NCBI GenBank assembly: GCA_965224025.1
Contig: OZ245033.1
Span: forward strand, 96,001-160,000
DNA from: Candidatus Multivorans sp.
GTDB lineage: Bacteria; Acidobacteriota; Thermoanaerobaculia; Multivoradales; Multivoraceae
Reading direction: 5' to 3'
DNA length: 64,000 nt
Shown: one piece after another, positions 1 to 64,000 of the stretch
Layout: every line of letters starts with the position of its first letter
Numbering within the stretch: position 1 is the stretch's first letter
Position numbers and translations under genes: made by a program
The notes under the pieces: generated by a model
Told to the model about the DNA's origin: nothing
Databases searched by the model: none
What the model saw: only the letters and a program-made list of their open reading frames with translations

Positions 1-982
1 CGAAGCTCAACGGCACCAGCGCCAGGGGCGCCGTGGCGGCGACGCTCAGCCAGGCGGGCGCCGGGAGCTCGAGGGAGAAGGGCACGACGTAGAGCAGCAG
101 GAACGGCAGGTAGCCGCCGGCAACGCCGAACGCGATCCACTGCGTCTGGCGGCCCTGTTCCCAGCCGCGACGGGACAGCAGACTGCGACCGAGGACCGCG
201 GCCGCCGCCAGCGCGTAGACGACGAGCAGGACGAGTTCGATGCGGTCCTGCTGCTCCATGGTGGCTGCGTTCAACCCGCCGGTGAGCATTCCGTTGCCGA
301 AGATCTGGTCGAACTGCACGACCAGGAGTGCCGTGGCCGGCAGGTAGAGCCAGGGCACGGCGCGCCGCAGCCAGCGGGACCGCGGCCGCGCCGGGAACAC
401 GAGGAAGAAGTGCAGGGTGAGGGGCGGCAGCAGGAGGCGGCAGACGCTGTCGACCAGGTAGAAGATGCGGTCGATGCCGTCGTAGGGCGCGGCCGGCGTC
501 AGCAAGTAGACGGCGGCCGACGTCAACGTCCAGAGGTGGAAGAGCAGGATGGGCCGGCTGCGCTGCCGGCTCAGCGTGTAGAGGCCGATCAGCAGGTAGG
601 CGATCCCGGTCAGGGCCAGCACGAGGTAGGACCAGTCCAGGGTCACCCCGGGCAGGCTGTGGCGGGCCGAAACCAGTTCGTCGTCCCGAAGCACCTGCAG
701 GTCGCTCTCGCTGCAACAGCGCAGCAACCGGTCCAGTTCGTCGGCGGAGAGCGCCCGTTCCCCGTTGACCAGGACGACGATGTCGCCGGTCTCCAGGCCG
801 GATGCCTCGTCTGCCGACGCCACGCGCAGTCCGCTGTCGGTCGCCTCGGCCACGAGGCCGATCGTCTGGAAGGAGGCCACCTTGCGGCCGACCGAGAACC
901 CGCCCAGCCCGACGACCAGAATGGTCAGCAGGAGCAACGCCGCGGTGAGGCCGAGTCGGGCCGGTCGGGACTCGATGCGCAT
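1..982 (-). CDS. 5' part of a membrane sensor protein (PDZ-like periplasmic domain + multi-TM region), probably a sensor histidine kinase; runs off window start
   Basis: Not in the ORF track. Minus-strand reading from ATG 982 gives MRIESRPARLGLTAALLLL..., PDZ-like SGLETGDIVVLVNGE, then many hydrophobic helices (LHFFLVFP), open to position 1. Confidence 0.7.
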   Translation of the reverse strand, partial: MRIESRPARLGLTAALLLLTILVVGLGGFSVGRKVASFQTIGLVAEATDSGLRVASADEASGLETGDIVVLVNGERALSADELDRLLRCCSESDLQVLRDDELVSARHSLPGVTLDWSYLVLALTGIAYLLIGLYTLSRQRSRPILLFHLWTLTSAAVYLLTPAAPYDGIDRIFYLVDSVCRLLLPPLTLHFFLVFPARPRSRWLRRAVPWLYLPATALLVVQFDQIFGNGMLTGGLNAATMEQQDRIELVLLVVYALAAAAVLGRSLLSRRGWEQGRQTQWIAFGVAGGYLPFLLLYVVPFSLELPAPAWLSVAATAPLALVPLSF

Positions 983-1070
983 CCGGGATCTGCTTCTTGT
1001 GGGGTGTGGCTTCTTAGTCTCAGGCGCGGCCCGGGGCTACCCTTGTGGGGGCCTAATCAGTATGTCCTAT

Positions 1071-1086
1071 AGCACGTGCTGTGCCA
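1071..1086 (-). promoter_or_regulatory. sigma-54 (-24/-12) promoter upstream of the sensor gene
   Basis: Minus strand TGGCACAGCACGTGCT fits TGGCACNNNNNTTGCW spacing (GG...GC), about 90 nt upstream of ATG 982. Confidence 0.55.
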
Positions 1087-1307
1087 CCGGACATCGGCGC
1101 TTGGCCCTTGATTCTACGGCAGGTTAGCTGCGCGTGGGTTGGCGGATGTTCAATCTATTGATTGCGGAACGGTCTGTTGAAGTTCTTGGGCGCATGGCAC
1201 GGACTCTTGGATTCAAGATCCGGAGCTTCTCAACAGAAGCAGCGCGGGAGCTTCGCCAAGTCGACGCCGTCCAGCCCGTTCGGTTCCGGCGGGGGCCAGT
1301 GACTCGC

Positions 1308-3365
1308 CTAGAAGCGGACCGCGATCCCAGCCACGATGCGGCGGCGGAGCTGGTCGGGGTCGTGGCTGGAACTGATCGGCACGTGTCCGCGGCTGAGTTG
1401 CATCTCGAGCTGCAGGGCCCAGTTCTGCGGTCCCGTGACCCAGGGCAGGCCCTGGGTCAGCACGACCTGGATGCGCTCCACGGAGAGCACGGTGTCCCGA
1501 CCGCCGGCGGGCCGGAAGTCGGCGGCGTCGTGGGTCACGGGCGAGAGTCCCTGTTCGACCCAGCGGTAGGCGACCAGGACGCCGGTCGAGCTGCGCTCGA
1601 ACTGGGTGTCGGCGCTGGCGACGAGGTAGCGGACCTCGTTGCGGAAACTGCCGCTGCCGCCTCTGGCGCGCAGCAGACCGCCGCCGCCGGCGGCCGCCGA
1701 GGAACTGACGCGGGTCAGGATCTTCTCGCCCAGGCGCTGCTGCAGACCGAACTGAAGTTCCTCGACCTGGTCGCCGTCGACCAGCAGCAGGCTCTCCAGC
1801 CGGTCGAAGATGTCGCGGCTGAAGTACAACCGGACGTTGTCGGCGAACTGCCGCCGGTTGGCGCCGAACTCGAAGCGATGGTCCTGGTCCGATGCGCCGA
1901 GCCGGCGGCTGAGCTTGACCCGGTAGCAGTGCTCGTAGGCCGTGCCGCAGGCTTCGTCGTCCTGGTACTGCACCGGCAGGAAGTCGCGGAAGAGAAGCTC
2001 TTCGGAGTCGACCCGCTGGCTGGCCGCGATCCTGGCCAGCCAGCGCGAACCGAGTTCGACCACGAAGCCGGCCTGAGGCGTGAACGAGAGACTGCCGTCG
2101 CTCAGGGTGCTGAACATCCCGTACTCGAGGACGACGGTGGGCTGGATCTCCCAGTCGCCCTGACCGAAGACGTCGAAGCGCTGGTGGGAATCCTCGCCCC
2201 AACTGGAAAACCGGCCGTTGCCGTAGGCCTGCCGTTCGCGGTAGCTGACGCCGGTCTCAAGCGACGTGGTGGCGGTGATCTGCCGCTCGTAGGCGCCGCG
2301 AAACTCCAGGGTGGTCGACGACATCGGTGAATCGATCGCGGCCAGCGCCTGGCTGTGTACCCCGCTGGGGCCGGCGTAGAGATCGCCGAAGCCGTGATGG
2401 AAGTTGTTGTCCGCGGTGTAGCGGGCCTCGAAGTGCGAGGCGCCGCCGCCGGCCGCCTGTTCCAGGCGCACGCCGTAGCTCTCCAGACCGGCGCCCGCGG
2501 CGGAGTCCCAGTCGTCCAAGGCCCCGGCCTGGGCGCCTTGGAAGCGGTGACGCTGCGACGTGAACTGGATGTTGGAGCCCCGGCGGTTCACGTTGAGCGC
2601 GAAGGCATGGCTGTCGCCGAGCGGCTGCTGGGCCGTATCGGTACGGAAGGCCTGACGCTTGAACTCGCGCAGATCGGAGCGGAGGGCGAGCTGCGTTTCG
2701 CCGAACTGGCTGCGGAGATCGAGCTGGCTGCCCAGAACCCGGGCGCCGGCCCCGCCGGCCTCTTCGATGCCGGAAAGGGTCCGTAGCTCCGCCTCGAATC
2801 GCTCCCGCTGAATCGCCGTCTCTAGCGCCCAGCCCTGGTCGTCGGCAATCGCCTCGGCGATCTGGATCTGGCGCAGCACGTCGCTGGGGATGCGCGCGCG
2901 GACCGACCAGAAGTCCTCTTCGTCCTCCTCGCCGCCCTTGCCGGAGCGGTGCCCCCGGGCGCCCAGCTCGAAGTCGAGCGACTGGACCGATTCGCTCGTG
3001 GTCCGGGTCAGTTCCACCACCGCGGGAACGTATCCCGGCCGGTGGGCGATCACCCGGTAGATACCCGCGGACAGGGGCTGGAAGGCATAGCGCCCGAATC
3101 GATCGGTCGTCGTCCGGAGCTTGCTGCTGTCGGCGACGTCGTAGACGTAGACCTGGGCCGCGGGCAGCGGCGCCTTGCCGGCATTGACGCGGCCGACCAG
3201 CCGCCCCGATGTCGGATCGCCGAGGCTGGGCACGTCGAGGCCCGCCCGGAGCGGCGCGGCGGCGAACAGCGCGACCGCGGCGACCGGCGCCAGGACTCCA
3301 GCCGAGAGCAGGCGCGCGCGCGCCAGGGTCGACCCGGAGTCGCCGGGATGGTTCCGGCAATTCAT
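1308..3365 (-). CDS. Secreted/outer-membrane protein with carboxypeptidase-regulatory-like domain and probable beta-barrel
   Basis: Signal peptide; TTTDRFGRYAFQPLSAGIYRVIAHRPGY motif; amphipathic beta-strands; C-terminal VRF. Start ATG 3365 or GTG 3374. Confidence 0.65.
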   Translation of the reverse strand: MNCRNHPGDSGSTLARARLLSAGVLAPVAAVALFAAAPLRAGLDVPSLGDPTSGRLVGRVNAGKAPLPAAQVYVYDVADSSKLRTTTDRFGRYAFQPLSAGIYRVIAHRPGYVPAVVELTRTTSESVQSLDFELGARGHRSGKGGEEDEEDFWSVRARIPSDVLRQIQIAEAIADDQGWALETAIQRERFEAELRTLSGIEEAGGAGARVLGSQLDLRSQFGETQLALRSDLREFKRQAFRTDTAQQPLGDSHAFALNVNRRGSNIQFTSQRHRFQGAQAGALDDWDSAAGAGLESYGVRLEQAAGGGASHFEARYTADNNFHHGFGDLYAGPSGVHSQALAAIDSPMSSTTLEFRGAYERQITATTSLETGVSYRERQAYGNGRFSSWGEDSHQRFDVFGQGDWEIQPTVVLEYGMFSTLSDGSLSFTPQAGFVVELGSRWLARIAASQRVDSEELLFRDFLPVQYQDDEACGTAYEHCYRVKLSRRLGASDQDHRFEFGANRRQFADNVRLYFSRDIFDRLESLLLVDGDQVEELQFGLQQRLGEKILTRVSSSAAAGGGGLLRARGGSGSFRNEVRYLVASADTQFERSSTGVLVAYRWVEQGLSPVTHDAADFRPAGGRDTVLSVERIQVVLTQGLPWVTGPQNWALQLEMQLSRGHVPISSSHDPDQLRRRIVAGIAVRF

Positions 3366-3366
3366 G

Positions 3367-4143
3367 TCAGCCACTGACTATAGCGGATGAGTCGGCCGGT
3401 AGACCGAGTGTCCGCGCCGGCACAAAGACGATGACCTCCGCCGCGCCCGCGGCCCGCAGGCACCGGGCGGCCCGACCGGCCGTGGCGCCCGTGGTGACGA
3501 CATCGTCGACCAGGAGCACGACGCGGTCACGGACGTCGGCGGGGCGGGGGCAGTGGAACACGACGGTCGGGTTGGCGAGCCGCTGGCGCCGGCTCCGGCC
3601 GACCTGCGGCCGGCCCAGGGTCCGCCGTCGCAGCGCGGAGCGCAGGGGGCGCTCGAGCTGCCCGGCCAGCGGGCGGGCGATCGACTCGGCATGGTTTCGG
3701 CCGCGGACGAGGCGGCGGCGCCAGTGCATCGGCATCGGGACGATCAACTCCGCGCGGCGCAGTTCCATTCCCAGCGCGCCCACCGCCTCGGCCGCGATGT
3801 GGCGGCCCAGGTAGTCGAGGCGCTGGTGCTTCAGTCCCAGGATCACCTTGTCGATCGGCGGCCGGTACACCCAGAGCCAGAAGAAGGCGTCGCAGCCCTC
3901 CAGCCGGTCACCGGCCGCGGCGCCGCGCGGAGGCGGCGCCAGCAGGCGGCGGCAGTTCGGGCACAGGCTGAGCTCCCGCTGCGCCGGAGCGGAGCAGGCG
4001 AGACAGACCCGGGGCAGGAGCAGGTGAAGGGCGAGGGCAAGGACGCGTCGCGCGCAGTTCCCCGCGCTCCGGCCAAGGCGTAGCGCCGCGGCCCGGATCC
4101 GCGCCACTCGCGAACCAGTCCGGGCGCGAGTCATCGAGCGCAC
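3367..4143 (-). CDS. comF: ComF family competence protein (Zn ribbon + phosphoribosyltransferase); start uncertain
   Basis: CLAC...LCPNC, VPMPMHWRRRLVRGRNHA, VLLVDDVVTTGAT. Confidence 0.85.
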   Translation of the reverse strand: MRSMTRARTGSRVARIRAAALRLGRSAGNCARRVLALALHLLLPRVCLACSAPAQRELSLCPNCRRLLAPPPRGAAAGDRLEGCDAFFWLWVYRPPIDKVILGLKHQRLDYLGRHIAAEAVGALGMELRRAELIVPMPMHWRRRLVRGRNHAESIARPLAGQLERPLRSALRRRTLGRPQVGRSRRQRLANPTVVFHCPRPADVRDRVVLLVDDVVTTGATAGRAARCLRAAGAAEVIVFVPARTLGLPADSSAIVSG

Positions 4144-4146
4144 GGA
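4096..4146 (+). repeat. Double-hairpin intergenic repeat, copy 1 (degenerate)
   Basis: gatccgcgccactcgcgaacca...tcatcgagcgcacgga, similar to 11117-11179 and the reverse complement of 38898-38960. Confidence 0.75.
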
Positions 4147-4314
4147 GGGACGTTCTGGCGCCGGGATCCGTAGAACGAAGTAGGCAGTCTTCCGGTGGGT
4201 GGGCCGTTTTCGGTCATTCCTGCCGACAAGGACGAATTCCGCCCGCCCTTCGTGGTGCCGGGTGTCGTGGGGTGCTGGTTGCTAGAGTCCCGGCGCGCCT
4301 ATAAGGAGATTCAC

Positions 4315-4893
4315 TTGACCGCATCGGATCCTCAGTCCCGTCCCGGCTGCGCGCGCCCGTGGGCGCCGCGACGCGTTTACCGTCCCGTCGTTCTGTTGAT
4401 GGCGACGGTCCTCCTGCTGCTCGTCGGCGCGGGCACGGCCGCGGCCCAGGAGCGGTACAGCTACACCGTCACGCTCAGCCCCACGGTCGGCGGCAGTTTC
4501 AGCGAGGGAACGGACGAAGGAGGCGTCCAGGCCGCGTTCTCCTGGCGTACGCAGCCTCGCACCGCGGTCGGGATTCGTTTCGGCAGCATCGGTCTCAGCG
4601 GCGATCAGTTGGGCGCCCTGGCGAGCCCGACCTTCCGCTACGCGACGATCGCGGGTGAGTACCGCTTCCAGGAGCTCTACTACCAGTCCGGTGTGTTCTT
4701 CGGCCTCGGTCTCTACCAACTCGGCAGCGGCGTGGACTCGGAAGAGGGCCCCGGTCTGACCCTCGGCGTCTCCGGCGACTTCCCGATCAACGAGCGTCTG
4801 TCCGTGGTCGTCGAGCTCTCGGGCCACTACGCGGACATCGATGTCGCCAGCACCTACGCCGCCGTCCATGTGGGCGTGGCGTACCAGTTCTAG
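4315..4893 (+). CDS. Small outer-membrane beta-barrel protein
   Basis: AAGGAG RBS before TTG 4315; signal peptide ending AAA-Q; alternating beta-strands; C-terminal VGVAYQF. Confidence 0.7.
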   Translation: MTASDPQSRPGCARPWAPRRVYRPVVLLMATVLLLLVGAGTAAAQERYSYTVTLSPTVGGSFSEGTDEGGVQAAFSWRTQPRTAVGIRFGSIGLSGDQLGALASPTFRYATIAGEYRFQELYYQSGVFFGLGLYQLGSGVDSEEGPGLTLGVSGDFPINERLSVVVELSGHYADIDVASTYAAVHVGVAYQF

Positions 4894-4978
4894 CTGCCAG
4901 GGGCCGCGGGGAGCCGGATCGTCCTTGCTGGCAGCTGGTGCCGGAGACTGCTGCCAATTGATATATTCCGCCGCTGTC

Positions 4979-5329
4979 ATGCCTCTCTACGAGTACCGCT
5001 GCACGGAGTGCGAGGCCACGCTGGAGGCGATCCAGGCGTTCGCCGCGCCGCCGCTGGAGGAGTGTCCGGAGTGCGGCCGGAGCAGCCTGAAGAAGCTGCT
5101 CTCCGCGCCCGCATTCCAGTTCAAGGGCAGCGGCTGGTACGTGAACGACTACGCGCGCAAGGACAAGAGCCGGGCCGGGGACGCCAAGTCCGACGGCGCA
5201 GCGGCGAATGGCAACGGCTCGGGCGGCAACGGCAAGTCCGAGGCGAAGGAGCCGTCGGACACGGGCAAGACGGACGGCGCCTCGACCTCCTCCGCCAAGC
5301 CCAAGAGTTCCAAATCCGCCGCCTCGTAG
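4979..5329 (+). CDS. FmdB family zinc-ribbon protein
   Basis: MPLYEYRCTEC...CPECG...FQFKGSGWYVNDY. Confidence 0.9.
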   Translation: MPLYEYRCTECEATLEAIQAFAAPPLEECPECGRSSLKKLLSAPAFQFKGSGWYVNDYARKDKSRAGDAKSDGAAANGNGSGGNGKSEAKEPSDTGKTDGASTSSAKPKSSKSAAS

Positions 5330-5365
5330 CGGCGTCCGCCGCGCCGTCCCCCAGGCTGCGGGGCG

Positions 5366-5410
5366 CGGTGAGGCATCACGCCCCGGACCAGCGACTTGTG
5401 AAGACGCCGG
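5366..5410 (-). repeat. Degenerate partial copy of the tRNA-Sec anticodon/variable arm
   Basis: cggtgaggcatcacgccccggaccagcgacttgtgaagac aligns with tRNA 5443-5480 cggtgacgcatcacgctccggacaacggttttgaagac. Confidence 0.6.
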
Positions 5411-5510
5411 TGGCGGAAGCGCATGGGAATCGAACCCACCCCCGGTGACGCATCACGCTCCGGACAACGGTTTTGAAGACCGCGGGAGGCACCAGCCCCC
5501 GAGCGCTTCC
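5411..5510 (-). tRNA. selC: tRNA-Sec (anticodon UCA)
   Basis: GGAAGCGC...CT-TCA-AA..., long variable arm, GGTTCGATTCC, GCGCTTCC-GCCA; 100 nt, 8-bp acceptor stem. Confidence 0.95.
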
Positions 5511-5598
5511 ACCGGGCAGCATATCCTCGGCCCACCGGTCCAGCGCCGGACTCCATGACCGAAACAGGAGCCCTACGATGACGACGAGGAGCGCAGCG

Positions 5599-6201
5599 AT
5601 GAGGATCTCGACCGTCCACCTGCTGCCCCGCGTGCCGGCGCTCGGCCTGGCGCTCCTGCTCCTTGCCTGCGGCCCCGATGCGCCCGCCCAGGGAAACGCC
5701 GGCGCCGAGGAAGCAGCCCAGGCCGTCGAGCTGTCGGCGCCGGTCAGCGCCAACGGCGTGTCGATAGCGCTGCCGGCGGCGTGGAACCGGGTCGAACCCC
5801 GGTCGAGGATGCGCATGCTGGAGGCCGAGATTCCCGGTACGGGCGGCGTGGGCGAGATCTCGATGTACTACTTCGGGCCCGGCGGCGGCGGCGGCGCGGC
5901 GGCGAACGTCGAACGCTGGAAGAGCCAGGTCGTCCTCGAAGCCGGCGCTCCCGAGCCCATCACCCGGAGCCGGGAGAGCAATGGCGTCCGCCGCATCTGG
6001 ATCGAGCTCGAGGGCACGGTCGAGGCGAGCACGATCGGCAGCTTTCCGACCACGGACCAGCCGGACTTCGCGCTCTACGGCGCGGTCATCGAAGCGCCCG
6101 GCGGCCCCTGGTTCCTGCGCGCCGTCGGCCCAGCAGCGACGATGCGAGAGCAGCGCCAGGCGTTCCTGGCCATGCTCGACAGCGCCCGCCCGGAGGGCTA
6201 G
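5599..6201 (+). CDS. Hypothetical lipoprotein
   Basis: AGGAG RBS; lipobox LLAC; YYFGPGGGGGAAANVERWKSQ and GPWFLRAVGP motifs. Confidence 0.7.
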   Translation: MRISTVHLLPRVPALGLALLLLACGPDAPAQGNAGAEEAAQAVELSAPVSANGVSIALPAAWNRVEPRSRMRMLEAEIPGTGGVGEISMYYFGPGGGGGAAANVERWKSQVVLEAGAPEPITRSRESNGVRRIWIELEGTVEASTIGSFPTTDQPDFALYGAVIEAPGGPWFLRAVGPAATMREQRQAFLAMLDSARPEG

Positions 6202-6317
6202 CCAAGGAGGCTGAGCCGCCCACGCGGGGATCGGAGGGGCTTCTGGCGCCGGCGTGGCGAGTGGCGGGGAAGCGGGCTTTGCCGAGGCAAGGCCGCGAGG
6301 TTTCGAGCCGACCGGAA

Positions 6318-6393
<76 letters not shown>

Positions 6394-6431
6394 ACGGGTC
6401 GGCGGCGCGTGAGTGTAGCAGCAGGCTGACG

Positions 6432-7649
6432 CTACAGCGGCAGGACCTCGCACGGCTCTTCGGCCCCGGCCGGGCTGCTGAACTTCGGTACCCGCACGAG
6501 CCCGCAGCCGGCGCCGTACGCCACCAGGTCGTGGGAACCGAGGGGCGGCCGCGGGTCGGCCAGCACCATCCCGGACTCGACCCGGAGCCGGCAGGGAAGG
6601 AAGCGGTCACGCCACTTCGCGCCGGGCAGCTCCCCGGTGAGCCGTGCGCTGAGTGCTCCCCGCCAGTAACTGTCTTCGACTCCCGTCATGCGTCGCAACA
6701 GGGGACGCACCAGCAACCAGTACGTGACCATGGCCGAGGCGGGGTTGCCGGGCAAGCCGAACACCCATCCCCGGTCGTGGCGAGCGGCCACCAGGGGCTT
6801 CCCAGGCTGGATCGCAACCGCGTCGAACAGGATGCGGCAGCCGAGAGCGGTGTCGCCGAGAACCTGTTCCACGAAGTCGAACTCGCCCATGGAGACGCCG
6901 CCGGAGATCAGCAGCACGTCCGATTCCAGGCCGCGTTCGACCTTGGCCTGGAGTTCGGCGGGATCGTCCCGCGCAATACCGAGCGAGCGGGCCTCGATGC
7001 CCAATTGCGAGAGGGCGGCTCGCAGGAAGTCCCGGTGCGAGTCGCGAAGTTGACCGGGTCCCGGTTCCGCTTCGGCAGGCACGACCTCGTCTCCAGTCGA
7101 GAGCGTGGCGACCGTGGGCCGGCGGTACACCGGCGCCTCGCTAATGCCATGGGTCGCCAGCACGCCCGCTCCGCCGGGTGTCAGCAGTTCCCCCGCCGCC
7201 AGCAGCGGCCCGCCGGACGCGGTGACCTCGGCTTGCCGGCGGATGTGGCTGTCCGCCGGCACCGGCTCCGCGATGCGGACAGCGCCCGTTGGGGCGTCCG
7301 TGGCGTCGCCGGGCTCGAACTCCGCCTGTTCGATCGGGATCACCCGGTCCGCCCCGGCCGGCGCGGGCGCTCCGGTCATGATCCGCAGGGCGGCGCCGGG
7401 TCGAAGTTCCGCTCCCGGCGGATCGCCGGCGGCGACGGTTCCCTCGACCGGCAGGACGGTACCCGGCTCGACGTCGGCGCCGAGAGCGAAGCCGTCCATC
7501 GCCGAGACGTCGTGCGCGGGAACGTCGACGGTGGCGGTCAGGGCCTCTGCCAGAACGCGGCCGATCGCATCGGCCCGGGTTGCGCGTTCGACTTCGAGCG
7601 TTTCGGCTTCGGCGGCGATGGCGGCCCAGGCTTCCTCAGGCGAGAGCAT
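6432..7649 (-). CDS. moeA: Molybdopterin molybdotransferase
   Basis: SAMDGFA, RIMTGA, STGDE, SGGVSMGEFD, QPGKP, GLPGNP. Confidence 0.95.
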   Translation of the reverse strand: MLSPEEAWAAIAAEAETLEVERATRADAIGRVLAEALTATVDVPAHDVSAMDGFALGADVEPGTVLPVEGTVAAGDPPGAELRPGAALRIMTGAPAPAGADRVIPIEQAEFEPGDATDAPTGAVRIAEPVPADSHIRRQAEVTASGGPLLAAGELLTPGGAGVLATHGISEAPVYRRPTVATLSTGDEVVPAEAEPGPGQLRDSHRDFLRAALSQLGIEARSLGIARDDPAELQAKVERGLESDVLLISGGVSMGEFDFVEQVLGDTALGCRILFDAVAIQPGKPLVAARHDRGWVFGLPGNPASAMVTYWLLVRPLLRRMTGVEDSYWRGALSARLTGELPGAKWRDRFLPCRLRVESGMVLADPRPPLGSHDLVAYGAGCGLVRVPKFSSPAGAEEPCEVLPL

Positions 7650-7690
7650 GGCGTGTTGTTACCTGAGGCACCGGGCTGTCGTCAATCGCT

Positions 7691-8833
7691 TCACCCGATC
7701 TGCGTCAAGGCCGAGTACATCGGCAGGTACATCGAGATCACGATGGCGCCGATGACGATGCCGAGGATGCTGATCAGCGCGGGTTCGAGGAGCTTCATCA
7801 TGGAGTCGACGTCGTTGTCGACCTCTTCCTCGTAGAAGTCGGCGATGCGGGTGAGCATGGGGCTCAGGGTGCCGGTCTGTTCGCCGACGTAGACGATCTG
7901 GCAGAGCATGGCGGGGAAGATCTTCGTGCGGCGCAGCGACTGGTTGATCGGGCGGCCCTGTTCGACTTCGCGGCGCACCTTGCGAAGGGCGTCCGTGACG
8001 ACGACGTTGCCGGCGGCGTCGGCGGCAATGGACAGCGCGCTCAGGATGGGGATGCCCGAGGAGAGCAGGATGGACAGGGTGCGGCAGGTCCGGCCGGTGA
8101 CGATGCGCAGCATGAGTTTGCCGACGACGGGCAGCCGCAGCAGGAGACGGTCGGCCGATTGCCGGCCGCGCCGGGTACGGAGCAGCCGGTTCGCCGCGAA
8201 CCCGCCCGCCGCGGCGAGCGCGAACAGGACGAGCACGTAGGCGCCGATGAACTCGCTGACGCCGACCACGAGCCGGGTCAGGAGCGGCAGGTCGCCGCCG
8301 ATGTCGTCGAAGAGGTGCTGAAACACCGGGATCACCTTCCACAGGATGAGGAACACGACCGCGGCTGCGACGGTGAGGATGGCGGCCGGATAGGTCAGTG
8401 CGGAGCGCACCTGGTTGCGTAGCTTGGCGACCTTCTCGATGTGGGTCGCCAGCCGATCCATCACCGTGTTCAGAGCGCCGCTGGCCTCGCCCGATGCGAC
8501 CAGGTTGACGTAGAGATCGCCGAAGGCGCGTGGGCGCCGCTTCATCGCGCCGGCGAGGCCGGCGCCCGCTTCGACCTCCGAGCGGACTTCGAGCAGGATC
8601 GAGCGCAGGCCGGGGTGCTGGCCCTCGACGCTGAGAATCTCCAGGCTCTGGAGCAGAGGCAGGCCGGCGTCGAGCAGCACCGCGAACTGGCGGCTGAAGA
8701 CGGCGAGTGTCTTGGGGCCGACTCGGCGGCCCGGCCGCCACCAGGCTGGGCGGCGGTCGTGCCGGGGTTCGCCCTCGTCGGCCTTCGGGTCGGGTCCGGG
8801 GGCGTCGTCGTCGTCGAGCCAGCGCGGGAGCAT
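7691..8833 (-). CDS. pilC: Type IV pilus/T2SS F-family platform protein
   Basis: FSRQFAVLLDAGLPLLQSL, GEASGAL, GEQTGTL, LLEPALI...MYLPMY. Confidence 0.9.
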   Translation of the reverse strand: MLPRWLDDDDAPGPDPKADEGEPRHDRRPAWWRPGRRVGPKTLAVFSRQFAVLLDAGLPLLQSLEILSVEGQHPGLRSILLEVRSEVEAGAGLAGAMKRRPRAFGDLYVNLVASGEASGALNTVMDRLATHIEKVAKLRNQVRSALTYPAAILTVAAAVVFLILWKVIPVFQHLFDDIGGDLPLLTRLVVGVSEFIGAYVLVLFALAAAGGFAANRLLRTRRGRQSADRLLLRLPVVGKLMLRIVTGRTCRTLSILLSSGIPILSALSIAADAAGNVVVTDALRKVRREVEQGRPINQSLRRTKIFPAMLCQIVYVGEQTGTLSPMLTRIADFYEEEVDNDVDSMMKLLEPALISILGIVIGAIVISMYLPMYSALTQIG

Positions 8834-8937
8834 CGGTCAACCTCTCCGGGAGGTGGGACCGGGTCCGGGAAGCGCGCGCCTCCGCGCGCGCTCCCGCGCA
8901 CCGGCCCGCGCCGCTCCCGCCGCGCTGCCGGGTTCCT

Positions 8938-9654
8938 CTATTCGGGCTGGGTTTCGTCCGCTGGCGCCGGGGTGCTGGCCACGTCCATTTCGCCGAGCAG
9001 TACGAGCATGTGATTGTTGATCCGGGCGGCGCTGTCCGCGTCGCTGCCGGCGGGGTGCTCGTAAGCCAGGGTGACCAGGCGGTTCTCGATCGGATGCAGC
9101 ATGAACAGACGGATCTGCTGGCGGGTCGTGCCGTCGTCGGCCAGGAAGCGGCCGCGGGTGTACTGGGCGGGTCCGAGCGGACCGATGATCTGCCGGCCGC
9201 CGAGGGAATCGCCCTCCGGCAACCCCTCGTAGTACGGCGCGTGGCTCTTCGCCACGTCGTTGAGCTCGATGCCGAAATCGCTGGGCTCGCCGAGTTCCAG
9301 CCACAGGCTTCCTGCCGGTCCGGCGGGCGCCTGGGTGGTCTCGATGAGGTCGCACGTGAGTTCGAACGGCAACTCGCTCGGCTCGACGCGGGTGCAGCCG
9401 TCCGGCAGGAGGTTGAAGGCGAGCGCCTCCTCCTCCAGGACGATGCGCTCCAGACCGGTTTCCTCCGGTTCCGCCGCGCTCTGGCAGCCGATGGGAATGG
9501 TCCAGACACCTGTACAGACCAAGACGAAAAGCGCGGCGCGGAATGCGGTGCCGAGCCGTTCGCGGCCGAGCGGAGCAGGGGTCACGAGGCACCGGGCATC
9601 GCGGGGACAGTACCATGCGGCCAGCGGGCAACGACGGTTGGTCGGCGCAGGCAA
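8938..9654 (-). CDS. Hypothetical lipoprotein/secreted protein (start probably downstream)
   Basis: Hydrophobic stretch ending IPIGC followed by an acidic globular domain; coding-like codon usage. Confidence 0.55.
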   Translation of the reverse strand: MPAPTNRRCPLAAWYCPRDARCLVTPAPLGRERLGTAFRAALFVLVCTGVWTIPIGCQSAAEPEETGLERIVLEEEALAFNLLPDGCTRVEPSELPFELTCDLIETTQAPAGPAGSLWLELGEPSDFGIELNDVAKSHAPYYEGLPEGDSLGGRQIIGPLGPAQYTRGRFLADDGTTRQQIRLFMLHPIENRLVTLAYEHPAGSDADSAARINNHMLVLLGEMDVASTPAPADETQPE

Positions 9655-9739
9655 GACGGTAGGTCGGCGCAGGCAGCCCGTGGTGAACGGCGCCGGATGC
9701 CCGCGTCTTCAGAATCGGAATCGATGGGAGGAAGTCACG

Positions 9740-11068
9740 GTGGACAAACCGATCGCACGCGTTCTCAATCTGATCGACGACAGCGAGCAGCGCCTGTGGA
9801 ACCTGACGCCGGACGAGGCCCGGCAACGGCTGCCGCGAGGCCCCGAGGCGGTGCTCGGCATCGACGGGTCGTTCGCGCTCGCCGCCCGCCGCGGAGTGGA
9901 CGTCGTCATGGCCCGCAGCCTCGACCGGCCGATGCGCTACTTCCTGGCCAAGGAGTCCTCCGGGCCGATGCTGGTCATCGCCCAGCGCATCGACGAGATC
10001 AGGGACCGCCTCGAGGCGGAGGGCTACCTCGACCAGTTCCACCCCACCTACACGCGGATGGTCCCGGCGCATCACGCCACGACGCTGCGCCTGATCGGCT
10101 GCCCCGACCCGAACCCGATTCACGAGCGCTTCTTCGATCCGCCGCGAGGCACGTTGCCGCCCGACCTCGATCTGGTCGGCGAACGGTACGTCGAGGCGCT
10201 GATGTTCGAGCTCCGCCGCTGGCTGGCCGCGATGCCGGAGGACAGGGCGCGCGAGCCGATCGGGGTCTGCTTCTCCGGCGGCATCGACAGCGGCGCCGTG
10301 CTGGTGGCCTTGAGCCGCGCGTTGCTCGAGGCCAACTCAAGCGCCGTCCGGCTCAAGGCGTTCACGCTTCGGGTCGGCGACGGCGCCGGCGACGCCGCCC
10401 AGGCGCGCGAGTTCCTCCGGCGCATGGACCTCGAGATGCTGGGCGAGGAGGTCGCGGCCGGCGCCGAGGCGGTCGATCCGCTGCGGGCGGTCGAGGTGAT
10501 CGAGGACTACAAGGCGCTCGACGTCGAGTGCGCCGCGGTCGGTCTGGCGCTGCTGCGCGGCATCCGGGCGCGCTATCCCGACTGGCGGCTCCTGGTGGAC
10601 GGCGACGGCGGCGACGAGAACCTGAAGGACTACCCGCTGGAGGAGAACCACGAGCTCACGATCACCAGCGTGGTCGGCAACTCGATGCTCTACCAGGAGG
10701 GTTGGGGCATAGGCATGATCAAGCACTCCCAGACCTACTCGGGCGGCCTGGGGCGGGCCGCCGTCCGCACCCACGCGCCGGCCCGGCTGCTCGGCTTCGA
10801 GGGTTTCAGTCCGTTCACAAGGCCGGCGGTGATCGCCGTGGCCGAGGCGATCCCCTTCGACACGCTGGTCGGCGGCTCGCACGAGGCCCTGTACGAGCTC
10901 AAGGGCGAGGTCGTGCGGCGGGGCATGAAGCGGGTGCTCGGCATCGACTTCCCGGTCTTCCCCAAGCGCCGCTTCCAGGAGGGCGCGGCGTCGGAGGACG
11001 TGTTCGCCGCCGCCTTCGACCGTCCGCCCGAGCAGTACCGCCGCCACTTCCAGTCGCTCTACACCTAG
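9740..11068 (+). CDS. Asparagine-synthase-like ATP-dependent amide ligase (no N-terminal catalytic Cys)
   Basis: GGGAGG RBS + GTG 9740; PP-loop FSGGIDS; DGDGGDE; SPF and K...PKRRFQ tail. Confidence 0.8.
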   Translation: MDKPIARVLNLIDDSEQRLWNLTPDEARQRLPRGPEAVLGIDGSFALAARRGVDVVMARSLDRPMRYFLAKESSGPMLVIAQRIDEIRDRLEAEGYLDQFHPTYTRMVPAHHATTLRLIGCPDPNPIHERFFDPPRGTLPPDLDLVGERYVEALMFELRRWLAAMPEDRAREPIGVCFSGGIDSGAVLVALSRALLEANSSAVRLKAFTLRVGDGAGDAAQAREFLRRMDLEMLGEEVAAGAEAVDPLRAVEVIEDYKALDVECAAVGLALLRGIRARYPDWRLLVDGDGGDENLKDYPLEENHELTITSVVGNSMLYQEGWGIGMIKHSQTYSGGLGRAAVRTHAPARLLGFEGFSPFTRPAVIAVAEAIPFDTLVGGSHEALYELKGEVVRRGMKRVLGIDFPVFPKRRFQEGAASEDVFAAAFDRPPEQYRRHFQSLYT

Positions 11069-11116
11069 GTCAAGAACCTGCGCGGACGTTCCTTGCATCG
11101 CTCCGATCTTTGGAGA

Positions 11117-11206
11117 CCCGGGCGGCGCGATCCGCGCCACTCGCGAACCACTCCGTGCGCCCGTCATCGGACGCACGGAAGGGACGCGGGCATCTTGCCC
11201 GCATCC
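11117..11206 (+). repeat. Double-hairpin repeat copy 2 followed by a REP-like unit
   Basis: cccgggcggcgcgatccgcgccactcgcgaaccactccgtgcgcccgtcatcggacgcacgga, then acgcgggcatcttgcccgcatcc. Confidence 0.8.
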
Positions 11207-11225
11207 GGCGTGTAGCGCCGGCTTC

Positions 11226-12261
11226 GTGGGCTCTATCGTGGGGTTCGACCTGGTCGACAGTTCACGGGCCGCTGAGGTCCGGGCGCTTCGTCCGCCGCGG
11301 CCGGTGCTCGACCCCTGGCGGCCCCAGGGGGTGACGGTCGAGCTGGAGCGGGCGCCCGGCGGTGAGCTCCGTCCGTCGGCGACCGTGTTCCTGACCGGGG
11401 CCGAGTGTCCGTTCACTTGCGTCTTCTGCGACCTGTGGCGGTACACGGTCGACGGACCGACGCCGAAGGGCGCCCTGCCGGCGCAGTTGCGATCGGCCCT
11501 CAAGAGCCTGCCCGGTCTGCTCAGCGAGGCGGGACTCGACCGCTGCGACCGGCTCAAGCTCTACAACGCGAGCAACTTCTTCGAGCCGCGCGCGGTGCCG
11601 GAGGCGGACCTGGAGCCGATCGCGCGCCTCGCCGACGGGTTCGAACGGGTGATCGTCGAGTGCCACCCGCGGCTGGTGGACGAGCGGGTGCGCCGTTTCG
11701 CCGACCGGCTCCAGGGTCGCCTGGAGGTGGCGATGGGGCTGGAGACGGTGCACCCGCAAGCCCTGCCGCGGCTCGGCAAGCAGTTGACCCTGGACCAGTT
11801 CGACCGGGCCGCTTCGCGACTCGTGGCGGACGGCGTCGACCTGCGGGCGTTCGTGCTCGTGGGCGTGCCGTTCGTGCCGGCGGCGGAGCAGGCCCATTGG
11901 GCGGCAGCGAGCGTGCGACACGCGGCTGCGGCCGGCGCTCGGTCGGTGGCGCTGATTCCGGTGCGGGGCGGCAACGGCGAACTGGAGCGGCTTGAGCGGC
12001 TCGGAGAGTTTCAGCCCCCCGGACCTGGCCCTGGTTGAGGAGTCGTTGGCGTTGGGGCTTGAGGTCGCCGCTTCGCGGCGGCGCGTTGCCCGCGGGTCGG
12101 AAGACCCGCGTCACCTGGCGGCAGTCCAGGTCGACCCGTGGGACCTCGAACGCGTCGCTTCGGCGTGCGGCGCCTGCCGGGCTTCCCGCACTCAGGCGAT
12201 CCGGGAGATGAACGGCACCGCCGAACCGCGGCGGACGGCGTGCGATGACTGCGGCGGCTGA
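11226..12261 (+). CDS. Radical SAM protein (RaSEA/Elp3-MiaA-NifB-like), split by a 1-base frameshift at C6 run 12015-12020
   Basis: CPFTCVFC (CxxxCxxC); KLYNASNFF; VECHP; EVAMGLET. Removing one C joins GEFQPP to DLALVEESL...CGAC...CDDC. Confidence 0.8.
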
Positions 12262-12332
12262 ACGCCGCGAAGAGGGTCGTTGCGCGGCCGCAACCGCCGC
12301 GCTGGTCAGAAGACCCGTCACATGGGGATGGT

Positions 12333-13922
12333 TTGGAGCGGCGTGAAGTAGTTGTTGCCGGCGGGGGCTTCGCCGGGTCGATTCTGGCGCGCGCGCTTCA
12401 CGCCGACGGCCGCGACGTGCTGCTGCTCGAGCGCGGACGCCATCCGCGGTTCGCGCTCGGCGAGTCGTCGACGCCGCTCGCCAACCTGGCCCTGGAGCGG
12501 CTGGCGGTGCGCTACGGGTTCGAGGACCTGTGGACGCTGGCCGCCCACGGCCGCTGGCGGCGCAAGCTGCCCGAGGTCGGCGGGGGATTGAAGCGGGGCT
12601 TCTGCTTCTACTCCCACCGTCCGGGTCAGGCCTTCGCGCCGGATGCCGCCGGCGGTCGCCGCCTGGTCGTGGCCGCGTCGCCGGACGACGATGCCGCCGA
12701 CAACCAGTGGCTGCGCGCCGACGTGGACCGTTTCCTGTTCGAGCGTGCGCGAGCCGAGGGCGTGGACTGCCGGGAGGAAACGGCGGTCGAGGGGGTTTCC
12801 GTTCCGGGTGGTCCGGACGCCGAGCCGGTTCGGCTCCAAGCCGGCGGCCGCGTCGTCGAGGCCGGCCTCCTGGTCGACGCGACCGGCGGCTCGCCACTCG
12901 CCGAACAGCTTGGCGCATGCTCGCTGCCGCCGCGGCTGCAGACGACCCTCGTGTACTCGCATTTCGACGGTATCGCTCCCTTCGACCGCGACGGCTGCTG
13001 GCCGGATTCGCCCTTTGGCGAGCGCTGGAGCGCCGCCCACCACCTGCTGGAGGAGGGCTGGATGTACCAGCTCCGCTTCAACGACGGTTCGGTGAGCGCG
13101 GGCGTCCTGCTTCCGGACGACCGGCCCGCGGCGGCCGCGGCCATCGAGAGGCTCGCCGGCAAGGGCGGCGCGGCTGCGTCCGAGGCCAGCGCCACCTTTG
13201 CCGGGCTGCTCGGTCGTTACCCGTCGCTGGCGAACCAGTTCGCCGGCCACCGGGCTCTGCGGCCGGTGGCTGCGCGCTCCGGCGTGGCCTACCGCCGCGA
13301 CCGGGCCGTGGGGCCGGGCTGGCTGCTTCTGCCCCACAGCTACGCCTTCGCCGACCCCATGTTCTCGACCGGCATCGCCTGGAGCCTGCTCGCCGTCGAG
13401 CGGATCGCCGGGCTGTGCCGGTACGGGCCGCCGGCGCCGGCGGCAGTCGAAACGTATGGCCGGCTACTCGCCGCGGAGGCGGACCACATCGACCGGCTGC
13501 TGGCCGCCGCCTACCGGCTGATGTGTGACTTCGAGAGCTTCACCGCCGTCGCCATGGCCTACTTTGCGGCAGCGAGCTTCGACGAACTGCGCCAGCGGCT
13601 GCTCGACCCCCCGGACGAAGGCTGGTGCTGGCAGGGCTTCCTGGGCGCGGACGAAGAGGTTCGCCGCGGGCTGTTCGAGGGACTGGACGAGCGCTCCGCT
13701 GGACCCGGGATGGCTCCGAAGCTGACGGACTGGATCGGGCCGGCGATCGAACCCCGCAATCTGATCGGCCTCGACGACCCGCGTCGGCGGAATGTCTACC
13801 CGGTCGACCTGGCGGACATCGAGCGCCGACACGACCAGATCGCGGCCCGTCTGGGAGTGGGGGCGGATGAGGTGCGGCGGCGGTGGCGCCGGCTGCGGAG
13901 CCCGGAGCGGATGCCGGGATAG
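12333..13922 (+). CDS. FAD-dependent halogenase-like oxidoreductase (PrnC-like)
   Basis: VAGGGFAG; HPRFALGESS; GLKRGF (candidate catalytic Lys); GWMYQLRF in place of WxWxIP; FADPMFSTG. Confidence 0.75.
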   Translation: MERREVVVAGGGFAGSILARALHADGRDVLLLERGRHPRFALGESSTPLANLALERLAVRYGFEDLWTLAAHGRWRRKLPEVGGGLKRGFCFYSHRPGQAFAPDAAGGRRLVVAASPDDDAADNQWLRADVDRFLFERARAEGVDCREETAVEGVSVPGGPDAEPVRLQAGGRVVEAGLLVDATGGSPLAEQLGACSLPPRLQTTLVYSHFDGIAPFDRDGCWPDSPFGERWSAAHHLLEEGWMYQLRFNDGSVSAGVLLPDDRPAAAAAIERLAGKGGAAASEASATFAGLLGRYPSLANQFAGHRALRPVAARSGVAYRRDRAVGPGWLLLPHSYAFADPMFSTGIAWSLLAVERIAGLCRYGPPAPAAVETYGRLLAAEADHIDRLLAAAYRLMCDFESFTAVAMAYFAAASFDELRQRLLDPPDEGWCWQGFLGADEEVRRGLFEGLDERSAGPGMAPKLTDWIGPAIEPRNLIGLDDPRRRNVYPVDLADIERRHDQIAARLGVGADEVRRRWRRLRSPERMPG

Positions 13923-13958
13923 GGCGGTTGTGTTGTTGTGCGCAAGTCTCCGCCCTCC

Positions 13959-14855
13959 TCAGGGCGGCCCGATCAGCTCGTTCACCGAGCTCTCGAAGCC
14001 GGTCTCGGGCCGGTCCCGCCGCAGGCGGCGAGCGGCCAAGCCTTCGATGATGCGCTGAGGCTGGATCGAGCGCTGCCGCAATCGGTGGGCATCCAGCAGG
14101 TCGGCGGACAGGGCCAGCGCGGCGGCCCGGTCGGCCCGGTCGTCCAGGTCGCGGGCTGCCGCGGCCAGCGCGCCGGCAATTCGGGTCCAGCACCGGCGCG
14201 CGCGGATGTCCTCGAAGCCTCCTGCCTGGACCAGGCGGCCGGCGAGGGCCGAGACCCACAGGGCGAAGGCGTCGTCGCCGGGCCGCTGTCGCCAGAGGTC
14301 GACCAGATCGGATGCGAGGTCCTCGTCGACATCGTCGCTCACGGCCTGGCCGGCGCCCAGGTAGACGGCCAGCGACCGGCTGCGCAGGGTGGGCAGCAGC
14401 TCGTTGGCCGACGAGGCCAGCAGCAGGAAGTTCCTGGGCGACCTGTCGGCCGGCTCCTCAAGGGTCTTGAGCAGCACGTTCGCTCCGGCCGGATGCAACG
14501 TCTCCGCTTCGACGATGACGAACACCTGGCCCCGGGCCTCGAATGGCGACACCTGGGCCGTCCGCAGGAGGGTTCGGACCTTGTCGACGGCGATGACCGT
14601 CTCCCTCTTCTTCGGGTCGCGGCGCACGAACACGAAGTCGGGATGGAAGACCTTGTCGGCCTCGAGGTCGATCCGCCGGCAATGCCTGCAGGCGCCGCAG
14701 GGGCGCTCTTCCGGCGCCCGTTCGCACAGCAGTGCCCGGGCGATCTGGTTGGCAAGGGCAAGCCGCTCCTTCGCCTCGCCCCCGTGGAGGATCACCGATG
14801 GATACAGCCGGCCCGCGGCAGCGAGTTCGGGTAGTTGCTCCGGGGTCCGAGTCAT
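13959..14855 (-). CDS. holB: DNA polymerase III delta' subunit
   Basis: LLC...PCGACRHC, HPDF, ANVLLKTLEEP, LLPTLRSRS; ATG overlaps the tmk stop. Confidence 0.88.
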   Translation of the reverse strand: MTRTPEQLPELAAAGRLYPSVILHGGEAKERLALANQIARALLCERAPEERPCGACRHCRRIDLEADKVFHPDFVFVRRDPKKRETVIAVDKVRTLLRTAQVSPFEARGQVFVIVEAETLHPAGANVLLKTLEEPADRSPRNFLLLASSANELLPTLRSRSLAVYLGAGQAVSDDVDEDLASDLVDLWRQRPGDDAFALWVSALAGRLVQAGGFEDIRARRCWTRIAGALAAAARDLDDRADRAAALALSADLLDAHRLRQRSIQPQRIIEGLAARRLRRDRPETGFESSVNELIGPP

Positions 14856-15499
14856 GCGTCGGTCGTCCAGTTGCTCCGCAGCGGATCGAGGATGTCGCTC
14901 AGCGCTTCCTCGACAGTTTCCGCGACGGTTTCGATCGGCGCCGCCGCGTCGATGACGCGAAAGCGATCCGGCTCGCCGGCGATCCGTTCCTGGAACGCTG
15001 CATGGACCCGGCGGTAGAAGGCCAGGCTCTCCCGGTCGATGCGGTCGGCGGTGCGACCGCGCCGCCGCCGCCGCGCCTCCTCCGGCGGCAACTCGAAGAA
15101 GAGGGTGCGGTCTGGCGCGCGGCAGCCGGTGACGAGCCTGTCCGCCTCGGCGATCAACTCCGCCTGCACGCCCCGGCCACCGCCCTGGTACGCGTAAGTG
15201 GAATCCGTGAAGCGATCGCACAGGACGACCGCGCCCCCGGCCAGGGCCGGGTCGATCACTTCGATCAGGTGCTGGCGGCGGCTGGCGAACACGAGCATGA
15301 GCTCGACCACGCCGTCGACCTGAGCCGCCTCCCTTCTCAGGAACAACTCGCGCAAGAGGTCGGCGAAGGGCGTGCCACCGGGCTCCCGGGTGACCACGTG
15401 GGCGACTCCATGGCGTTCGAGGCGCGCCGCCACGCGTTCGAGCTGCGTCGACTTGCCGCTGCCGTCGAGGCCCTCGAAGGTGATGAACTGGCCGGGCAT
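14852..15499 (-). CDS. tmk: Thymidylate kinase
   Basis: FITFEGLDGSGKSTQ, TREPGGT, LCDRFTDSTYAYQG. Confidence 0.96.
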   Translation of the reverse strand: MPGQFITFEGLDGSGKSTQLERVAARLERHGVAHVVTREPGGTPFADLLRELFLRREAAQVDGVVELMLVFASRRQHLIEVIDPALAGGAVVLCDRFTDSTYAYQGGGRGVQAELIAEADRLVTGCRAPDRTLFFELPPEEARRRRRGRTADRIDRESLAFYRRVHAAFQERIAGEPDRFRVIDAAAPIETVAETVEEALSDILDPLRSNWTTDA

Positions 15500-15589
15500 C
15501 CGGTGGCCATGCTAGGAGTGTCCGCAGCGTTGTCGCTGCGCTGTCGCGCAGGGAACAGGCAGCGAGTAGCCAACGTTACAGCGGCGTCG

Positions 15590-15785
15590 TGGGTTCATAG
15601 AGTTGGCCGCGCTGGGCAGCGAGGCCGCGCAGGCACTGGTGTGTTGGCGCCCGACTAGGAGTTTGGCCCGGACCGTGATCGGCGCTCTGACGCTGGCGGC
15701 GCGGCTTGTGTCGCGACCCCGTATGCAAGATTGAGCTTTTCGCCGCGGTCTCTGCCCAGCGCGACGATTGGATTCTACATCTACG
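15590..15785 (+). ncRNA. Putative IS110 bridge RNA (extent approximate)
   Basis: About 280-nt non-coding left end containing CTAGGAGT (15655-62, same as 15512-19) and ATGCAAGA (15723-30, same as 17164-71). Confidence 0.55.
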
Positions 15786-15796
15786 GGAGGCAGGGG

Positions 15797-17116
15797 ATGG
15801 CAAAGCGGAAGGCGGAGCGTCTGGAAGTCGTTCACCCGGATTGCGCCGGTGTGGACGTAGGCAAGCGCAAGCACTACGTGGCGGTGGCCCCGTCGCGTTT
15901 CGAGCGGCCGGTGCGCAATTTCTCGTCGTTCACGGAGGACCTCGAGGCGATGGCCTCGTGGCTTCAGGAGTGCGGCGTGCGTGAGGTGGCGCTGGAGTCG
16001 ACGGGGGTGTACTGGATTCCGGTGTTCGAGGTGCTGGACCGGGCGGGGTTCGAGGTGCATCTGGTGAATCCTCGGGCGACCAAGCAGGTGAGTGGCCGCA
16101 AGAGTGACGTTCTGGACTGCCAGTGGATCCGGCAGTTGATGAGCTACGGGCTCCTGCGCGGTGCGTTTCGCGCGCCGGACGAGTTGTGTCCGCTGCGTTC
16201 GTACACGCGGCAGCGCGCCCAGTTGGTCCGCGACCGCAGCCGCGCGGTGCAGCACATCCAGAAGGCTCTGGTGCAGATGAACGTGCAGTTGGACAACGTG
16301 CTGAGCGACATCATGGGCAAGACCGGCCAGTTGATCGTGCGCGCGATCGTCGCCGGCGAGCGCGACGGCGCGGCGCTGGCCCGTCACCGGGACGGTCGCT
16401 GCAAGGCTGGTCCGGCTGTGATCGCGGCGAGTTTGCAAGGCAACTGGCGAGACGAGCACCTGTTCGCTCTGGGCCAGGCGCTGGCCCGCTACGACATGCT
16501 GCAAGGCCAGATCGAGATGTGCGAGAAGCGCATCGACGCCGAGCTCGACGGCCTGGCCCAAGACGGCGTCGAGGACGCGCCGCCGCCCGGTTCGAAGGCG
16601 CGCGAGCGCGCCCTGCGGAAGCGGCTGCATCGCATGCTCGGCGTGGACCTGGTCGCCATTCCGACGGTCGGCGTCGAAACCGCGCTGACCTTCGCCGCTG
16701 AGATCGGCCCGGACCTGTCCCGGTTTCCCTCGCAGGGCAACTTCTGCTCGTGGCTGTGTCTGGCTCCACCGACCAACATCAGCGGCGACAAACGGCTGAA
16801 CGGCCCTCCCGTGAAGCAGACCAACCGGGTCGGCCAGACGCTGCGCCAAGCCGCCACCACAGCCCGCAACAGCAAGACCGCCATCGGAGCCTCTCACCGC
16901 CGGCGTCTCCAGCACATGGAGAAGGCGAAGGCCATCAAGGCCACCGCTCATCAACTCGGCCGACTGATCTACGCCATGCTGACCCACGGCGAAGAGTACG
17001 TCGAGCGCGACCTCGCCGAAATGGAGGCCGTCCGACGCGAACGACAAATCAGAAACCTGCAGCGTCAGGCCCGCCGCCTGAATCTGGCTCTCGTGCCGAC
17101 CGAACATGCCGCCTGA
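15797..17116 (+). CDS. IS110 family DEDD transposase/recombinase
   Basis: GVDVGK, ALESTGVYW, KSDVLDC, FCSWLCLAP..ISGDKR; RBS GGGAGG. Confidence 0.95.
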   Translation: MAKRKAERLEVVHPDCAGVDVGKRKHYVAVAPSRFERPVRNFSSFTEDLEAMASWLQECGVREVALESTGVYWIPVFEVLDRAGFEVHLVNPRATKQVSGRKSDVLDCQWIRQLMSYGLLRGAFRAPDELCPLRSYTRQRAQLVRDRSRAVQHIQKALVQMNVQLDNVLSDIMGKTGQLIVRAIVAGERDGAALARHRDGRCKAGPAVIAASLQGNWRDEHLFALGQALARYDMLQGQIEMCEKRIDAELDGLAQDGVEDAPPPGSKARERALRKRLHRMLGVDLVAIPTVGVETALTFAAEIGPDLSRFPSQGNFCSWLCLAPPTNISGDKRLNGPPVKQTNRVGQTLRQAATTARNSKTAIGASHRRRLQHMEKAKAIKATAHQLGRLIYAMLTHGEEYVERDLAEMEAVRRERQIRNLQRQARRLNLALVPTEHAA

Positions 17117-17297
17117 ATCGCGCAACCTGCGCTGCCAACAAGGAACCCCTACCCGTTTGTTCCATGCAAGACTGCGCTGCGTCCGCGCAGCGCAGGGAGT
17201 TTGCGGCACAAGGTCATGGCAAGGACGGGATGGGCCGAAACTCCGAGCCTGCGAGGCGTTTCGGGGCGGTATGGGCGACGGTGTACTATGCCCGCTC

Positions 17298-17552
17298 TTG
17301 AGCAATCAACCCGACCCGTCCGCCTACTGGCGAGCGAACCTGCGACTGATGGCGATCCTCCTCGCCGTCTGGTTCTCCTGTTCCTACGTGCTCGGCATCT
17401 TCCTGGTCGAGCCGCTGAACGGCGCCCGGGTGGGCGGTTTCCCGCTCGGATTCTGGTTTGCGCACCAGGGATCGATCTACGTCTTCGTCGTTCTGATTCT
17501 GGTCTACGCGGCGGTCATGGACCGTCTCGACCGCCGCTACGGAGTCGACTGA
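17298..17552 (+). CDS. DUF4212 small membrane subunit of a solute:sodium symporter
   Basis: YWRANLRL...GFPLGFWFAHQGSI...MDRLDRRY; TTG start 8 nt after TACTAT. Confidence 0.85.
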   Translation: MSNQPDPSAYWRANLRLMAILLAVWFSCSYVLGIFLVEPLNGARVGGFPLGFWFAHQGSIYVFVVLILVYAAVMDRLDRRYGVD

Positions 17553-17682
17553 GGCGCTCGGGCGAGCCTCGTCGAACCGACCCATCTGACCGCGAGCGAA
17601 TGACGACGCACGGGCGCTGCCAGCACCGCCAGGCACGTTCTCGGCGTCGACACGGCCGAGGGCAACGACCAGGGCGACACTC

Positions 17683-19383
17683 ATGAACGTTCAGGCCTGG
17701 ACGTACCTGATCGTCACCGCGACCTTCGCGCTCTACATCGGCATCGCCTGGTGGAGCCGGGTCAGGTCGACCTCCGGTTTCTACGTCGCCGGCCGCGGCG
17801 TTCCGGCGGTCGCCAACGGCATGGCGACCGGCGCCGACTGGATGAGCGCGGCCTCCTTCATCTCGATGGCGGGCCTCGTCTCCTTCATGGGCTACACCGG
17901 CACCATCTACCTGATGGGCTGGACCGGCGGCTACGTCCTGCTGGCGCTGCTGCTCGCGCCCTATCTCCGCAAGTACGGCAAGTTCACGACCTCCGAGTTC
18001 GTCGGCGACCGCTACTACTCGGACGCCGCTCGGCTGGTCGCCGCGGGCTGCACGATCTTCGTCTCCTTCACCTACATCGCCGGCCAGATGCGGGGCGTCG
18101 GCGTCGTGTTCTCGCGCTTCCTGGAGGTCGAGATCCACTGGGGCGTGGTGATCGGCGTGGTCATCGTCTTCTTCTACGCCGTGCTCGGCGGCATGAAGGG
18201 AATCACCTACACCCAGGTCGCCCAGTACTGTGTCCTGATCGTCGCGTACCTGATTCCGGCAGCGGCGATCTCGTGGAAGATCACCGGCAACCCGATCCCG
18301 CAGTTCGGATTCGGGGGCGCGGTCCAGGAAGGCCAGGCGGCGGGCGTTTTCCTGCTCGAAACCCTGGACGCCCTGCACCGGGAACTGCGGCTGCCCGAGT
18401 ACACCGCGGCCTTCGTGCCGGGCAAGAAGAGCATGATCGACGTCACCGCGATCACGCTCGCCCTGATGGTCGGCACCGCCGGCCTGCCGCACGTGCTGGT
18501 CCGCTTCTACACCGTGCGCAGCGCGAGAGCCGCCCGCTGGAGCGCACTGTGGGCGCTGGTCTTCATCGGCCTCCTCTACACCACCGCGCCCGCGGTCGCC
18601 GCCTTCGCCCGCGTCAACCTGATCTCCACCCTGCACGGCGCGAACTACAGCGAGGTGCCGGAGTGGTTCAAGAGTTGGGAAACCACCGGCCTGATCGCCT
18701 TCGACGACAAGAACGGCGACGGCATGATCGACATGGCCGACGGGGCCAACGAGTTGACCGTCGACCAGGACATCATGGTCCTCGCCAACCCCGAGATCGC
18801 GGAACTTCCCGCCTGGGTCGTCGCCCTGGTCGCCGCCGGCGGCCTGGCGGCGGCGCTATCCACAGCCGCCGGTCTGCTGCTCGTGATCGCATCGGCGATC
18901 TCGCACGACGTCGGCAAATCGGTCCTGTGGAAGGACATGAGTTCGCGCAGGGAACTCCTGCTGGCGCGGACCACCGCCGCCGCCGCAGTGGTCGTGGCCG
19001 CCTACTTCGGCATCTCGCCGCCGGGCTTCGTTGCCCAGGTCGTCGCCTTCGCCTTCGGCCTCGCCGCGGCCAGCTTCTTCCCCATCCTCGTGCTCGGCAT
19101 CTTTACCCGCACCACGACGAAGGAGGGGGCGATCGCCGGCATGAGCACCGGCATCCTGTTCACCGGCTCGTACATCGTCTACTTCCGCCTGATCCGGCCC
19201 GAAGCGACGGCGGAGGACTGGCTGTTCGGCATCAGCCCCGAGGGCATCGGCGCGGTCGGGATGCTCATCAACTTCGCCCTGGCGATCACCGTGAGCCGCT
19301 TCACCAAGCCGCCGCCGGAAGAAGTGCAGCAGTTGGTCAGCGAGATCCGGTTGCCCCGCGAGCGCGCGGCGGAGTCGCCGTAA
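17683..19383 (+). CDS. Sodium:solute symporter (ActP-like, acetate/monocarboxylate)
   Basis: NGMATGADWMSAASFISMAG, LMVGTAGLPHV, GGLAAALSTAAGLLL. Confidence 0.9.
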   Translation: MNVQAWTYLIVTATFALYIGIAWWSRVRSTSGFYVAGRGVPAVANGMATGADWMSAASFISMAGLVSFMGYTGTIYLMGWTGGYVLLALLLAPYLRKYGKFTTSEFVGDRYYSDAARLVAAGCTIFVSFTYIAGQMRGVGVVFSRFLEVEIHWGVVIGVVIVFFYAVLGGMKGITYTQVAQYCVLIVAYLIPAAAISWKITGNPIPQFGFGGAVQEGQAAGVFLLETLDALHRELRLPEYTAAFVPGKKSMIDVTAITLALMVGTAGLPHVLVRFYTVRSARAARWSALWALVFIGLLYTTAPAVAAFARVNLISTLHGANYSEVPEWFKSWETTGLIAFDDKNGDGMIDMADGANELTVDQDIMVLANPEIAELPAWVVALVAAGGLAAALSTAAGLLLVIASAISHDVGKSVLWKDMSSRRELLLARTTAAAAVVVAAYFGISPPGFVAQVVAFAFGLAAASFFPILVLGIFTRTTTKEGAIAGMSTGILFTGSYIVYFRLIRPEATAEDWLFGISPEGIGAVGMLINFALAITVSRFTKPPPEEVQQLVSEIRLPRERAAESP

Positions 19384-19440
19384 CGCGCGACGGCGTCGGG
19401 ACATGCAGAGCGGCGTCGCACAAGCAGAGCGGCGGTGGAC

Positions 19441-19628
19441 GCACCCGCCCGTCTTGGGTCAGGAGGGGTCAGCTTCCAGGTGACGTGAGCGCTTGAGAGG
19501 AGATGGGAGGGGGTGGCGCTCACTCCGCTTCACTCGCTCCGGTTGGGCGTCGGTGAGTGCAAGGTCGTCGGCCGTCGCTCGTTCAGAGGCACCTGCGAGC
19601 TGACCCCTCCTGACCCGACTGGGCTGGC
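19441..19628. repeat. Structured inverted-repeat element (MITE/REPIN-like), copy A
   Basis: 27-bp IR 19456-19482 / 19590-19616 (2 mismatches); core shared with 38990-39070. Confidence 0.7.
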
Positions 19629-19741
19629 GGTCGTTGCCGAGAGAGCCGGCCGGCTGCTTCAGTCAGCGCGCGGCCGACGGTTCGCGTGGCGACCGGCCAT
19701 GGCGGTCGCAGGCGGTTTCGCCGACCAGTCGTGCGCGACTG

Positions 19742-19770
19742 TGATATACACACGCCCCATGGGGATATCA
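19742..19770 (+). promoter_or_regulatory. Palindromic operator of the TA operon
   Basis: tgatat...ccccatgggg atatca just upstream of the antitoxin. Confidence 0.45.
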
Positions 19771-19784
19771 TCGAGAGGCTGATC

Positions 19785-20015
19785 ATGCGCGTCGCCAAGT
19801 GGGGCAACAGTCTGGCCGTCCGTCTTCCCAAGGCGCTGGTCGACAACCTTGATCTCAGGGCCGGCGACGAGGTCCAGGTCGTGGCCAAGGCGCCGGGAGA
19901 GTTGGTCGTCGGGAGAGACCTGCGTCGGCAACGGGCCGTCGAACGGATGCGACGGCGGGCATGGGCGCTGCCGGACGGCTACGCCTTCGACCGAAACGCG
20001 GCGAACGAGAGATAG
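19785..20015 (+). CDS. AbrB/MazE-family antitoxin
   Basis: MRVAKWGNSLAVRLPKALV. Confidence 0.9.
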   Translation: MRVAKWGNSLAVRLPKALVDNLDLRAGDEVQVVAKAPGELVVGRDLRRQRAVERMRRRAWALPDGYAFDRNAANER

Positions 20016-20023
20016 CGGGCGCG

Positions 20024-20431
20024 GTGAGGCCCTTCCTCGACACGAATCTGCTCGTCTACGCCCAGACCTCGGACCCCAGGAGCGCGGCGGCACGGCAGGC
20101 CATCCTTGCGGGCGGCGTCATCAGCGTGCAGGTGCTCAACGAGTTCGCCGCCGTTCTCCGCCGCAAGTTCAAGCGCGACTGGGACGAGATTGCGGAAGCG
20201 GTGGCCGACGTACGGATCACCCTCGACCCCGTCCGGCCGATCAGCATCGAGACGCACGCGGCCGCCGTCGATCTGGCGAGGCAGCACGGGTTCAGCTTCT
20301 ACGACTCTCTGATCGTGGCCTCCGCGCTCGAAGCGAAGTGCGACACGTTGTTGACGGAAGACCTCCCGGCTGGCCGCAGCATCCAGGGCCTCACCATCGT
20401 CAATCCGCTGCCAAGCCCCCGCGGCGGTTGA
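20024..20431 (+). CDS. vapC: PIN-domain toxin
   Basis: FLDTNLLVYA, SVQVLNEF, SFYDSLIVASA, LLTEDL. Confidence 0.9.
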   Translation: MRPFLDTNLLVYAQTSDPRSAAARQAILAGGVISVQVLNEFAAVLRRKFKRDWDEIAEAVADVRITLDPVRPISIETHAAAVDLARQHGFSFYDSLIVASALEAKCDTLLTEDLPAGRSIQGLTIVNPLPSPRGG

Positions 20432-20465
20432 GGGCCTCGCGGGCGGAACCTGGGAAGAGCAGCAC

Positions 20466-22658
20466 TCAGACAAGCGACGCCAGTTGCTCGCGGAGAGTCG
20501 AGTAGCGGCGCAGGTCGGAGGCCTCCTCGACGGCCTTCTGGAGCGCCCACTTCTGGCCGACGATGACGACGAGCTTCCGGCCCCTGGTGATTGCGGTGTA
20601 GAGGAGGTTGCGGCGGAGCATGACGTAGTGGTGGGTCGTGACCGGTATGACGACCGCCGGGTACTCGGAACCCTGGGACTTGTGGACGGTGACGGCGTAG
20701 GCGAGCATGAGCCGGTCCAGGTCGCTGAAGCGGTACTGAACGGGCCGGCCGTCGAACGCGATCGTCATCTGTTCGGCGCCGGGGTCGATCGACACGATCC
20801 GGCCGACATCGCCGTTGAACACGTCTCGTTCGTAATCGTTCTCAGTCTGCATCACCTTGTCGCCGGCGCGGTACTTCCAGCCGAAGCGCTCGACCTCGAC
20901 GGCGCCGGACTCCGGCGCCGGGTTCAGCACCGCCTGCAGGGTCACGTTCAAGAACCGCACGCCGAGGGGACCGCGGTTCATCGGCGACAGGACCTGGACG
21001 TCCCGGACCGGATCGAGGCCGAAGCGGCGGCCGATCCGCCCGGCGACGATCTCCACCACCTTGCGCTGGCCGTCCTCCGCATCCTCGGCCGGCACGAAGT
21101 AGAAGTCGCTGAGTTCTCCCTGCACGGGTTCCAGCTCCGGCAGGTAGCCGCGGTTCACCCGGTGGGCGTTCCTTACGATCCGGCTGTTGTCGGCTTGGCG
21201 GAAGATCTCCCGCAGGCGCGCCACCGGCAGGGCGCCGGAGTCGATCAGGTCCCGCAGCACCTGGCCGGGGCCCACGGACGGCAACTGGTCCGCGTCGCCG
21301 ATCAGCAGCAGCGATCCCTCCGCCGGCAGAGCCTGGAGCAGCGCCGCCATCAATTCCACGTCGACCATCGACGCCTCGTCGACCACCAGCAGACCGCAGT
21401 CGACCGGTCGCAGGCGGCCGCGGCGGAAGGTCCCGTTCGACGGGTCGATCTCGAGCAGACGGTGGATCGTCTTCGCGGTGTGGCCGGTGCTCTCGCCGAG
21501 CCGCTTCGCCGCGCGGCCGGTCGGGGCGCAGAGAGCGCAGCGCACGTCGCGGGCGCGGAGGATCCGCAGCACCGCGTTGACCAGGGTCGTCTTGCCGACG
21601 CCCGGACCGCCGGTGATCACGGCAACACGCGAGCGCAGGCTGGTCTCGACCGCGGCGCGTTGGGTCGGCGCCAGGGTCACGTCCAGCCGCTTCTCCACCC
21701 AGGCCAGGGCCTTCGCGGCGTCGATGTCCGCCCAGGGTGGCGGGTCTGCCTGGATGAGTTCGCCGAGACGGCGGGCGATGGCCCTCTCCGCCGACAGCAG
21801 CAGCGGCAGGAAGATCGCCTCCTCGCCTCCCAGACGCGTTGCAACCAGCCGCCCCGCGTGAAGCTCATCCGCCAGGGCGGTGACGAGGATCTCCTCCGGG
21901 ATCTTCAGCAGCTCCCGTGCCTGCTCGAGGAGTTCGCTCCGGGGCAGGCCGCAGTGTCCGGCGCCCCGGGCCTGCTCCAGGGTGTAGCCGAGGCCTGCGC
22001 GCGCCCGCGGCAAACCTTCGGGGTCCTTGCCCAGACTCGCGCCGATGCCGTCAGCGATCCTGAAGCCGATGCCCCGGATGTCCCGCGCCAGCCGGTAGGG
22101 GTCGTCGGTCAGCAGCGTCGCCGCGTCGGCGCCATACGCGCGGTAGATGCGAGCCGCCCGCGACGATCCGAGTCCGTGGGTCTGCAGGAAGACCATGATG
22201 TCGCGTACGGCCTTCTGGTCCTTGAAGCCCTCGCTCAGGCTCTTCGCGCGCTTCTGGCCGATGCCGGGGACCTCCACCAGGCGTTCCGGCTCGTTCTCGA
22301 TGACCTCGAAGACATCCTCGCCGAACGCCTTCACCAGGCGTTTCGCCATCTTGGGCCCGACGCCGTGCACTCTTCCCGACCCCAGGTAGCGCCGGATTCC
22401 TTCGAGCGAGTCCGGAGGCGATACGGCGAGCCGCCGAGCCTGGAACTGGCGCCCGTGGTTGGGGTCGTTTCGCCAGGCGCCGGACGCCTGGATGGTCTCC
22501 CCCTGCGAGACCACCGGCAGCCGCCCCACCACCGCCACGGGTTGACCGCGGCCCCGGACCCGAACGCGCATCACGGCGAACCCGTTCTCCTGATTGTGGA
22601 AGACGACCCGCTCGACGACCCCGGACAGCGCCTCGCGGTCTTCCGCCGAAGCGGTCAA
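20466..22658 (-). CDS. recD2: ATP-dependent RecD-like helicase
   Basis: N-terminal OB/HhH (VPGIGQKRA), GGPGVGKTT, VDEASMVD, AYAVTVHKSQGSE. Confidence 0.93.
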   Translation of the reverse strand: MTASAEDREALSGVVERVVFHNQENGFAVMRVRVRGRGQPVAVVGRLPVVSQGETIQASGAWRNDPNHGRQFQARRLAVSPPDSLEGIRRYLGSGRVHGVGPKMAKRLVKAFGEDVFEVIENEPERLVEVPGIGQKRAKSLSEGFKDQKAVRDIMVFLQTHGLGSSRAARIYRAYGADAATLLTDDPYRLARDIRGIGFRIADGIGASLGKDPEGLPRARAGLGYTLEQARGAGHCGLPRSELLEQARELLKIPEEILVTALADELHAGRLVATRLGGEEAIFLPLLLSAERAIARRLGELIQADPPPWADIDAAKALAWVEKRLDVTLAPTQRAAVETSLRSRVAVITGGPGVGKTTLVNAVLRILRARDVRCALCAPTGRAAKRLGESTGHTAKTIHRLLEIDPSNGTFRRGRLRPVDCGLLVVDEASMVDVELMAALLQALPAEGSLLLIGDADQLPSVGPGQVLRDLIDSGALPVARLREIFRQADNSRIVRNAHRVNRGYLPELEPVQGELSDFYFVPAEDAEDGQRKVVEIVAGRIGRRFGLDPVRDVQVLSPMNRGPLGVRFLNVTLQAVLNPAPESGAVEVERFGWKYRAGDKVMQTENDYERDVFNGDVGRIVSIDPGAEQMTIAFDGRPVQYRFSDLDRLMLAYAVTVHKSQGSEYPAVVIPVTTHHYVMLRRNLLYTAITRGRKLVVIVGQKWALQKAVEEASDLRRYSTLREQLASLV

Positions 22659-22803
22659 GGGTGCGGAGCCCTCACGCCCGTCGGCATCTCTCTCACGAGA
22701 TAGAGCTTACGCCGCCATGCCGAAACGCCGACACGCCACGGTTCATCGGTGTCACAATCACCGGCTTTCCGACCGTCCCCAGAATGTTCGAGGAGTTCCG
22801 TCC

Positions 22804-23469
22804 ATGACCGACACGTGCCGATTCAACCACCTGGCGCTCAACGCCGACGACCCCGCCGGCGCGGCCGCCTGGTACGCGCGACACTTCGACGGCGCTCTGA
22901 TCGACGGCGACGCGACCGAAGGCAACCGCGGCATGGTCGCCGCCCGGTTCCAGGCCGGTACCGGCACGGCGGAGCTTCGCTGGCGAGATGGCGAGACACC
23001 CGGCCCCAGCATCGGAACCGGGCTCGACCACTCCGGCTGGTCGGTCGAGAACCTCGATGAGCTCCACGCCGCGATGCTCAACGATGGGGCCACGGAGTTC
23101 TGGGAACCGAGACACTTCGGACCGGCGAAGCTCTACATCTCCTTCGTGACCGATCCCTGGGGCGCGAAGATCGAACTCCTGGAAGACGCGAACCACGCGG
23201 GTTTCCACCATGTGCACATCCTCGGTCCCGACTGCGAGGAGGACCGCGCCTGGTTGCTGGAGCACGCGCCGGGACAGGCCGAGACCTTCAAGGGCATGCT
23301 GCTGGCCGTGAACTACGGCTCGATGCGCGTGCTGTTCCGGCAGACGGACGACGAGTTGGAACCGACCGCGGGCCGGGCGATCGATCATCTCGCGTGGACC
23401 TCCGCCACTGCCGGTGGCGGACTTCACACGGGCCCGACCGGCGTCAGCATCAGGGTGGACCCGGCCTGA
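22804..23469 (+). CDS. VOC (glyoxalase/bleomycin resistance) family protein
   Basis: GAGG RBS; FNHLAL, LDHSGW, FVTDPWGAKIEL, FHHVH. Confidence 0.75.
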   Translation: MTDTCRFNHLALNADDPAGAAAWYARHFDGALIDGDATEGNRGMVAARFQAGTGTAELRWRDGETPGPSIGTGLDHSGWSVENLDELHAAMLNDGATEFWEPRHFGPAKLYISFVTDPWGAKIELLEDANHAGFHHVHILGPDCEEDRAWLLEHAPGQAETFKGMLLAVNYGSMRVLFRQTDDELEPTAGRAIDHLAWTSATAGGGLHTGPTGVSIRVDPA

Positions 23470-23479
23470 CGGGTTGCCA

Positions 23480-25480
23480 ATGACTCTCTGGCCGCCGGCG
23501 CGGCGGGTCGAGCAACCTGTCGCCGCCCATCCCCTGGTCGTCCCCGAGGGCGCGGCGGTTCGGCTCGAGATGACTGTTGCCAGCGCTGCGGTGGACCTGG
23601 AGACACCCGCCGGTGAACTGCAGTCTGCGGTCTCCGGTCTGCGACGCGCCCTGGCGAGTGTAGACGGGGAGTTGGTCGTTTCGGATGCCGGGAGCGGGGT
23701 CACTGGGAACACTGCCGACATCGCCTGCCGTGTCACCGTCGACTCCGTCACCTCCGTAGCCGAAGCGCCAGTCGCCGTTCCCACGGACGAGAGTTACCGC
23801 CTGCGGATCGACCGCGACGGCATCGCGATCCAGGCCGCAACACCGACCGGGCTGTTCCGCGCCGCCGCGACGTTGAAACAGAGCCTCGCGTCGAAAAGCC
23901 GGCAAACCGACCGCGGACTCGAGGTAGCGGCCGTCGAGATCGACGATCGGCCCGACTTCCCCATCCGCGGCGCGATGCTCGACGTGTCCCGGAACCGCGT
24001 CCCGACGATGGCGTACCTGGAGCGCCTGATCGACCGGCTGGCGGAGTGGAAGGTGAACCACCTCCAGCTCTACGTCGAACACACCTACGCCTACGAAGGC
24101 CACGAGGACGTCTGGCAACACGCCTCCCCCTTTACCGCCGCCGAGATCCGCTCGCTCGACACCTACTGCCGCGAGCGATTCATCGAACTGGCGCCGAACC
24201 AGAACAGCTTCGGCCATTTCCACCGCTGGCTCGTCCACGACCAGTACCGGCCGCTGGCGGAGGTGCCCGAGGGCTTCAAACACCCCTTCTCCGTCGCCCC
24301 CGAGCCGTTCAGCCTCTGCGCGACCGACCCCCGGGTCCTTGAACTGCTCGCGGGTCTCTACGACGAACTGCTGCCGCAGTTCGGCAGCCGGCGCTTCAAC
24401 GTCGGTCTGGACGAGACCTTCGACCTGGGCCGCGGCCGTTCCGCCGAGACGTGCGAGGAGCGGGGCAAGCCGGCCGTGTACCTGGACTTCCTGCGCCAGG
24501 TTCACGGTCTCGTCACGGAGCGCGGCCGGCAGATGCTGTTCTGGGGCGACATCATCCTCGAGCACTCCGAAGTGATCGATCGCATCCCCGAAGACGCGGT
24601 CGCGCTGTGCTGGGGCTACGAGGCCGACCACCCGTTCGTCGACCAGTGCGCCCGGCTGGCGGCCTCGGGCCGCCAGTTCTGGGTGTGCCCGGGAACGAGC
24701 AGTTGGAACAGCTTCGGCGGCCGCCTGCAGAATGCGATCGGCAACCTCGCGCTGGCCGCCACGGCCGGTCGGGACGCTGGTGCTCAGGGATTCCTCATCA
24801 CCGACTGGGGCGATCACGGACACCTGCAGCCCACCCCGATCGCCGAGCTGCCGCTGTCGATCGGCGCCGGCTTCGCCTGGTCTGTCGACGCAGCGCGGGA
24901 GGCCGCAAGCGCCACCGAACGGAACGAAGAGGTCTGGCTCGACCACGCCAGCCGCTTCGTCTACGACGGCGACGACACGCTGGCGCGCACCGTGGTCGAC
25001 CTCGGCGCCATCGACCTCGACTGCGGCGGCCCGGCGATGAACGGGACCACCCTCTTCTACCTGCTGCGGTTCATCGACGACGACCTCACCCACCGGCGCT
25101 TCCGGCGGCTCAGCATCGCCGGACTGCAGAGGACGTACGCGCGGCTGGCCCCCATCCGTGAGCGGCTGGCCCCAGGCGGCGCCGACTCGAACCACGCCTC
25201 GCTGGACTGGACCTGCCGGCTCATGGCGTGGTGCTGCAGCCTCGGCATCGAGCGTCTCGGCGCCGGTCGGGGCGGGAAACTCGACGAACTCGCCCTGAGA
25301 GTCCGCGCCAGCCTGGCGGCGGACCTGCGGCGCATCGCCGACGACCTCCCCGACGTGTGGCTCGCCACTAGTCGCGAGGGCGGCTTGAGGGAATCCCACG
25401 CTCTGCTGTTGCGAGCCGCCGCCGAGCTGGAGAGGATCCACACCGAGACGGCCTCGGAAGACGATGCGGCAAACTCGTAG
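23480..25480 (+). CDS. Glycoside hydrolase family 20 (beta-N-acetylhexosaminidase-like)
   Basis: IDDRPDFPIRGAMLDVSRNR, NHLQLY, FNVGLDET, TDWGDHGH. Confidence 0.88.
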   Translation: MTLWPPARRVEQPVAAHPLVVPEGAAVRLEMTVASAAVDLETPAGELQSAVSGLRRALASVDGELVVSDAGSGVTGNTADIACRVTVDSVTSVAEAPVAVPTDESYRLRIDRDGIAIQAATPTGLFRAAATLKQSLASKSRQTDRGLEVAAVEIDDRPDFPIRGAMLDVSRNRVPTMAYLERLIDRLAEWKVNHLQLYVEHTYAYEGHEDVWQHASPFTAAEIRSLDTYCRERFIELAPNQNSFGHFHRWLVHDQYRPLAEVPEGFKHPFSVAPEPFSLCATDPRVLELLAGLYDELLPQFGSRRFNVGLDETFDLGRGRSAETCEERGKPAVYLDFLRQVHGLVTERGRQMLFWGDIILEHSEVIDRIPEDAVALCWGYEADHPFVDQCARLAASGRQFWVCPGTSSWNSFGGRLQNAIGNLALAATAGRDAGAQGFLITDWGDHGHLQPTPIAELPLSIGAGFAWSVDAAREAASATERNEEVWLDHASRFVYDGDDTLARTVVDLGAIDLDCGGPAMNGTTLFYLLRFIDDDLTHRRFRRLSIAGLQRTYARLAPIRERLAPGGADSNHASLDWTCRLMAWCCSLGIERLGAGRGGKLDELALRVRASLAADLRRIADDLPDVWLATSREGGLRESHALLLRAAAELERIHTETASEDDAANS

Positions 25481-25560
25481 CAGCCAAGTCCCAGCCGATC
25501 TGTTGATTGCAGTGCAATCACGGCATAGACTCGCACGAGTCTGATCGGAGGCGCGAGACG

Positions 25561-25803
25561 ATGGCGAGCATCACGGTCCGCAATCTAGACGACGAGGTCA
25601 AGGCGGGGCTCCGGATGCGAGCCGCCGAGAACGGTCGTTCGATGGAAGAGGAAGCGCGGATCATCTTGCGTGATGCCATTGAGCGAGACGACTCGCCACG
25701 AAACCTCGCCGCCGCCATTCGCGCCCGCTTCGCACCCTTGGGCGGCGTGGAGCTCGAGCTTCCCCCGCGCGAACCGATGCGTGAACCGCCCAAGTTCGAC
25801 TGA
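25561..25803 (+). CDS. FitA-like ribbon-helix-helix antitoxin
   Basis: MASITVRNLDD...GRSMEEEARIIL. Confidence 0.9.
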   Translation: MASITVRNLDDEVKAGLRMRAAENGRSMEEEARIILRDAIERDDSPRNLAAAIRARFAPLGGVELELPPREPMREPPKFD

Positions 25804-25810
25804 GCGGGCC

Positions 25811-26245
25811 ATGTTTGTTCTCGACACGAACGTCGTCTCCGAACTCATGCGTCCGAGACCCGAACCTGCCGTGGAGAGGTGGGTGAGTCAGCATCCCCTA
25901 TCGGGTCTCTACTTCACCGCGATCGGCGAAGCGGAGCTCCGCTACGGCGTCGCCACGATGCCGATGGGAGCACGCCGGGAAGCTCTGGCCGCCGAGATCG
26001 AAGGCGTCCTCCGCGATGACCTGCGGAATCGCGTGCTGCCCTTCGACAGTCAGGCCGCACGCAACTACGCCAAGATCGCGGCCAAACGGCGTGCAGAGGG
26101 TCGGCCGGCATCTCACGCGGATTGCCAGATCGCGGCAATCGCCAGTTCCCGGAACGCAGCGATCGTTACCAGGAACATCCGAGACTTCGAAGGAACGGGG
26201 ATCGAAGTCGTCGATCCATGGACCCACGAGGACGAAACACAATGA
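25811..26245 (+). CDS. vapC: FitB/VapC PIN toxin
   Basis: VLDTNVVSELMR, DCQIAAIA, TRNIRDF. Confidence 0.92.
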   Translation: MFVLDTNVVSELMRPRPEPAVERWVSQHPLSGLYFTAIGEAELRYGVATMPMGARREALAAEIEGVLRDDLRNRVLPFDSQAARNYAKIAAKRRAEGRPASHADCQIAAIASSRNAAIVTRNIRDFEGTGIEVVDPWTHEDETQ

Positions 26246-26361
26246 CCGCGATCACCGTCGTCACCGTCGAAGAACAGTCCCTCCTCACGGCGCGGACAAG
26301 CGCCAACTTCACCGAGATCCCGGCAAAGCGCCGGACCGACATGTACCACCTGCTCGCCTGA
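26242..26361 (+). pseudogene. 39-aa remnant, possibly an internally deleted GyrI-like protein
   Basis: ATG overlaps the vapC stop; the N-terminus (ITVVTVEEQSLL) and C-terminus (RTDMYHLLA) resemble the two ends of GyrI-like domains. Confidence 0.35.
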
Positions 26362-26377
26362 CGAAAGAGGCTCTCGA

Positions 26378-27568
26378 GTGAAGGTCGACGTTCTCGTCGA
26401 CGCGTTCCGCGCTCGCTTCGACACCGAGCCCGAGGTCGTCGCCCGGGCGCCCGGACGGGTCAACCTGCTCGGCGCGCACGTCGACTACAGCGAAGGCTGG
26501 GTGCTGCCGGCGGCGATCGACCGCGCGGTGTGGGTCGCGGTGCGGCGCGCGCCGGGCGAGCGGACGCGCCTCATCGCCACCGACTTCGGCGAAGAAGCGT
26601 CATTCGCTTCCGGCGAACCCGAGCCGCCGGTCGCCGAGCGCGACGGACAGGCGTCCTGGATCGACTACCCGCGGGGCCTGGCCTGGGCGCTCAAGCAGCG
26701 TGGCATCGACGTGCCGGCGATCGACGCTGTCTTCGGCGGCGACCTGCCGATCGGCGCCGGCGTCAGTTCCTCGGCGGCCGTCGAGATGGCGTTCCTGCTC
26801 GCCTGGGAGCAGCTTGCCGGGTTCGAGCTGTCCGGCATCGAGCGGGCGCAGGTTGGACGAACCGTCGAGAACGACTACGTCGGCGTCCAGTCCGGGATCA
26901 TGGACCAGTTCGCCTCGGTGCACGGCCGCCCGGGGCACGCCCTGCTGCTCGACTGCCGCTCGCTCGAGCACGAACTGATCCCCACGCCCGACGACCTCGT
27001 CTTCCTGGTCGCCGACACCGGCGTCCGCCGAGCGCTGGCGTCGGGCACCGGCTTCAACGACCGCAAGTCCGAGTGTTTCCACGCCGCGGACCTGCTACGG
27101 CCCCACCTGCCGCGACTCTCCACGCTTCGCGACCTGGGGCCGGCGAACTTCAAGCGGCTACGACACCTTCTCGAACCGCCTCTCGATGGCCGGGCCCGCC
27201 ACGTGATGACCGAGTGTCGCCGCGTCCTGGACGGCGCCGAGGCCCTCCGCAGCGGCGACCTGAACGTGCTAGGGGAGTTGATGGGTCAGTCCCACCATAG
27301 TTCCCGCAACGACTACGACGTCAGCATCGAGGCACTCGATGTGCTCGCCGAAGCCGCCGCCGCCGCCGACGGCTGCTACGGCGCCCGGCTGACCGGGGCC
27401 GGCTTCGGCGGTTGCGTTACCGCGATCACGGCCGAGGCAGCCGCCGGACACGTGCGCGAGCAGACCGGCCTCGCCTTCGAACGGCGCTTCGGCCGCCGGC
27501 CCGAGATCCACACATGCCGCGTCGGGGACGGTGCGAGCCTCGTCGAGACCGGCACCCACCCAAGGTAG
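26378..27568 (+). CDS. galK: Galactokinase
   Basis: APGRVNLLGAHVDY, PIGAGVSSSAA, GIMDQ, GARLTGAGFGG. Confidence 0.93.
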   Translation: MKVDVLVDAFRARFDTEPEVVARAPGRVNLLGAHVDYSEGWVLPAAIDRAVWVAVRRAPGERTRLIATDFGEEASFASGEPEPPVAERDGQASWIDYPRGLAWALKQRGIDVPAIDAVFGGDLPIGAGVSSSAAVEMAFLLAWEQLAGFELSGIERAQVGRTVENDYVGVQSGIMDQFASVHGRPGHALLLDCRSLEHELIPTPDDLVFLVADTGVRRALASGTGFNDRKSECFHAADLLRPHLPRLSTLRDLGPANFKRLRHLLEPPLDGRARHVMTECRRVLDGAEALRSGDLNVLGELMGQSHHSSRNDYDVSIEALDVLAEAAAAADGCYGARLTGAGFGGCVTAITAEAAAGHVREQTGLAFERRFGRRPEIHTCRVGDGASLVETGTHPR

Positions 27569-28293
27569 TGAACTCCCGAGACCAGATCCGCGTCGGCGAC
27601 ACGACGATTCAGTTCGACGTTCGGCGCAGCCGTCGCCGGCGAAAGACGATTCAACTCACCGTCGACAGGGACGGTGTCCACGTCGCCGCGCCGGCGAGAA
27701 CTTCCGACGGGAAGGTCCGCGCCATGGTCCAGGAGCGGGCGGCCTGGATCAGAAAACAACAGGCTGCCCTCCGGAACGCCCCCGAACAGCGTTTCGCCGA
27801 CGGCAAGACGATCGCCTGGCTCGGCCGTGACGTCCTCATGGTCTTCAATCGGACGCGGGCCAGGCGAATCGCCCTACGATTCGACGGATCAGGGTTCCGC
27901 GTCTCGGTTCCGTACGACCTGCCCGACGCGGAGCATGACGAGAAGGTACGGCTTGCCTTCATCGACTGGTACCGCAACCGGGCGGCGGAACACTTGCCGG
28001 CCGTCGTCGACCGCTGGCGGCCCGAACTCGGCCGCGACGGCACGCCGAAGATCCTGATCCGCAACCAGCGCCGCCGCTGGGGAAGCTGCGCCGCCGACGG
28101 CACCTTGCGCTTCAACTGGCGCGTCATGCTGCTGGACCCGTCCCTCATCGACTACATCGTCGTGCACGAGCTGGCCCATCTGACGCACATGAACCACTCA
28201 CCGGCATTCTGGGAGCTCGTGTGCCGGACGATTCCGGACGCTCAGGACCGCCGGAAACGGCTACGGGAGACGAGCCGGGCGTTGCCGTTCTAG
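27568..28293 (+). CDS. YgjP/DUF45 (M48-like) metal-dependent hydrolase
   Basis: VRRSRRRKTI, QRRRWGSC, YIVVHELAHLTHMNHS..FW. Confidence 0.88.
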   Translation: MNSRDQIRVGDTTIQFDVRRSRRRRKTIQLTVDRDGVHVAAPARTSDGKVRAMVQERAAWIRKQQAALRNAPEQRFADGKTIAWLGRDVLMVFNRTRARRIALRFDGSGFRVSVPYDLPDAEHDEKVRLAFIDWYRNRAAEHLPAVVDRWRPELGRDGTPKILIRNQRRRWGSCAADGTLRFNWRVMLLDPSLIDYIVVHELAHLTHMNHSPAFWELVCRTIPDAQDRRKRLRETSRALPF

Positions 28294-28294
28294 C

Positions 28295-28687
28295 TCACTG
28301 GTCGACTGCTCCGAAGCAACGAACGGCTTCGAGCAGGTCTTCGCCGGGCCGGCCGAGGAAGGTCGCCCTCCAGCCCACCAGATCGGGCCGCGGCCCGAAC
28401 AGGACGATCGTGTCGCCGGACCGCTCCTCGCCGGGCACGAGCCCGCCGTCATCGACCCTCAGGCCGCGCGCCATGCCCGGCTTGAGCGCGGCGGACCGCG
28501 CTCTCAGACCGGTCGCGCCGGCGGCTCGCAGACGGCGGGCCTCCTGGCGGCAGTTCTCCCAGGTCTCGGGACCGCCGGTCAGGATGCCGAGCGGCAGTCG
28601 TGGCGTGGCGAGTTCTTCGGTTCCGATGTCGACGGCCCACAGCGTCCGCCGCACGGCCCGAAGGTCGGCGACATCGCGCGCGTTCAT
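28295..28687 (-). pseudogene. C-terminal part of a RES-domain protein (5' end missing)
   Basis: VRRTLWAVD...GLRARSAAL...IVLF resembles the RES C-terminal half; REP-like repeats lie where the N-terminus should be. Confidence 0.45.
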
Positions 28688-28741
28688 GGAGAAGAGGGCG
28701 CCGCGGTTCGGGGAGTGATCGGACGGCCGAGGCACAGCGCC

Positions 28742-28804
28742 GGATGCGGGCGAGACGCCCGCGTTCCCAGGTCGGGATGCGGGCAGGATGCCCGCGTTCC
28801 CAGG
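28742..28804 (+). repeat. Two tandem REP-like palindromic units (33-bp period)
   Basis: ggatgcgggcgagacgcccgcgttcccagg / ggatgcgggcaggatgcccgcgttcccagg; third copy inverted at 11184-11206. Confidence 0.8.
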
Positions 28805-28819
28805 CCAGAACCTCCAGCC

Positions 28820-30298
28820 TTACTCCCCGTCCACGACGCCAGACCGTATCCCCCGGCCGGGCAGAGGTCCTTCGACCAGTTCGCCGTCCCGGACCACGAA
28901 CACGCCGTCGACGAGCACGTGGGGAATCCCCGCCGAGGGCACGGCCGGCTCGGCGAAGGTGGCCCGGTCGGCCACGCTCCCCGGGTCGAAGACGGTGATG
29001 TCCGCGTCCGCTCCGACCGATACCCGGCCCTTCTTGCGCATAGCCGGCGCCACCGCTTCCAGCCGGCGGGCCGGGTCCAGGGTCATCTTGCGGATCGCAG
29101 CCATCAGGCTGAGCCGTCTCTGGTCCCGGACGTACCGCCCCAGCACGCGCGCGAATGTCCCCGCGCCGCGCGGATGGGCTCGGCCGTCGATGTAGCCGAC
29201 GCCGTCGCTCGCGATCATCACCGCGGGGTGCGCGATCGCGTCCCCGAGTTCCTGCTCGGGGATGATGTGGGCGATGACGATCGCGGGCGCCGCGTCCGGA
29301 GTCTCCATTCGCCGGTGCATGAAGCCGGCCTCGTCCAGCCGCTCGCCGGTGGCGACCCATTCGATGTCGCGGTAGTGCGCGCCCATGCGCTCTCTCCAGC
29401 CCGGATCGAAGATCGCGGAGCGAATGTCCGTCGACGCGGCGGTGTACGGATAGACCTCGGTGGTCACGTCGATCCCGGCCGCGGCGGCGGTGGCGATCAT
29501 GTCGATGACCATGGGCATCTGCTCCAGGCCGGTCGAGCCGATGTGGACGATGTGAACCGAGCCGCCGGCGCCCGCGGCGTCGGCGATCATCTCCTGGACG
29601 GCGGAGATCGCGCTCTCCGGCTCCTTCATGCCCGCGTAGCGGATATGGGCGAAGACGGTGACGCCGGCTTCCGCGGCGGTCCCGAACATGCGGAAGATCT
29701 CGGTCCGCGAGGCGCCAGGCTGGTACTGGAGCGGCAGACCGACTCCGAGAGCGCCGTCGGCGAGTCCCTCCCGCAACGTTTCCTGGATGGCTTCGATCTG
29801 CTCGGGACTCGCCTCCTCGTTGCGCGCGGCCTGCTCATCTTCGCCGAACGCCAGCACCCGCGCTGCACCGTATGCCGTGGTGGCGCCGAAGTGGATGCGC
29901 CAGGAACCCTCGCGCTCCTCGTACCACTCGTCGACGGGAAACGCCCCGCCCTCGAGCTCGAACGCCGCGGTCACGCCGTCGCGCACCTGCAGGTCGCGGC
30001 TGAAGGGATCGTGGCCGTGGGCATGCAGATCGATGAACCCGGGGGCCACCACGAGTCCCGAGACGTCGACGACCTCGGTTCCGTCCAGAGGCTCTGGCGA
30101 GATGGCTGCGACCGTGCCGCCATCGATCCCGACGTCCATCACGGCCTCGAGACCCGACTCCGGATCCATGACGCGGCCGCCGCGAAGCACCAGGTCGTAC
30201 TGGACCGGCTCGGGCGCGCAGGCGATCAGCAGCAGAACCACGAACGGAAACGCGAGCGCGGACCGCCTGGCGCGCAGCCAAAGCCAATCAGACTGCAT
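28820..30298 (-). CDS. Amidohydrolase, N-acyl-D-amino-acid deacylase-like lipoprotein
   Basis: Lipobox LIAC; PGFIDLHAH; IASDG; HPRGAGTFARVLG; GADADITVFD. Confidence 0.85.
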   Translation of the reverse strand: MQSDWLWLRARRSALAFPFVVLLLIACAPEPVQYDLVLRGGRVMDPESGLEAVMDVGIDGGTVAAISPEPLDGTEVVDVSGLVVAPGFIDLHAHGHDPFSRDLQVRDGVTAAFELEGGAFPVDEWYEEREGSWRIHFGATTAYGAARVLAFGEDEQAARNEEASPEQIEAIQETLREGLADGALGVGLPLQYQPGASRTEIFRMFGTAAEAGVTVFAHIRYAGMKEPESAISAVQEMIADAAGAGGSVHIVHIGSTGLEQMPMVIDMIATAAAAGIDVTTEVYPYTAASTDIRSAIFDPGWRERMGAHYRDIEWVATGERLDEAGFMHRRMETPDAAPAIVIAHIIPEQELGDAIAHPAVMIASDGVGYIDGRAHPRGAGTFARVLGRYVRDQRRLSLMAAIRKMTLDPARRLEAVAPAMRKKGRVSVGADADITVFDPGSVADRATFAEPAVPSAGIPHVLVDGVFVVRDGELVEGPLPGRGIRSGVVDGE

Positions 30299-33200
30299 CG
30301 AGAGCCTCCTCCATCGCGGCCTCGGCAGGGGGCTCGGGCGGCGGCTTCACACCGTGAACGGCGATCTGGGACCGGAAGTCGTTCAGGATCGCGTAGAGCG
30401 ACGGCACGAGCAACAGCGTGATCGCCGTCGCGAACAGGACGCCGAAGGCCAGCGAGACGGCCATCGGCACCAGGAACTGAGCCTGGAAGCTCCGCTCCAG
30501 GAGCAGCGGCAGCAGGCCGACGAAGGTGGTCAGAGACGTCAGAACGATGGGTCGGAAGCGGGCGGCGCCCGCATCCCGGATCGCTTCGTGGACCCTCATG
30601 CCGGCCGCAAGCCTCCGGTTGATGAAGTCGACCATGACCAGGGAATCGTTGACGACGACGCCGGTCAGGGCGATCAGGCCGAGCAGCGAGAGCATGGTCA
30701 GGTTGAGTCCGACCACCCGGTGGCCGATCACGGCGCCGATCAGGCCGAACGGGATCGCGCTCATCACGATCATGGGCTGCAGATAGGAACGGAACGGAAT
30801 CGCCAGCAGGGCGTAGATGACGATCAGCGCCACCCCCAGCGCTTCGAACAGCCCCTCGAAGGTCTGACGCTGCTCCTCCTGTTCGCCCGCGAACGAGGAG
30901 TTGATCCCGGGGTAGCCGGCCAGTAGTTCGGGCAGCACGTTGGCCCGGAGGTCGCCGACGACTTCGTTCGCGGTCACCACCGCCGGATCGACGTCCGCCG
31001 TGATGTTCAGCACCCGCCGCCGGTCGATCCGTTGAATGGTCGCGAAGCCGCGGCCGAAGTCAGCACGGCCGGCGAACGAAAACGGAACCTCGGCCCCGGT
31101 CGGCGTCCGGATCCGCATGTCTTCGAGCGACGCCAGGGTCTCCCGCTCCTCCAGCGGGTAGCGCACCATGACCCGCACGTCGTCGCGCCCGCGCTGGATC
31201 CGCTGCGCTTCGGCGCCGTAGAAGCCCTGCCGTACCTGGCGGCCGAGGGCCTCGAGGCTCAGGCCCAGGGATTCCGCCCGCGGGTCGAGCTCCAGCCGGA
31301 TCTCCCGCTTGCCGGCCCGGAAGGAGTCCGAGATATCGAACACGCCGGGATAGTCGGCCAGCCGGGCCTTGATCTCCTCCCCCGCCGCCCTAAGCTCATT
31401 GAGATTCGTCCCCGTGAGTTGCACATCGACCGCCGCGCCGAAGCTGACCAGACTCGCCGTGTACTCGACCTGGACCGCGTCGGGCACGATGCCCACCTTG
31501 TCGCGCCACAGCCGAACGACCTCGGTGGCCCGAATCGTCCGCTCCCGGGACGACTGGAGTTCAACGTTCACCTCACCCTGGTGCGGCGCCGCGACCGCCA
31601 CCTGAAAGGCGGCCGTCGGCCCGCTCTGCTGCTGCAGCGCCGCGTAGGGCTGCGAGCCGACGGTCGCCATCACGTGGCGAAACACGTCGCCGTGGCCCTC
31701 GCTCCGCAGTTCCTCCGAGAGTTCGAAGGCCGCCGCCTCGATGCGCGTGACCGCCGCGAGAGTCGTCTCCGCCGGCGTCCCCTGGGGCATGGTCAACAGC
31801 ACGACCGCGTTGTCCGCCTCGACGTCCGGGAAGAACTCGAACTTCATCCGACCGGAAAAGATGTACCCGGCCGTGATCAGGAACACGGCCACCGCGATCG
31901 CCACGGTCGAATACCGGTACTCGAGCGCCCGCTCGATCAGGGGCCGGTAGCCGCGTTCGATCACCCACTTCATCCGATTGCTGAAGAAGCCCTGGAAGAT
32001 GGACCAACCCCAGTGGATGCCCCGGCGCCGCACTTCCCCATGCCGGTGGGTGAGGTGGGAAAGGTGGTTCGGCAGCACCAGCATGGACTCGATCAACGAG
32101 AACGCCAGGCAGCCGATGACGACCAGGGGAATCGTCCGCGCGATCGCCGCCGAGGGGCCCTCCATCGAGTAGATCAGCGGCGAGAAGGCGGCCACCGTGG
32201 TGAGGATCGAGAACGTGACCGGCGTCGCCACCTGCCGCGCGCCGTCGACCGCCGCGCGCATGCCCCGCTTGCCCATCTCGAAGTGGCGGTAGATGTTCTC
32301 GCCCACCACGATCGCGTCGTCAACCACGATCCCGAGTACCAGGATGAACGCGAACAGCGACATCACGTTGATCGTGACGTCGACGTACGGCAGCACGGCG
32401 AGCGCGCCCATGAACGAGACCGCGATGCCGACGGAGACCCACAGGGCGAGCCGGAGCTTCAGGAACAGCGCCAGCACCAGAAACACGAGCAGGAGGCCCA
32501 ACCGTCCGCTCTCGAGCAGCACCCGCAGCCGGTCCTGGAGCGGCACCGAATCGTCGAGCCAAGTCGTCATCCGCAGGCCCGGCGGCAGGGCCGCCGACCG
32601 CTCCGCGATGAAGCCCCTGACCTGGCGGGAAATGCGCAGGGCGCTCTGATCGCCGACCCGGTAGACCTGGACCAGGGCGACCGGCTGGCCGTCGAACCGC
32701 GATGTCACGTCCGTCTCGGCGAAGCCGTCCGTCACCCGCGCAATGTCGCCCAGTACGAGCCGGCTACCGTCGGGCCGCGCCCTCAGCACGATGCCCCCGT
32801 ACTCGGCGCCCCGGTATGCCTGCCCCATCGTGCGCAGGAGGATCTCGCCCTCGCGCGCTCTGACCGCGCCGCCCGGAAGATCGAGCGATGACCGCCGCAC
32901 CGCCAGCACGACCTCGTCGAAGGTGAGGCCGTACTGCCGGAGCGTGTCCTCCGAGACCTCGATCGAGATCTCGTAGGGCCGCACCGCGTCGAGTTCCACC
33001 TGGGTGATGTCGGGGAGTTCCGAGAGGCCCTCGCGCACCTGTTCCGCGACCGCCTTGAGGGCGCGTTCCTCCACATCGCCGTAGACCGCCACCGTGATCA
33101 CCCGGCGACGAATGAGCGCCTCCTGGATGATCGGCTTCTCGGTCTCTTCGGGAAAGGTCGTGATCGCATCGATCCGGGACTTGACCTTGTCCAGCACCTC

Positions 33201-33509
33201 GCGGGTGTCGGCGTCGCTTTCCAGTTCGATGACCACGGTGGCGACTCCCTCCGCCGCCGTGGACCGGACCGTGTCCACGCCTTCCAGGTCCTGCACCGCC
33301 TCCTCGACGCGCAGGCAGACGCCCTGCTCGACCTCCTCCGGCGCCGCGCCCAGGTAGGGCACGGTCACCGTGATGCTCTGGGTCTCCAGGCTCGGGAAGA
33401 CCTCGATCGGCATACCCGTCATGGCGAGCAGACCCCAGACCACGATGAAGACCATCAACAGGTTCGCCGCCACGCCGTTGCGGGCAAACCAACCGATCAC
33501 GGCGCTCAC
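30288..33509 (-). CDS. RND efflux permease (AcrB/AcrD/AcrF family)
   Basis: 1073 aa; LGIVVDDAIVVGEN, GVVVNDSLV, RFRPIVLTSLTT. Confidence 0.95.
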   Translation of the reverse strand: MSAVIGWFARNGVAANLLMVFIVVWGLLAMTGMPIEVFPSLETQSITVTVPYLGAAPEEVEQGVCLRVEEAVQDLEGVDTVRSTAAEGVATVVIELESDADTREVLDKVKSRIDAITTFPEETEKPIIQEALIRRRVITVAVYGDVEERALKAVAEQVREGLSELPDITQVELDAVRPYEISIEVSEDTLRQYGLTFDEVVLAVRRSSLDLPGGAVRAREGEILLRTMGQAYRGAEYGGIVLRARPDGSRLVLGDIARVTDGFAETDVTSRFDGQPVALVQVYRVGDQSALRISRQVRGFIAERSAALPPGLRMTTWLDDSVPLQDRLRVLLESGRLGLLLVFLVLALFLKLRLALWVSVGIAVSFMGALAVLPYVDVTINVMSLFAFILVLGIVVDDAIVVGENIYRHFEMGKRGMRAAVDGARQVATPVTFSILTTVAAFSPLIYSMEGPSAAIARTIPLVVIGCLAFSLIESMLVLPNHLSHLTHRHGEVRRRGIHWGWSIFQGFFSNRMKWVIERGYRPLIERALEYRYSTVAIAVAVFLITAGYIFSGRMKFEFFPDVEADNAVVLLTMPQGTPAETTLAAVTRIEAAAFELSEELRSEGHGDVFRHVMATVGSQPYAALQQQSGPTAAFQVAVAAPHQGEVNVELQSSRERTIRATEVVRLWRDKVGIVPDAVQVEYTASLVSFGAAVDVQLTGTNLNELRAAGEEIKARLADYPGVFDISDSFRAGKREIRLELDPRAESLGLSLEALGRQVRQGFYGAEAQRIQRGRDDVRVMVRYPLEERETLASLEDMRIRTPTGAEVPFSFAGRADFGRGFATIQRIDRRRVLNITADVDPAVVTANEVVGDLRANVLPELLAGYPGINSSFAGEQEEQRQTFEGLFEALGVALIVIYALLAIPFRSYLQPMIVMSAIPFGLIGAVIGHRVVGLNLTMLSLLGLIALTGVVVNDSLVMVDFINRRLAAGMRVHEAIRDAGAARFRPIVLTSLTTFVGLLPLLLERSFQAQFLVPMAVSLAFGVLFATAITLLLVPSLYAILNDFRSQIAVHGVKPPPEPPAEAAMEEALDAV

Positions 33510-35110
33510 GGCGCGCCGCCGCGCAAGCGCAGCCGCAGCCCCGCAGGATCCGCGATCGGCGCCACGTCGCCCGCGGCGGCGCCGTCGATGACCACGCGGG
33601 TGACCGGGTCCGCGCCGCCGCGGAACTGGCCGACACGGACCGAGCGCGCCGGCGAGCCGCCGGTTGCGCCTCCGTCACCGCCCTGATCCACGCCGACCAG
33701 GGTGTTCGAGACGCGCATCACGCAACCCGAAAGGTCCACCACGTAGCGCGGTGGATCGTCCAGCCAGAACGTCCGGTAGACGGGTTCGCCGCCGGCGCGG
33801 AGCAGCAGGTCGACGTACCCCGCGCCACGCTCCAACTCGACGCCGGTGAGGACGCACCGGTCAGTCTTCGGCTCGTCGGCGACGGCGCGCACAGCCAGGG
33901 CTGCGGGCGTCGACTCCACGGAGCCGGTCGCCGACGAAGCGGCCGCGGGCGCGGGCGCTGCCACGGGTACCGGCTCCAACTCCGGCGTCACCAGCATGCC
34001 GTCCACGGCCGTTTCAAGAATCGTCAAGCTGATCCGATCCCCGCTCACCAGGCCGTCGGAGACGATCGCGACGTCCGGGTCCGAGCGCAGAATCCCGACC
34101 TGACGCAGGGCCAGCCGATCGTCCTCGACCAACCACAACCGGTCCGCTCCGACCAGCGCCCCGCGCGGCACCTCGAACACGGAGTCGACCGAACGGCCGA
34201 CCACGTCCGCGTCCACGAACAGACCCACCGACAACGGCGGGCGGCCGGAGGCAGCCCGGTACGGGTCCTCGACGCGGGCGATCAAGTTCACCATGCGCGT
34301 CGCCGGGTCGATCTCGCCGCCGACGCGGACGATCCGGGCCTCCCACTCATGCCGTCCGCCGGCGAACTGCGCCTGCAACAGGACCCGCGGCCCGGCGCCC
34401 CGCAGTTCCGCGCCCAGCGGCAGGTCGAGAAAGGCGAGTTCCGAGTCGGGTACCGGCAGCGTGACCTCCGCAGCGTCGACGGAGTAGATCGTTGCCAGGG
34501 GCACGCCGCGGTTCACGAACTCGCCGCGGTCGACCCGCTTGGCGCGCAGCCGGCCCGCGAACGGCGCCCGGATCGCCGTTCGCGAAAGATCCAGCTCGGC
34601 GCGCGCCTGGTTCGCCAGCGCGGCCTCCACGCGAGCCCTCGCCTCGTCCAACTGGGGCTCGCGGAGCACCAGGGGTCCGGGTTCGCCGGGCTCCTCGAGA
34701 TCCTCCCATTCCTCCCGCGCGACTTCGGCCTCCGCCTCTTCCCGTGTCAGCGCGACCCGCGCCTGCGCCACGGACGCCCGGGCACTCGCGACCGCCAGTT
34801 CGTAGTCGCGGCGGTCCAGGCGCAGCAGCACGTCGCCGGTGTCGAAGAAGCCGCCAACCTCGAAACTCTCCGCCACCCAGACGATGTTGCCGGCGACCTC
34901 CGACACCAGGTCCGCCTCGGTCGCCGGGATCACCGATCCCTGCGAACGCACCCGCAACTCGACCCGGGTCGGCTCCACGGTCACCACCCGAACGGGAGGC
35001 GGCGCGATCTGGCGCGGCGCGGTCTCCACCGCCGGCCGCGACCCGACCAGAGCCACGACGATCACTACGGCGACGGCCAGGATCGCGACAGGCAGGATCC
35101 ACTTCAGCAC
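33506..35110 (-). CDS. RND periplasmic adaptor (MFP) with C-terminal AMIN domain
   Basis: MFP lipoyl/hairpin (VSEVAG..., IRAPFAG); Ala/Pro linker; AMIN-like FWLDDPPRYVVDL and VRVGQF...TRVVID. Confidence 0.85.
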   Translation of the reverse strand: MLKWILPVAILAVAVVIVVALVGSRPAVETAPRQIAPPPVRVVTVEPTRVELRVRSQGSVIPATEADLVSEVAGNIVWVAESFEVGGFFDTGDVLLRLDRRDYELAVASARASVAQARVALTREEAEAEVAREEWEDLEEPGEPGPLVLREPQLDEARARVEAALANQARAELDLSRTAIRAPFAGRLRAKRVDRGEFVNRGVPLATIYSVDAAEVTLPVPDSELAFLDLPLGAELRGAGPRVLLQAQFAGGRHEWEARIVRVGGEIDPATRMVNLIARVEDPYRAASGRPPLSVGLFVDADVVGRSVDSVFEVPRGALVGADRLWLVEDDRLALRQVGILRSDPDVAIVSDGLVSGDRISLTILETAVDGMLVTPELEPVPVAAPAPAAASSATGSVESTPAALAVRAVADEPKTDRCVLTGVELERGAGYVDLLLRAGGEPVYRTFWLDDPPRYVVDLSGCVMRVSNTLVGVDQGGDGGATGGSPARSVRVGQFRGGADPVTRVVIDGAAAGDVAPIADPAGLRLRLRGGAP

Positions 35111-35112
35111 GT

Positions 35113-36624
35113 CTAGCCTCCGCCGCCCGTGGCTGCGGCCGCCGCGACCGGTTCCGGATAGACGCCCCCACCCAACGCCAGAATCAGGTCCGTCCGCGAT
35201 TCGAGTTGCTGCCGGCGAGCGGCGAGCAACTGGCTCTCCGACTGAAACGACGTCCGTTGACTGTCGAGTACCTGCAGATAACCGACAAGGCCCTGCCGGT
35301 AGCGGCCCTCGGTCAGGCGTTCCGCCTCCCGGCTCTCGGTAGCCGCCCGCTCCAGCGCCCCCGCCCGCTCCGCCAGCATCCGTTCCGCCACGAGACCCGA
35401 CTCCACTTCGGCGAAGGCCGCGAGCGCCGTCTGCAACCAGTTCGCCTCCGCCGCGTCGAGACCGGCAGTCACCAGATCCAGCCCGGCCCGTAGGCGGCCG
35501 CCCGAAAGCAGGGGTTGCAGCAGTCCGGCGGCGAGACTCCAGACCGAGAAGTCGCCATCCAGCAGGTCGCTCAGAGAACCACTCGACGTGCCTGACGATC
35601 CGTCCAGTCTGAAGGTCGGGTAGAGAGAACGGCGGGCGGCGCGAATCCGCTGCGACGAGGCGATCGCGCGGTACTCCGCGGCCCGCAGGTCCGGACGGCG
35701 CGCCAGCAGGTCGGCCGGCACACCGGTCTCGGGCAGCGGCGGCAGATCGGGAAGGCCCGCGGCCGCCTCGATCTCGCCGGCCGGATAGCGGCCCAGCAGC
35801 ACCTCCATCTGCCGGCGCAGGCCGTCGAGCGTCTGCTTCTGCGCCGCCAGCGAGGCCTCGACGGTCGCTATCTGAGTCCGTGCCTGCCGCACCTCGAGCG
35901 CGGTCGCCACGCCCCGCCGGTAGCGGGCCTCGACCCGATCGCGCGTCCGCTCGCGGCTCGCCAGAGTGCGCTCCAGGAGTTCCACCTGTTGCATGGCCTC
36001 AACGACGCCGAAGTACACCTTCGCGACCTGGCCGGCGATCGAGAGGCGCGCCCCGGCGAAGTCGGCTTCGCCCGCCGCCGCCTCAGCCAGCGAGGCTGCC
36101 GTGAGGGCGCGGAGCCTCCCCCACAGGTCGACCTCCCAGCGGATGTTCAGGGACAAACCGTAGCTGGTGAAGGCGAAGCTGCGCACGCCGCCGGGCTCGA
36201 AGCCCGGAATCGGGATCGCCTCGGTCAGGCCGCTCTGGGCGGTGTTCTGCTTGCGCCGCCCAGGGTCGAGCGCCGCCTCCAGCTCCGGTCGCCGAGCCGC
36301 GCCGTCGAGCCGGGCCTGAGCGAAGGCCGCCTCGACATTCGCGGCCGCGGCACGCAGGCTCGCGTTGTGCTCCAACCCCTCTACGATCAACCCCGACAGC
36401 AACGGATCGCCGAAGTCGCTCCACCAGTCCGATGCGACCTGCGAAGAACCGGCCGGCGCCTTTGCCGCGCCCGCTACCTCGCCGTACTCGGCCGTCGCAG
36501 GCGCTTCCAGGGCCGGCGGACCCGTGCCCACGGCGCTGCAACCGAGCCAGAGGATCGGGGCGGCAACCAGCGGCAGCGACCAGCGCATCCGGCCCTGGAC
36601 GCCACCATGAAGGGGAACCATCAT
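35113..36624 (-). CDS. RND outer-membrane factor lipoprotein (NodT/OprM family); start probably 36588
   Basis: LGC lipobox; WWSDFGDP; WEVDLWGRL; PADLLARRPDL; LILALGGG. Confidence 0.92.
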   Translation of the reverse strand: MMVPLHGGVQGRMRWSLPLVAAPILWLGCSAVGTGPPALEAPATAEYGEVAGAAKAPAGSSQVASDWWSDFGDPLLSGLIVEGLEHNASLRAAAANVEAAFAQARLDGAARRPELEAALDPGRRKQNTAQSGLTEAIPIPGFEPGGVRSFAFTSYGLSLNIRWEVDLWGRLRALTAASLAEAAAGEADFAGARLSIAGQVAKVYFGVVEAMQQVELLERTLASRERTRDRVEARYRRGVATALEVRQARTQIATVEASLAAQKQTLDGLRRQMEVLLGRYPAGEIEAAAGLPDLPPLPETGVPADLLARRPDLRAAEYRAIASSQRIRAARRSLYPTFRLDGSSGTSSGSLSDLLDGDFSVWSLAAGLLQPLLSGGRLRAGLDLVTAGLDAAEANWLQTALAAFAEVESGLVAERMLAERAGALERAATESREAERLTEGRYRQGLVGYLQVLDSQRTSFQSESQLLAARRQQLESRTDLILALGGGVYPEPVAAAAATGGGG

Positions 36625-36719
36625 CGTTTGTTGTGGGTACGGACAATCGACCCGGGAGTTCGACGCCGAGCCGAGACTACTAGCCGGCCGCCGGCCGGGA
36701 ATCAGTTAGCGTCATCGCG

Positions 36720-37808
36720 ATGGTTACCGAGGATCGCGCCGGCAACCCGCCTTCCGGACACCGCCGCGTCGACCGGCAGCTCAAGCTCGACCTGATCGAG
36801 GCCGCGGTGCGCGAGAACGAGGCCCAGCTTGGCCGGCAAAGCCCCGAGCACGCGGAGAACGACAGCCCGAAACACCGCCGGCGGCGCCGTTTCTCGCCCT
36901 GGAGCCTGCTCCTGCTGGCGCCGATCGCCGGTACCGCCGGACTCGGCTACCTGGAGCTGAAGCGTCCCGGAGCGGACATCCAACCCGATCGGCCCGTCGA
37001 GGCAACACAGCCGGCGCCCGAAGTGCTCTTCACCGAGCCACCGGAGCCTCTCGACCTCAGCGTCTTCCCTCTGCCCATCAAGAGGATCGTGCTCGATCCG
37101 GGCCACGGTGGCGCCGCCTCCGGCACGGTGGCCGGAGGCCTGACCGAGAAAGACCTCGCGCTCGACATCGCCCGTCGGGTGCGCGAGCTGCTGTCCGACC
37201 GGTACCGCGTCGCGATGACCCGCGAGGCGGACATCGACGTCGAACTCGATCGCCGGTCCGGCATCGCCAACCGGGCCGGGGCCGACCTGTTCGTCTCGAT
37301 TCACGTGAACTGGCTGACGCGGAATCAGAGCTGCGGCGTCGAGACCTACTTCCTCGGCCCCACAGACGACCCCGAGCTGACCGCACTCGCCGAACGGGAG
37401 AATGCCGAGGCGCACGGCTACTCTCTGGCCGACCTGCGCCGCCTCCTCGACGGCGTCTACGCACAGGCCATGCAGGACGAAAGCCGGACTCTCGCCAACG
37501 CGGTTCAGGACGCCCTGTTCGAACAACTGCGGACATCGAATCCGGGCCTGCGGAATCGCGGCGTGAAGTCAGCGCCCTTCGTGGTCCTGATCGACGCCGA
37601 GATGCCGGCCATCCTGGCCGAGGTGTCCTGCCTTTCGGACGCCGGCGAGATCGACCGGCTGCGCGAGAGCGACTACCTCCAGTCGATCGCCGAAGCCCTC
37701 GACACGGGCATCCGGAGCTACGCCGACTCGCTTCGCCTGCGGGCCGAGCCGCCGGCAGAGGACGCGGCGCTAAGCTCCGCGGCTTTGGAGATCAGGGAAG
37801 AGCAGTGA
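36720..37808 (+). CDS. Membrane-anchored N-acetylmuramoyl-L-alanine amidase (Amidase_3)
   Basis: N-terminal TM; IVLDPGHGG, EKDLAL, FVSIHVN, PAILAEV. Confidence 0.92.
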   Translation: MVTEDRAGNPPSGHRRVDRQLKLDLIEAAVRENEAQLGRQSPEHAENDSPKHRRRRRFSPWSLLLLAPIAGTAGLGYLELKRPGADIQPDRPVEATQPAPEVLFTEPPEPLDLSVFPLPIKRIVLDPGHGGAASGTVAGGLTEKDLALDIARRVRELLSDRYRVAMTREADIDVELDRRSGIANRAGADLFVSIHVNWLTRNQSCGVETYFLGPTDDPELTALAERENAEAHGYSLADLRRLLDGVYAQAMQDESRTLANAVQDALFEQLRTSNPGLRNRGVKSAPFVVLIDAEMPAILAEVSCLSDAGEIDRLRESDYLQSIAEALDTGIRSYADSLRLRAEPPAEDAALSSAALEIREEQ

Positions 37809-38839
37809 GCAACACCACATCCAACGGAGGAGTCCTCAAGGTCGGAATCGACCTGGGGACCTCGCGGAGTTCGATCTCGGCCGCGAACGGCCAGCGCCAC
37901 ATGGTGCAGAGCTACGTTGGCTGGCCCCGCGACATGGTGGCGAGGAAGGTGCTCGGACGCGACGTGCTGGTCGGCGCCGATGCACTGGAGCACCGCCCCA
38001 TGCTCAACCTGCGCCGGCCCCTGGAGCGGGGTCTGATCAAGGAGGGATCGGTCGAGGACGAGAAGGCAGTGCGCGAACTCGTTCGCCGGCTGCTGGAACT
38101 CGCGGCGCCCGGCGGGCCCGGGCCGGCGCCCGCGATCCACGCCGTCGTCGGCGTTCCCGCCGAGACGCTCAGGGTCAACCGCCAGAACCTGCGGCGCATT
38201 CTGACCGGCCAGGTCGCCAACACGATGATCGTCTCCGAACCGTTCGCCGTCGCCTACGGACTGGATGCCCTGCTTCACACGATGGTCATCGACATCGGCG
38301 CCGGCACGACCGACTTCTGTGTCTTGATGGGCCGCTTCCCGACCGAGGACGATCAGCGCACCCTGAGCGCCGCCGGCGACGCGGTGGACCGTCACCTGCA
38401 CGGCCTGATCGAAGAGCGCTACCCCGACGCCTCGGTGTCCATCCACATGGTGCGGGCCTGGAAGGAACGTCACTCCTTCGTCGGCGAGGGCGCCCCGGTG
38501 GTGGTCGCCGCGCCTGTGCGCGGCAAGCCGACGCGCATCGACATCACCGAGCCCATGCGGCGCGCCTGCGAGAGCCTGCTGGAGCCCTTGCGCGAGACGA
38601 TGCTGGACCTCATCGCAAGGGTCGAACCCGAGTACCAGAGCCGGATCCGCAACAACGTGATCCTCACTGGCGGCTCCGGCCTGATCCGCGGCCTCGGCGC
38701 CGAGCTGCAGCAGGCCCTCGGCGAACTCGGCGGCGGCCGCGTACGCGTGGTCAAGGATCCGGTCTTCGTCGGCTCGGACGGCGGCCTGAGCCTGGCCAGG
38801 GACGTCGACGACGAGTACTGGAAGCGCCTCTCCGCCTAG
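37805..38839 (+). CDS. Actin-like protein, MamK-like
   Basis: GIDLGTS, VVGVPA, IVSEPFAVAYGLD, IDIGAGTTDFC, KERHSFVG, GKP..DITEP..ACE, PEYQ, GGSGLIRGL, VKDPVF.G, YWKRL. Confidence 0.85.
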   Translation: MSNTTSNGGVLKVGIDLGTSRSSISAANGQRHMVQSYVGWPRDMVARKVLGRDVLVGADALEHRPMLNLRRPLERGLIKEGSVEDEKAVRELVRRLLELAAPGGPGPAPAIHAVVGVPAETLRVNRQNLRRILTGQVANTMIVSEPFAVAYGLDALLHTMVIDIGAGTTDFCVLMGRFPTEDDQRTLSAAGDAVDRHLHGLIEERYPDASVSIHMVRAWKERHSFVGEGAPVVVAAPVRGKPTRIDITEPMRRACESLLEPLRETMLDLIARVEPEYQSRIRNNVILTGGSGLIRGLGAELQQALGELGGGRVRVVKDPVFVGSDGGLSLARDVDDEYWKRLSA

Positions 38840-38847
38840 CTTCGGTT

Positions 38848-39100
38848 GCACCCGCCCGCTTCGGGGCTCCGGGGGAGGTCTCCCAGGTGCCGTGCCATCC
38901 GTGCGCCCGATGACGGGCGCACGGACTGGTTCACGGGTGGCGCGGATCGCGCCACCCGGGTTCGCGCTTGGTCGGCTTGCGAACGGGGGTGCGCTCACTG
39001 CACTACGCTCGCTCCGGCTGGGCGTCCGTTGACGTCAGGTCGTCGGGCGTCGCTCGCTCCGAGCCACCTGGGAGCCTCCCCCGGAGCCCCCGTGCTGGCT
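38848..39100. repeat. Structured inverted-repeat element copy B, containing a nested double-hairpin repeat (38898-38960)
   Basis: IR 38863-38889 / 39065-39090; GCACCCGCCC lead-in and core shared with copy A. Confidence 0.7.
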
Positions 39101-39165
39101 GGACACCGTCGTTCCACCGTTACCACCGCGCGGAACCCATGGCGGTGGGGACGGACCTCAGCGCT

Positions 39166-39960
39166 TCACTTTGTCGCGCCGTTCGGCCTGCGGGCGGGCG
39201 GGCCTGGCAGCAACGTCGCCAGCTCGGTCAGGTCGGCCACCTTGGGGCAGTCGACCTCCGGCCAGTCGTTCCATGGATCGAGCAGAACGGCGTGAACGCC
39301 AGCGGCCCGAGCGCCTACTACGTCGGCCGCATAGAGGTCGCCAACGTGAACGGTGCGCTCCGGCCGGGCGCCGATCGTCTTGAGAGCGGCTTCGAAGACT
39401 CGCGGATCGGGCTTCTCGAAACCGACCGTCTTCGAGTCGATCAGAGCGTCGAAGAGCGGGCCGAGCCCAATCGACTCAACGTTTCGCTTCATGCTGCCGT
39501 CGGAGTTGCTGACCACGGCCATGCGATAGCCGAGCGAGCGGATCCGCTCCAGCGCCTCCTTCCTTCCTGGCAGTCGCCGGTTCCAGAGTAGTTCGTTCCG
39601 GCCGGGCACGTAGAGGCGCTGCGCAAGCCCGGAGGCCATGCCGGCAAGCTCGACGCCATCGAAGCAGGCAGCCGGCAGTCGGTCCAGGATCGCCTCCAGA
39701 TAGAAGCGGAAGGTGGACCCGCCCTCAGTCGACTGCAACTCCGCCGACAGGGCCGCCGAGATATCGGGCCGGGCCGCCGCTTCCGCGCGCTCCAACTGGC
39801 GCCCGGAGCAATCGAGGCCCAGGTCCGACGCGACCTCGGCGATGCGCTCGAAGTTCATGGACAGGAAGGTGTTTCCCGCGTCGAAGAAGATCGTGTCCAG
39901 TTCTACCCAGGGCACGTCGCGCGGCGGCGTCATGTTCGTCACGGCGTCGTAGTCTGCCAT
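39166..39960 (-). CDS. HAD-superfamily hydrolase
   Basis: FFDAGNT, VVSNSD, EKPDP, HVGDLYAADVVGA. Confidence 0.9.
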   Translation of the reverse strand: MADYDAVTNMTPPRDVPWVELDTIFFDAGNTFLSMNFERIAEVASDLGLDCSGRQLERAEAAARPDISAALSAELQSTEGGSTFRFYLEAILDRLPAACFDGVELAGMASGLAQRLYVPGRNELLWNRRLPGRKEALERIRSLGYRMAVVSNSDGSMKRNVESIGLGPLFDALIDSKTVGFEKPDPRVFEAALKTIGARPERTVHVGDLYAADVVGARAAGVHAVLLDPWNDWPEVDCPKVADLTELATLLPGPPARRPNGATK

Positions 39961-40037
39961 CAGGCGCGATCGTCTATTCTCAGCACCCACACGGGCGGGA
40001 CGCGCGTGCCGCCGGACCGGCACACCGGAGGACGATC

Positions 40038-41168
40038 ATGAAGGGAAGAAGGATCACGCGAAGGACGCCGTGGGCCGCCGCCGGGGCACTCCTCTTGGCG
40101 ACGGCAGCAGCCGCCCAGGACCAGCCGGAAGCGCTGGAACGGCTCGGTACCGACCTGTTCGCTGAACTCCTGTTCAACAACCAGGGCACGGACTACGCGA
40201 TCGCGTGTTCGGTGTGCCACGCGCTCGGCGAGTCGGTGGCCGGCAAGCCGGAGCGGTTCTACGCCGACCACACGCCGACCAGCCTGACCGCCGGCCGCGA
40301 GACCACCGCTCGCAACGCCCAGACCCTGGCCGGCGTTCACCGGGCCGAAGTGTTCGGCTGGGACGGCGCCTACGACTCGATGGAGGACATGATCCTCGAG
40401 AAGCTGATCGGCATCCAGTATGGCTGGAAACCCGACGCCCGCGAAGAGGCGATCGACAACGCCGCCTACGTGCTGCTGGACGAGGGCCACAATGCGATCT
40501 CGGGCGTGCCCTACGTCGAGCAGTTCCAGGAGGTCTACGGACTCGATCTGGAATCGCTGGAACGGCCGGAACTCGCGGCGGCGGCCGCCCGCGCCCTGGC
40601 CGACTACACGCGCACCTTCGATTTCTCGATGACCTCGCGCTGGGATGCGTTCACCGAACAGAACCGCTTCCGCACGGCGCCGAACGCGGGCGAAGACATC
40701 ATGAACTACGCCGCGAGCATCGAGAGCCGAATCTACAACCAGGAGGGCCGCGGCCTGATCCGGCGGCCGGAGGGGTTCACCGAAGCCGCGTACGAAGGCT
40801 TCAAGACCTTCTTCCGCGTGTTCGACGTGGAGTCGGTGGGAAACTGTGTCCGCTGCCATGTGCCGCCGACCTTCAGCGACTACGCCCTCCACGGCGCCGG
40901 CGGCGGCAGCTTCAAGACCCCGCCGCTGAGGAACCTGCCGCGCACCGACCCTTACCTCCACGACGGCAGCGCCGCCACGCTGGGGGAGGTACTCCAGGGC
41001 CACATGGCGCTGGCCGAAGCGGCCCGTGGCGAAGAGGAAGGCGTCGACGCGCTATTCGGCGAAATCCGAATCTCGGAGGCCGACATCGGACCGCTGGTCC
41101 AGTACCTCAGGATGCTGGACGAGGTGGATCCCGCGAACTTCCGCTACTACCTGATCAACTTCGAGTGA
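40038..41168 (+). CDS. Di-heme cytochrome c peroxidase/MauG family protein
   Basis: Signal peptide; CSVCH and CVRCH; RNAQTL; FGWDG; FKTPPLRN...PYLHDG. Confidence 0.85.
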   Translation: MKGRRITRRTPWAAAGALLLATAAAAQDQPEALERLGTDLFAELLFNNQGTDYAIACSVCHALGESVAGKPERFYADHTPTSLTAGRETTARNAQTLAGVHRAEVFGWDGAYDSMEDMILEKLIGIQYGWKPDAREEAIDNAAYVLLDEGHNAISGVPYVEQFQEVYGLDLESLERPELAAAAARALADYTRTFDFSMTSRWDAFTEQNRFRTAPNAGEDIMNYAASIESRIYNQEGRGLIRRPEGFTEAAYEGFKTFFRVFDVESVGNCVRCHVPPTFSDYALHGAGGGSFKTPPLRNLPRTDPYLHDGSAATLGEVLQGHMALAEAARGEEEGVDALFGEIRISEADIGPLVQYLRMLDEVDPANFRYYLINFE

Positions 41169-41839
41169 GCGCGGCAAGGCGGGCAACCGGCCCGCATCCG
41201 GTTGGCCTGCTCCTCGTCGCCCTCCTCTTGGCGGCGCCGCTCGCCGCCGCCCCGACGATGGAACGCACGGACGCTCTGCCGCCCGACCTGCCGGACTGGC
41301 TTGTCACCCTGCTCGATCCGTCCGGCTACCGGGTGATCCGCGATGAAGGCGAGCCAATCGAGTTCTGGTTCCCTCCCGCGCTGCCGATGCAGGACCCCTC
41401 AGCCGAGCTCGGCGTCGAGTACCCCACCCTGCCGCCGGGCGGTCTGATCGGGATCGTCCGTACGACCGGTGAGTGGAGCACCTACAAGGCGCAGATCGTG
41501 CCGCCGGGCACCTACACGCTCCGCTACGCGGTGCAGCCCGCCGACGGCGATCACACCGGGCAAACCTGGTTCCGCGACTTCCTGCTGCTCATTCCGCTGG
41601 CGCTCGACAGTTTCGACCCCTACGGCGTCCCCGAGCAGGAACCGCTGGTCGAAGCCAGCAACACGATCATCGAGGGCGGCACCCATCCGATGACCATGGC
41701 GCTGTTCCAGAACTACGACGACACGGGCGCCGCCGGCATGTTCTGGAACGACCTCGACCAGCCCACCCTGGCGGTGCCACTCGGCGACGTCACCTTGGGG
41801 CTGGTGATCGAAGGCCAGGGCGAAGAAGTGCCGCTCTAG
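41165..41839 (+). CDS. Secreted hypothetical protein coupled to the di-heme enzyme
   Basis: GTGA overlap; signal peptide; PGTYTLRYAVQPADGDHTG..RDFLLL. Confidence 0.7.
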   Translation: MSAARRATGPHPVGLLLVALLLAAPLAAAPTMERTDALPPDLPDWLVTLLDPSGYRVIRDEGEPIEFWFPPALPMQDPSAELGVEYPTLPPGGLIGIVRTTGEWSTYKAQIVPPGTYTLRYAVQPADGDHTGQTWFRDFLLLIPLALDSFDPYGVPEQEPLVEASNTIIEGGTHPMTMALFQNYDDTGAAGMFWNDLDQPTLAVPLGDVTLGLVIEGQGEEVPL

Positions 41840-41899
41840 CCGACTCCACCCCTGGGACCCCGGGTGGCGCGACTCGCCCGCGTCCGGCCCCGAGGCCGC

Positions 41900-42703
41900 T
41901 CAACGATTCCGCGTCAACGGCACAAACCGCACCGGGATCACGCGGGTTCGCTCCACCTCTCCGTCGGCCTTCTTCTCCAGCACCTGGAGTTCCTGGCGGC
42001 CGCCCCGCGGTCCCATCGGCAGAACGAGCCGGCCGCCGGTCGCCAACTGCTCGATCAGCGGCCGCGGCACGTGGTCCGGCGCCGCCGTGACGACGATCGC
42101 GTCGAACGGCGCCTCGTCGGGCCAACCGGCGTAGCCGTCGCCGATCCGGGTCGTCACGTTCTCGTACCCGCCCATATCGAGCGCCGCCGCCGCCCGCAGC
42201 CCCAGGGGCTCCACGATCTCGATCGTGTACACGTGATCCACGATCTCGGCCAGCACGGCGGCCTGGTAACCCGAGCCGGTGCCGATCTCGAGCACCTTGT
42301 CCCCCGCGTCGGGCACCGCAAGCTCGGTCATCAGCGCCACGATGTACGGCTGCGAGATCGTCTGCTGCCAGCCGATTCCAAGCGGCGAATCGCGATAGGC
42401 CCAGTCGCGTATCTCCTCGGGAACGAACAGGTGACGCTCTACCTTCTCCATCGCGCCGATCACCCGGACGTCAAGCACCGGCGGGCGGCCGTCGCGGGGC
42501 TCGGCGATCGTGTCGCGCACCATGCGCCGCCGGAGTTCGGCGAAGTCCACCCGTTCCTGGGCCGACACGGTCGAGCCCGCGAACCCCATGACTGCTGCTG
42601 CCGCAACCCCGAGCCGCCAAGCCGGGCTCGAACCGCGCCGGAAGCCCGCGTGTAGCCTTCGCAGGCTCTTGCCGACACCGCCGCCAACCGAGATCCGCGT
42701 CAT
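41900..42703 (-). CDS. pcm: Protein-L-isoaspartate O-methyltransferase
   Basis: QTISQPYIVALM, VLEIGTGSGYQAA, APFDAIVVTAA, VRFVPL; N-terminal signal-like extension. Confidence 0.92.
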   Translation of the reverse strand: MTRISVGGGVGKSLRRLHAGFRRGSSPAWRLGVAAAAVMGFAGSTVSAQERVDFAELRRRMVRDTIAEPRDGRPPVLDVRVIGAMEKVERHLFVPEEIRDWAYRDSPLGIGWQQTISQPYIVALMTELAVPDAGDKVLEIGTGSGYQAAVLAEIVDHVYTIEIVEPLGLRAAAALDMGGYENVTTRIGDGYAGWPDEAPFDAIVVTAAPDHVPRPLIEQLATGGRLVLPMGPRGGRQELQVLEKKADGEVERTRVIPVRFVPLTRNR

Positions 42704-42769
42704 CGTCTCTCCCGTCACTCCCGCCGTCAGTCTGTGGAACCGACCGGGCCTCCAAGCGTACATGGGGTC

Positions 42770-43124
42770 ATGGGCCTGCTCGAGCGCCGGCTTCGCCATG
42801 CAGCAGCTCCTGCAGGTCTGGCTGCTGGCGGGCGTACTTCCAGCATCTTCAACGCCGGCGCCTTCCTGACCGTGTTCCCCTTCATCGTCCTTCGCGTCTA
42901 CGAGGGCGACGCGGAACTCCTGTCCTGGCTGATGATCGTCTTCTTCGCGGGCGCTGTCGTCTCCAATCTCCGGCCGCGTCATGTCCGTCTTCGGCCTCGG
43001 CCTGCTCGGCGGCTCGCTGATCGGCGCCCTCGCCGGCCTCGTCCCCGGCATGGCTGCCTCGGTGCTGCTGTTCGTGTACAGCATGGCGGCAACCGGGCTG
43101 TGGCGGTATCGGAGTTCACCGTAG
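42770..43124 (+). pseudogene. Decayed MFS-type transporter fragments
   Basis: Hydrophobic pieces in different frames (IFNAGAFLTVFPFIVLRVYEG; FGLGLLGGSLIGALAGLVPGM...LWRY). Confidence 0.5.
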
Positions 43125-43216
43125 CCTGGCCAGCGCCTGCGCGGCAGAAACCGGGTGCGCCGACGTTCTGACCGGCATTCGGCGAGGTAGCGCCCGGCCT
43201 CGGGAGTTCCGGCGCG

Positions 43217-43966
43217 CTAGTGGTTGGGCAGATCTCCGCGCAACCGAGCCTTGAGACTCGCCACCTCGCGCTCCAACCGGGCGACGGCTGCCCGGCCTGC
43301 ATCTGCCGCGGCTCTGGCTTCCTCTGCCGCGGCTCTGGCTTCCCCGACCTGATCGCTGCGCTCGAAGGCCTCCTCGCACGTCGGCAGGTACTTTCCCGGC
43401 GCTTGGTCGAAGAATCGGAGTTCGCCGCGCTCGAGCCGCAGCTCCAGGCCCAGGAGGCTGCGGAAACGGAGGCTGCCGTCGACCTGGACGACCGGGGCGA
43501 CAGGCAGGTACCCGCCATCGACGAGCCGCGAACCCTTGAGCACCGGGTCCAGGTAGTCGCCCGTGGGGTCGTACTGCCAGTACTCGTCCACCCCAAGTTG
43601 CCGGTACAGCCGGCGTTTCCGGCCCTCGTCCACCGTCCTCGTGTGCCTGGACGTGATCTCCAGCACGAAGTCGGGCGTCCTGCCTCCTTCCGCCCATACC
43701 AGCCAGGTGCTCCTCGGCGGCAACTTGGGCGCGCCGAGGACCACGAAGATGTCCGGCGCCACCGACCGCTTCGGATCGCCCTCCTCGTAGTAGAGGAGCA
43801 TGTCGACGCCAACGTAGACGTCCGGCCGGCCGCTGAAGTGCCGGCCGATGGCTTGACGCGCGTCCATCGTGACCACGGCGTGGCGTTCTGTTTCGGCCAT
43901 GGGGATGCCGTCCGAATGCGGATACTCGACCGAAGCGATAGCGACCTGGCTCTTCATTTGAACCAT
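43217..43966 (-). CDS. Uma2 family restriction-endonuclease-like protein
   Basis: YPHSDGIPMAET, VAPDIFVV, PDFVLEITS, GVDEYWQYDP; C-terminal coiled coil. Confidence 0.9.
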   Translation of the reverse strand: MVQMKSQVAIASVEYPHSDGIPMAETERHAVVTMDARQAIGRHFSGRPDVYVGVDMLLYYEEGDPKRSVAPDIFVVLGAPKLPPRSTWLVWAEGGRTPDFVLEITSRHTRTVDEGRKRRLYRQLGVDEYWQYDPTGDYLDPVLKGSRLVDGGYLPVAPVVQVDGSLRFRSLLGLELRLERGELRFFDQAPGKYLPTCEEAFERSDQVGEARAAAEEARAAADAGRAAVARLEREVASLKARLRGDLPNH

Positions 43967-44077
43967 CGGCAAGGACCCTCCATGGCCAGCGGCGGCCGGG
44001 CGCCGTCCTGGAACCCGGGCGCCGCTCACGGCAAAACGTCCTCTTGACTATAGACGGATTGGCGGCCGCAAACCCGG

Positions 44078-45046
44078 TCACTCGCTGCCGATCAACGGCG
44101 GAAAACGCACTTCCCCCACCCGGGTCCGCTCCACAGAACCGTCGGCCCGCTTCTCCAGTACCTGGAGTACCTGCATTCCGTTCTCAGGACCCACCGGCGC
44201 CACGAGCTTCCCGCCCACTGCAAGCTGATCGATCAACGTCCGCGGCACGGACTCCACCGGCGCCTTGATGACGATCGAGTCGAACGGCGCGAGCTCTGGC
44301 CACCCCTGGTTGCCGTCGTCGATCCGGATCGTCACGTTGCCGTAGCCAAGGTCGCCCAGAGTGGCGGCCGCCCGTACGGCCAGGGGCTCAACGGGCTCGA
44401 TCGTGTAGACGTGGCCGGCCATCTCGGACAGCACGGCGGCCGAGTAGCCGGAGCCGGTACCGACCTCCAGCACCTTGCGGTCGGGAACAGGCACCGTGAA
44501 TGCGGTGAACACGGAGGCCTCTTTGCCGGCGCCGATCTCCACTTCGCGGGTGAGGACGGGCACTGCAAGTTCGGCCATCAGCAGAACGGTGTATGCATCT
44601 GGAATCGTCCGCCCCCAGCCGATCGGCAGCGCAGTGGGTCGATAGGCCCTGTCTTGCTGGGTCTCCGACACGAAGCGGTGCCGGGGCACCCGCATGATGA
44701 CGTTCAGAGCGCGGTCGACGCTGATGTCGGTCGGAGGTCCCGACCGGCCAAACAGGAACTCCATCCGCTCACGCTCTTCAAGCCGCTCGTAGCGGGCGAG
44801 GCCGGCCACGCTGCTGGCCACCTGGACTGCGAAGTACGATACCGCGAAGAGCGTGAACACGCCGGCCGCCCACACGACGACAGGACCGAACGCAAGCGGG
44901 CGAGCGGCCGAACGATCCGCCAGTCGCCCCTTCAGCACAGCCGCGAGAGGACGGTCAAGCCGAATCCCCTGACGGCCGAACAGCCCATGCCCCCGCGCCT
45001 GGTCGCCGATTCGCGGCTGGAAAGCCAAGGGTCGCCAGATCTTCAC
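44078..45046 (-). CDS. pcm: Second, divergent protein-L-isoaspartate O-methyltransferase paralog
   Basis: VPRHRFV, LPIGWGRTI, VLEVGTGSGY, APFDSI, VRFPPL; N-terminal TM. Confidence 0.75.
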   Translation of the reverse strand: MKIWRPLAFQPRIGDQARGHGLFGRQGIRLDRPLAAVLKGRLADRSAARPLAFGPVVVWAAGVFTLFAVSYFAVQVASSVAGLARYERLEERERMEFLFGRSGPPTDISVDRALNVIMRVPRHRFVSETQQDRAYRPTALPIGWGRTIPDAYTVLLMAELAVPVLTREVEIGAGKEASVFTAFTVPVPDRKVLEVGTGSGYSAAVLSEMAGHVYTIEPVEPLAVRAAATLGDLGYGNVTIRIDDGNQGWPELAPFDSIVIKAPVESVPRTLIDQLAVGGKLVAPVGPENGMQVLQVLEKRADGSVERTRVGEVRFPPLIGSE

Positions 45047-45053
45047 CCTAGCC

Positions 45054-45817
45054 TTAGAAGTCGGGTTCTGCCGGACAGTCCTCGTCGCTGCCTTCGATCA
45101 GCGTGTACCCGCCGTCAGAGTTCGGAAAATAGTCGCATGTCATGGATGACCCGCAACCTGGGGTGTTCGGGTGGTCAACGCACTGATCGCTTCCGCCGCC
45201 GGGACCGGGATCGGTTCCGCCGCCGGGGTTGGTGCCTCCGGGGTTGGGGCCACCGCCACCGCCGGGGTTGGGATTGGGGAGGCCCCTGGCGCGGCGCACA
45301 TCTCCACAAGTTTGGGAAGTAATGGCGCGGGGCCTACGCGGCCTCCCCACCCACATGATGCTCCCTGCGTTGCCATTGCGCGGCCCGCACATCACCATTG
45401 TCGTGTTCCTCAATCCGAGCACGTGTCCTAGTTCGTGCGTGTAGACGTCATTTTGCGGGCAAGGCACGTCCTTGTTGATCCTGAAAACGTTGCGATTGGC
45501 CTCCGCGCAGGCCCCACGATTGACCATCTGACTGTCAGACACAACAGATACCTGTACGACGTGCGCACCCGAAACTGCGCCAGCTTGTCCTCCGAAGGCG
45601 AAACTCGGAATGACGGACGCGGCGCGGCACGAGTTCCTCCAAGCGGAAGTGGCGGACCCAAGTTTGCCCCAATCTACATCCGAGCCTACAAAATGGATCT
45701 TCGCCGAAGTGGTGCCCGAGAAGCGATTGAGCGTACAGCCGACTTGCCCCCAGACATCGCCAGTAGAGCTGCGCCGAGAACAAAGGCGGCGCAGCAAGAC
45801 AGTTTGAGCTTTCTCAT
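45054..45817 (-). CDS. Secreted metzincin-like metallopeptidase with Pro/Gly linker and Cys-rich tail; 1-base frameshift after the signal peptide
   Basis: ATG 45817 overlaps the upstream stop; signal peptide in one frame, body in another across a G5 run (45747-51); HELGHVLGL; SIM Met-turn. Confidence 0.6.
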
Positions 45818-46764
45818 TTCTGGTCCGTCCTGGGGCAGACGAAGCGGCTCGGAACCAACCCTTCCCCGGGTCTCTCTGCAACCGCCGCAATCCGACAGCC
45901 ATTGGATTCGTAGGCCCGCCACGTCTCGACGAACTCCCTACGGTCAGGCGAGCCGAACTCCTGGGATACGAGGTGCCTTGTCATGTCGAACAAGCCTCCG
46001 GCTACCGCTTCGTCCGCTCGTGCTTGCAGTCCCGTTAGTGTGGTGGGACCGCCGGACGTCACCGTGACATCCCACTGCAGAGTTCCTTGATCGCGCACCT
46101 GGGCCAAGGTTCCACCATGGGTCCACCACTGCTTCACCCGCACCACGTCTTCAGCGGGCCAGTTCCCCAGGACCACCACGCGGTCGCCGACTTCCGGCTG
46201 GGCTGTACCTCCCCAGACTATGTCCGATGGGTTTACCGCACAGAAGACGCGGCTGTGCACCACCAGTCGGTCGACCGGAACCACAATGTAGCCAACGGTC
46301 CTCGCCCGCTGATGCAGTGGCACAATGTCGGACAACTCGAACAGCAGTCCAGGGTTGCCGTTCGTGAGGAAGCCAGGAATCGCCTCGTTGAGCGTAGCGG
46401 CAACTGCCACCTCCGACAGCAGTAGCACGGAGATGAATCGTCCGTCGTGCTCGGTCTCCGGATAGGAGCCGAGTTCCATTACATCCGGGGCACACCATTG
46501 ATCGGTCGATGGGACATCGCCGTTCTCTAGCCCGTGATCGACGGCGCTTCGCTGAAGCTGCCACTCAAGTCCTTCTCGAAGCCGATCATGGACGCCTGTA
46601 GACTTCACGAATCCATCGGCGGTCAGCACACGCGAGGCGGCCACCCATTCGTAGCCGAAGTCTATGTCGCGGTTCCCCAGGGTCGTGGGGTGTCCTTCGG
46701 CAAAGGCAGCCGATGCCAGTTGTGGCACCAACAACGCGCCGAGAACGATCCCGTGTCTCTTCAT
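45814..46764 (-). CDS. Secreted hypothetical protein
   Basis: GGAGG RBS; signal peptide MKRHGIVLGALLV..AFA; lower-GC codon usage. Confidence 0.65.
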   Translation of the reverse strand: MKRHGIVLGALLVPQLASAAFAEGHPTTLGNRDIDFGYEWVAASRVLTADGFVKSTGVHDRLREGLEWQLQRSAVDHGLENGDVPSTDQWCAPDVMELGSYPETEHDGRFISVLLLSEVAVAATLNEAIPGFLTNGNPGLLFELSDIVPLHQRARTVGYIVVPVDRLVVHSRVFCAVNPSDIVWGGTAQPEVGDRVVVLGNWPAEDVVRVKQWWTHGGTLAQVRDQGTLQWDVTVTSGGPTTLTGLQARADEAVAGGLFDMTRHLVSQEFGSPDRREFVETWRAYESNGCRIAAVAERPGEGLVPSRFVCPRTDQK

Positions 46765-46861
46765 CCTGTCCTCCTTGGTCTGAGACGCTTCAGTCCGCCG
46801 TCCGCGGCACACCCGTAGGCCACAGGGGGGTGATGACCGAACATGCTAGCCGGTTAGGCCA

Positions 46862-47695
46862 TCACTGAGCTTCGCTCCGCCGACGCAGCCACTCCACCGT
46901 ACTCAACGCCAGCAGCGCGAACCCGATGAGGAAGGTGGCGACGGCCAGCAGCGTGGGGCTGATTTCCTCCCTGATGCCGGACCACATCTGGCGCGGCAAG
47001 GTGCGCTGCTCCAGGCCGCCCATGAAGAGGACGATCACGAGTTCGTCGAACGAAGCGGCGAAGGCGAACAGCGAGCCGGAGATGACGCCCGGCAGGATCA
47101 ACGGCAGTTGCACCCGGCGGAACGCGACCAGGGGGTTCGCCCCCAGGTTCGCCGCGGCGCGCATGACCGTCCAGTCGAAACCGGCCAGGGTCGCGCTCAC
47201 GGTGATCACGACAAAGGGCGCTCCGAACACGGCGTGCGCGAGGATGATCCCGATGTAGGTCTGCGAAAGCCCCAGGCTCGAGTAGAAGAAGAACATTCCG
47301 ACGCCGGCGATGATCACCGGCGTGATCATGGGCGAGATGAGGAGCGACGAGACCATTCGGCGACCGGGCATCGCCGGATGCGCCAGGCCCAACGCCGCGG
47401 CCGCGCCCAGCACGGTGGCGACGACGGTCGCCGAGATGCCGATGATCAGGCTGTTCACGATCGGGCGCGTCCACTCGTCGCCGTCGAAGACGCTCCGGTA
47501 CCAGCGGAGCGAGTACGCCTCCGGGTCGAGCCGCAGCATGCCCTCGGTGAAGGTGAAGTACGGTTCGGCGTTGAAGCTGAGCGGAACGAGGACCAGGATC
47601 GGCGCGATCAGGAACACGAACGCGGCGACGCAGAACGCCAGGTAGCCCCAGCGAGCGGCGCGGTACCCGGGACTCAGGGCCGCGTGAGTTCTCAT
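46862..47695 (-). CDS. Polyamine-type ABC transporter permease (PotC-like)
   Basis: YSLRWY, AAANLGA, FAASFDE, TLPRQMW. Confidence 0.9.
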   Translation of the reverse strand: MRTHAALSPGYRAARWGYLAFCVAAFVFLIAPILVLVPLSFNAEPYFTFTEGMLRLDPEAYSLRWYRSVFDGDEWTRPIVNSLIIGISATVVATVLGAAAALGLAHPAMPGRRMVSSLLISPMITPVIIAGVGMFFFYSSLGLSQTYIGIILAHAVFGAPFVVITVSATLAGFDWTVMRAAANLGANPLVAFRRVQLPLILPGVISGSLFAFAASFDELVIVLFMGGLEQRTLPRQMWSGIREEISPTLLAVATFLIGFALLALSTVEWLRRRSEAQ

Positions 47696-48972
47696 GACCC
47701 GAGTCCGATCCGGTCGATGCCGACCAGGCGGTCGTAGACGACGTACAGCGTGGTGACGCCGGCCAGAAGAAGCGCGGCCAACGCTGCCGCCAGACCCCAG
47801 TTGAGGGACGTCTGGACGTGGTAGGCGATCATGTTGGAGATCAACTGCCCGCTCTGACCGCCGACCAGTGCGGGAGTGATGTAGTAGCCGATCGCCAGGA
47901 TGAAGGTGAGCAGGCAACCGGCGCCGACGCCGGGCAGCGTTTGCGGCCAGTAGACCCGGCGGAGCGCCTGGATCGGATTCGCCCCGAGCGAAGCGGCCGC
48001 ATTCATGTACGCCGGCGGAATCGAACGCATCACCGAGTAGAGCGGCAGCACCAGGAACGGCAGCAGCACGTGCGTCATCGCGATGAAGGTGCCAGTCATG
48101 TTGTAGATCATCGCGATCCGGCCCTCGTCGCCGATCAGACCGATGGCGACCAGGAAGTCGTTGATCACGCCCTGGGTCTGGAGCAGCACGATCCACGACG
48201 TCGTCCGCACCAGCAGCGAGGTCCAGAACGGCAGCAGGACGAGCACCAGCAGCACATTCGCGCGTCGCGGCGGCGAGTTGGCGATCAAGTGCGCGATGGG
48301 ATAACCGATCACCAGGCACAGCAACGTGACGCCGAGGCTCACTTTCAGGGTGCGCCAGAACAGGGGCACGTAGATGCGCCACTCCTCGGCCTGGCGGACG
48401 TAGCCGCCGTCGGGATTCCGCTCGAAGTCGAGCGCCTTCATGTAGTGGCGAGCCGTCAACCGTTGTCCGGCAGCGCGGAGCGCGCGCCACGGCTCGGGCG
48501 TTCCCCAACGGGGATCGATGTCGTTCATCGTTTGACGCCAGAACGCGCCGTCCATCCTCGTACCCGCCGCCTCCGCGGCGGCCGCCGCCTCGACCATCTG
48601 CCGCGACCCGCCCATGATCACGCTGCGCATGCCGCTCACGACGCGGTTGACCCGGTTCGCCGTACGGCCGAGTGTGCGCGCCGTCCGCGCCGCGACGAAC
48701 TCGCGAGCTGTCGTCGCAAAGACCTCGTCGGGAGGGGCGCCGTCGCCTTCCCACTGACGCAGCGCCGCCATCGTCTCCGGCAGAGCATCGGCGACCTCGG
48801 GATCGTAGAAGCTCTTCGCCAGCAGGCTGACCATGGGGCCGACGAAGGTCACCGTCACGAACGCAACCAGCGGCAGAGCCAATCCGACCGCCCGCAGCCG
48901 CGGCCCGAGCGCCCGCCGCCACGGCGGCCGAGCAGCCGGCGTGCTGCCTGTCGAAGATCCTTCTGATGTCAC
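47692..48972 (-). CDS. Polyamine-type ABC transporter permease (PotB-like)
   Basis: LLPFWTSLLVRT, LLPFLVLPLYSVM, AASLGA, GYYITPALVGG. Confidence 0.9.
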   Translation of the reverse strand: MTSEGSSTGSTPAARPPWRRALGPRLRAVGLALPLVAFVTVTFVGPMVSLLAKSFYDPEVADALPETMAALRQWEGDGAPPDEVFATTAREFVAARTARTLGRTANRVNRVVSGMRSVIMGGSRQMVEAAAAAEAAGTRMDGAFWRQTMNDIDPRWGTPEPWRALRAAGQRLTARHYMKALDFERNPDGGYVRQAEEWRIYVPLFWRTLKVSLGVTLLCLVIGYPIAHLIANSPPRRANVLLVLVLLPFWTSLLVRTTSWIVLLQTQGVINDFLVAIGLIGDEGRIAMIYNMTGTFIAMTHVLLPFLVLPLYSVMRSIPPAYMNAAASLGANPIQALRRVYWPQTLPGVGAGCLLTFILAIGYYITPALVGGQSGQLISNMIAYHVQTSLNWGLAAALAALLLAGVTTLYVVYDRLVGIDRIGLGS

Positions 48973-48988
48973 GGCTTCACGCCGCCCC

Positions 48989-50137
48989 TCACCGCGCCAG
49001 CCACGCGGCGAACCGTTCCTGCATCTCGTCGCTGTGATCCGCCCACCACTCCCAGTCGGCCATCAGGAAGTTCTTCATGTTCTCCGGATTCGTCGGCATA
49101 TGTGGCCACATGTCCGTGCCGGTTTCCGCCTGCCGGTCGATCAGCGGTTGGCCGGAGTGCCGCGCCGGGCTGTACGAGATGTAGCGCCCCACACCTGCCA
49201 TCGACTCGGAACGGGCGGCGTGCCTCACGAACCGGAGCGCGTCTTCGAGCTTCGGCGTGCCGGCAACGACGACGAGTTGGCCGCGGTCCATGATCTGGCC
49301 ATCCCAGACGATCACGAAGGGCTGCCCCTCGAGCACCTGGGCGTTGAAGATACGCCCGTTCCAGGCCGTGCTCATGACCACTTCGCCGTCCGCGAGGAGC
49401 TGGGGCGGCTGAGCGCCCGCTTCCCACCACACGACTTCGTCCTTGATCGTGTCCAGCTTGCGGAAGGCACGGTCGAGGCCCTCCGGGGTCGACAGCAGCT
49501 CGTAGACCCGCTGCTTGGCCACACCGTCCGCCAGGAGCGCGAACTCCAGGTTCGCGTCGGGCCTCCGGTTCATTCCCCGCCGACCTGGAAAGCGCTCCAG
49601 GTCGAAGAAGTCGGCGATCGTCGTCGGTGGCGGCCCGCGCAGGGTCTCCGGGTTGTAGGCGTAGATCGTCGAGAACAGCAGCGTGCCCACGCCGCATTCC
49701 GTGTTCGTCTCGGGCAGGAAGTCCTCCGCCGGCGGTTCACCGTTCGGGCCGGGCGGCAAGATCGAAGGGTCGATCAGTTCCAGGATGCCTTCGTCGCAGC
49801 CGGTCACGGACTCGGACACGTTCATATCGACCACGTCCCAGTGGACCGATCCCGCCTCGACCTGCGCCCGGATCTGGGCGAGACCGCCGTTGTAGTCCTC
49901 CAGGTTCGCCCTGATGCCCGTTTCGGCGGTGAACGACTCGTGATAGCCCTTGACGCAGGCGCGGGCATAGGAACCTCCGAACGAGACGACGGTGATCGAT
50001 CGATCGTCCGTGACCTCGTCCGCGACCGGCGCCTGGATGTCCGACGGGCCTCCGGAGGGCCCGCAGCCAGCCATCAGGGCGGCCGCTGCCGCGGCTACGA
50101 AGCCCACCGCGAGAATGCGGCCGGCGGCCGTTCTCAC
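48989..50137 (-). CDS. Polyamine-type ABC substrate-binding lipoprotein (PotD-like)
   Basis: MAGC lipobox; VVSFGGSY; AQVEAGSVHWDVVD; QLLADGEV; WNGR. Confidence 0.88.
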   Translation of the reverse strand: MRTAAGRILAVGFVAAAAAALMAGCGPSGGPSDIQAPVADEVTDDRSITVVSFGGSYARACVKGYHESFTAETGIRANLEDYNGGLAQIRAQVEAGSVHWDVVDMNVSESVTGCDEGILELIDPSILPPGPNGEPPAEDFLPETNTECGVGTLLFSTIYAYNPETLRGPPPTTIADFFDLERFPGRRGMNRRPDANLEFALLADGVAKQRVYELLSTPEGLDRAFRKLDTIKDEVVWWEAGAQPPQLLADGEVVMSTAWNGRIFNAQVLEGQPFVIVWDGQIMDRGQLVVVAGTPKLEDALRFVRHAARSESMAGVGRYISYSPARHSGQPLIDRQAETGTDMWPHMPTNPENMKNFLMADWEWWADHSDEMQERFAAWLAR

Positions 50138-51276
50138 CACTCTTCCTCGTCCTCGCCGAGCTCCTCGGGCACGAGCGCCCGGCAGTCCAGGGCCGCCCAG
50201 CCGACTGTCACCGTGTCGCCCGGCAGCACGGCGCCGTGGCCCACGATGTTCGGGATCTTGGCGATGAAGCCGGAGCAGCCGCCAACCGTCATGCGAACCC
50301 GCAGGTGGTCGCCGAGGAAGATCATGTCGTCGATCCGCGTCTCGACCTCGTTCCGATAGCGGCCAGGGCGCGCCGAAACCGCTACCCGCTCCGGCCGGAT
50401 GACCACGGTCGCCCGCGCGCCCGGCGGACACAGGCCGAGGCTCATCGCCCTGACTTGGAACCCTCCGACATCGACTTCGCAGACGCCGTCGCCCTCGCTC
50501 ACGACGACGCCGTCCAGGCGGTTGTTCTCGCCGATGAACCGGGCGACGAAGGCCCGCTCGGGTTCCTCGTAGAGAACCTCAGGCGCCGCCGCCTGCTCGA
50601 TCATGCCGTTGTGGAACACCGCCACCCGATCGGACAGCGTCATCGCCTCCTGCTGGTCGTGGGTCACGTAGACGACGGTCACGCCCAGGGCCGAGTGGAT
50701 GCGCCGGATCTCGTACTGCATCTCTTCGCGCAGGCGCCGGTCGAGGGCGCCCAGGGGTTCGTCCATCAGTACGAGTTCCGGCTCGAAGACCAGGGCACGG
50801 GCGATCGCCACGCGCTGCTGCTGGCCGCCCGAGAGTTGCGACGGCTTCCGGTCCTCCAGCCCCTCGAGCTGCACCAGGCTCAGCGCCCGCGCGACCCGCT
50901 CCCTGCGCAGCGCCGGCTCGACCCCGCGGACCTCGAGCGGGAAGGCCAGGTTGCCGCCCACCGTCATGTGCGGAAACAGCGCGTAGTTCTGGAACACCAT
51001 GCCGATGCCGCGCTTGTGCGGCGGCTGATCCTGAATTGGCTGGCCGCCGATCAGGATCGTTCCGGCGGTCGTCGCCTCGAATCCGGCGAGCATCATCAGG
51101 CAGGTCGTCTTGCCGGAGCCGGAAGGCCCGAGCAGGGTCAGGAACTCGCCCCTCTCGACCGCAAGGTCCAGGCCCAGCACGACCAGGTTGCGGCCATCGT
51201 AGCTCTTGTCTACGCCCACGAACTCGACGTGGGGAACGGCGCTCTCGGCGCGCTCGTCAGAGGGCGGGACGTCCAC
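50134..51276 (-). CDS. Polyamine-type ABC ATPase (PotA-like)
   Basis: GPSGSGKTT, LSGGQQQR, MDEP, VTHDQ, TOBE tail. Confidence 0.93.
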   Translation of the reverse strand: MDVPPSDERAESAVPHVEFVGVDKSYDGRNLVVLGLDLAVERGEFLTLLGPSGSGKTTCLMMLAGFEATTAGTILIGGQPIQDQPPHKRGIGMVFQNYALFPHMTVGGNLAFPLEVRGVEPALRRERVARALSLVQLEGLEDRKPSQLSGGQQQRVAIARALVFEPELVLMDEPLGALDRRLREEMQYEIRRIHSALGVTVVYVTHDQQEAMTLSDRVAVFHNGMIEQAAAPEVLYEEPERAFVARFIGENNRLDGVVVSEGDGVCEVDVGGFQVRAMSLGLCPPGARATVVIRPERVAVSARPGRYRNEVETRIDDMIFLGDHLRVRMTVGGCSGFIAKIPNIVGHGAVLPGDTVTVGWAALDCRALVPEELGEDEEEW

Positions 51277-51285
51277 GAGGCCGCG

Positions 51286-51293
51286 ACTATACT
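51286..51293. promoter_or_regulatory. Overlapping divergent -10 boxes (TATAGT minus, TATACT plus)
   Basis: actatact in the 52-nt gap between the ABC ATPase and boxC. Confidence 0.45.
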
Positions 51294-51328
51294 TGCCACT
51301 TGCCGTTTCCGGTCCGTCAGATCAGCAG

Positions 51329-53044
51329 ATGACCACCCAAGCCGCCGCGGACGACCCCTCGTCCGGCAGCACTGGAACCGGGACACCCGCGGATGAACTC
51401 ATCGATTTCCGCACGGCCCCGGACCGTTACCGGCACTGGCGACTCGATATCGCACCGCCGCTCGCCTTCCTGACTCTCGAAGTCGACGAGCAGGCGGGGC
51501 TCAGGCCCGGCTACCAGCTCAAGCAGAACTCCTACGACCTCGGCGTCGACTTCGAGCTCTACGACGCGACCCAGCGGCTGCGCTTCGAGCACCCGGAGGT
51601 CCACGCCGTGGTGCTCCGCTCCGGCCGGGAGCGAATCTTCTGCGCCGGCGCGAACATCGGCATGCTCGGCGGCTCTTCCCACCAGTTGAAGGTCAACTTC
51701 TGCAAGTTCACGAACGAGACTCGGCTGGGGATCGAGGACGCCAGCCGGTACTCGGGCCAGCGCTACCTGTGCGCCGTCAAGGGCACGGCGGCCGGCGGCG
51801 GCTACGAACTGGCACTCGCCTGCGACCGCATCCTGCTCGCCGACGACGGCAGTTCCGCGGTCTCCCTGCCGGAGGTGCCTCTGTTGGGCGTCCTGCCCGG
51901 CACCGGCGGACTGACTCGCCTGCTCGACAAGCGCCGGGTGCGCCGCGACCTGGCCGACCTCTTCTGCACGCTCGAAGAAGGCGTGAAGGGCCGGCGGGCG
52001 GTGGACTGGAACCTGGTCGACGAGTTGCTTCCGCGGTCTTCCTTCGACGACGACGCCGCGGCCCGCGCGCAGCAGTTGGCCGCACAGAGCGACCGCCCCA
52101 CGGAGGCCGGCGGGACGGCCTGGCCCGCGATCGAACCGGCGTTGGGAACCGACACGCTCACCTACTCCACGCTGAGGATCGAGTTCGACCGCGCCCTCGG
52201 CGTGGCCCACCTGACCGTCCTCGGGCCGACCGAACCGCCGCCCACGGCCGGCGCCGCGGCACTCGCCGAGGGCGCCGGCTTCTGGCCCCTCACCCTGGCG
52301 CGCGAACTCGACGACGCCCTGCTCCACCTGCGGCTCAACGAGACCCGGCTCGGTCAACTCGTGATCCACTCCCGCGGCGAACTGGAAGCGGTCGCCGCGT
52401 TCGACGAACTCCTGCACCGGGACCGCGGCGACTGGTTCCTGCGCGAAGTCCTGCTGTACTGGAAGCGGGTGCTCAAGCGGATCGATCTCACCGCCCGCAG
52501 CGTCTTCACCCTGATCGAGCCCGGAAGCTGCTTCGCCGGCTTCCTGCTGGAGCTGGCGCTGGCCGCGGACCGCTCATACATGTTCGAGGGCGAGGCCGAG
52601 GACGGCGCCCCCGCGCCACACGTCCAACTCGGCGAGTTGAGCTTCGCCGCGCTCCCGATGCCGAACGGCCTGAGCCGGCTCGAGACCCGGTTTCTGGGCC
52701 AGCCGGAAGCCGCGGACCGGCTGCGCGAGCTGATCGGGAAGCCACTGGACGCCGAGGTCGCCGAACGGGCCGGCCTGGTCACCGAAGTGCTCGACGATCT
52801 GGACTGGGACGACGAGGTCCGCATCGCTCTCGAGGAGCGGGCCAGCTTCTCACCCGACGCGCTGACCGCGATGGAAGCCAACCTCCGCTTCCCCGGCCCA
52901 GAGACCCTCGAGAGCAAGATCTTCGGCCGCTTGAGCGCGTGGCAGAACTGGATCTTCCAGCGTCCGAACGCGGTCGGCGATCAGGGAGCGCTCCGCCTCT
53001 ACGGCACCGGCCGCCGGCCCCGCTTCGACCGCGAGCGCGTCTGA
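51329..53044 (+). CDS. boxC: 2,3-epoxybenzoyl-CoA dihydrolase
   Basis: YRHWRL, NSYDLGVD, FCAGANI, KVNFCKFTNETR, IFGRLSAWQNWIFQRPNA. Confidence 0.95.
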   Translation: MTTQAAADDPSSGSTGTGTPADELIDFRTAPDRYRHWRLDIAPPLAFLTLEVDEQAGLRPGYQLKQNSYDLGVDFELYDATQRLRFEHPEVHAVVLRSGRERIFCAGANIGMLGGSSHQLKVNFCKFTNETRLGIEDASRYSGQRYLCAVKGTAAGGGYELALACDRILLADDGSSAVSLPEVPLLGVLPGTGGLTRLLDKRRVRRDLADLFCTLEEGVKGRRAVDWNLVDELLPRSSFDDDAAARAQQLAAQSDRPTEAGGTAWPAIEPALGTDTLTYSTLRIEFDRALGVAHLTVLGPTEPPPTAGAAALAEGAGFWPLTLARELDDALLHLRLNETRLGQLVIHSRGELEAVAAFDELLHRDRGDWFLREVLLYWKRVLKRIDLTARSVFTLIEPGSCFAGFLLELALAADRSYMFEGEAEDGAPAPHVQLGELSFAALPMPNGLSRLETRFLGQPEAADRLRELIGKPLDAEVAERAGLVTEVLDDLDWDDEVRIALEERASFSPDALTAMEANLRFPGPETLESKIFGRLSAWQNWIFQRPNAVGDQGALRLYGTGRRPRFDRERV

Positions 53045-53081
53045 CCAGGACCCCGCAATCTCCCCCGGAGCACCCGACTCG

Positions 53082-54545
53082 ATGACGATTACAGGCAGCA
53101 CCGTCGACTACGATTTCCTGATTCCGAACAACGTCGCCCTCGCGTCGGACGCCCGCGTCCGTCGCGGCCTCGAGCGCTGGCATCCAGGCTACATCGACTG
53201 GTGGATGGACATGGGGCCCGACGGCTTCCAGACATCGGACGTCTACCTGCGCACCGCGGTGCGGGTCGAGTCCAAAGGCCGGGAGAAGTGGGCCGTGTTC
53301 GACTACGTGAAGATGCCCGACTACCGCTGGGGCATCCTGCTGGCGCCCCAGGCCCCGGACCGAAAGATCCCCTTCGGCCGGCACTGCGGCGAGCCGGCCT
53401 GGCAGGAGATCCCGGGCGAGTACCGGGCCATGCTGCGACGCCTGATCGTGATTCAGGGCGACACCGAGCCGGCGTCCGTCGAGCAGCAGCGCTTCCTGGG
53501 CAAGACGGCCCCCTCGCTCTACGACATGCGCAACCTGTTCCAGGTCAACGTCGAAGAGGGCCGCCACCTGTGGGCGATGGTCTACCTGCTGCAGAAGTAC
53601 TTCGGCCGCGACGGCCGCGAGGAGGCTGGCGAACTGCTTCGGCGGCGCTCCGGCTCGGACGACGCGCCGCGCATGCTCGGCGCCTTCAACGAGGAGACGC
53701 CGGACTGGCTCTCCTTCTTCCTGTTCACCTTCTTCACCGACCGCGACGGCAGGATGCAGCTTGAGTCGCTCGCCCAGTCCGGCTTCGACCCGCTGTCGCG
53801 GACCTGCCGTTTCATGCTCACCGAGGAGGCGTTCCACATGTTCGTCGGCGAGACCGGCGTCACCCGGATCGTGCAGTGCACCTGCGAGGCGATGCAAGCG
53901 GCCGGCATCGACGATCCGGCCGACATCGAGGCGGTGCGGGCCCTGGGCGTGATCGACCTGCCGACGATCCAGAAGAAGGTGAACCTGCACTACTCGCTGA
54001 CCCTCGACCTGTTCGGCTCCGAGCTGTCCACGAACTCGGCGAACTTCTTCAACGCCGGCCTCAAGGGCCGTTTCCGCGAGCACCGGCTGGAGGACGACCA
54101 CCGGCTGCACGAGGCCACGTACGGCATCCCCGAACCGGCCAACGGCGGCTGGACCGTCGTCCAGCATCCGGCCTTGAACGCGCTGAACGCGCGGCTGCGC
54201 GACGACTTCACGGAGGACTGCAACCTCGGCGTCGGCCGATGGAACAAGGCGATCAGCCAGTCCGGCGTCGACTTCGAGCTCAAGCTTCCCCACGTCGCCT
54301 TCCACCGGCAGATCGGCGTCTACCGCGACCTGCACGCGACGCCCGCGGGCGAACTGATCACCGAGGACGACTGGCAGGGTCAACGAGGCGACTGGCTGCC
54401 CGACGACAGCGACCGCGCCTTCATCGAGTCGTTGATGAAGGCGGAGTTCCGGCCCGGCCGCTACGCCTCCTGGATCGCGGAACCCAGGATCCGGATCAAC
54501 CACAAGCCCGGCGACTTCGAGTGGGTCAAACTGGCTGAGGCATAG
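53082..54545 (+). CDS. boxB: Benzoyl-CoA 2,3-epoxidase subunit B (di-iron)
   Basis: IPNNV, YVKMPDYRWGI, QGDTEPASVEQQ, VEEGRH, EEAFH. Confidence 0.95.
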   Translation: MTITGSTVDYDFLIPNNVALASDARVRRGLERWHPGYIDWWMDMGPDGFQTSDVYLRTAVRVESKGREKWAVFDYVKMPDYRWGILLAPQAPDRKIPFGRHCGEPAWQEIPGEYRAMLRRLIVIQGDTEPASVEQQRFLGKTAPSLYDMRNLFQVNVEEGRHLWAMVYLLQKYFGRDGREEAGELLRRRSGSDDAPRMLGAFNEETPDWLSFFLFTFFTDRDGRMQLESLAQSGFDPLSRTCRFMLTEEAFHMFVGETGVTRIVQCTCEAMQAAGIDDPADIEAVRALGVIDLPTIQKKVNLHYSLTLDLFGSELSTNSANFFNAGLKGRFREHRLEDDHRLHEATYGIPEPANGGWTVVQHPALNALNARLRDDFTEDCNLGVGRWNKAISQSGVDFELKLPHVAFHRQIGVYRDLHATPAGELITEDDWQGQRGDWLPDDSDRAFIESLMKAEFRPGRYASWIAEPRIRINHKPGDFEWVKLAEA

Positions 54546-54567
54546 AGACCAACGGCCTGGCGACCTG

Positions 54568-54858
54568 ATGAGCAGCCCAAGCGATGGCACCGACCTGGTG
54601 CGCGAGGCGGAGCAGGAACTCGAGCGGCTGATCGCATCCTCGGCGGCCGACACCGCAGCACGAGCCTGCGACACCGCTGCACGAACCTGGCAGGCGGCCG
54701 CCGTGGCCATTCGCCATGCTCGAAGATGGTCGCGTCGCTTCGGGGATGACGACGATTGGGAGGCCCTTGCCGACGTACGTCTCGATTGGCCGGATGTCCT
54801 CGAGGAACGGCACGGGAGCAGCCAATGGCACTGCCTCAGAACCAAACTGAGACACTAA
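54568..54858 (+). CDS. Hypothetical protein
   Basis: 96-aa ORF between boxB and the TA-like pair; no motif recognised. Confidence 0.35.
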   Translation: MSSPSDGTDLVREAEQELERLIASSAADTAARACDTAARTWQAAAVAIRHARRWSRRFGDDDDWEALADVRLDWPDVLEERHGSSQWHCLRTKLRH

Positions 54859-54971
54859 CGGTGCGGCCAGCAGCTTGACCGACGATGAGCCGTGCTGCAG
54901 ACTAAGAGGCTTGCTGCTCGCCGACGGCCCTCCAACTGCTAGGCCGCAGCCGCTTCGCCCCAGGAGATGAC

Positions 54972-55451
54972 ATGACCGAGTACGCACTGTTCTTCGAGAG
55001 TGGCGGTCCCGTCCTCGGCGAGGGCTACATCGTCTCGGTTCGCGTGCGCGGCCGGGCCTTGGCGATCCGCGATGACGAAGACGGCGAGTTCCAGCTCAGC
55101 GGAGTGAATCCGGGTAGCCTCCTAGGGTTCGGGCGAACGCTGAACGAGGCTTACCAGGAGTTCGTCGAGTCGCTACGATGCGTACTCATCGACATCGCGT
55201 CAGATGCGCCGAGCTTCGAGGACTTTCGTCGGGAAGCCCAGGACTTCTTCCATACGGAGGATCCTCGATCCGAGACAAGGTGGGATGCAGCGCGGGAGCG
55301 GGTTCGGAGAGGAGAAACGCCGAACGAGCTGAATCTCAGGCTGGAGAGTTCGACGCCTGATCTTGGCATCGACGTTCAGCACGTAGAGGTGCCATCGCTT
55401 TCCGCCAACGCTCCCGCGCAGCAACTGTCGCCAAGCGCGGTCGCCGCCTGA
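54972..55451 (+). CDS. HicB-like putative antitoxin
   Basis: AGGAG RBS; acidic; PGSLLGFGRTLNEAYQEFVESL resembles the HicB RNase-H-fold G-x-T-x-x-E-A motif. Confidence 0.5.
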   Translation: MTEYALFFESGGPVLGEGYIVSVRVRGRALAIRDDEDGEFQLSGVNPGSLLGFGRTLNEAYQEFVESLRCVLIDIASDAPSFEDFRREAQDFFHTEDPRSETRWDAARERVRRGETPNELNLRLESSTPDLGIDVQHVEVPSLSANAPAQQLSPSAVAA

Positions 55452-55469
55452 AGCGACCCAGCGGGTTCG

Positions 55470-55721
55470 ATGGCTACCAGGGGATTCGTACGCCTGAGCG
55501 CGATCTGGCGCATGCTCGACCTGTGTGCTCCTGGTCACGAACGGGTTCTGAAGACCCACCGATGGTGGGTCACATGGCACGGACGGACCTTCCGGGGCCT
55601 CCCCAAGGGACCCGGGCGCAACCAGAACGCTGAGGTTCGCTTTCAGTACGTCCAGAAACTGGTCGCCGTCCTCGAGATCGACCCCGATTGCGCGGCCGGG
55701 TCCTTCCGTCAGACGCTCTGA
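55470..55721 (+). CDS. HicA-like putative toxin
   Basis: 83 aa, basic; helix then KTHRWWV beta-hairpin; size and fold pattern HicA-like. Confidence 0.45.
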   Translation: MATRGFVRLSAIWRMLDLCAPGHERVLKTHRWWVTWHGRTFRGLPKGPGRNQNAEVRFQYVQKLVAVLEIDPDCAAGSFRQTL

Positions 55722-55731
55722 ACTCGACGCG

Positions 55732-56313
55732 CTACGGGTACAGCAGGCCCATCCGCCACGAGTCACCCTCCCGCTCGTAGTAAGTCCGGTCGTGGAGCCG
55801 GTGCTCCCGGGCGACCCAGAACTCAAAGCGCCGGGGCACGACTCTGAGCCCCGTCCAGTGCAGCGGACGGGGCACCTCGAGGCCGGAAAAGCGCTCGCTC
55901 ACGCGCTCGAAATCAGCGAGAAGCTGTTCCCGGCTCGCCAGGGGCCGGCTCTGCCGGGATGCCCACGCGCCGACCTGGCTGTTCCGGCTGCGAGTCGCGA
56001 AGTAGGCGTCGGCCTCGGCGTCGCCGACCCGCTCGGCGCGGCCGAAGATCGACACCTGTTCCTTCGGCTCACGCCAGAAGAAGTTCAGGCTCACGTCCGG
56101 CCGCGCGAGAATCTCCCGGCCCTTGCGGCTCTCCAGGTTCGTGTAGAAGACGAAGCCCTCGCGGTCGAAGTGCTTGAGCAGCACGACCCGTGACGACGGG
56201 CGGCCCTGCTCGTCGGCACTTGATACGACCATCGCGTTCGGCTCGGCGAGGCCGGTGGCCGAGGCGCGCTCGAAGAGGCCGCGGAAGCGGTCGAAGGGGT
56301 CGCTCACAGTCAC
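55732..56313 (-). CDS. pdxH: Pyridoxamine 5'-phosphate oxidase
   Basis: EPNAM, RVVLLK, FYTNLESRKG, SQVGAWASRQS, EFW...RLHDR. Confidence 0.95.
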   Translation of the reverse strand: MTVSDPFDRFRGLFERASATGLAEPNAMVVSSADEQGRPSSRVVLLKHFDREGFVFYTNLESRKGREILARPDVSLNFFWREPKEQVSIFGRAERVGDAEADAYFATRSRNSQVGAWASRQSRPLASREQLLADFERVSERFSGLEVPRPLHWTGLRVVPRRFEFWVAREHRLHDRTYYEREGDSWRMGLLYP

Positions 56314-56371
56314 GATCGAACTCTCACCGATCAGGCGGCTGGAGCCAAGCCTCCGCCAGCCCGGCGCCTGC

Positions 56372-57406
56372 TCAGATGCGCGGCAGGACCTCGTCCGTAA
56401 AGAGAACGAACGAGCCGTGACTGAGCGGGGCGCAAAGGAGATAGTCGAGGAACATCTCTTCCTTCAGCCGGGCGATCTCGTCCACCAGTTCGTTCGGCGT
56501 GCCGTAGAGGATGACGCCGTTCAGATACCGGTCGACCGCGGACTGTTCCTCGGCGCTCTGACTGAAGGCAGGGGCCGCCAGTTCCGGCCGCTCGAGGTTT
56601 CGCCTCGTATCGGTCGCAACCGGCCGGGTCCCCTTCTGCTTGTGTGACCTGATGGTCCACAAGGCGCCGGCGCGAGCGATCTCCTCCGCTTCGGCCCGGG
56701 TACGTGCACAGGCGATCAGACGCGCCATCGGGATCTCCCGGCCCTCGATCGCGTGGCCGTGCGACTCGAGGATCTCCCGGTACAGCTCTCGCTTCTCGGC
56801 GATCCGGTCGTGCGCCGAGTGCGGGTCGAGCATGATCGAGAAGCCGTTCTCGGCAGCCCAGGTCATCGACTCCGGCGACGACGATGCAAGCCACACCGGA
56901 GGGTGCGGCTTCTGCGCCGGCTTCGGCAGCACCTCGACATCGCGGCACTGGAAGTGCTCGCCCTCGAAGGTGAGGCTCTCATTCGTCCAGGCGCCGACCA
57001 CCGCCTGCACGTGTTCCCGGAACACCGGATAGCTGTGCCGCGGGTCAACGCCGAACGCCCTGAACTCGCCCTCCGCGTATCCACGGCCGACGCCCCAGTT
57101 GACCCGACCGCCGGAGAGCACGTCGAGCAGCGCCACCTCCTCCGCCAAGCGCAGCGGGTTGTAGAACGGCGCCAGGGAGACGCCGGTGCCGATCCGCAGG
57201 TTCTTCGTCCTCGCCGCCACCTCGATACCCATCATGTGGATCGAGGGACAGATGCTGAACGAGCTGAAGTGATGCTCGGCCAACCACACCGCGTCGTAGC
57301 CGTTCCGGTCCATGATGTCGATGCGCTGGAACGCTCGGCGGTAGACCTCTTCCAGCGGAATCCGCCGGTCGGGCCAGGAGAAGAACTGGAGGACTGCGGC
57401 CTTCAT
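56372..57406 (-). CDS. Luciferase-like (LLM) flavin-dependent oxidoreductase
   Basis: VWLAEHHF, PLRLAEEVALLDVLSGGR, PKPAQKPHPPVW. Confidence 0.92.
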   Translation of the reverse strand: MKAAVLQFFSWPDRRIPLEEVYRRAFQRIDIMDRNGYDAVWLAEHHFSSFSICPSIHMMGIEVAARTKNLRIGTGVSLAPFYNPLRLAEEVALLDVLSGGRVNWGVGRGYAEGEFRAFGVDPRHSYPVFREHVQAVVGAWTNESLTFEGEHFQCRDVEVLPKPAQKPHPPVWLASSSPESMTWAAENGFSIMLDPHSAHDRIAEKRELYREILESHGHAIEGREIPMARLIACARTRAEAEEIARAGALWTIRSHKQKGTRPVATDTRRNLERPELAAPAFSQSAEEQSAVDRYLNGVILYGTPNELVDEIARLKEEMFLDYLLCAPLSHGSFVLFTDEVLPRI

Positions 57407-57438
57407 CGGCCGGCAATCGTCTCACAGTTGCCGAACGA

Positions 57439-57750
57439 CTATTGGCGGCGGCGCTTGTAGACGTAGGACAGGCCCTCCTCGGCGAAGGCGCGGCAGGCCT
57501 TGTCCTTGAACTCAACCGCCTTGTCCCACTCCTCGATGTCGTAGTAGTCGCGCTCGGCGACGACGCGGATCTCGCGTACCGTCCGCTCGTCGAGGTCGAG
57601 ACGCTCGGCGATCTCGCGGTCGGAGAGACCCCGGCGCCGCTTCTCTCCCGGCAGGTGCTCGTGGATGTCGACCTGGATCGAGTTCGAGAGTTCCAGGATC
57701 TCGTCGCGGTGACGGCGGTAGGTCTCCGGATCGATGAAGAAGAAAGCCAT
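57439..57750 (-). CDS. Small protein with HTH-like motif
   Basis: 103 aa; GLSDREIAERLDLDERTVREI. Confidence 0.7.
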   Translation of the reverse strand: MAFFFIDPETYRRHRDEILELSNSIQVDIHEHLPGEKRRRGLSDREIAERLDLDERTVREIRVVAERDYYDIEEWDKAVEFKDKACRAFAEEGLSYVYKRRRQ

Positions 57751-57766
57751 GTTCCGCCCTCGCCTT

Positions 57767-58654
57767 CTACGCCTTCTCCCGATACCCGGCGCCGACCGGG
57801 CAGACACGCATGCACTCCCAGCACTGGCCCTGACTCTGGGCGGCATAGGTCATCGACCAGAGAGTCTTCGTGAAGTGGCTTGAGTAGAGCACCATCTTGC
57901 GGGCCTCCGGATCCTCCTGGTCGAGGGCCAGTTCGAGCCCTTTCTGAAAGCCCGGAATCCAGTGCGTGTAGACCCGGGACGTGCAGCGCGCTGCGTCGTA
58001 CCGGCGTTCGACGAGCCGGCCGTTCTCGATCCGCCCGTCCAGGCAACCGCCGTCACCCAGGGGACACACGCGGGTGCACGGCGTCGCGCCTTCAGCCTCC
58101 CACATCTCGACGCAGGCCGGCGCCGGGCAGGCCGGTTCGGCCGGTTGCTCTGTGACCGGAAAGGGATACGTAGTGATGATCGCCGAGTAGAAGAGCAGGC
58201 CGTACTCGGGATGCAGCACGGGCCCGGCCAGACTGCGGGAGCCGCAACCGGCGAGTTCCGCCGCCAGCGCCACGCTCAAGAAAGGCTGGTTGCCGCGACG
58301 CACGCCCGGCGGCACGAACAGCGCGTAGTAGCCGAATTCGGCCTCGATGAACTTCGCCGTCTTGAGTCCGAGCGAGTTGATCCGGTCGCTGGTGCCCATC
58401 GTCTCCAGGTGCTCGTGAACCGGACTCGCCCAGTCGGCGGCCCGCGGCGGACTGCCGCCGACCACCACGACGCGGCGGGCCGAGGGCAAGAGGTCGCCGG
58501 GTCGGAAGCCCTCCGGCGCGTCCTCGAAGGCGTCGGCGTCGGCGTCGGCGACGCCCCAGGCAAGCGCGCCGCCGCGCTCGACCATCGCGGCCAGACGTCC
58601 GCGGGCAGCCGAGGTCTCCGACGCGGTCGGCGCCGCCGGCACGGCCTCGGTCAC
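57767..58654 (-). CDS. QueG/reductive-dehalogenase-like 4Fe-4S protein (paralog 2)
   Basis: PEGFRPGDLLPSARRVVV; AELAGCG; LHPEYG; CPAPAC-x11-CTRVCP...C...CWECMRVCP; GTGA coupling. Confidence 0.75.
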   Translation of the reverse strand: MTEAVPAAPTASETSAARGRLAAMVERGGALAWGVADADADAFEDAPEGFRPGDLLPSARRVVVVGGSPPRAADWASPVHEHLETMGTSDRINSLGLKTAKFIEAEFGYYALFVPPGVRRGNQPFLSVALAAELAGCGSRSLAGPVLHPEYGLLFYSAIITTYPFPVTEQPAEPACPAPACVEMWEAEGATPCTRVCPLGDGGCLDGRIENGRLVERRYDAARCTSRVYTHWIPGFQKGLELALDQEDPEARKMVLYSSHFTKTLWSMTYAAQSQGQCWECMRVCPVGAGYREKA

Positions 58655-59514
58655 TGGAGCCGCCTCTCGTGCATGCCGACCGGGCACACCCGCATGCACT
58701 CGAAGCACTGCGCCACGCTCTCCTTGTAGTGGCTGAGCGACGAAAGCGACTGGGTGAAGAAGTCCGAATAGACCATCGACCGGCGCCGCTCCCGGTCCTC
58801 CTCCGTAGTGATCTGCACCAGCGACTTCTGAATCGAACCGATGCCGAAGTTCATCGCCCGCGAGGTGCAGCGTTCGCGGTCGTAGTACGAATAGCTGATA
58901 CGGCCATCCTCGTCGATGGCGCCGTCCAGGCAACCGCCCTCGTCCTTCGGACACGACGCGAGGCACGGCGTGGTGCCCAGCTTCTCGTACATCTGGATGC
59001 AGGGCTTCGACGGGCAGACATCCTCCTCAAGCGGATGGTCCGGCTCAAGATCGAGGGTCGTGACCAGGGCGGCGTAGTACAGCAGGCCGTACTTCGGATG
59101 CAGGATGATGTTCGCGGCCAGCGAGCGTGTGCCGAGCCCCGCGAGCACCGCCGCCAGCATCATGCTCATCGGCGGGTTGTGGCCCGCGGTGGGCAGCGAC
59201 GGCGCCTGGAGCGCGCGGTGGCCGTGCTCACGCTCGATGTAGTCGCACATCACGTGGATCGCCACGTTCTCCCGGAAGTCGTAGCCTGTGATCTCCATCA
59301 CCCGGTGATCGGGACTTCGCCAGGCGCCAGCCGTCGGTCCCTGGTTGCCGGCGACGACGACGCTCCGGGCGCCGGGCAAGACGTCTTCCGGCCGATGTCC
59401 CTCCGGCACGAAATCGTTGAAGGCGTTCGCCGCCGCAACGCCGACCACGAGGGCCCCGGCGCCGGCGCCCACATCGCGCACAGCCGCCGTTCTCTGCTGT
59501 CGGGCGTCCGCCAT
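58651..59514 (-). CDS. QueG/reductive-dehalogenase-like 4Fe-4S protein (paralog 1)
   Basis: GALVVGVA; PEDVLPGARSVVV; AVLAGLG; LHPKYG; CPSKPC-x11-CLASCP...C...CFECMRVCP. Confidence 0.78.
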   Translation of the reverse strand: MADARQQRTAAVRDVGAGAGALVVGVAAANAFNDFVPEGHRPEDVLPGARSVVVAGNQGPTAGAWRSPDHRVMEITGYDFRENVAIHVMCDYIEREHGHRALQAPSLPTAGHNPPMSMMLAAVLAGLGTRSLAANIILHPKYGLLYYAALVTTLDLEPDHPLEEDVCPSKPCIQMYEKLGTTPCLASCPKDEGGCLDGAIDEDGRISYSYYDRERCTSRAMNFGIGSIQKSLVQITTEEDRERRRSMVYSDFFTQSLSSLSHYKESVAQCFECMRVCPVGMHERRLQ

Positions 59515-59543
59515 CGGGGGATCCGTCAGGTAGTGTGCTCCTC

Positions 59544-60263
59544 GTGAACTCCGGCGACGATAGCACCGGCACAGGGAACAACGCCGAGGTAGTCAACCCC
59601 TGGGAGGAACGGAAGGACCGCGGCAGAGTGTCGGCCCTCGTCGCTTCTCTGGTTCTCCTGGCCACTTCTCCTCGGAGGTTCTTCGAGGGGACTCGGGCCG
59701 ATGCAGGCATCTGGGGTCCGCTCCTCTTCCTGGGCGTGGTCGCCGTGCTCCTTGTCCTGCTGAACAGCGTGGTTCTCACGATCCTCGCCTTCACTCTTCC
59801 GGAACCGGCACTTGACCTCGTCTACCGAATGGAACTCTCGGGCGACCCGTCCGAGTCCGCCGGCTCGGAGGAGCTGCCGTTCGGGCCCGTCGTGAGCGCC
59901 ATCATCTTTCTGCAGGTTCTCCTGCTCTTCCTACCCGTCATCTTTGCCTTCACGCTGATCGTGGCGCCGGTGTTCGGCGCACTCGTCCACCTTCTTCTCA
60001 TCGTCACCCGCACACCGAGACCACACGGGTTCCGCGGTACCTGGGCCGTGATTTGCTACGCGAACGGAGCCAGCCTCCTGGGCATCGTTCCCATCGCGGG
60101 CGACATCCTGGGGGTCGTCTGCAGCGCGGCGCTGTTCGGGCTCGGTCTCCACGTCGTCCAGGGAGTCGGAGTCATCAGAGCCGCGGTTCTGGCCTCGATC
60201 CTGCCCCTGTTGCTGCTCTTGAACGTGCTGTTCCTTCGCGGCATGGAGGCCGCCACCCTCTGA
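59544..60263 (+). CDS. Yip1-family membrane protein
   Basis: NPWE, SPRRFF, 5 TM helices, FRGTWAVICYA, IPIAG. Confidence 0.75.
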   Translation: MNSGDDSTGTGNNAEVVNPWEERKDRGRVSALVASLVLLATSPRRFFEGTRADAGIWGPLLFLGVVAVLLVLLNSVVLTILAFTLPEPALDLVYRMELSGDPSESAGSEELPFGPVVSAIIFLQVLLLFLPVIFAFTLIVAPVFGALVHLLLIVTRTPRPHGFRGTWAVICYANGASLLGIVPIAGDILGVVCSAALFGLGLHVVQGVGVIRAAVLASILPLLLLLNVLFLRGMEAATL

Positions 60264-60304
60264 GGTGCGGGCGGGCGCCGAACCAAGACCCGCCTGACGC
60301 CGCC

Positions 60305-61341
<1,037 letters not shown>

Positions 61342-61342
<1 letters not shown>

Positions 61343-63885
61343 TGCGCGTTCCGCTCAGTTGGCTCGGCGATTTCGTCGAGCTCGAAGGCTCGCCCGAGGA
61401 GCTCGCCGAACTGCTCACCAACGCCGGCCTGGAAGTCAAGGCGATCGAGCGCTTCGGCGTCCACGGCGCCGAGTTGCCGTGGCCGGCGGACCTGGTCATG
61501 GCCGCGAAGGTCCTCCGCGTCGATCCGGCGCCGGACGCCGACCGCCTGGTGCTGGCAACCGTCGACTACGGCGCGGACTCGACGCGCCAGGTGGTCACCG
61601 GAGCGCCAAACCTCTTCCCGTACCTCGGCCAGGATCTTGCGGATGCCGACCTCTGGGGCGCCCTCCTGCTCGCCGGCGCCAGCTACCGCAACCCCTACCG
61701 CGACCTGAAGATCACACGCCTCAAGGCGAAGAAGCTCCGCGGCATCACGAGCGACGCGATGCTGTGTTCGGCGGCGGAACTCGGGCTCGGCGACGAACAC
61801 GAGGGCATCATCCTGTTCGAGCCGGCCGATGAGTTGCCGGCGCTCCGGCCCGGCCGGCCTCTGACCGAAGTGCTCGGGAACGTCGTCCTCGACATCGACG
61901 TGATCCCGAACATCGCCCGCTGCGCCTCGATCGTGGGGGTCGCGCGCGAGGTCGCCGCGCTCACCCGCGCCGCGTTCAAGCCGCCGGCCGTCCCGGTCAC
62001 CATGACGGGAGCGCCGATCGAGGGTCGCATCGAGATCGCCACCGAGAACCCGGAACTCAATCCCCGCTTCGCCGCCCTGCTCATCGAAGGCATGGAACAG
62101 GGGCCTTCGCCCTGGTGGATGCAGCACCGGCTGCAGCTCGCCGGCCAGCGCCCGATCAGCAACGTCGTCGACATCAGCAACTACGTGATGCTCGAGGTCG
62201 GTCAGCCGAACCACACCTTCGACTACGACCTGCTGCGGCAGCGCGCCGACGGGTACGCCCTGGACGGCCCGGTCCGGATCGTTACCCGTTTGGCCCACGC
62301 GGGCGAACGACTGACCACGCTCGACGGCGCCGAGCAGAAGCTGCGCCCGAACCAGATCCTGGTCACGGACCCGGCCGGCGCCTTGAGCGTCGGCGGCGTG
62401 ATGGGCGGCCGGGACAGCGAGATCGGCGCGGAAACCCGCAACGTCCTGCTCGAAGCGGCGGCCTGGGCGCCCCGGAGCATCCGGCGCACCCAGCGCCAGC
62501 TCGGCGTTCACACCGAGGCGGGTTTCCGCTTCAGCCGCGGCGTCCACCCCAGCCAGGCGCTGCTCGGCGCCAAGCGCGCGGCCGAACTGCTGCGGCGCCA
62601 CGCCGGCGGCGCCGTCGCTCACGGCATCATCGACCACCACCCGCAGCCCGCGCCGACCGTAACCGTCGATTTCGACCTCGGCTACCTGCGTCGCATCAGC
62701 GGCCTGGACCTCGGCGCAGAGGAGACTGCGGATTTGTTGCGGCGCCTGAAGTTCGAGGTCGAGGCGACGGACGACTCCACCGCCCTGCGCGTCACCGTTC
62801 CAGACCACCGCCTCGACATCGAAGGTCCGCACGACCTGGTCGAGGAGGTCTGCCGCATCTACGGCTACGACCGCATCCCCTCCACCGTCCTCAGCGACGT
62901 GCTGCCGCCCCAGCGCGGCAACCGCGAGCAGGCGTTCGAGGATCGGGTCAAGGACACCTTCGCCGACCTGGGGCTCCAGGAGATCGTGAGCTACCGGCTG
63001 ACCACGCCGGAGGCGGAAGCGAGACTGCGACTCGAGGACGCCGAGCCGCCGCTCTACATCCAGCTCGCCAAGCCCTCGACCCTCGACCGCGTGGTCATGC
63101 GCCGTAACCTGCTGGCGTCGGTGCTGGAGGCGGCGGCATCGAACAGCCGCTTCGCGGACCGGCTTGCCCTGTTCGAGGTCGGCCGCGTGTTCCCGGTGAA
63201 CGAGGGCGATTCGCTTCCGGAGGAGCGGCAGTGGGCCGCCGTCGTGCTCATCGGCCCGCGCCGGGGGAACCACTGGCAGGCGCCTGGCGACAACGACGAG
63301 TTCTTCGATTTCTTCGACGTCAAGGGCGTCGTCGAGGCCGTCTTCGACCGGCTCGGCCTGGAAGTTCAGTACACGACGACGCCGGAAGGCACGGCAGCAG
63401 CATTCCGCTCAGGTCGCTCGGCTGCGGTCCTGCTCGGCGGAGACGCAGAGCCCGTCGGTTGGCTCGGCGAAGTCCACCCGACCGTAGCCGCCAACTTCGG
63501 CCTCGAACCCGCGCCTGAACGACCCGTCCTGGCTGCCGAACTCGAACTCGACCGGATCATCGAACGCCTCCCCGATTCGCTCCAGCTCGCTCCCGTGCCC
63601 GTCTATCCCGAGGTGCGCGAGGACCTTGCGCTAATCGTCGACGAAGCGACACCGGCCGCCGCCGTCGAGAGAGCCCTGCTCGGGGCCGGCAAACCTCTGC
63701 TGTGCGCCGTCGACCTGTTCGACGTGTTCCGCGGCGAGGCGATCGGGGAAGGCTCGAAGAGCCTCGCCTACCACCTGACCTTCCGAGCGCCGAACCGGAC
63801 CCTGCGCGACCGGGACGTGAAAAAGCTTCGCAGGCGGATCCTGGGCCAGATCGGCCGAACGGTCGGCGCGAGGCTGCGGGAATAG
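61342..63885 (+). CDS. pheT: Phenylalanine-tRNA ligase beta subunit
   Basis: MRVPLSWL, VVTGAPN, NVVDISNYVMLE, DLVEEVCRIYGY, KSLAY FDX-ACB domain. Confidence 0.97.
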
Positions 63886-63889
63886 GCAC

Positions 63890-64000
63890 TCAGGCTCGGA
63901 CGCTCAGCCGCGACAGCAGCGCAATGACGGCATGCTCCACGCGGAGGGCCCGCCGCCCCAGGCTGACGGTACGGGCGCCGCCCCGCACAAACGAGGCGAG
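63890..64000 (-). CDS. rsmE: 3' end of 16S rRNA m3U1498 methyltransferase (partial)
   Basis: Minus strand ...VSLGRRALRVEHAVIALLSRL..stop matches the RsmE SLGxRxLRxE motif. Confidence 0.65.
   Translation of the reverse strand, partial: LASFVRGGARTVSLGRRALRVEHAVIALLSRLSVRA

What the first reader, a model, noticed from the sequence alone, without database searches (positions are those of the whole stretch)
36720..38839. MamK-like actin operonic with a membrane-anchored peptidoglycan amidase, with no magnetosome genes nearby
Seen: the actin gene starts in a GTGA overlap with the amidase stop, so the two are translationally coupled. Its motifs (GIDLGTS; VGWP.D; V.GVPA; SEPF.V.YGLD; DIGAGTTD.C...G.FP..EDQ.TL; KE.HSFVG; GKP...D.TEP...ACE; PEYQ; VKDP.F.G; YW..L) follow my recollection of Magnetospirillum MamK along the whole length, rather than MreB. 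There are no mam/mms genes and no mreC/mreD/pbp/rodA in the window. Established: MamK filaments position magnetosomes, and Amidase_3 enzymes cleave peptidoglycan. The amidase here has intact Zn ligands, a short cytoplasmic N-terminal segment, one TM helix and no AMIN or LysM domain. Inference: an undescribed cytoskeleton-guided wall-remodelling module in which a MamK-type filament positions the amidase through its cytoplasmic tail. It could be a non-magnetotactic, possibly ancestral, role for this actin clade.
Basis: partly seen in the sequence, partly recalled or inferred. Interest (0 to 1): 0.88.

Follow-up and report, generated by a model that had tools for sequence, protein, structure and literature searches.

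The report
Actin filament paired with wall-cutting enzyme
A group of soil and water bacteria carries a two-gene unit that pairs a relative of the magnetosome actin MamK with a membrane-anchored cell-wall amidase, and the amidase's short inner tail is predicted to dock onto the actin, which points to an undescribed way of steering wall cleavage from inside the cell.

Summary
An Amidase_3 gene (36720-37808, +) ends in a GTGA overlap with a 344-aa actin gene (37805-38839, +). The actin matches MamK end to end (NCBIfam 360 bits, cutoff 400; PDB 5JYG 269 bits) and MreB only weakly (45-50 bits). The genome has a separate mreBCD operon, and no MamI, MamO, MamP or MamQ passes its cutoff. The pair is conserved across Thermoanaerobaculia and other Acidobacteriota: amidase directly upstream in 20/20, 77/80 and 13/13 genome loci and in 38/40 in-clade metagenome loci, against 0/40 loci carrying sister-clade actins. 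No third gene is conserved. On a tree the amidase-linked actins form their own clade (SH-aLRT 99), apart from bona fide MamK and BeeR. The amidase starts with a conserved cytoplasmic helix motif (Asn33 in 43/44), then a basic patch, a membrane helix, a variable linker and an AmiA/B/C-like catalytic domain. A controlled complex prediction places that motif on the actin (ipSAE 0.81, best control 0.32). Best reading: an undescribed cytoskeleton-hydrolase module, analogous to bactofilin-LmdC. The "ancestral role" idea is not supported. Binding, polymerisation and enzyme activity remain untested.

The parts
36625..36719 (.). 95-bp intergenic region between the divergent outer-membrane efflux gene (35113..36624, -) and the amidase start. 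Presumed promoter region of the two-gene unit.
   Evidence: ORF layout and Pfam OEP for the upstream gene. The consensus sigma-70 scan found nothing, which says little in this GC-rich genome. The promoter is inferred from the layout only.
36720..37808 (+). Gene for a bitopic Amidase_3 peptidoglycan amidase (362 aa).
   Evidence: Pfam Amidase_3 6e-43. AF2 model pLDDT 80.8. Foldseek top hits are E. coli AmiC 4BIN, AmiA 8C2O, Bartonella AmiB 3NE8, CwlD 7RAG and LytH 7TJ4.
36774..36833 (+). Conserved cytoplasmic N-terminal helix motif (residues 19-38), the predicted actin-docking peptide.
   Evidence: Mean top-residue fraction is 0.55 against 0.16-0.38 for its flanks. N33 is present in 43/44, K/R22 in 44/44 and V/I/L30 in 44/44. 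The AF2 model has a helix at 14-36. The predicted interface residues are 21-37. A variant of the motif is kept in the deepest sub-clade.
36834..36890 (+). Spacer ending in an Arg-rich patch (residues 39-57).
   Evidence: Median of 6 K+R in the 18 residues before the hydrophobic stretch in 66 homologs. This fits an N-in topology by the positive-inside rule (established knowledge).
36891..36959 (+). Hydrophobic helix (residues 58-80), read as an uncleaved membrane anchor.
   Evidence: AF2 helix 61-80. Across 66 homologs the uncharged stretch has a median of 23 residues and the median KD19 is 1.94. The strict Tat consensus occurs in 0/66. No signal-peptide predictor was available.
36960..37079 (+). 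Variable periplasmic linker (residues 81-108) followed by a conserved box (109-120, DPSVFPL-like) just before the catalytic domain.
   Evidence: Linker conservation is 0.28 and box conservation 0.58. The stretch from the end of the hydrophobic segment to the DxGHG motif is 29-76 residues long in 66 homologs.
37080..37745 (+). Amidase_3 catalytic domain (residues 121-342) with invariant H129, E143, H195 and E301.
   Evidence: Invariant columns in alignment A1, 44 sequences. pLDDT is above 90 over most of the domain.
37356..37481 (+). 42-residue insertion (residues 213-254) at the position where AmiA/B/C carry their regulatory (autoinhibitory) segment.
   Evidence: phmmer aligns AmiC 4BIN, AmiA 8C2O and AmiB 3NE8 straight through 123-337, whereas the short amidase 5EMI matches in two pieces that skip 213-254. 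The insertion is as conserved as the catalytic core, 0.67. Its regulatory role is inferred from recalled literature on AmiA/B/C.
37805..37808 (+). GTGA: the actin start codon overlaps the amidase stop codon.
   Evidence: Direct reading. In 65 homologous pairs, 22 have the same 4-nt overlap and 49 lie within -8 to +10 nt (start codons were chosen by my script).
37805..38839 (+). Gene for a MamK-family actin-like ATPase (344 aa) of a distinct, amidase-linked subfamily.
   Evidence: NCBIfam MamK 360.3 bits over positions 1-331 of 335. PDB MamK 5JYG 269 bits, BeeR 8R2N 149 bits, MreB 45 bits. The clade has SH-aLRT 99. Nucleotide-binding motif residues D16, G18, E145, D163, G165-G167, D170 and G289 are invariant in 44 relatives (for the amidase alignment, for this actin alignment A2).
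38898..38958 (+). Two perfect GC-rich hairpins (38898-38925 and 38934-38958), 59-119 nt after the actin stop and before the convergent HAD gene. Possible transcript end.
   Evidence: the repeat finder gives 12-nt and 11-nt arms at 100% complementarity. There is no T-tract, so the terminator scan did not call them. Function is inferred.

Best explanation
This is a dedicated two-gene cytoskeleton-hydrolase module. The second gene encodes a cytoplasmic actin-like ATPase of the MamK family, which presumably polymerises as its solved relatives MamK and BeeR do. The first gene encodes a bitopic peptidoglycan amidase. Its extreme N-terminus is a roughly 20-residue cytoplasmic helix with a conserved motif, followed by an Arg-rich patch, one membrane helix, a flexible periplasmic linker and an AmiA/B/C-type Amidase_3 domain that keeps the regulatory-type insertion. 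The tail helix is predicted to dock on the actin, on a surface formed by the helix at residues 140-157, the C-terminal helix 330-344 and neighbouring loops. The amidase would thereby tether the actin to the membrane, since the actin has no obvious membrane anchor of its own. The polymer would in turn dictate where along the envelope this amidase sits or is active. The amidase lacks AMIN, LysM or any other wall-targeting domain. Shown here: gene anatomy, family assignments, clade-wide linkage, motif conservation, and absence of magnetosome genes above the family cutoffs. Predicted with controls: the tail-actin contact. Inferred: polymerisation, N-in/C-out topology, positioning or regulation of the enzyme, and the cellular process served (cell separation or local wall remodelling).
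For: Linkage: the amidase lies directly upstream of the actin in 20/20 loci from 12 families of the order. It does so in 77/80 named genome loci; 2 of the 3 misses have about 100 bp or less of upstream sequence. It does so in 13/13 class- and phylum-level loci down to 51% actin identity, and in 2/2 in-clade loci of a second phylum. It does so in 38/40 in-clade metagenome loci. Among loci with sister-clade actins the count is 0/40, and 27 of those have at least 900 bp upstream. Six ~40%-identical homologs also have no amidase. These sets overlap in part, and relatives are not independent. No third gene is conserved: the next real cluster is in 22/60 loci. The actin is present in 41/41 genomes sampled in the order. 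Junctions are tight or overlapping in 49/65 pairs. Tail motif: conservation 0.55 against 0.16-0.38 in its flanks, with N33 in 43/44; it is kept in the deepest sub-clade. Complex prediction: ipSAE 0.81, 0.81 and 0.80 in three runs, best of 3 controls 0.32. That mark was reached by 58 of 80 solved complexes and 2 of 110 mismatched pairs; the counts hold only roughly because my own alignments were used. The runs agree in at least 83% of their contacts, and the partner's pLDDT is at least 57. The partner's interface residues 21-37 coincide with the conserved motif. The genome has two other Amidase_3 proteins of about 620-630 aa, one with LysM, so this one is a specialised paralogue. It also has its own mreBCD. 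[quoted passage not shown]
Against: No experiment on any member was found. The complex score is a model's confidence. Peptide complexes of other actin-like proteins are solved (ParM-ParR, FtsA-FtsZ, FtsA-FtsN, MreB-RodZ; recalled), so part of the pass could reflect likeness. The partner's pLDDT is only 57-59. Clade-specific residues are not significantly enriched at the predicted interface: 3/22 against 18/322, Fisher p = 0.14. Most interface residues are conserved across the whole MamK family, so the surface may be a general polymerisation or partner groove. If it is used for subunit contacts in the filament, the tail could bind only monomers or filament ends. The topology rests on hydrophobicity and the positive-inside rule, with no signal-peptide or Tat predictor available; a loose RRxhh pattern occurs in 32/66. 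Two real exceptions to linkage exist, L078 and L199. No RNA data were found.
Confidence: 0.6

Rival explanations
1. The roles are reversed. The actin filament does some other job, such as positioning an unknown cargo or shaping the membrane. The amidase-like protein serves mainly as its membrane and wall anchor or nucleator, binding filament ends or monomers through the tail, much as ParR does for ParM.
For: The predicted site lies on the helix at residues 140-157 plus the C-terminal helix. I recall this as the cleft between subdomains IA and IIA that ParR uses on ParM and that takes part in longitudinal contacts. The interface residues are largely conserved family-wide. The actin has no membrane-binding element of its own, judged from its short N-terminus.
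Against: The catalytic residues and the whole catalytic domain, insertion included, are strongly conserved: 0.66-0.67 with invariant H129, E143, H195 and E301. That argues for a working enzyme and against a mere anchor. No third conserved gene that could be the cargo was found.
Confidence: 0.15
2. The two proteins act in the same process, for example daughter-cell separation, and are co-transcribed, but they do not touch. The conserved tail motif binds something else, such as a divisome protein, lipids or an export factor.
For: Operon linkage alone does not prove contact. The tool description states that 7 of 44 blind neighbour pairs passed the complex test. The interface enrichment test is not significant.
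Against: The linkage is strictly co-extensive with one actin clade and with the motif. The genes are translationally coupled or tightly spaced in 49/65 pairs. The complex score is 0.81 against 0.32 for the best control, with the motif itself at the interface.
Confidence: 0.15
3. The N-terminal region is a long, cleaved export signal (Tat or Sec), as I recall for E. coli AmiA and AmiC. The mature amidase is then soluble in the periplasm, and any actin contact is limited to the pre-protein, for example to target export to a particular site.
For: An Arg-rich patch directly precedes the hydrophobic segment. A loose RRxhh pattern occurs in 32/66 homologs. The catalytic domain is AmiA/AmiC-like.
Against: The strict twin-arginine consensus occurs in 0/66. 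The hydrophobic stretch has a median of 23 uncharged residues and a median KD of 1.94, which is TM-like. No conserved AxA-type site is visible after it in the alignment. Pfam and NCBIfam reported no signal family at E <= 0.01. A 20-residue motif conserved at 0.55 is unusual for a signal n-region.
Confidence: 0.06
4. The actin is a stray or remnant magnetosome gene (true MamK), or simply an MreB paralogue involved in rod-shape elongation.
For: It has high similarity to MamK. Automatic annotations of relatives call them 'rod shape-determining protein MreB'.
Against: MamO (82.6 bits, cutoff 800), MamP (34.8, cutoff 300) and MamQ (75.7, cutoff 250) give only generic hits, as in non-magnetotactic controls; MamI gives no hit, without a positive control. 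The actin clade is separate from the clade that holds the Magnetospirillum-like representative P0151, which scores 463 bits to 5JYG. The MreB models score 39-50 bits against cutoffs of 293-366. A canonical mreB-mreC-mreD operon exists elsewhere in the genome. The actin is present in 41/41 genomes of the order.
Confidence: 0.02

Closest known systems
MamK (magnetosome actin; PDB 5JYG, 5LJV, 5LJW)
   Same: Full-length homology at about 40% identity, 269 bits. Same nucleotide-binding motifs. The NCBIfam MamK model is by far the best hit. Probably a filament-forming ATPase.
   Different: It scores below the family cutoff, 360 against 400. It sits in a separate clade from the MamK-proper representative. 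It has no magnetosome genes and is not in a mamAB-type cluster. Its partner is a wall amidase, not magnetosome proteins.
BeeR (Verrucomicrobiota MamK-related actin forming three-stranded tubes; PDB 8R2N; PMC11929497, passages read)
   Same: It is a MamK-family actin in non-magnetotactic bacteria, which shows the family has non-magnetosome functions.
   Different: Only 149 bits to 8R2N, and 210 bits against a cutoff of 530 on the BeeR model. BeeR forms the basal clade of my tree. The window actin lacks the 30-50-residue N-terminal extension described for BeeR. No amidase is mentioned in the passages read.
Bactofilin BacA with the M23 endopeptidase LmdC (Hyphomonas, Rhodospirillum; PMC10945521, passages read)
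   Same: The logic is the same. A cytoskeletal polymer gene sits next to a bitopic wall-hydrolase gene, and a conserved motif in the hydrolase's short N-terminal cytoplasmic region binds the polymer and recruits the enzyme.
   Different: The polymer differs (non-nucleotide-binding bactofilin against an actin-like ATPase). The enzyme differs (M23 endopeptidase against Amidase_3). The motif differs (beta-hairpin against a helix). The taxa differ. Here the contact is only predicted.
E. coli division amidases AmiA, AmiB and AmiC with FtsEX-EnvC and NlpD
   Same: The catalytic domain is closest to them: Foldseek 4BIN 1.8e-17 and 8C2O with TM 0.82. They align through the 213-254 insertion where they carry their regulatory segment. 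Control of a periplasmic amidase from the cytoplasmic side has a precedent in FtsEX (recalled).
   Different: No AMIN domain and no strict Tat motif. The NCBIfam equivalog scores are far below their cutoffs: 90 against 400, 88 against 700 and 66 against 532. This enzyme is membrane-anchored, with a cytoplasmic tail.
Membrane-anchored Amidase_3 enzymes LytH (with ActH) and CwlD (with GerS)
   Same: They are Amidase_3 enzymes tethered by one N-terminal membrane helix and dependent on a partner protein (titles of PDB entries 7TJ4 and 7RAG; the details are recalled).
   Different: Their partners are membrane or lipoproteins acting on the extracytoplasmic side, not a cytoplasmic polymer. CwlD model score is 105 against a cutoff of 222. 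LytH lacks the 213-254 insertion: its match covers only 121-212.
Actin-like proteins that bind short peptides of membrane partners: FtsA-FtsN tail (PMC7613929, listing only), MreB-RodZ, ParM-ParR (recalled)
   Same: In each case an actin-fold polymer engages a short cytoplasmic helix or tail of a bitopic or adaptor protein.
   Different: In those systems the partner is a regulator or adaptor and not itself a wall hydrolase, and the actin families are different.

Membership tests
MamK family (NCBIfam NF040964, subfamily model) | Whole-protein score at or above the curated cutoff (400 bits) | tested here: not met
   360.3 bits, E 8.6e-108, model positions 1-331 of 335. Relatives in the same clade score 392.7 (P0121) and 425.2 (P0122), so the clade straddles the cutoff.
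MamK family (NCBIfam NF040964, subfamily model) | Actin-fold nucleotide-binding motifs intact | tested here: met
   D16, G18, E145, D163, G165, A166, G167, D170 and G289 are invariant in 44 relatives and align with the same motifs of 5JYG. Which residues are catalytic is recalled.
MamK proper (magnetosome actin) | Groups with bona fide MamK in a phylogeny | tested here: not met
   The amidase-linked clade (SH-aLRT 99) is separate from the clade (SH-aLRT 99) that holds P0151, which scores 463 bits to 5JYG. This was a quick IQ-TREE search with LG+G4, and deep nodes reach only 85-93.
MamK proper (magnetosome actin) | Encoded with other magnetosome genes, and the organism has MamI, MamO, MamP and MamQ | tested here: not met
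   MamO 82.6 against 800, MamP 34.8 against 300, MamQ 75.7 against 250; MamI gave no hit, but without a positive control. The neighbours are efflux, HAD and peroxidase genes.
MamK proper (magnetosome actin) | Forms ATP-dependent filaments | not testable with these tools
   Needs purified protein or in vivo imaging.
MreB (TIGR00904, NF010539) | Score at or above cutoff, and an mreBCD context | tested here: not met
   39.1 against 365.75 and 50.1 against 293. The genome's real MreB scores 470.6 and is followed by MreC and MreD.
BeeR (NF053558) | Score at or above cutoff (530), and a disordered N-terminal extension of 30-50 residues | tested here: not met
   209.6 bits. The alignment to MamK and BeeR starts at residue 11. 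The BeeR representative P0227 lies in the basal clade.
Amidase_3 (PF01520) | Domain match above the gathering score, with conserved metal-binding and catalytic residues | tested here: met
   147.3 bits against 27. H129, E143, H195 and E301 are invariant in 44 sequences. Their assignment as Zn ligands and catalytic Glu is recalled.
AmiA, AmiB and AmiC division amidases (NF007652, NF007751, NF038267) | Equivalog score at or above cutoff | tested here: not met
   90.2 against 400, 65.8 against 532 and 88.4 against 700.
AmiA, AmiB and AmiC division amidases | Regulatory insertion within the catalytic domain | tested here: met
   AmiC, AmiA and AmiB align continuously through residues 213-254, which the short amidase 5EMI skips. 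Whether the insertion occludes the active site was not examined.
AmiA, AmiB and AmiC division amidases | AMIN targeting domain (AmiB, AmiC) or a Tat signal (AmiA, AmiC) | tested here: not met
   No AMIN domain in Pfam. The strict Tat consensus occurs in 0/66 homologs. No dedicated predictor was available.
Cytoskeleton-hydrolase module of the bactofilin-LmdC type (functional class, not a sequence family) | Polymer gene and bitopic wall-hydrolase gene adjacent and co-conserved | tested here: met
Cytoskeleton-hydrolase module of the bactofilin-LmdC type | Conserved motif in the hydrolase's N-terminal cytoplasmic region | tested here: met
Cytoskeleton-hydrolase module of the bactofilin-LmdC type | Direct binding of the tail to the polymer, and polymer-dependent localisation | tested here: inconclusive
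   Predicted only: ipSAE 0.81 against a best control of 0.32. The mark was reached by 58/80 solved and 2/110 mismatched pairs. Contacts agree at 83% or more; partner pLDDT is at least 57. Biochemistry and imaging are needed.

The most novel reading that the evidence does not exclude
The amidase-linked actins are a third functional branch of the MamK family, and they are cytomotive. The amidase tail helix binds a cleft exposed at filament ends or on monomers, as ParR does on ParM. ATP-driven filament growth or treadmilling would then move or space the membrane-anchored amidase along the envelope. Cuts in the wall would thus be patterned from inside the cell, without AMIN, SPOR or LytM-type cues from the periplasm. 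If this holds, each MamK-family clade may carry its own dedicated cargo adaptor: magnetosome proteins, the amidase tail, or the unknown long N-terminal extensions seen in other clades.
Probability: 0.2. Interest if true: 0.85.

Novelty: new variant of a known kind. Interest (0 to 1): 0.72.

Why it matters
MamK is the textbook example of an actin dedicated to one organelle. Outside magnetotactic bacteria I found only three reports of relatives: BeeR, whose function is unknown; a filament-forming Saltatorellota protein; and a Thiomargarita homolog. This finding defines a large, coherent subfamily. More than 5,800 database proteins scored E <= 0.001, all 120 listed at 61% identity or more, and every genome sampled in one order carries it. 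It has an obligate, identifiable partner and a concrete, mutable interface of about 17 residues. That makes testable the open question of what MamK-like actins do in non-magnetotactic bacteria. It would also add an actin-based counterpart to the bactofilin-LmdC, MreB-hydrolase and FtsEX-amidase ways of controlling wall cleavage from the cytoplasm. In addition, it corrects a widespread mis-annotation, since relatives are labelled 'rod shape-determining protein MreB'.

Tried and rejected
Magnetosome remnant: rejected. MreB paralogue: rejected. Phage or defence origin: PADLOC gave only a 21.5-bit partial hit for the actin and nothing for the amidase. PHROGs gave generic endolysin-domain hits of 89 bits or less and a weak partition-protein hit of 21 bits. 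The pair is chromosomal and follows taxonomy.

Amidase-actin fusion proteins: the long proteins (523-1232 aa) with a C-terminal MamK-like domain have no Amidase_3 domain. Their N-termini match no Pfam family, except P0190, which is an FtsZ fusion. They are therefore not Rosetta-stone evidence.

Third conserved partner gene: none found.

Clade-specific residues at the predicted interface: R123, R130 and L157 are specific, but the enrichment is not significant, 3/22 against 18/322, p = 0.14. I do not count this as support.

Tat signal: strict consensus in 0/66, kept as a low-probability rival.

Consensus promoter and terminator scans found nothing.

Expression: the look-up of sequencing runs listed no RNA holder. 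This says nothing about expression.

Second phylum: in the phylum of the Binatia-labelled genome, only 2 of 121 sampled genomes have an in-clade homolog, so I do not claim the module is established there.

MamK and BeeR labels on the tree were obtained indirectly by scoring six representatives against PDB sequences.

Papers. I saw passages only of PMC11929497, PMC10653835, PMC10945521, PMC7203096, 10.1101/817700 and 10.1101/2022.04.11.487978. I saw listings only for the rest. No supplements or figures were seen. The BeeR Fig. 1A tree and the LmdC source data could bear on prior mention of this clade. Derman et al. 2009 on actin-like protein families is recalled and was not searched or read.

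The claim 'not in print' rests on searches of the held library only.

Rows dropped. For the tree, 78 of 150 representatives covering under 300 residues were left out, and only 20 linked loci were included. For the paired alignments I used 43 of 66 usable loci. L090 was dropped (its frame reads through to 1178 aa), as were L081, L116 and L134 (doubtful starts). In 30 of 96 loci my motif regex failed; most are same-genus variants.

Full report
OBSERVATION. The window holds two co-directional ORFs at exactly the stated coordinates: 36720..37808 (+, 362 aa) and 37805..38839 (+, 344 aa). The stop of the first and the GTG start of the second share the four bases GTGA. The unit is isolated. Upstream lies a divergent outer-membrane efflux gene (35113..36624, -) and downstream a convergent HAD hydrolase (39166..40023, -). 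Two perfect GC-rich hairpins follow the actin stop. Pfam finds only Amidase_3 in the first protein (6e-43) and weak MreB_Mbl/Actin matches in the second. NCBIfam resolves the second. The MamK model matches end to end at 360.3 bits (cutoff 400), BeeR scores 209.6 and MreB 50.1. Against solved structures, Magnetospirillum MamK (5JYG) scores 269 bits over residues 11-342, BeeR (8R2N) 149 and MreB 45.

NOT MAGNETOSOMES, NOT MreB. The genome (5.14 Mb, 3 contigs, 100% complete by marker count) has one MamK-like gene. It also has a canonical MreB (470.6 bits) followed by MreC and MreD about 1 Mb away. The NCBIfam models for MamO, MamP and MamQ give only generic hits far below their cutoffs, as they do in non-magnetotactic control genomes. 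MamI gives nothing, but that search had no positive control. Titles of near-identical loci place the organism near Candidatus Multivorans (Thermoanaerobaculia, Acidobacteriota).

LINKAGE. The actin is present in 41 of 41 genomes sampled in the order, at 58-94% identity. In the phylum it is present in 25 of 301 genomes sampled evenly, at E <= 1e-60. The amidase lies directly upstream in the following sets:
- 20 of 20 loci from 12 families of the order
- 77 of 80 named genome loci. L105 and L121 have about 100 bp or less of upstream sequence. L078 has an unrelated 433-aa ORF there.
- 13 of 13 class- and phylum-level loci, down to 51% actin identity

These sets overlap, with at least six contigs occurring twice, and relatives are not independent. 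Other neighbours are conserved only within the genus. No third gene is conserved: after the actin and the amidase, the next real cluster is in 22 of 60 loci.

A metagenome scan seeded with the sister lineages returned 80 loci. Of the 40 whose actin is nearest to the linked clade, 38 have the amidase directly upstream. L190 has only 171 bp of upstream sequence. L199 is a true exception, with an M48 peptidase upstream. Of the 40 whose actin is nearest to P0127, P0128, P0139 or P0156, none has an amidase, and 27 of these have at least 900 bp upstream.

In the phylum of a Binatia-labelled MAG (G333, flagged unpublished), 2 of 121 sampled genomes have an in-clade homolog, and both have the amidase. 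Six homologs at about 40% identity have none. The linkage therefore tracks the actin clade.

PHYLOGENY. I built a quick IQ-TREE (LG+G4, SH-aLRT) of 94 rows: 72 full-length representatives of 50%-identity clusters, 21 linked actins and the genome's own MreB as outgroup. All linked actins fall in one clade with support 99, together with three representatives of unknown context. P0151 scores 463 bits to 5JYG and marks a separate clade with support 99, which is MamK proper. P0227 scores 567 bits to 8R2N and marks the basal BeeR clade. The deeper branching order has support of only 85-93. The window protein is therefore a member of the MamK family in the broad sense, closer to MamK than BeeR is, but it belongs to a distinct subfamily. 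The tree gives no support to the idea that amidase partnership is ancestral.

THE AMIDASE. An alignment of 44 homologs (A1) and an AF2 model (pLDDT 80.8) give the following architecture:
- a short variable start
- a helix at residues 14-36 carrying a conserved motif, approximately [LI]-K-R-x-L-L-x-x-A-V-x-E-N-L-x-L-I-x-G
- an Arg-rich patch
- a hydrophobic helix at 58-80
- a variable linker; the stretch from the end of the hydrophobic segment to the DxGHG motif is 29-76 residues long
- a conserved box
- the catalytic domain at 121-342

The motif's mean top-residue fraction is 0.55, against 0.16-0.38 for its flanks and 0.66 for the catalytic core. N33 is present in 43/44 and K/R22 in 44/44. In most lineages the motif starts about 5-12 residues after the initiator Met. 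The deepest sub-clade keeps a variant of it.

The catalytic domain is closest to E. coli AmiC and AmiA and to Bartonella AmiB, and it also resembles CwlD and LytH. It aligns with AmiA/B/C through a 42-residue insertion (213-254) that short amidases lack. That insertion is as conserved as the core. H129, E143, H195 and E301 are invariant.

The genome has two further Amidase_3 proteins of about 620-630 aa, one with LysM. The actin-linked paralogue is the one without any wall-targeting domain.

A cleaved Tat signal is unlikely. The strict consensus occurs in 0/66, and the uncharged stretch has a median of 23 residues. No dedicated predictor was available, so this is not excluded.

TAIL-ACTIN CONTACT. 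I submitted the actin alignment (A2) and residues 1-57 of the amidase alignment (A1) to the controlled complex predictor.
- ipSAE was 0.81, 0.81 and 0.80 in three runs.
- The best of 3 controls was 0.32.
- The mark was reached by 58 of 80 solved complexes and 2 of 110 mismatched pairs. These counts hold only roughly because my own alignments were used.
- The runs agree in at least 83% of their contacts, and the partner's pLDDT is at least 57.
- The partner residues at the interface are 21-37, which is the conserved motif. N33, A29, I26 and L25 are in the lowest-error pairs.
- On the actin the interface comprises 123-130, 140-157, 176-178 and 330-344.

I recall this surface as the cleft between subdomains IA and IIA that other actin partners use. 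That assignment is from memory.

Positions R123, R130 and L157 are specific to the linked clade, but the enrichment of such positions at the interface is not significant (3/22 against 18/322, p = 0.14). Most interface residues are conserved across the whole family. The model supports binding and does not show it.

MECHANISM. The best-supported reading (confidence about 0.6) is a cytoskeleton-hydrolase module. The amidase tail tethers the MamK-type polymer to the membrane, and the polymer determines where this AmiA/B/C-like enzyme sits or acts. The enzyme is possibly autoinhibited.

The closest functional precedent is bactofilin BacA with the bitopic M23 peptidase LmdC. There the genes are adjacent, the hydrolase has a conserved N-terminal cytoplasmic motif, and a peptide of residues 1-38 binds the polymer directly (PMC10945521, passages).

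The rivals are as follows. In the first, the amidase acts as an anchor or nucleator for a filament that has another job. In the second, the two are co-expressed without contact. In the third, the N-terminus is a cleaved export signal. In the last, the actin is a magnetosome or MreB remnant, which I reject.

NOVELTY. MamK-family actins outside magnetotactic bacteria are known in three cases:
- BeeR (PMC11929497, passages)
- a filament-forming Saltatorellota protein (10.1101/817700, passages)
- a Thiomargarita homolog next to a flotillin-like gene (10.1101/2022.04.11.487978, passage)

None of the passages read mentions an amidase. The library searches for MamK with amidase, MamK-like, Thermoanaerobaculia with actin-like, Candidatus Multivorans, and MamK with Acidobacteria returned nothing on this pairing. 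Relatives are auto-annotated as MreB. I rate it a new variant of a known kind, namely cytoskeleton-guided wall hydrolases, and a new subfamily of the MamK family.

LIMITS. Everything on function is computational.
- No RNA data were found.
- The tree is a quick search with a single long outgroup.
- Start codons in relatives were chosen by script.
- One genome used (G333) is unpublished.

Noticed in passing
P0190 (representative protein, 768 aa): A single protein fuses a complete FtsZ (Tubulin and FtsZ_C domains, residues 4-307) to a C-terminal MamK-family actin domain (435-753). On the tree it falls inside the clade that holds the Magnetospirillum-like MamK representative. It is a tubulin-actin fusion of unknown context.
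   Followed up: partly
P0133-P0149, P0154, P0155 (14 representatives, 523-1232 aa): This is a well-supported clade (SH-aLRT 100) of long proteins with the MamK-like domain at the C-terminus. Their N-terminal regions of 190-900 residues gave no Pfam match in the nine clade members I scanned. Their context and organisms are unknown.
   Followed up: partly
L151-L184 and other sister-clade loci: Actins of the lineages nearest to P0127, P0128 and P0139 are preceded in 10 of the 39 clustered loci by a co-directional ORF of about 380 aa. One example, L179:2815-3954, gave only a sub-threshold DUF4407 hit. It may be a different dedicated partner for those clades.
   Followed up: partly
window 41900-45046 (-): Two protein-L-isoaspartate O-methyltransferase paralogues (393 aa and 321 aa, both with long N-terminal extensions) flank a Uma2-family endonuclease gene at 43217-44029.
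   Followed up: no
L078:114-1412 (+), L199:2014-3537 (+): These are the two true exceptions to linkage. In L078, a same-genus MAG contig, a 433-aa ORF without any Pfam match replaces the amidase upstream of the actin. In L199, a metagenome contig with an actin 58% identical to the deep sub-clade, the upstream gene is an M48 peptidase with TPR repeats.
   Followed up: partly
L090, G359:C24 / L232, G008: There are three assembly or sequence oddities. The amidase frame of L090 reads on for 1178 aa across the actin. The in-clade actin of G359 has one in-frame TGA. The actin of G008 is split over two contig ends.
   Followed up: no
window 38898-38958: Two adjacent perfect hairpins (12-nt and 11-nt arms, GC-rich, no T-tract) lie in the convergent intergenic region after the actin gene. 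They could be a terminator of a type the consensus scan does not recognise, or a repeat element.
   Followed up: no
window 28820-30298 (-) and overlapping long ORFs on both strands throughout 28-46 kb: Because of the very high G+C content, long spurious antisense ORFs overlap nearly every real gene. In one search such antisense frames even formed 'conserved' clusters, in 57, 49 and 24 of 60 loci. ORF-based neighbour counts in this lineage need that filter.
   Followed up: yes
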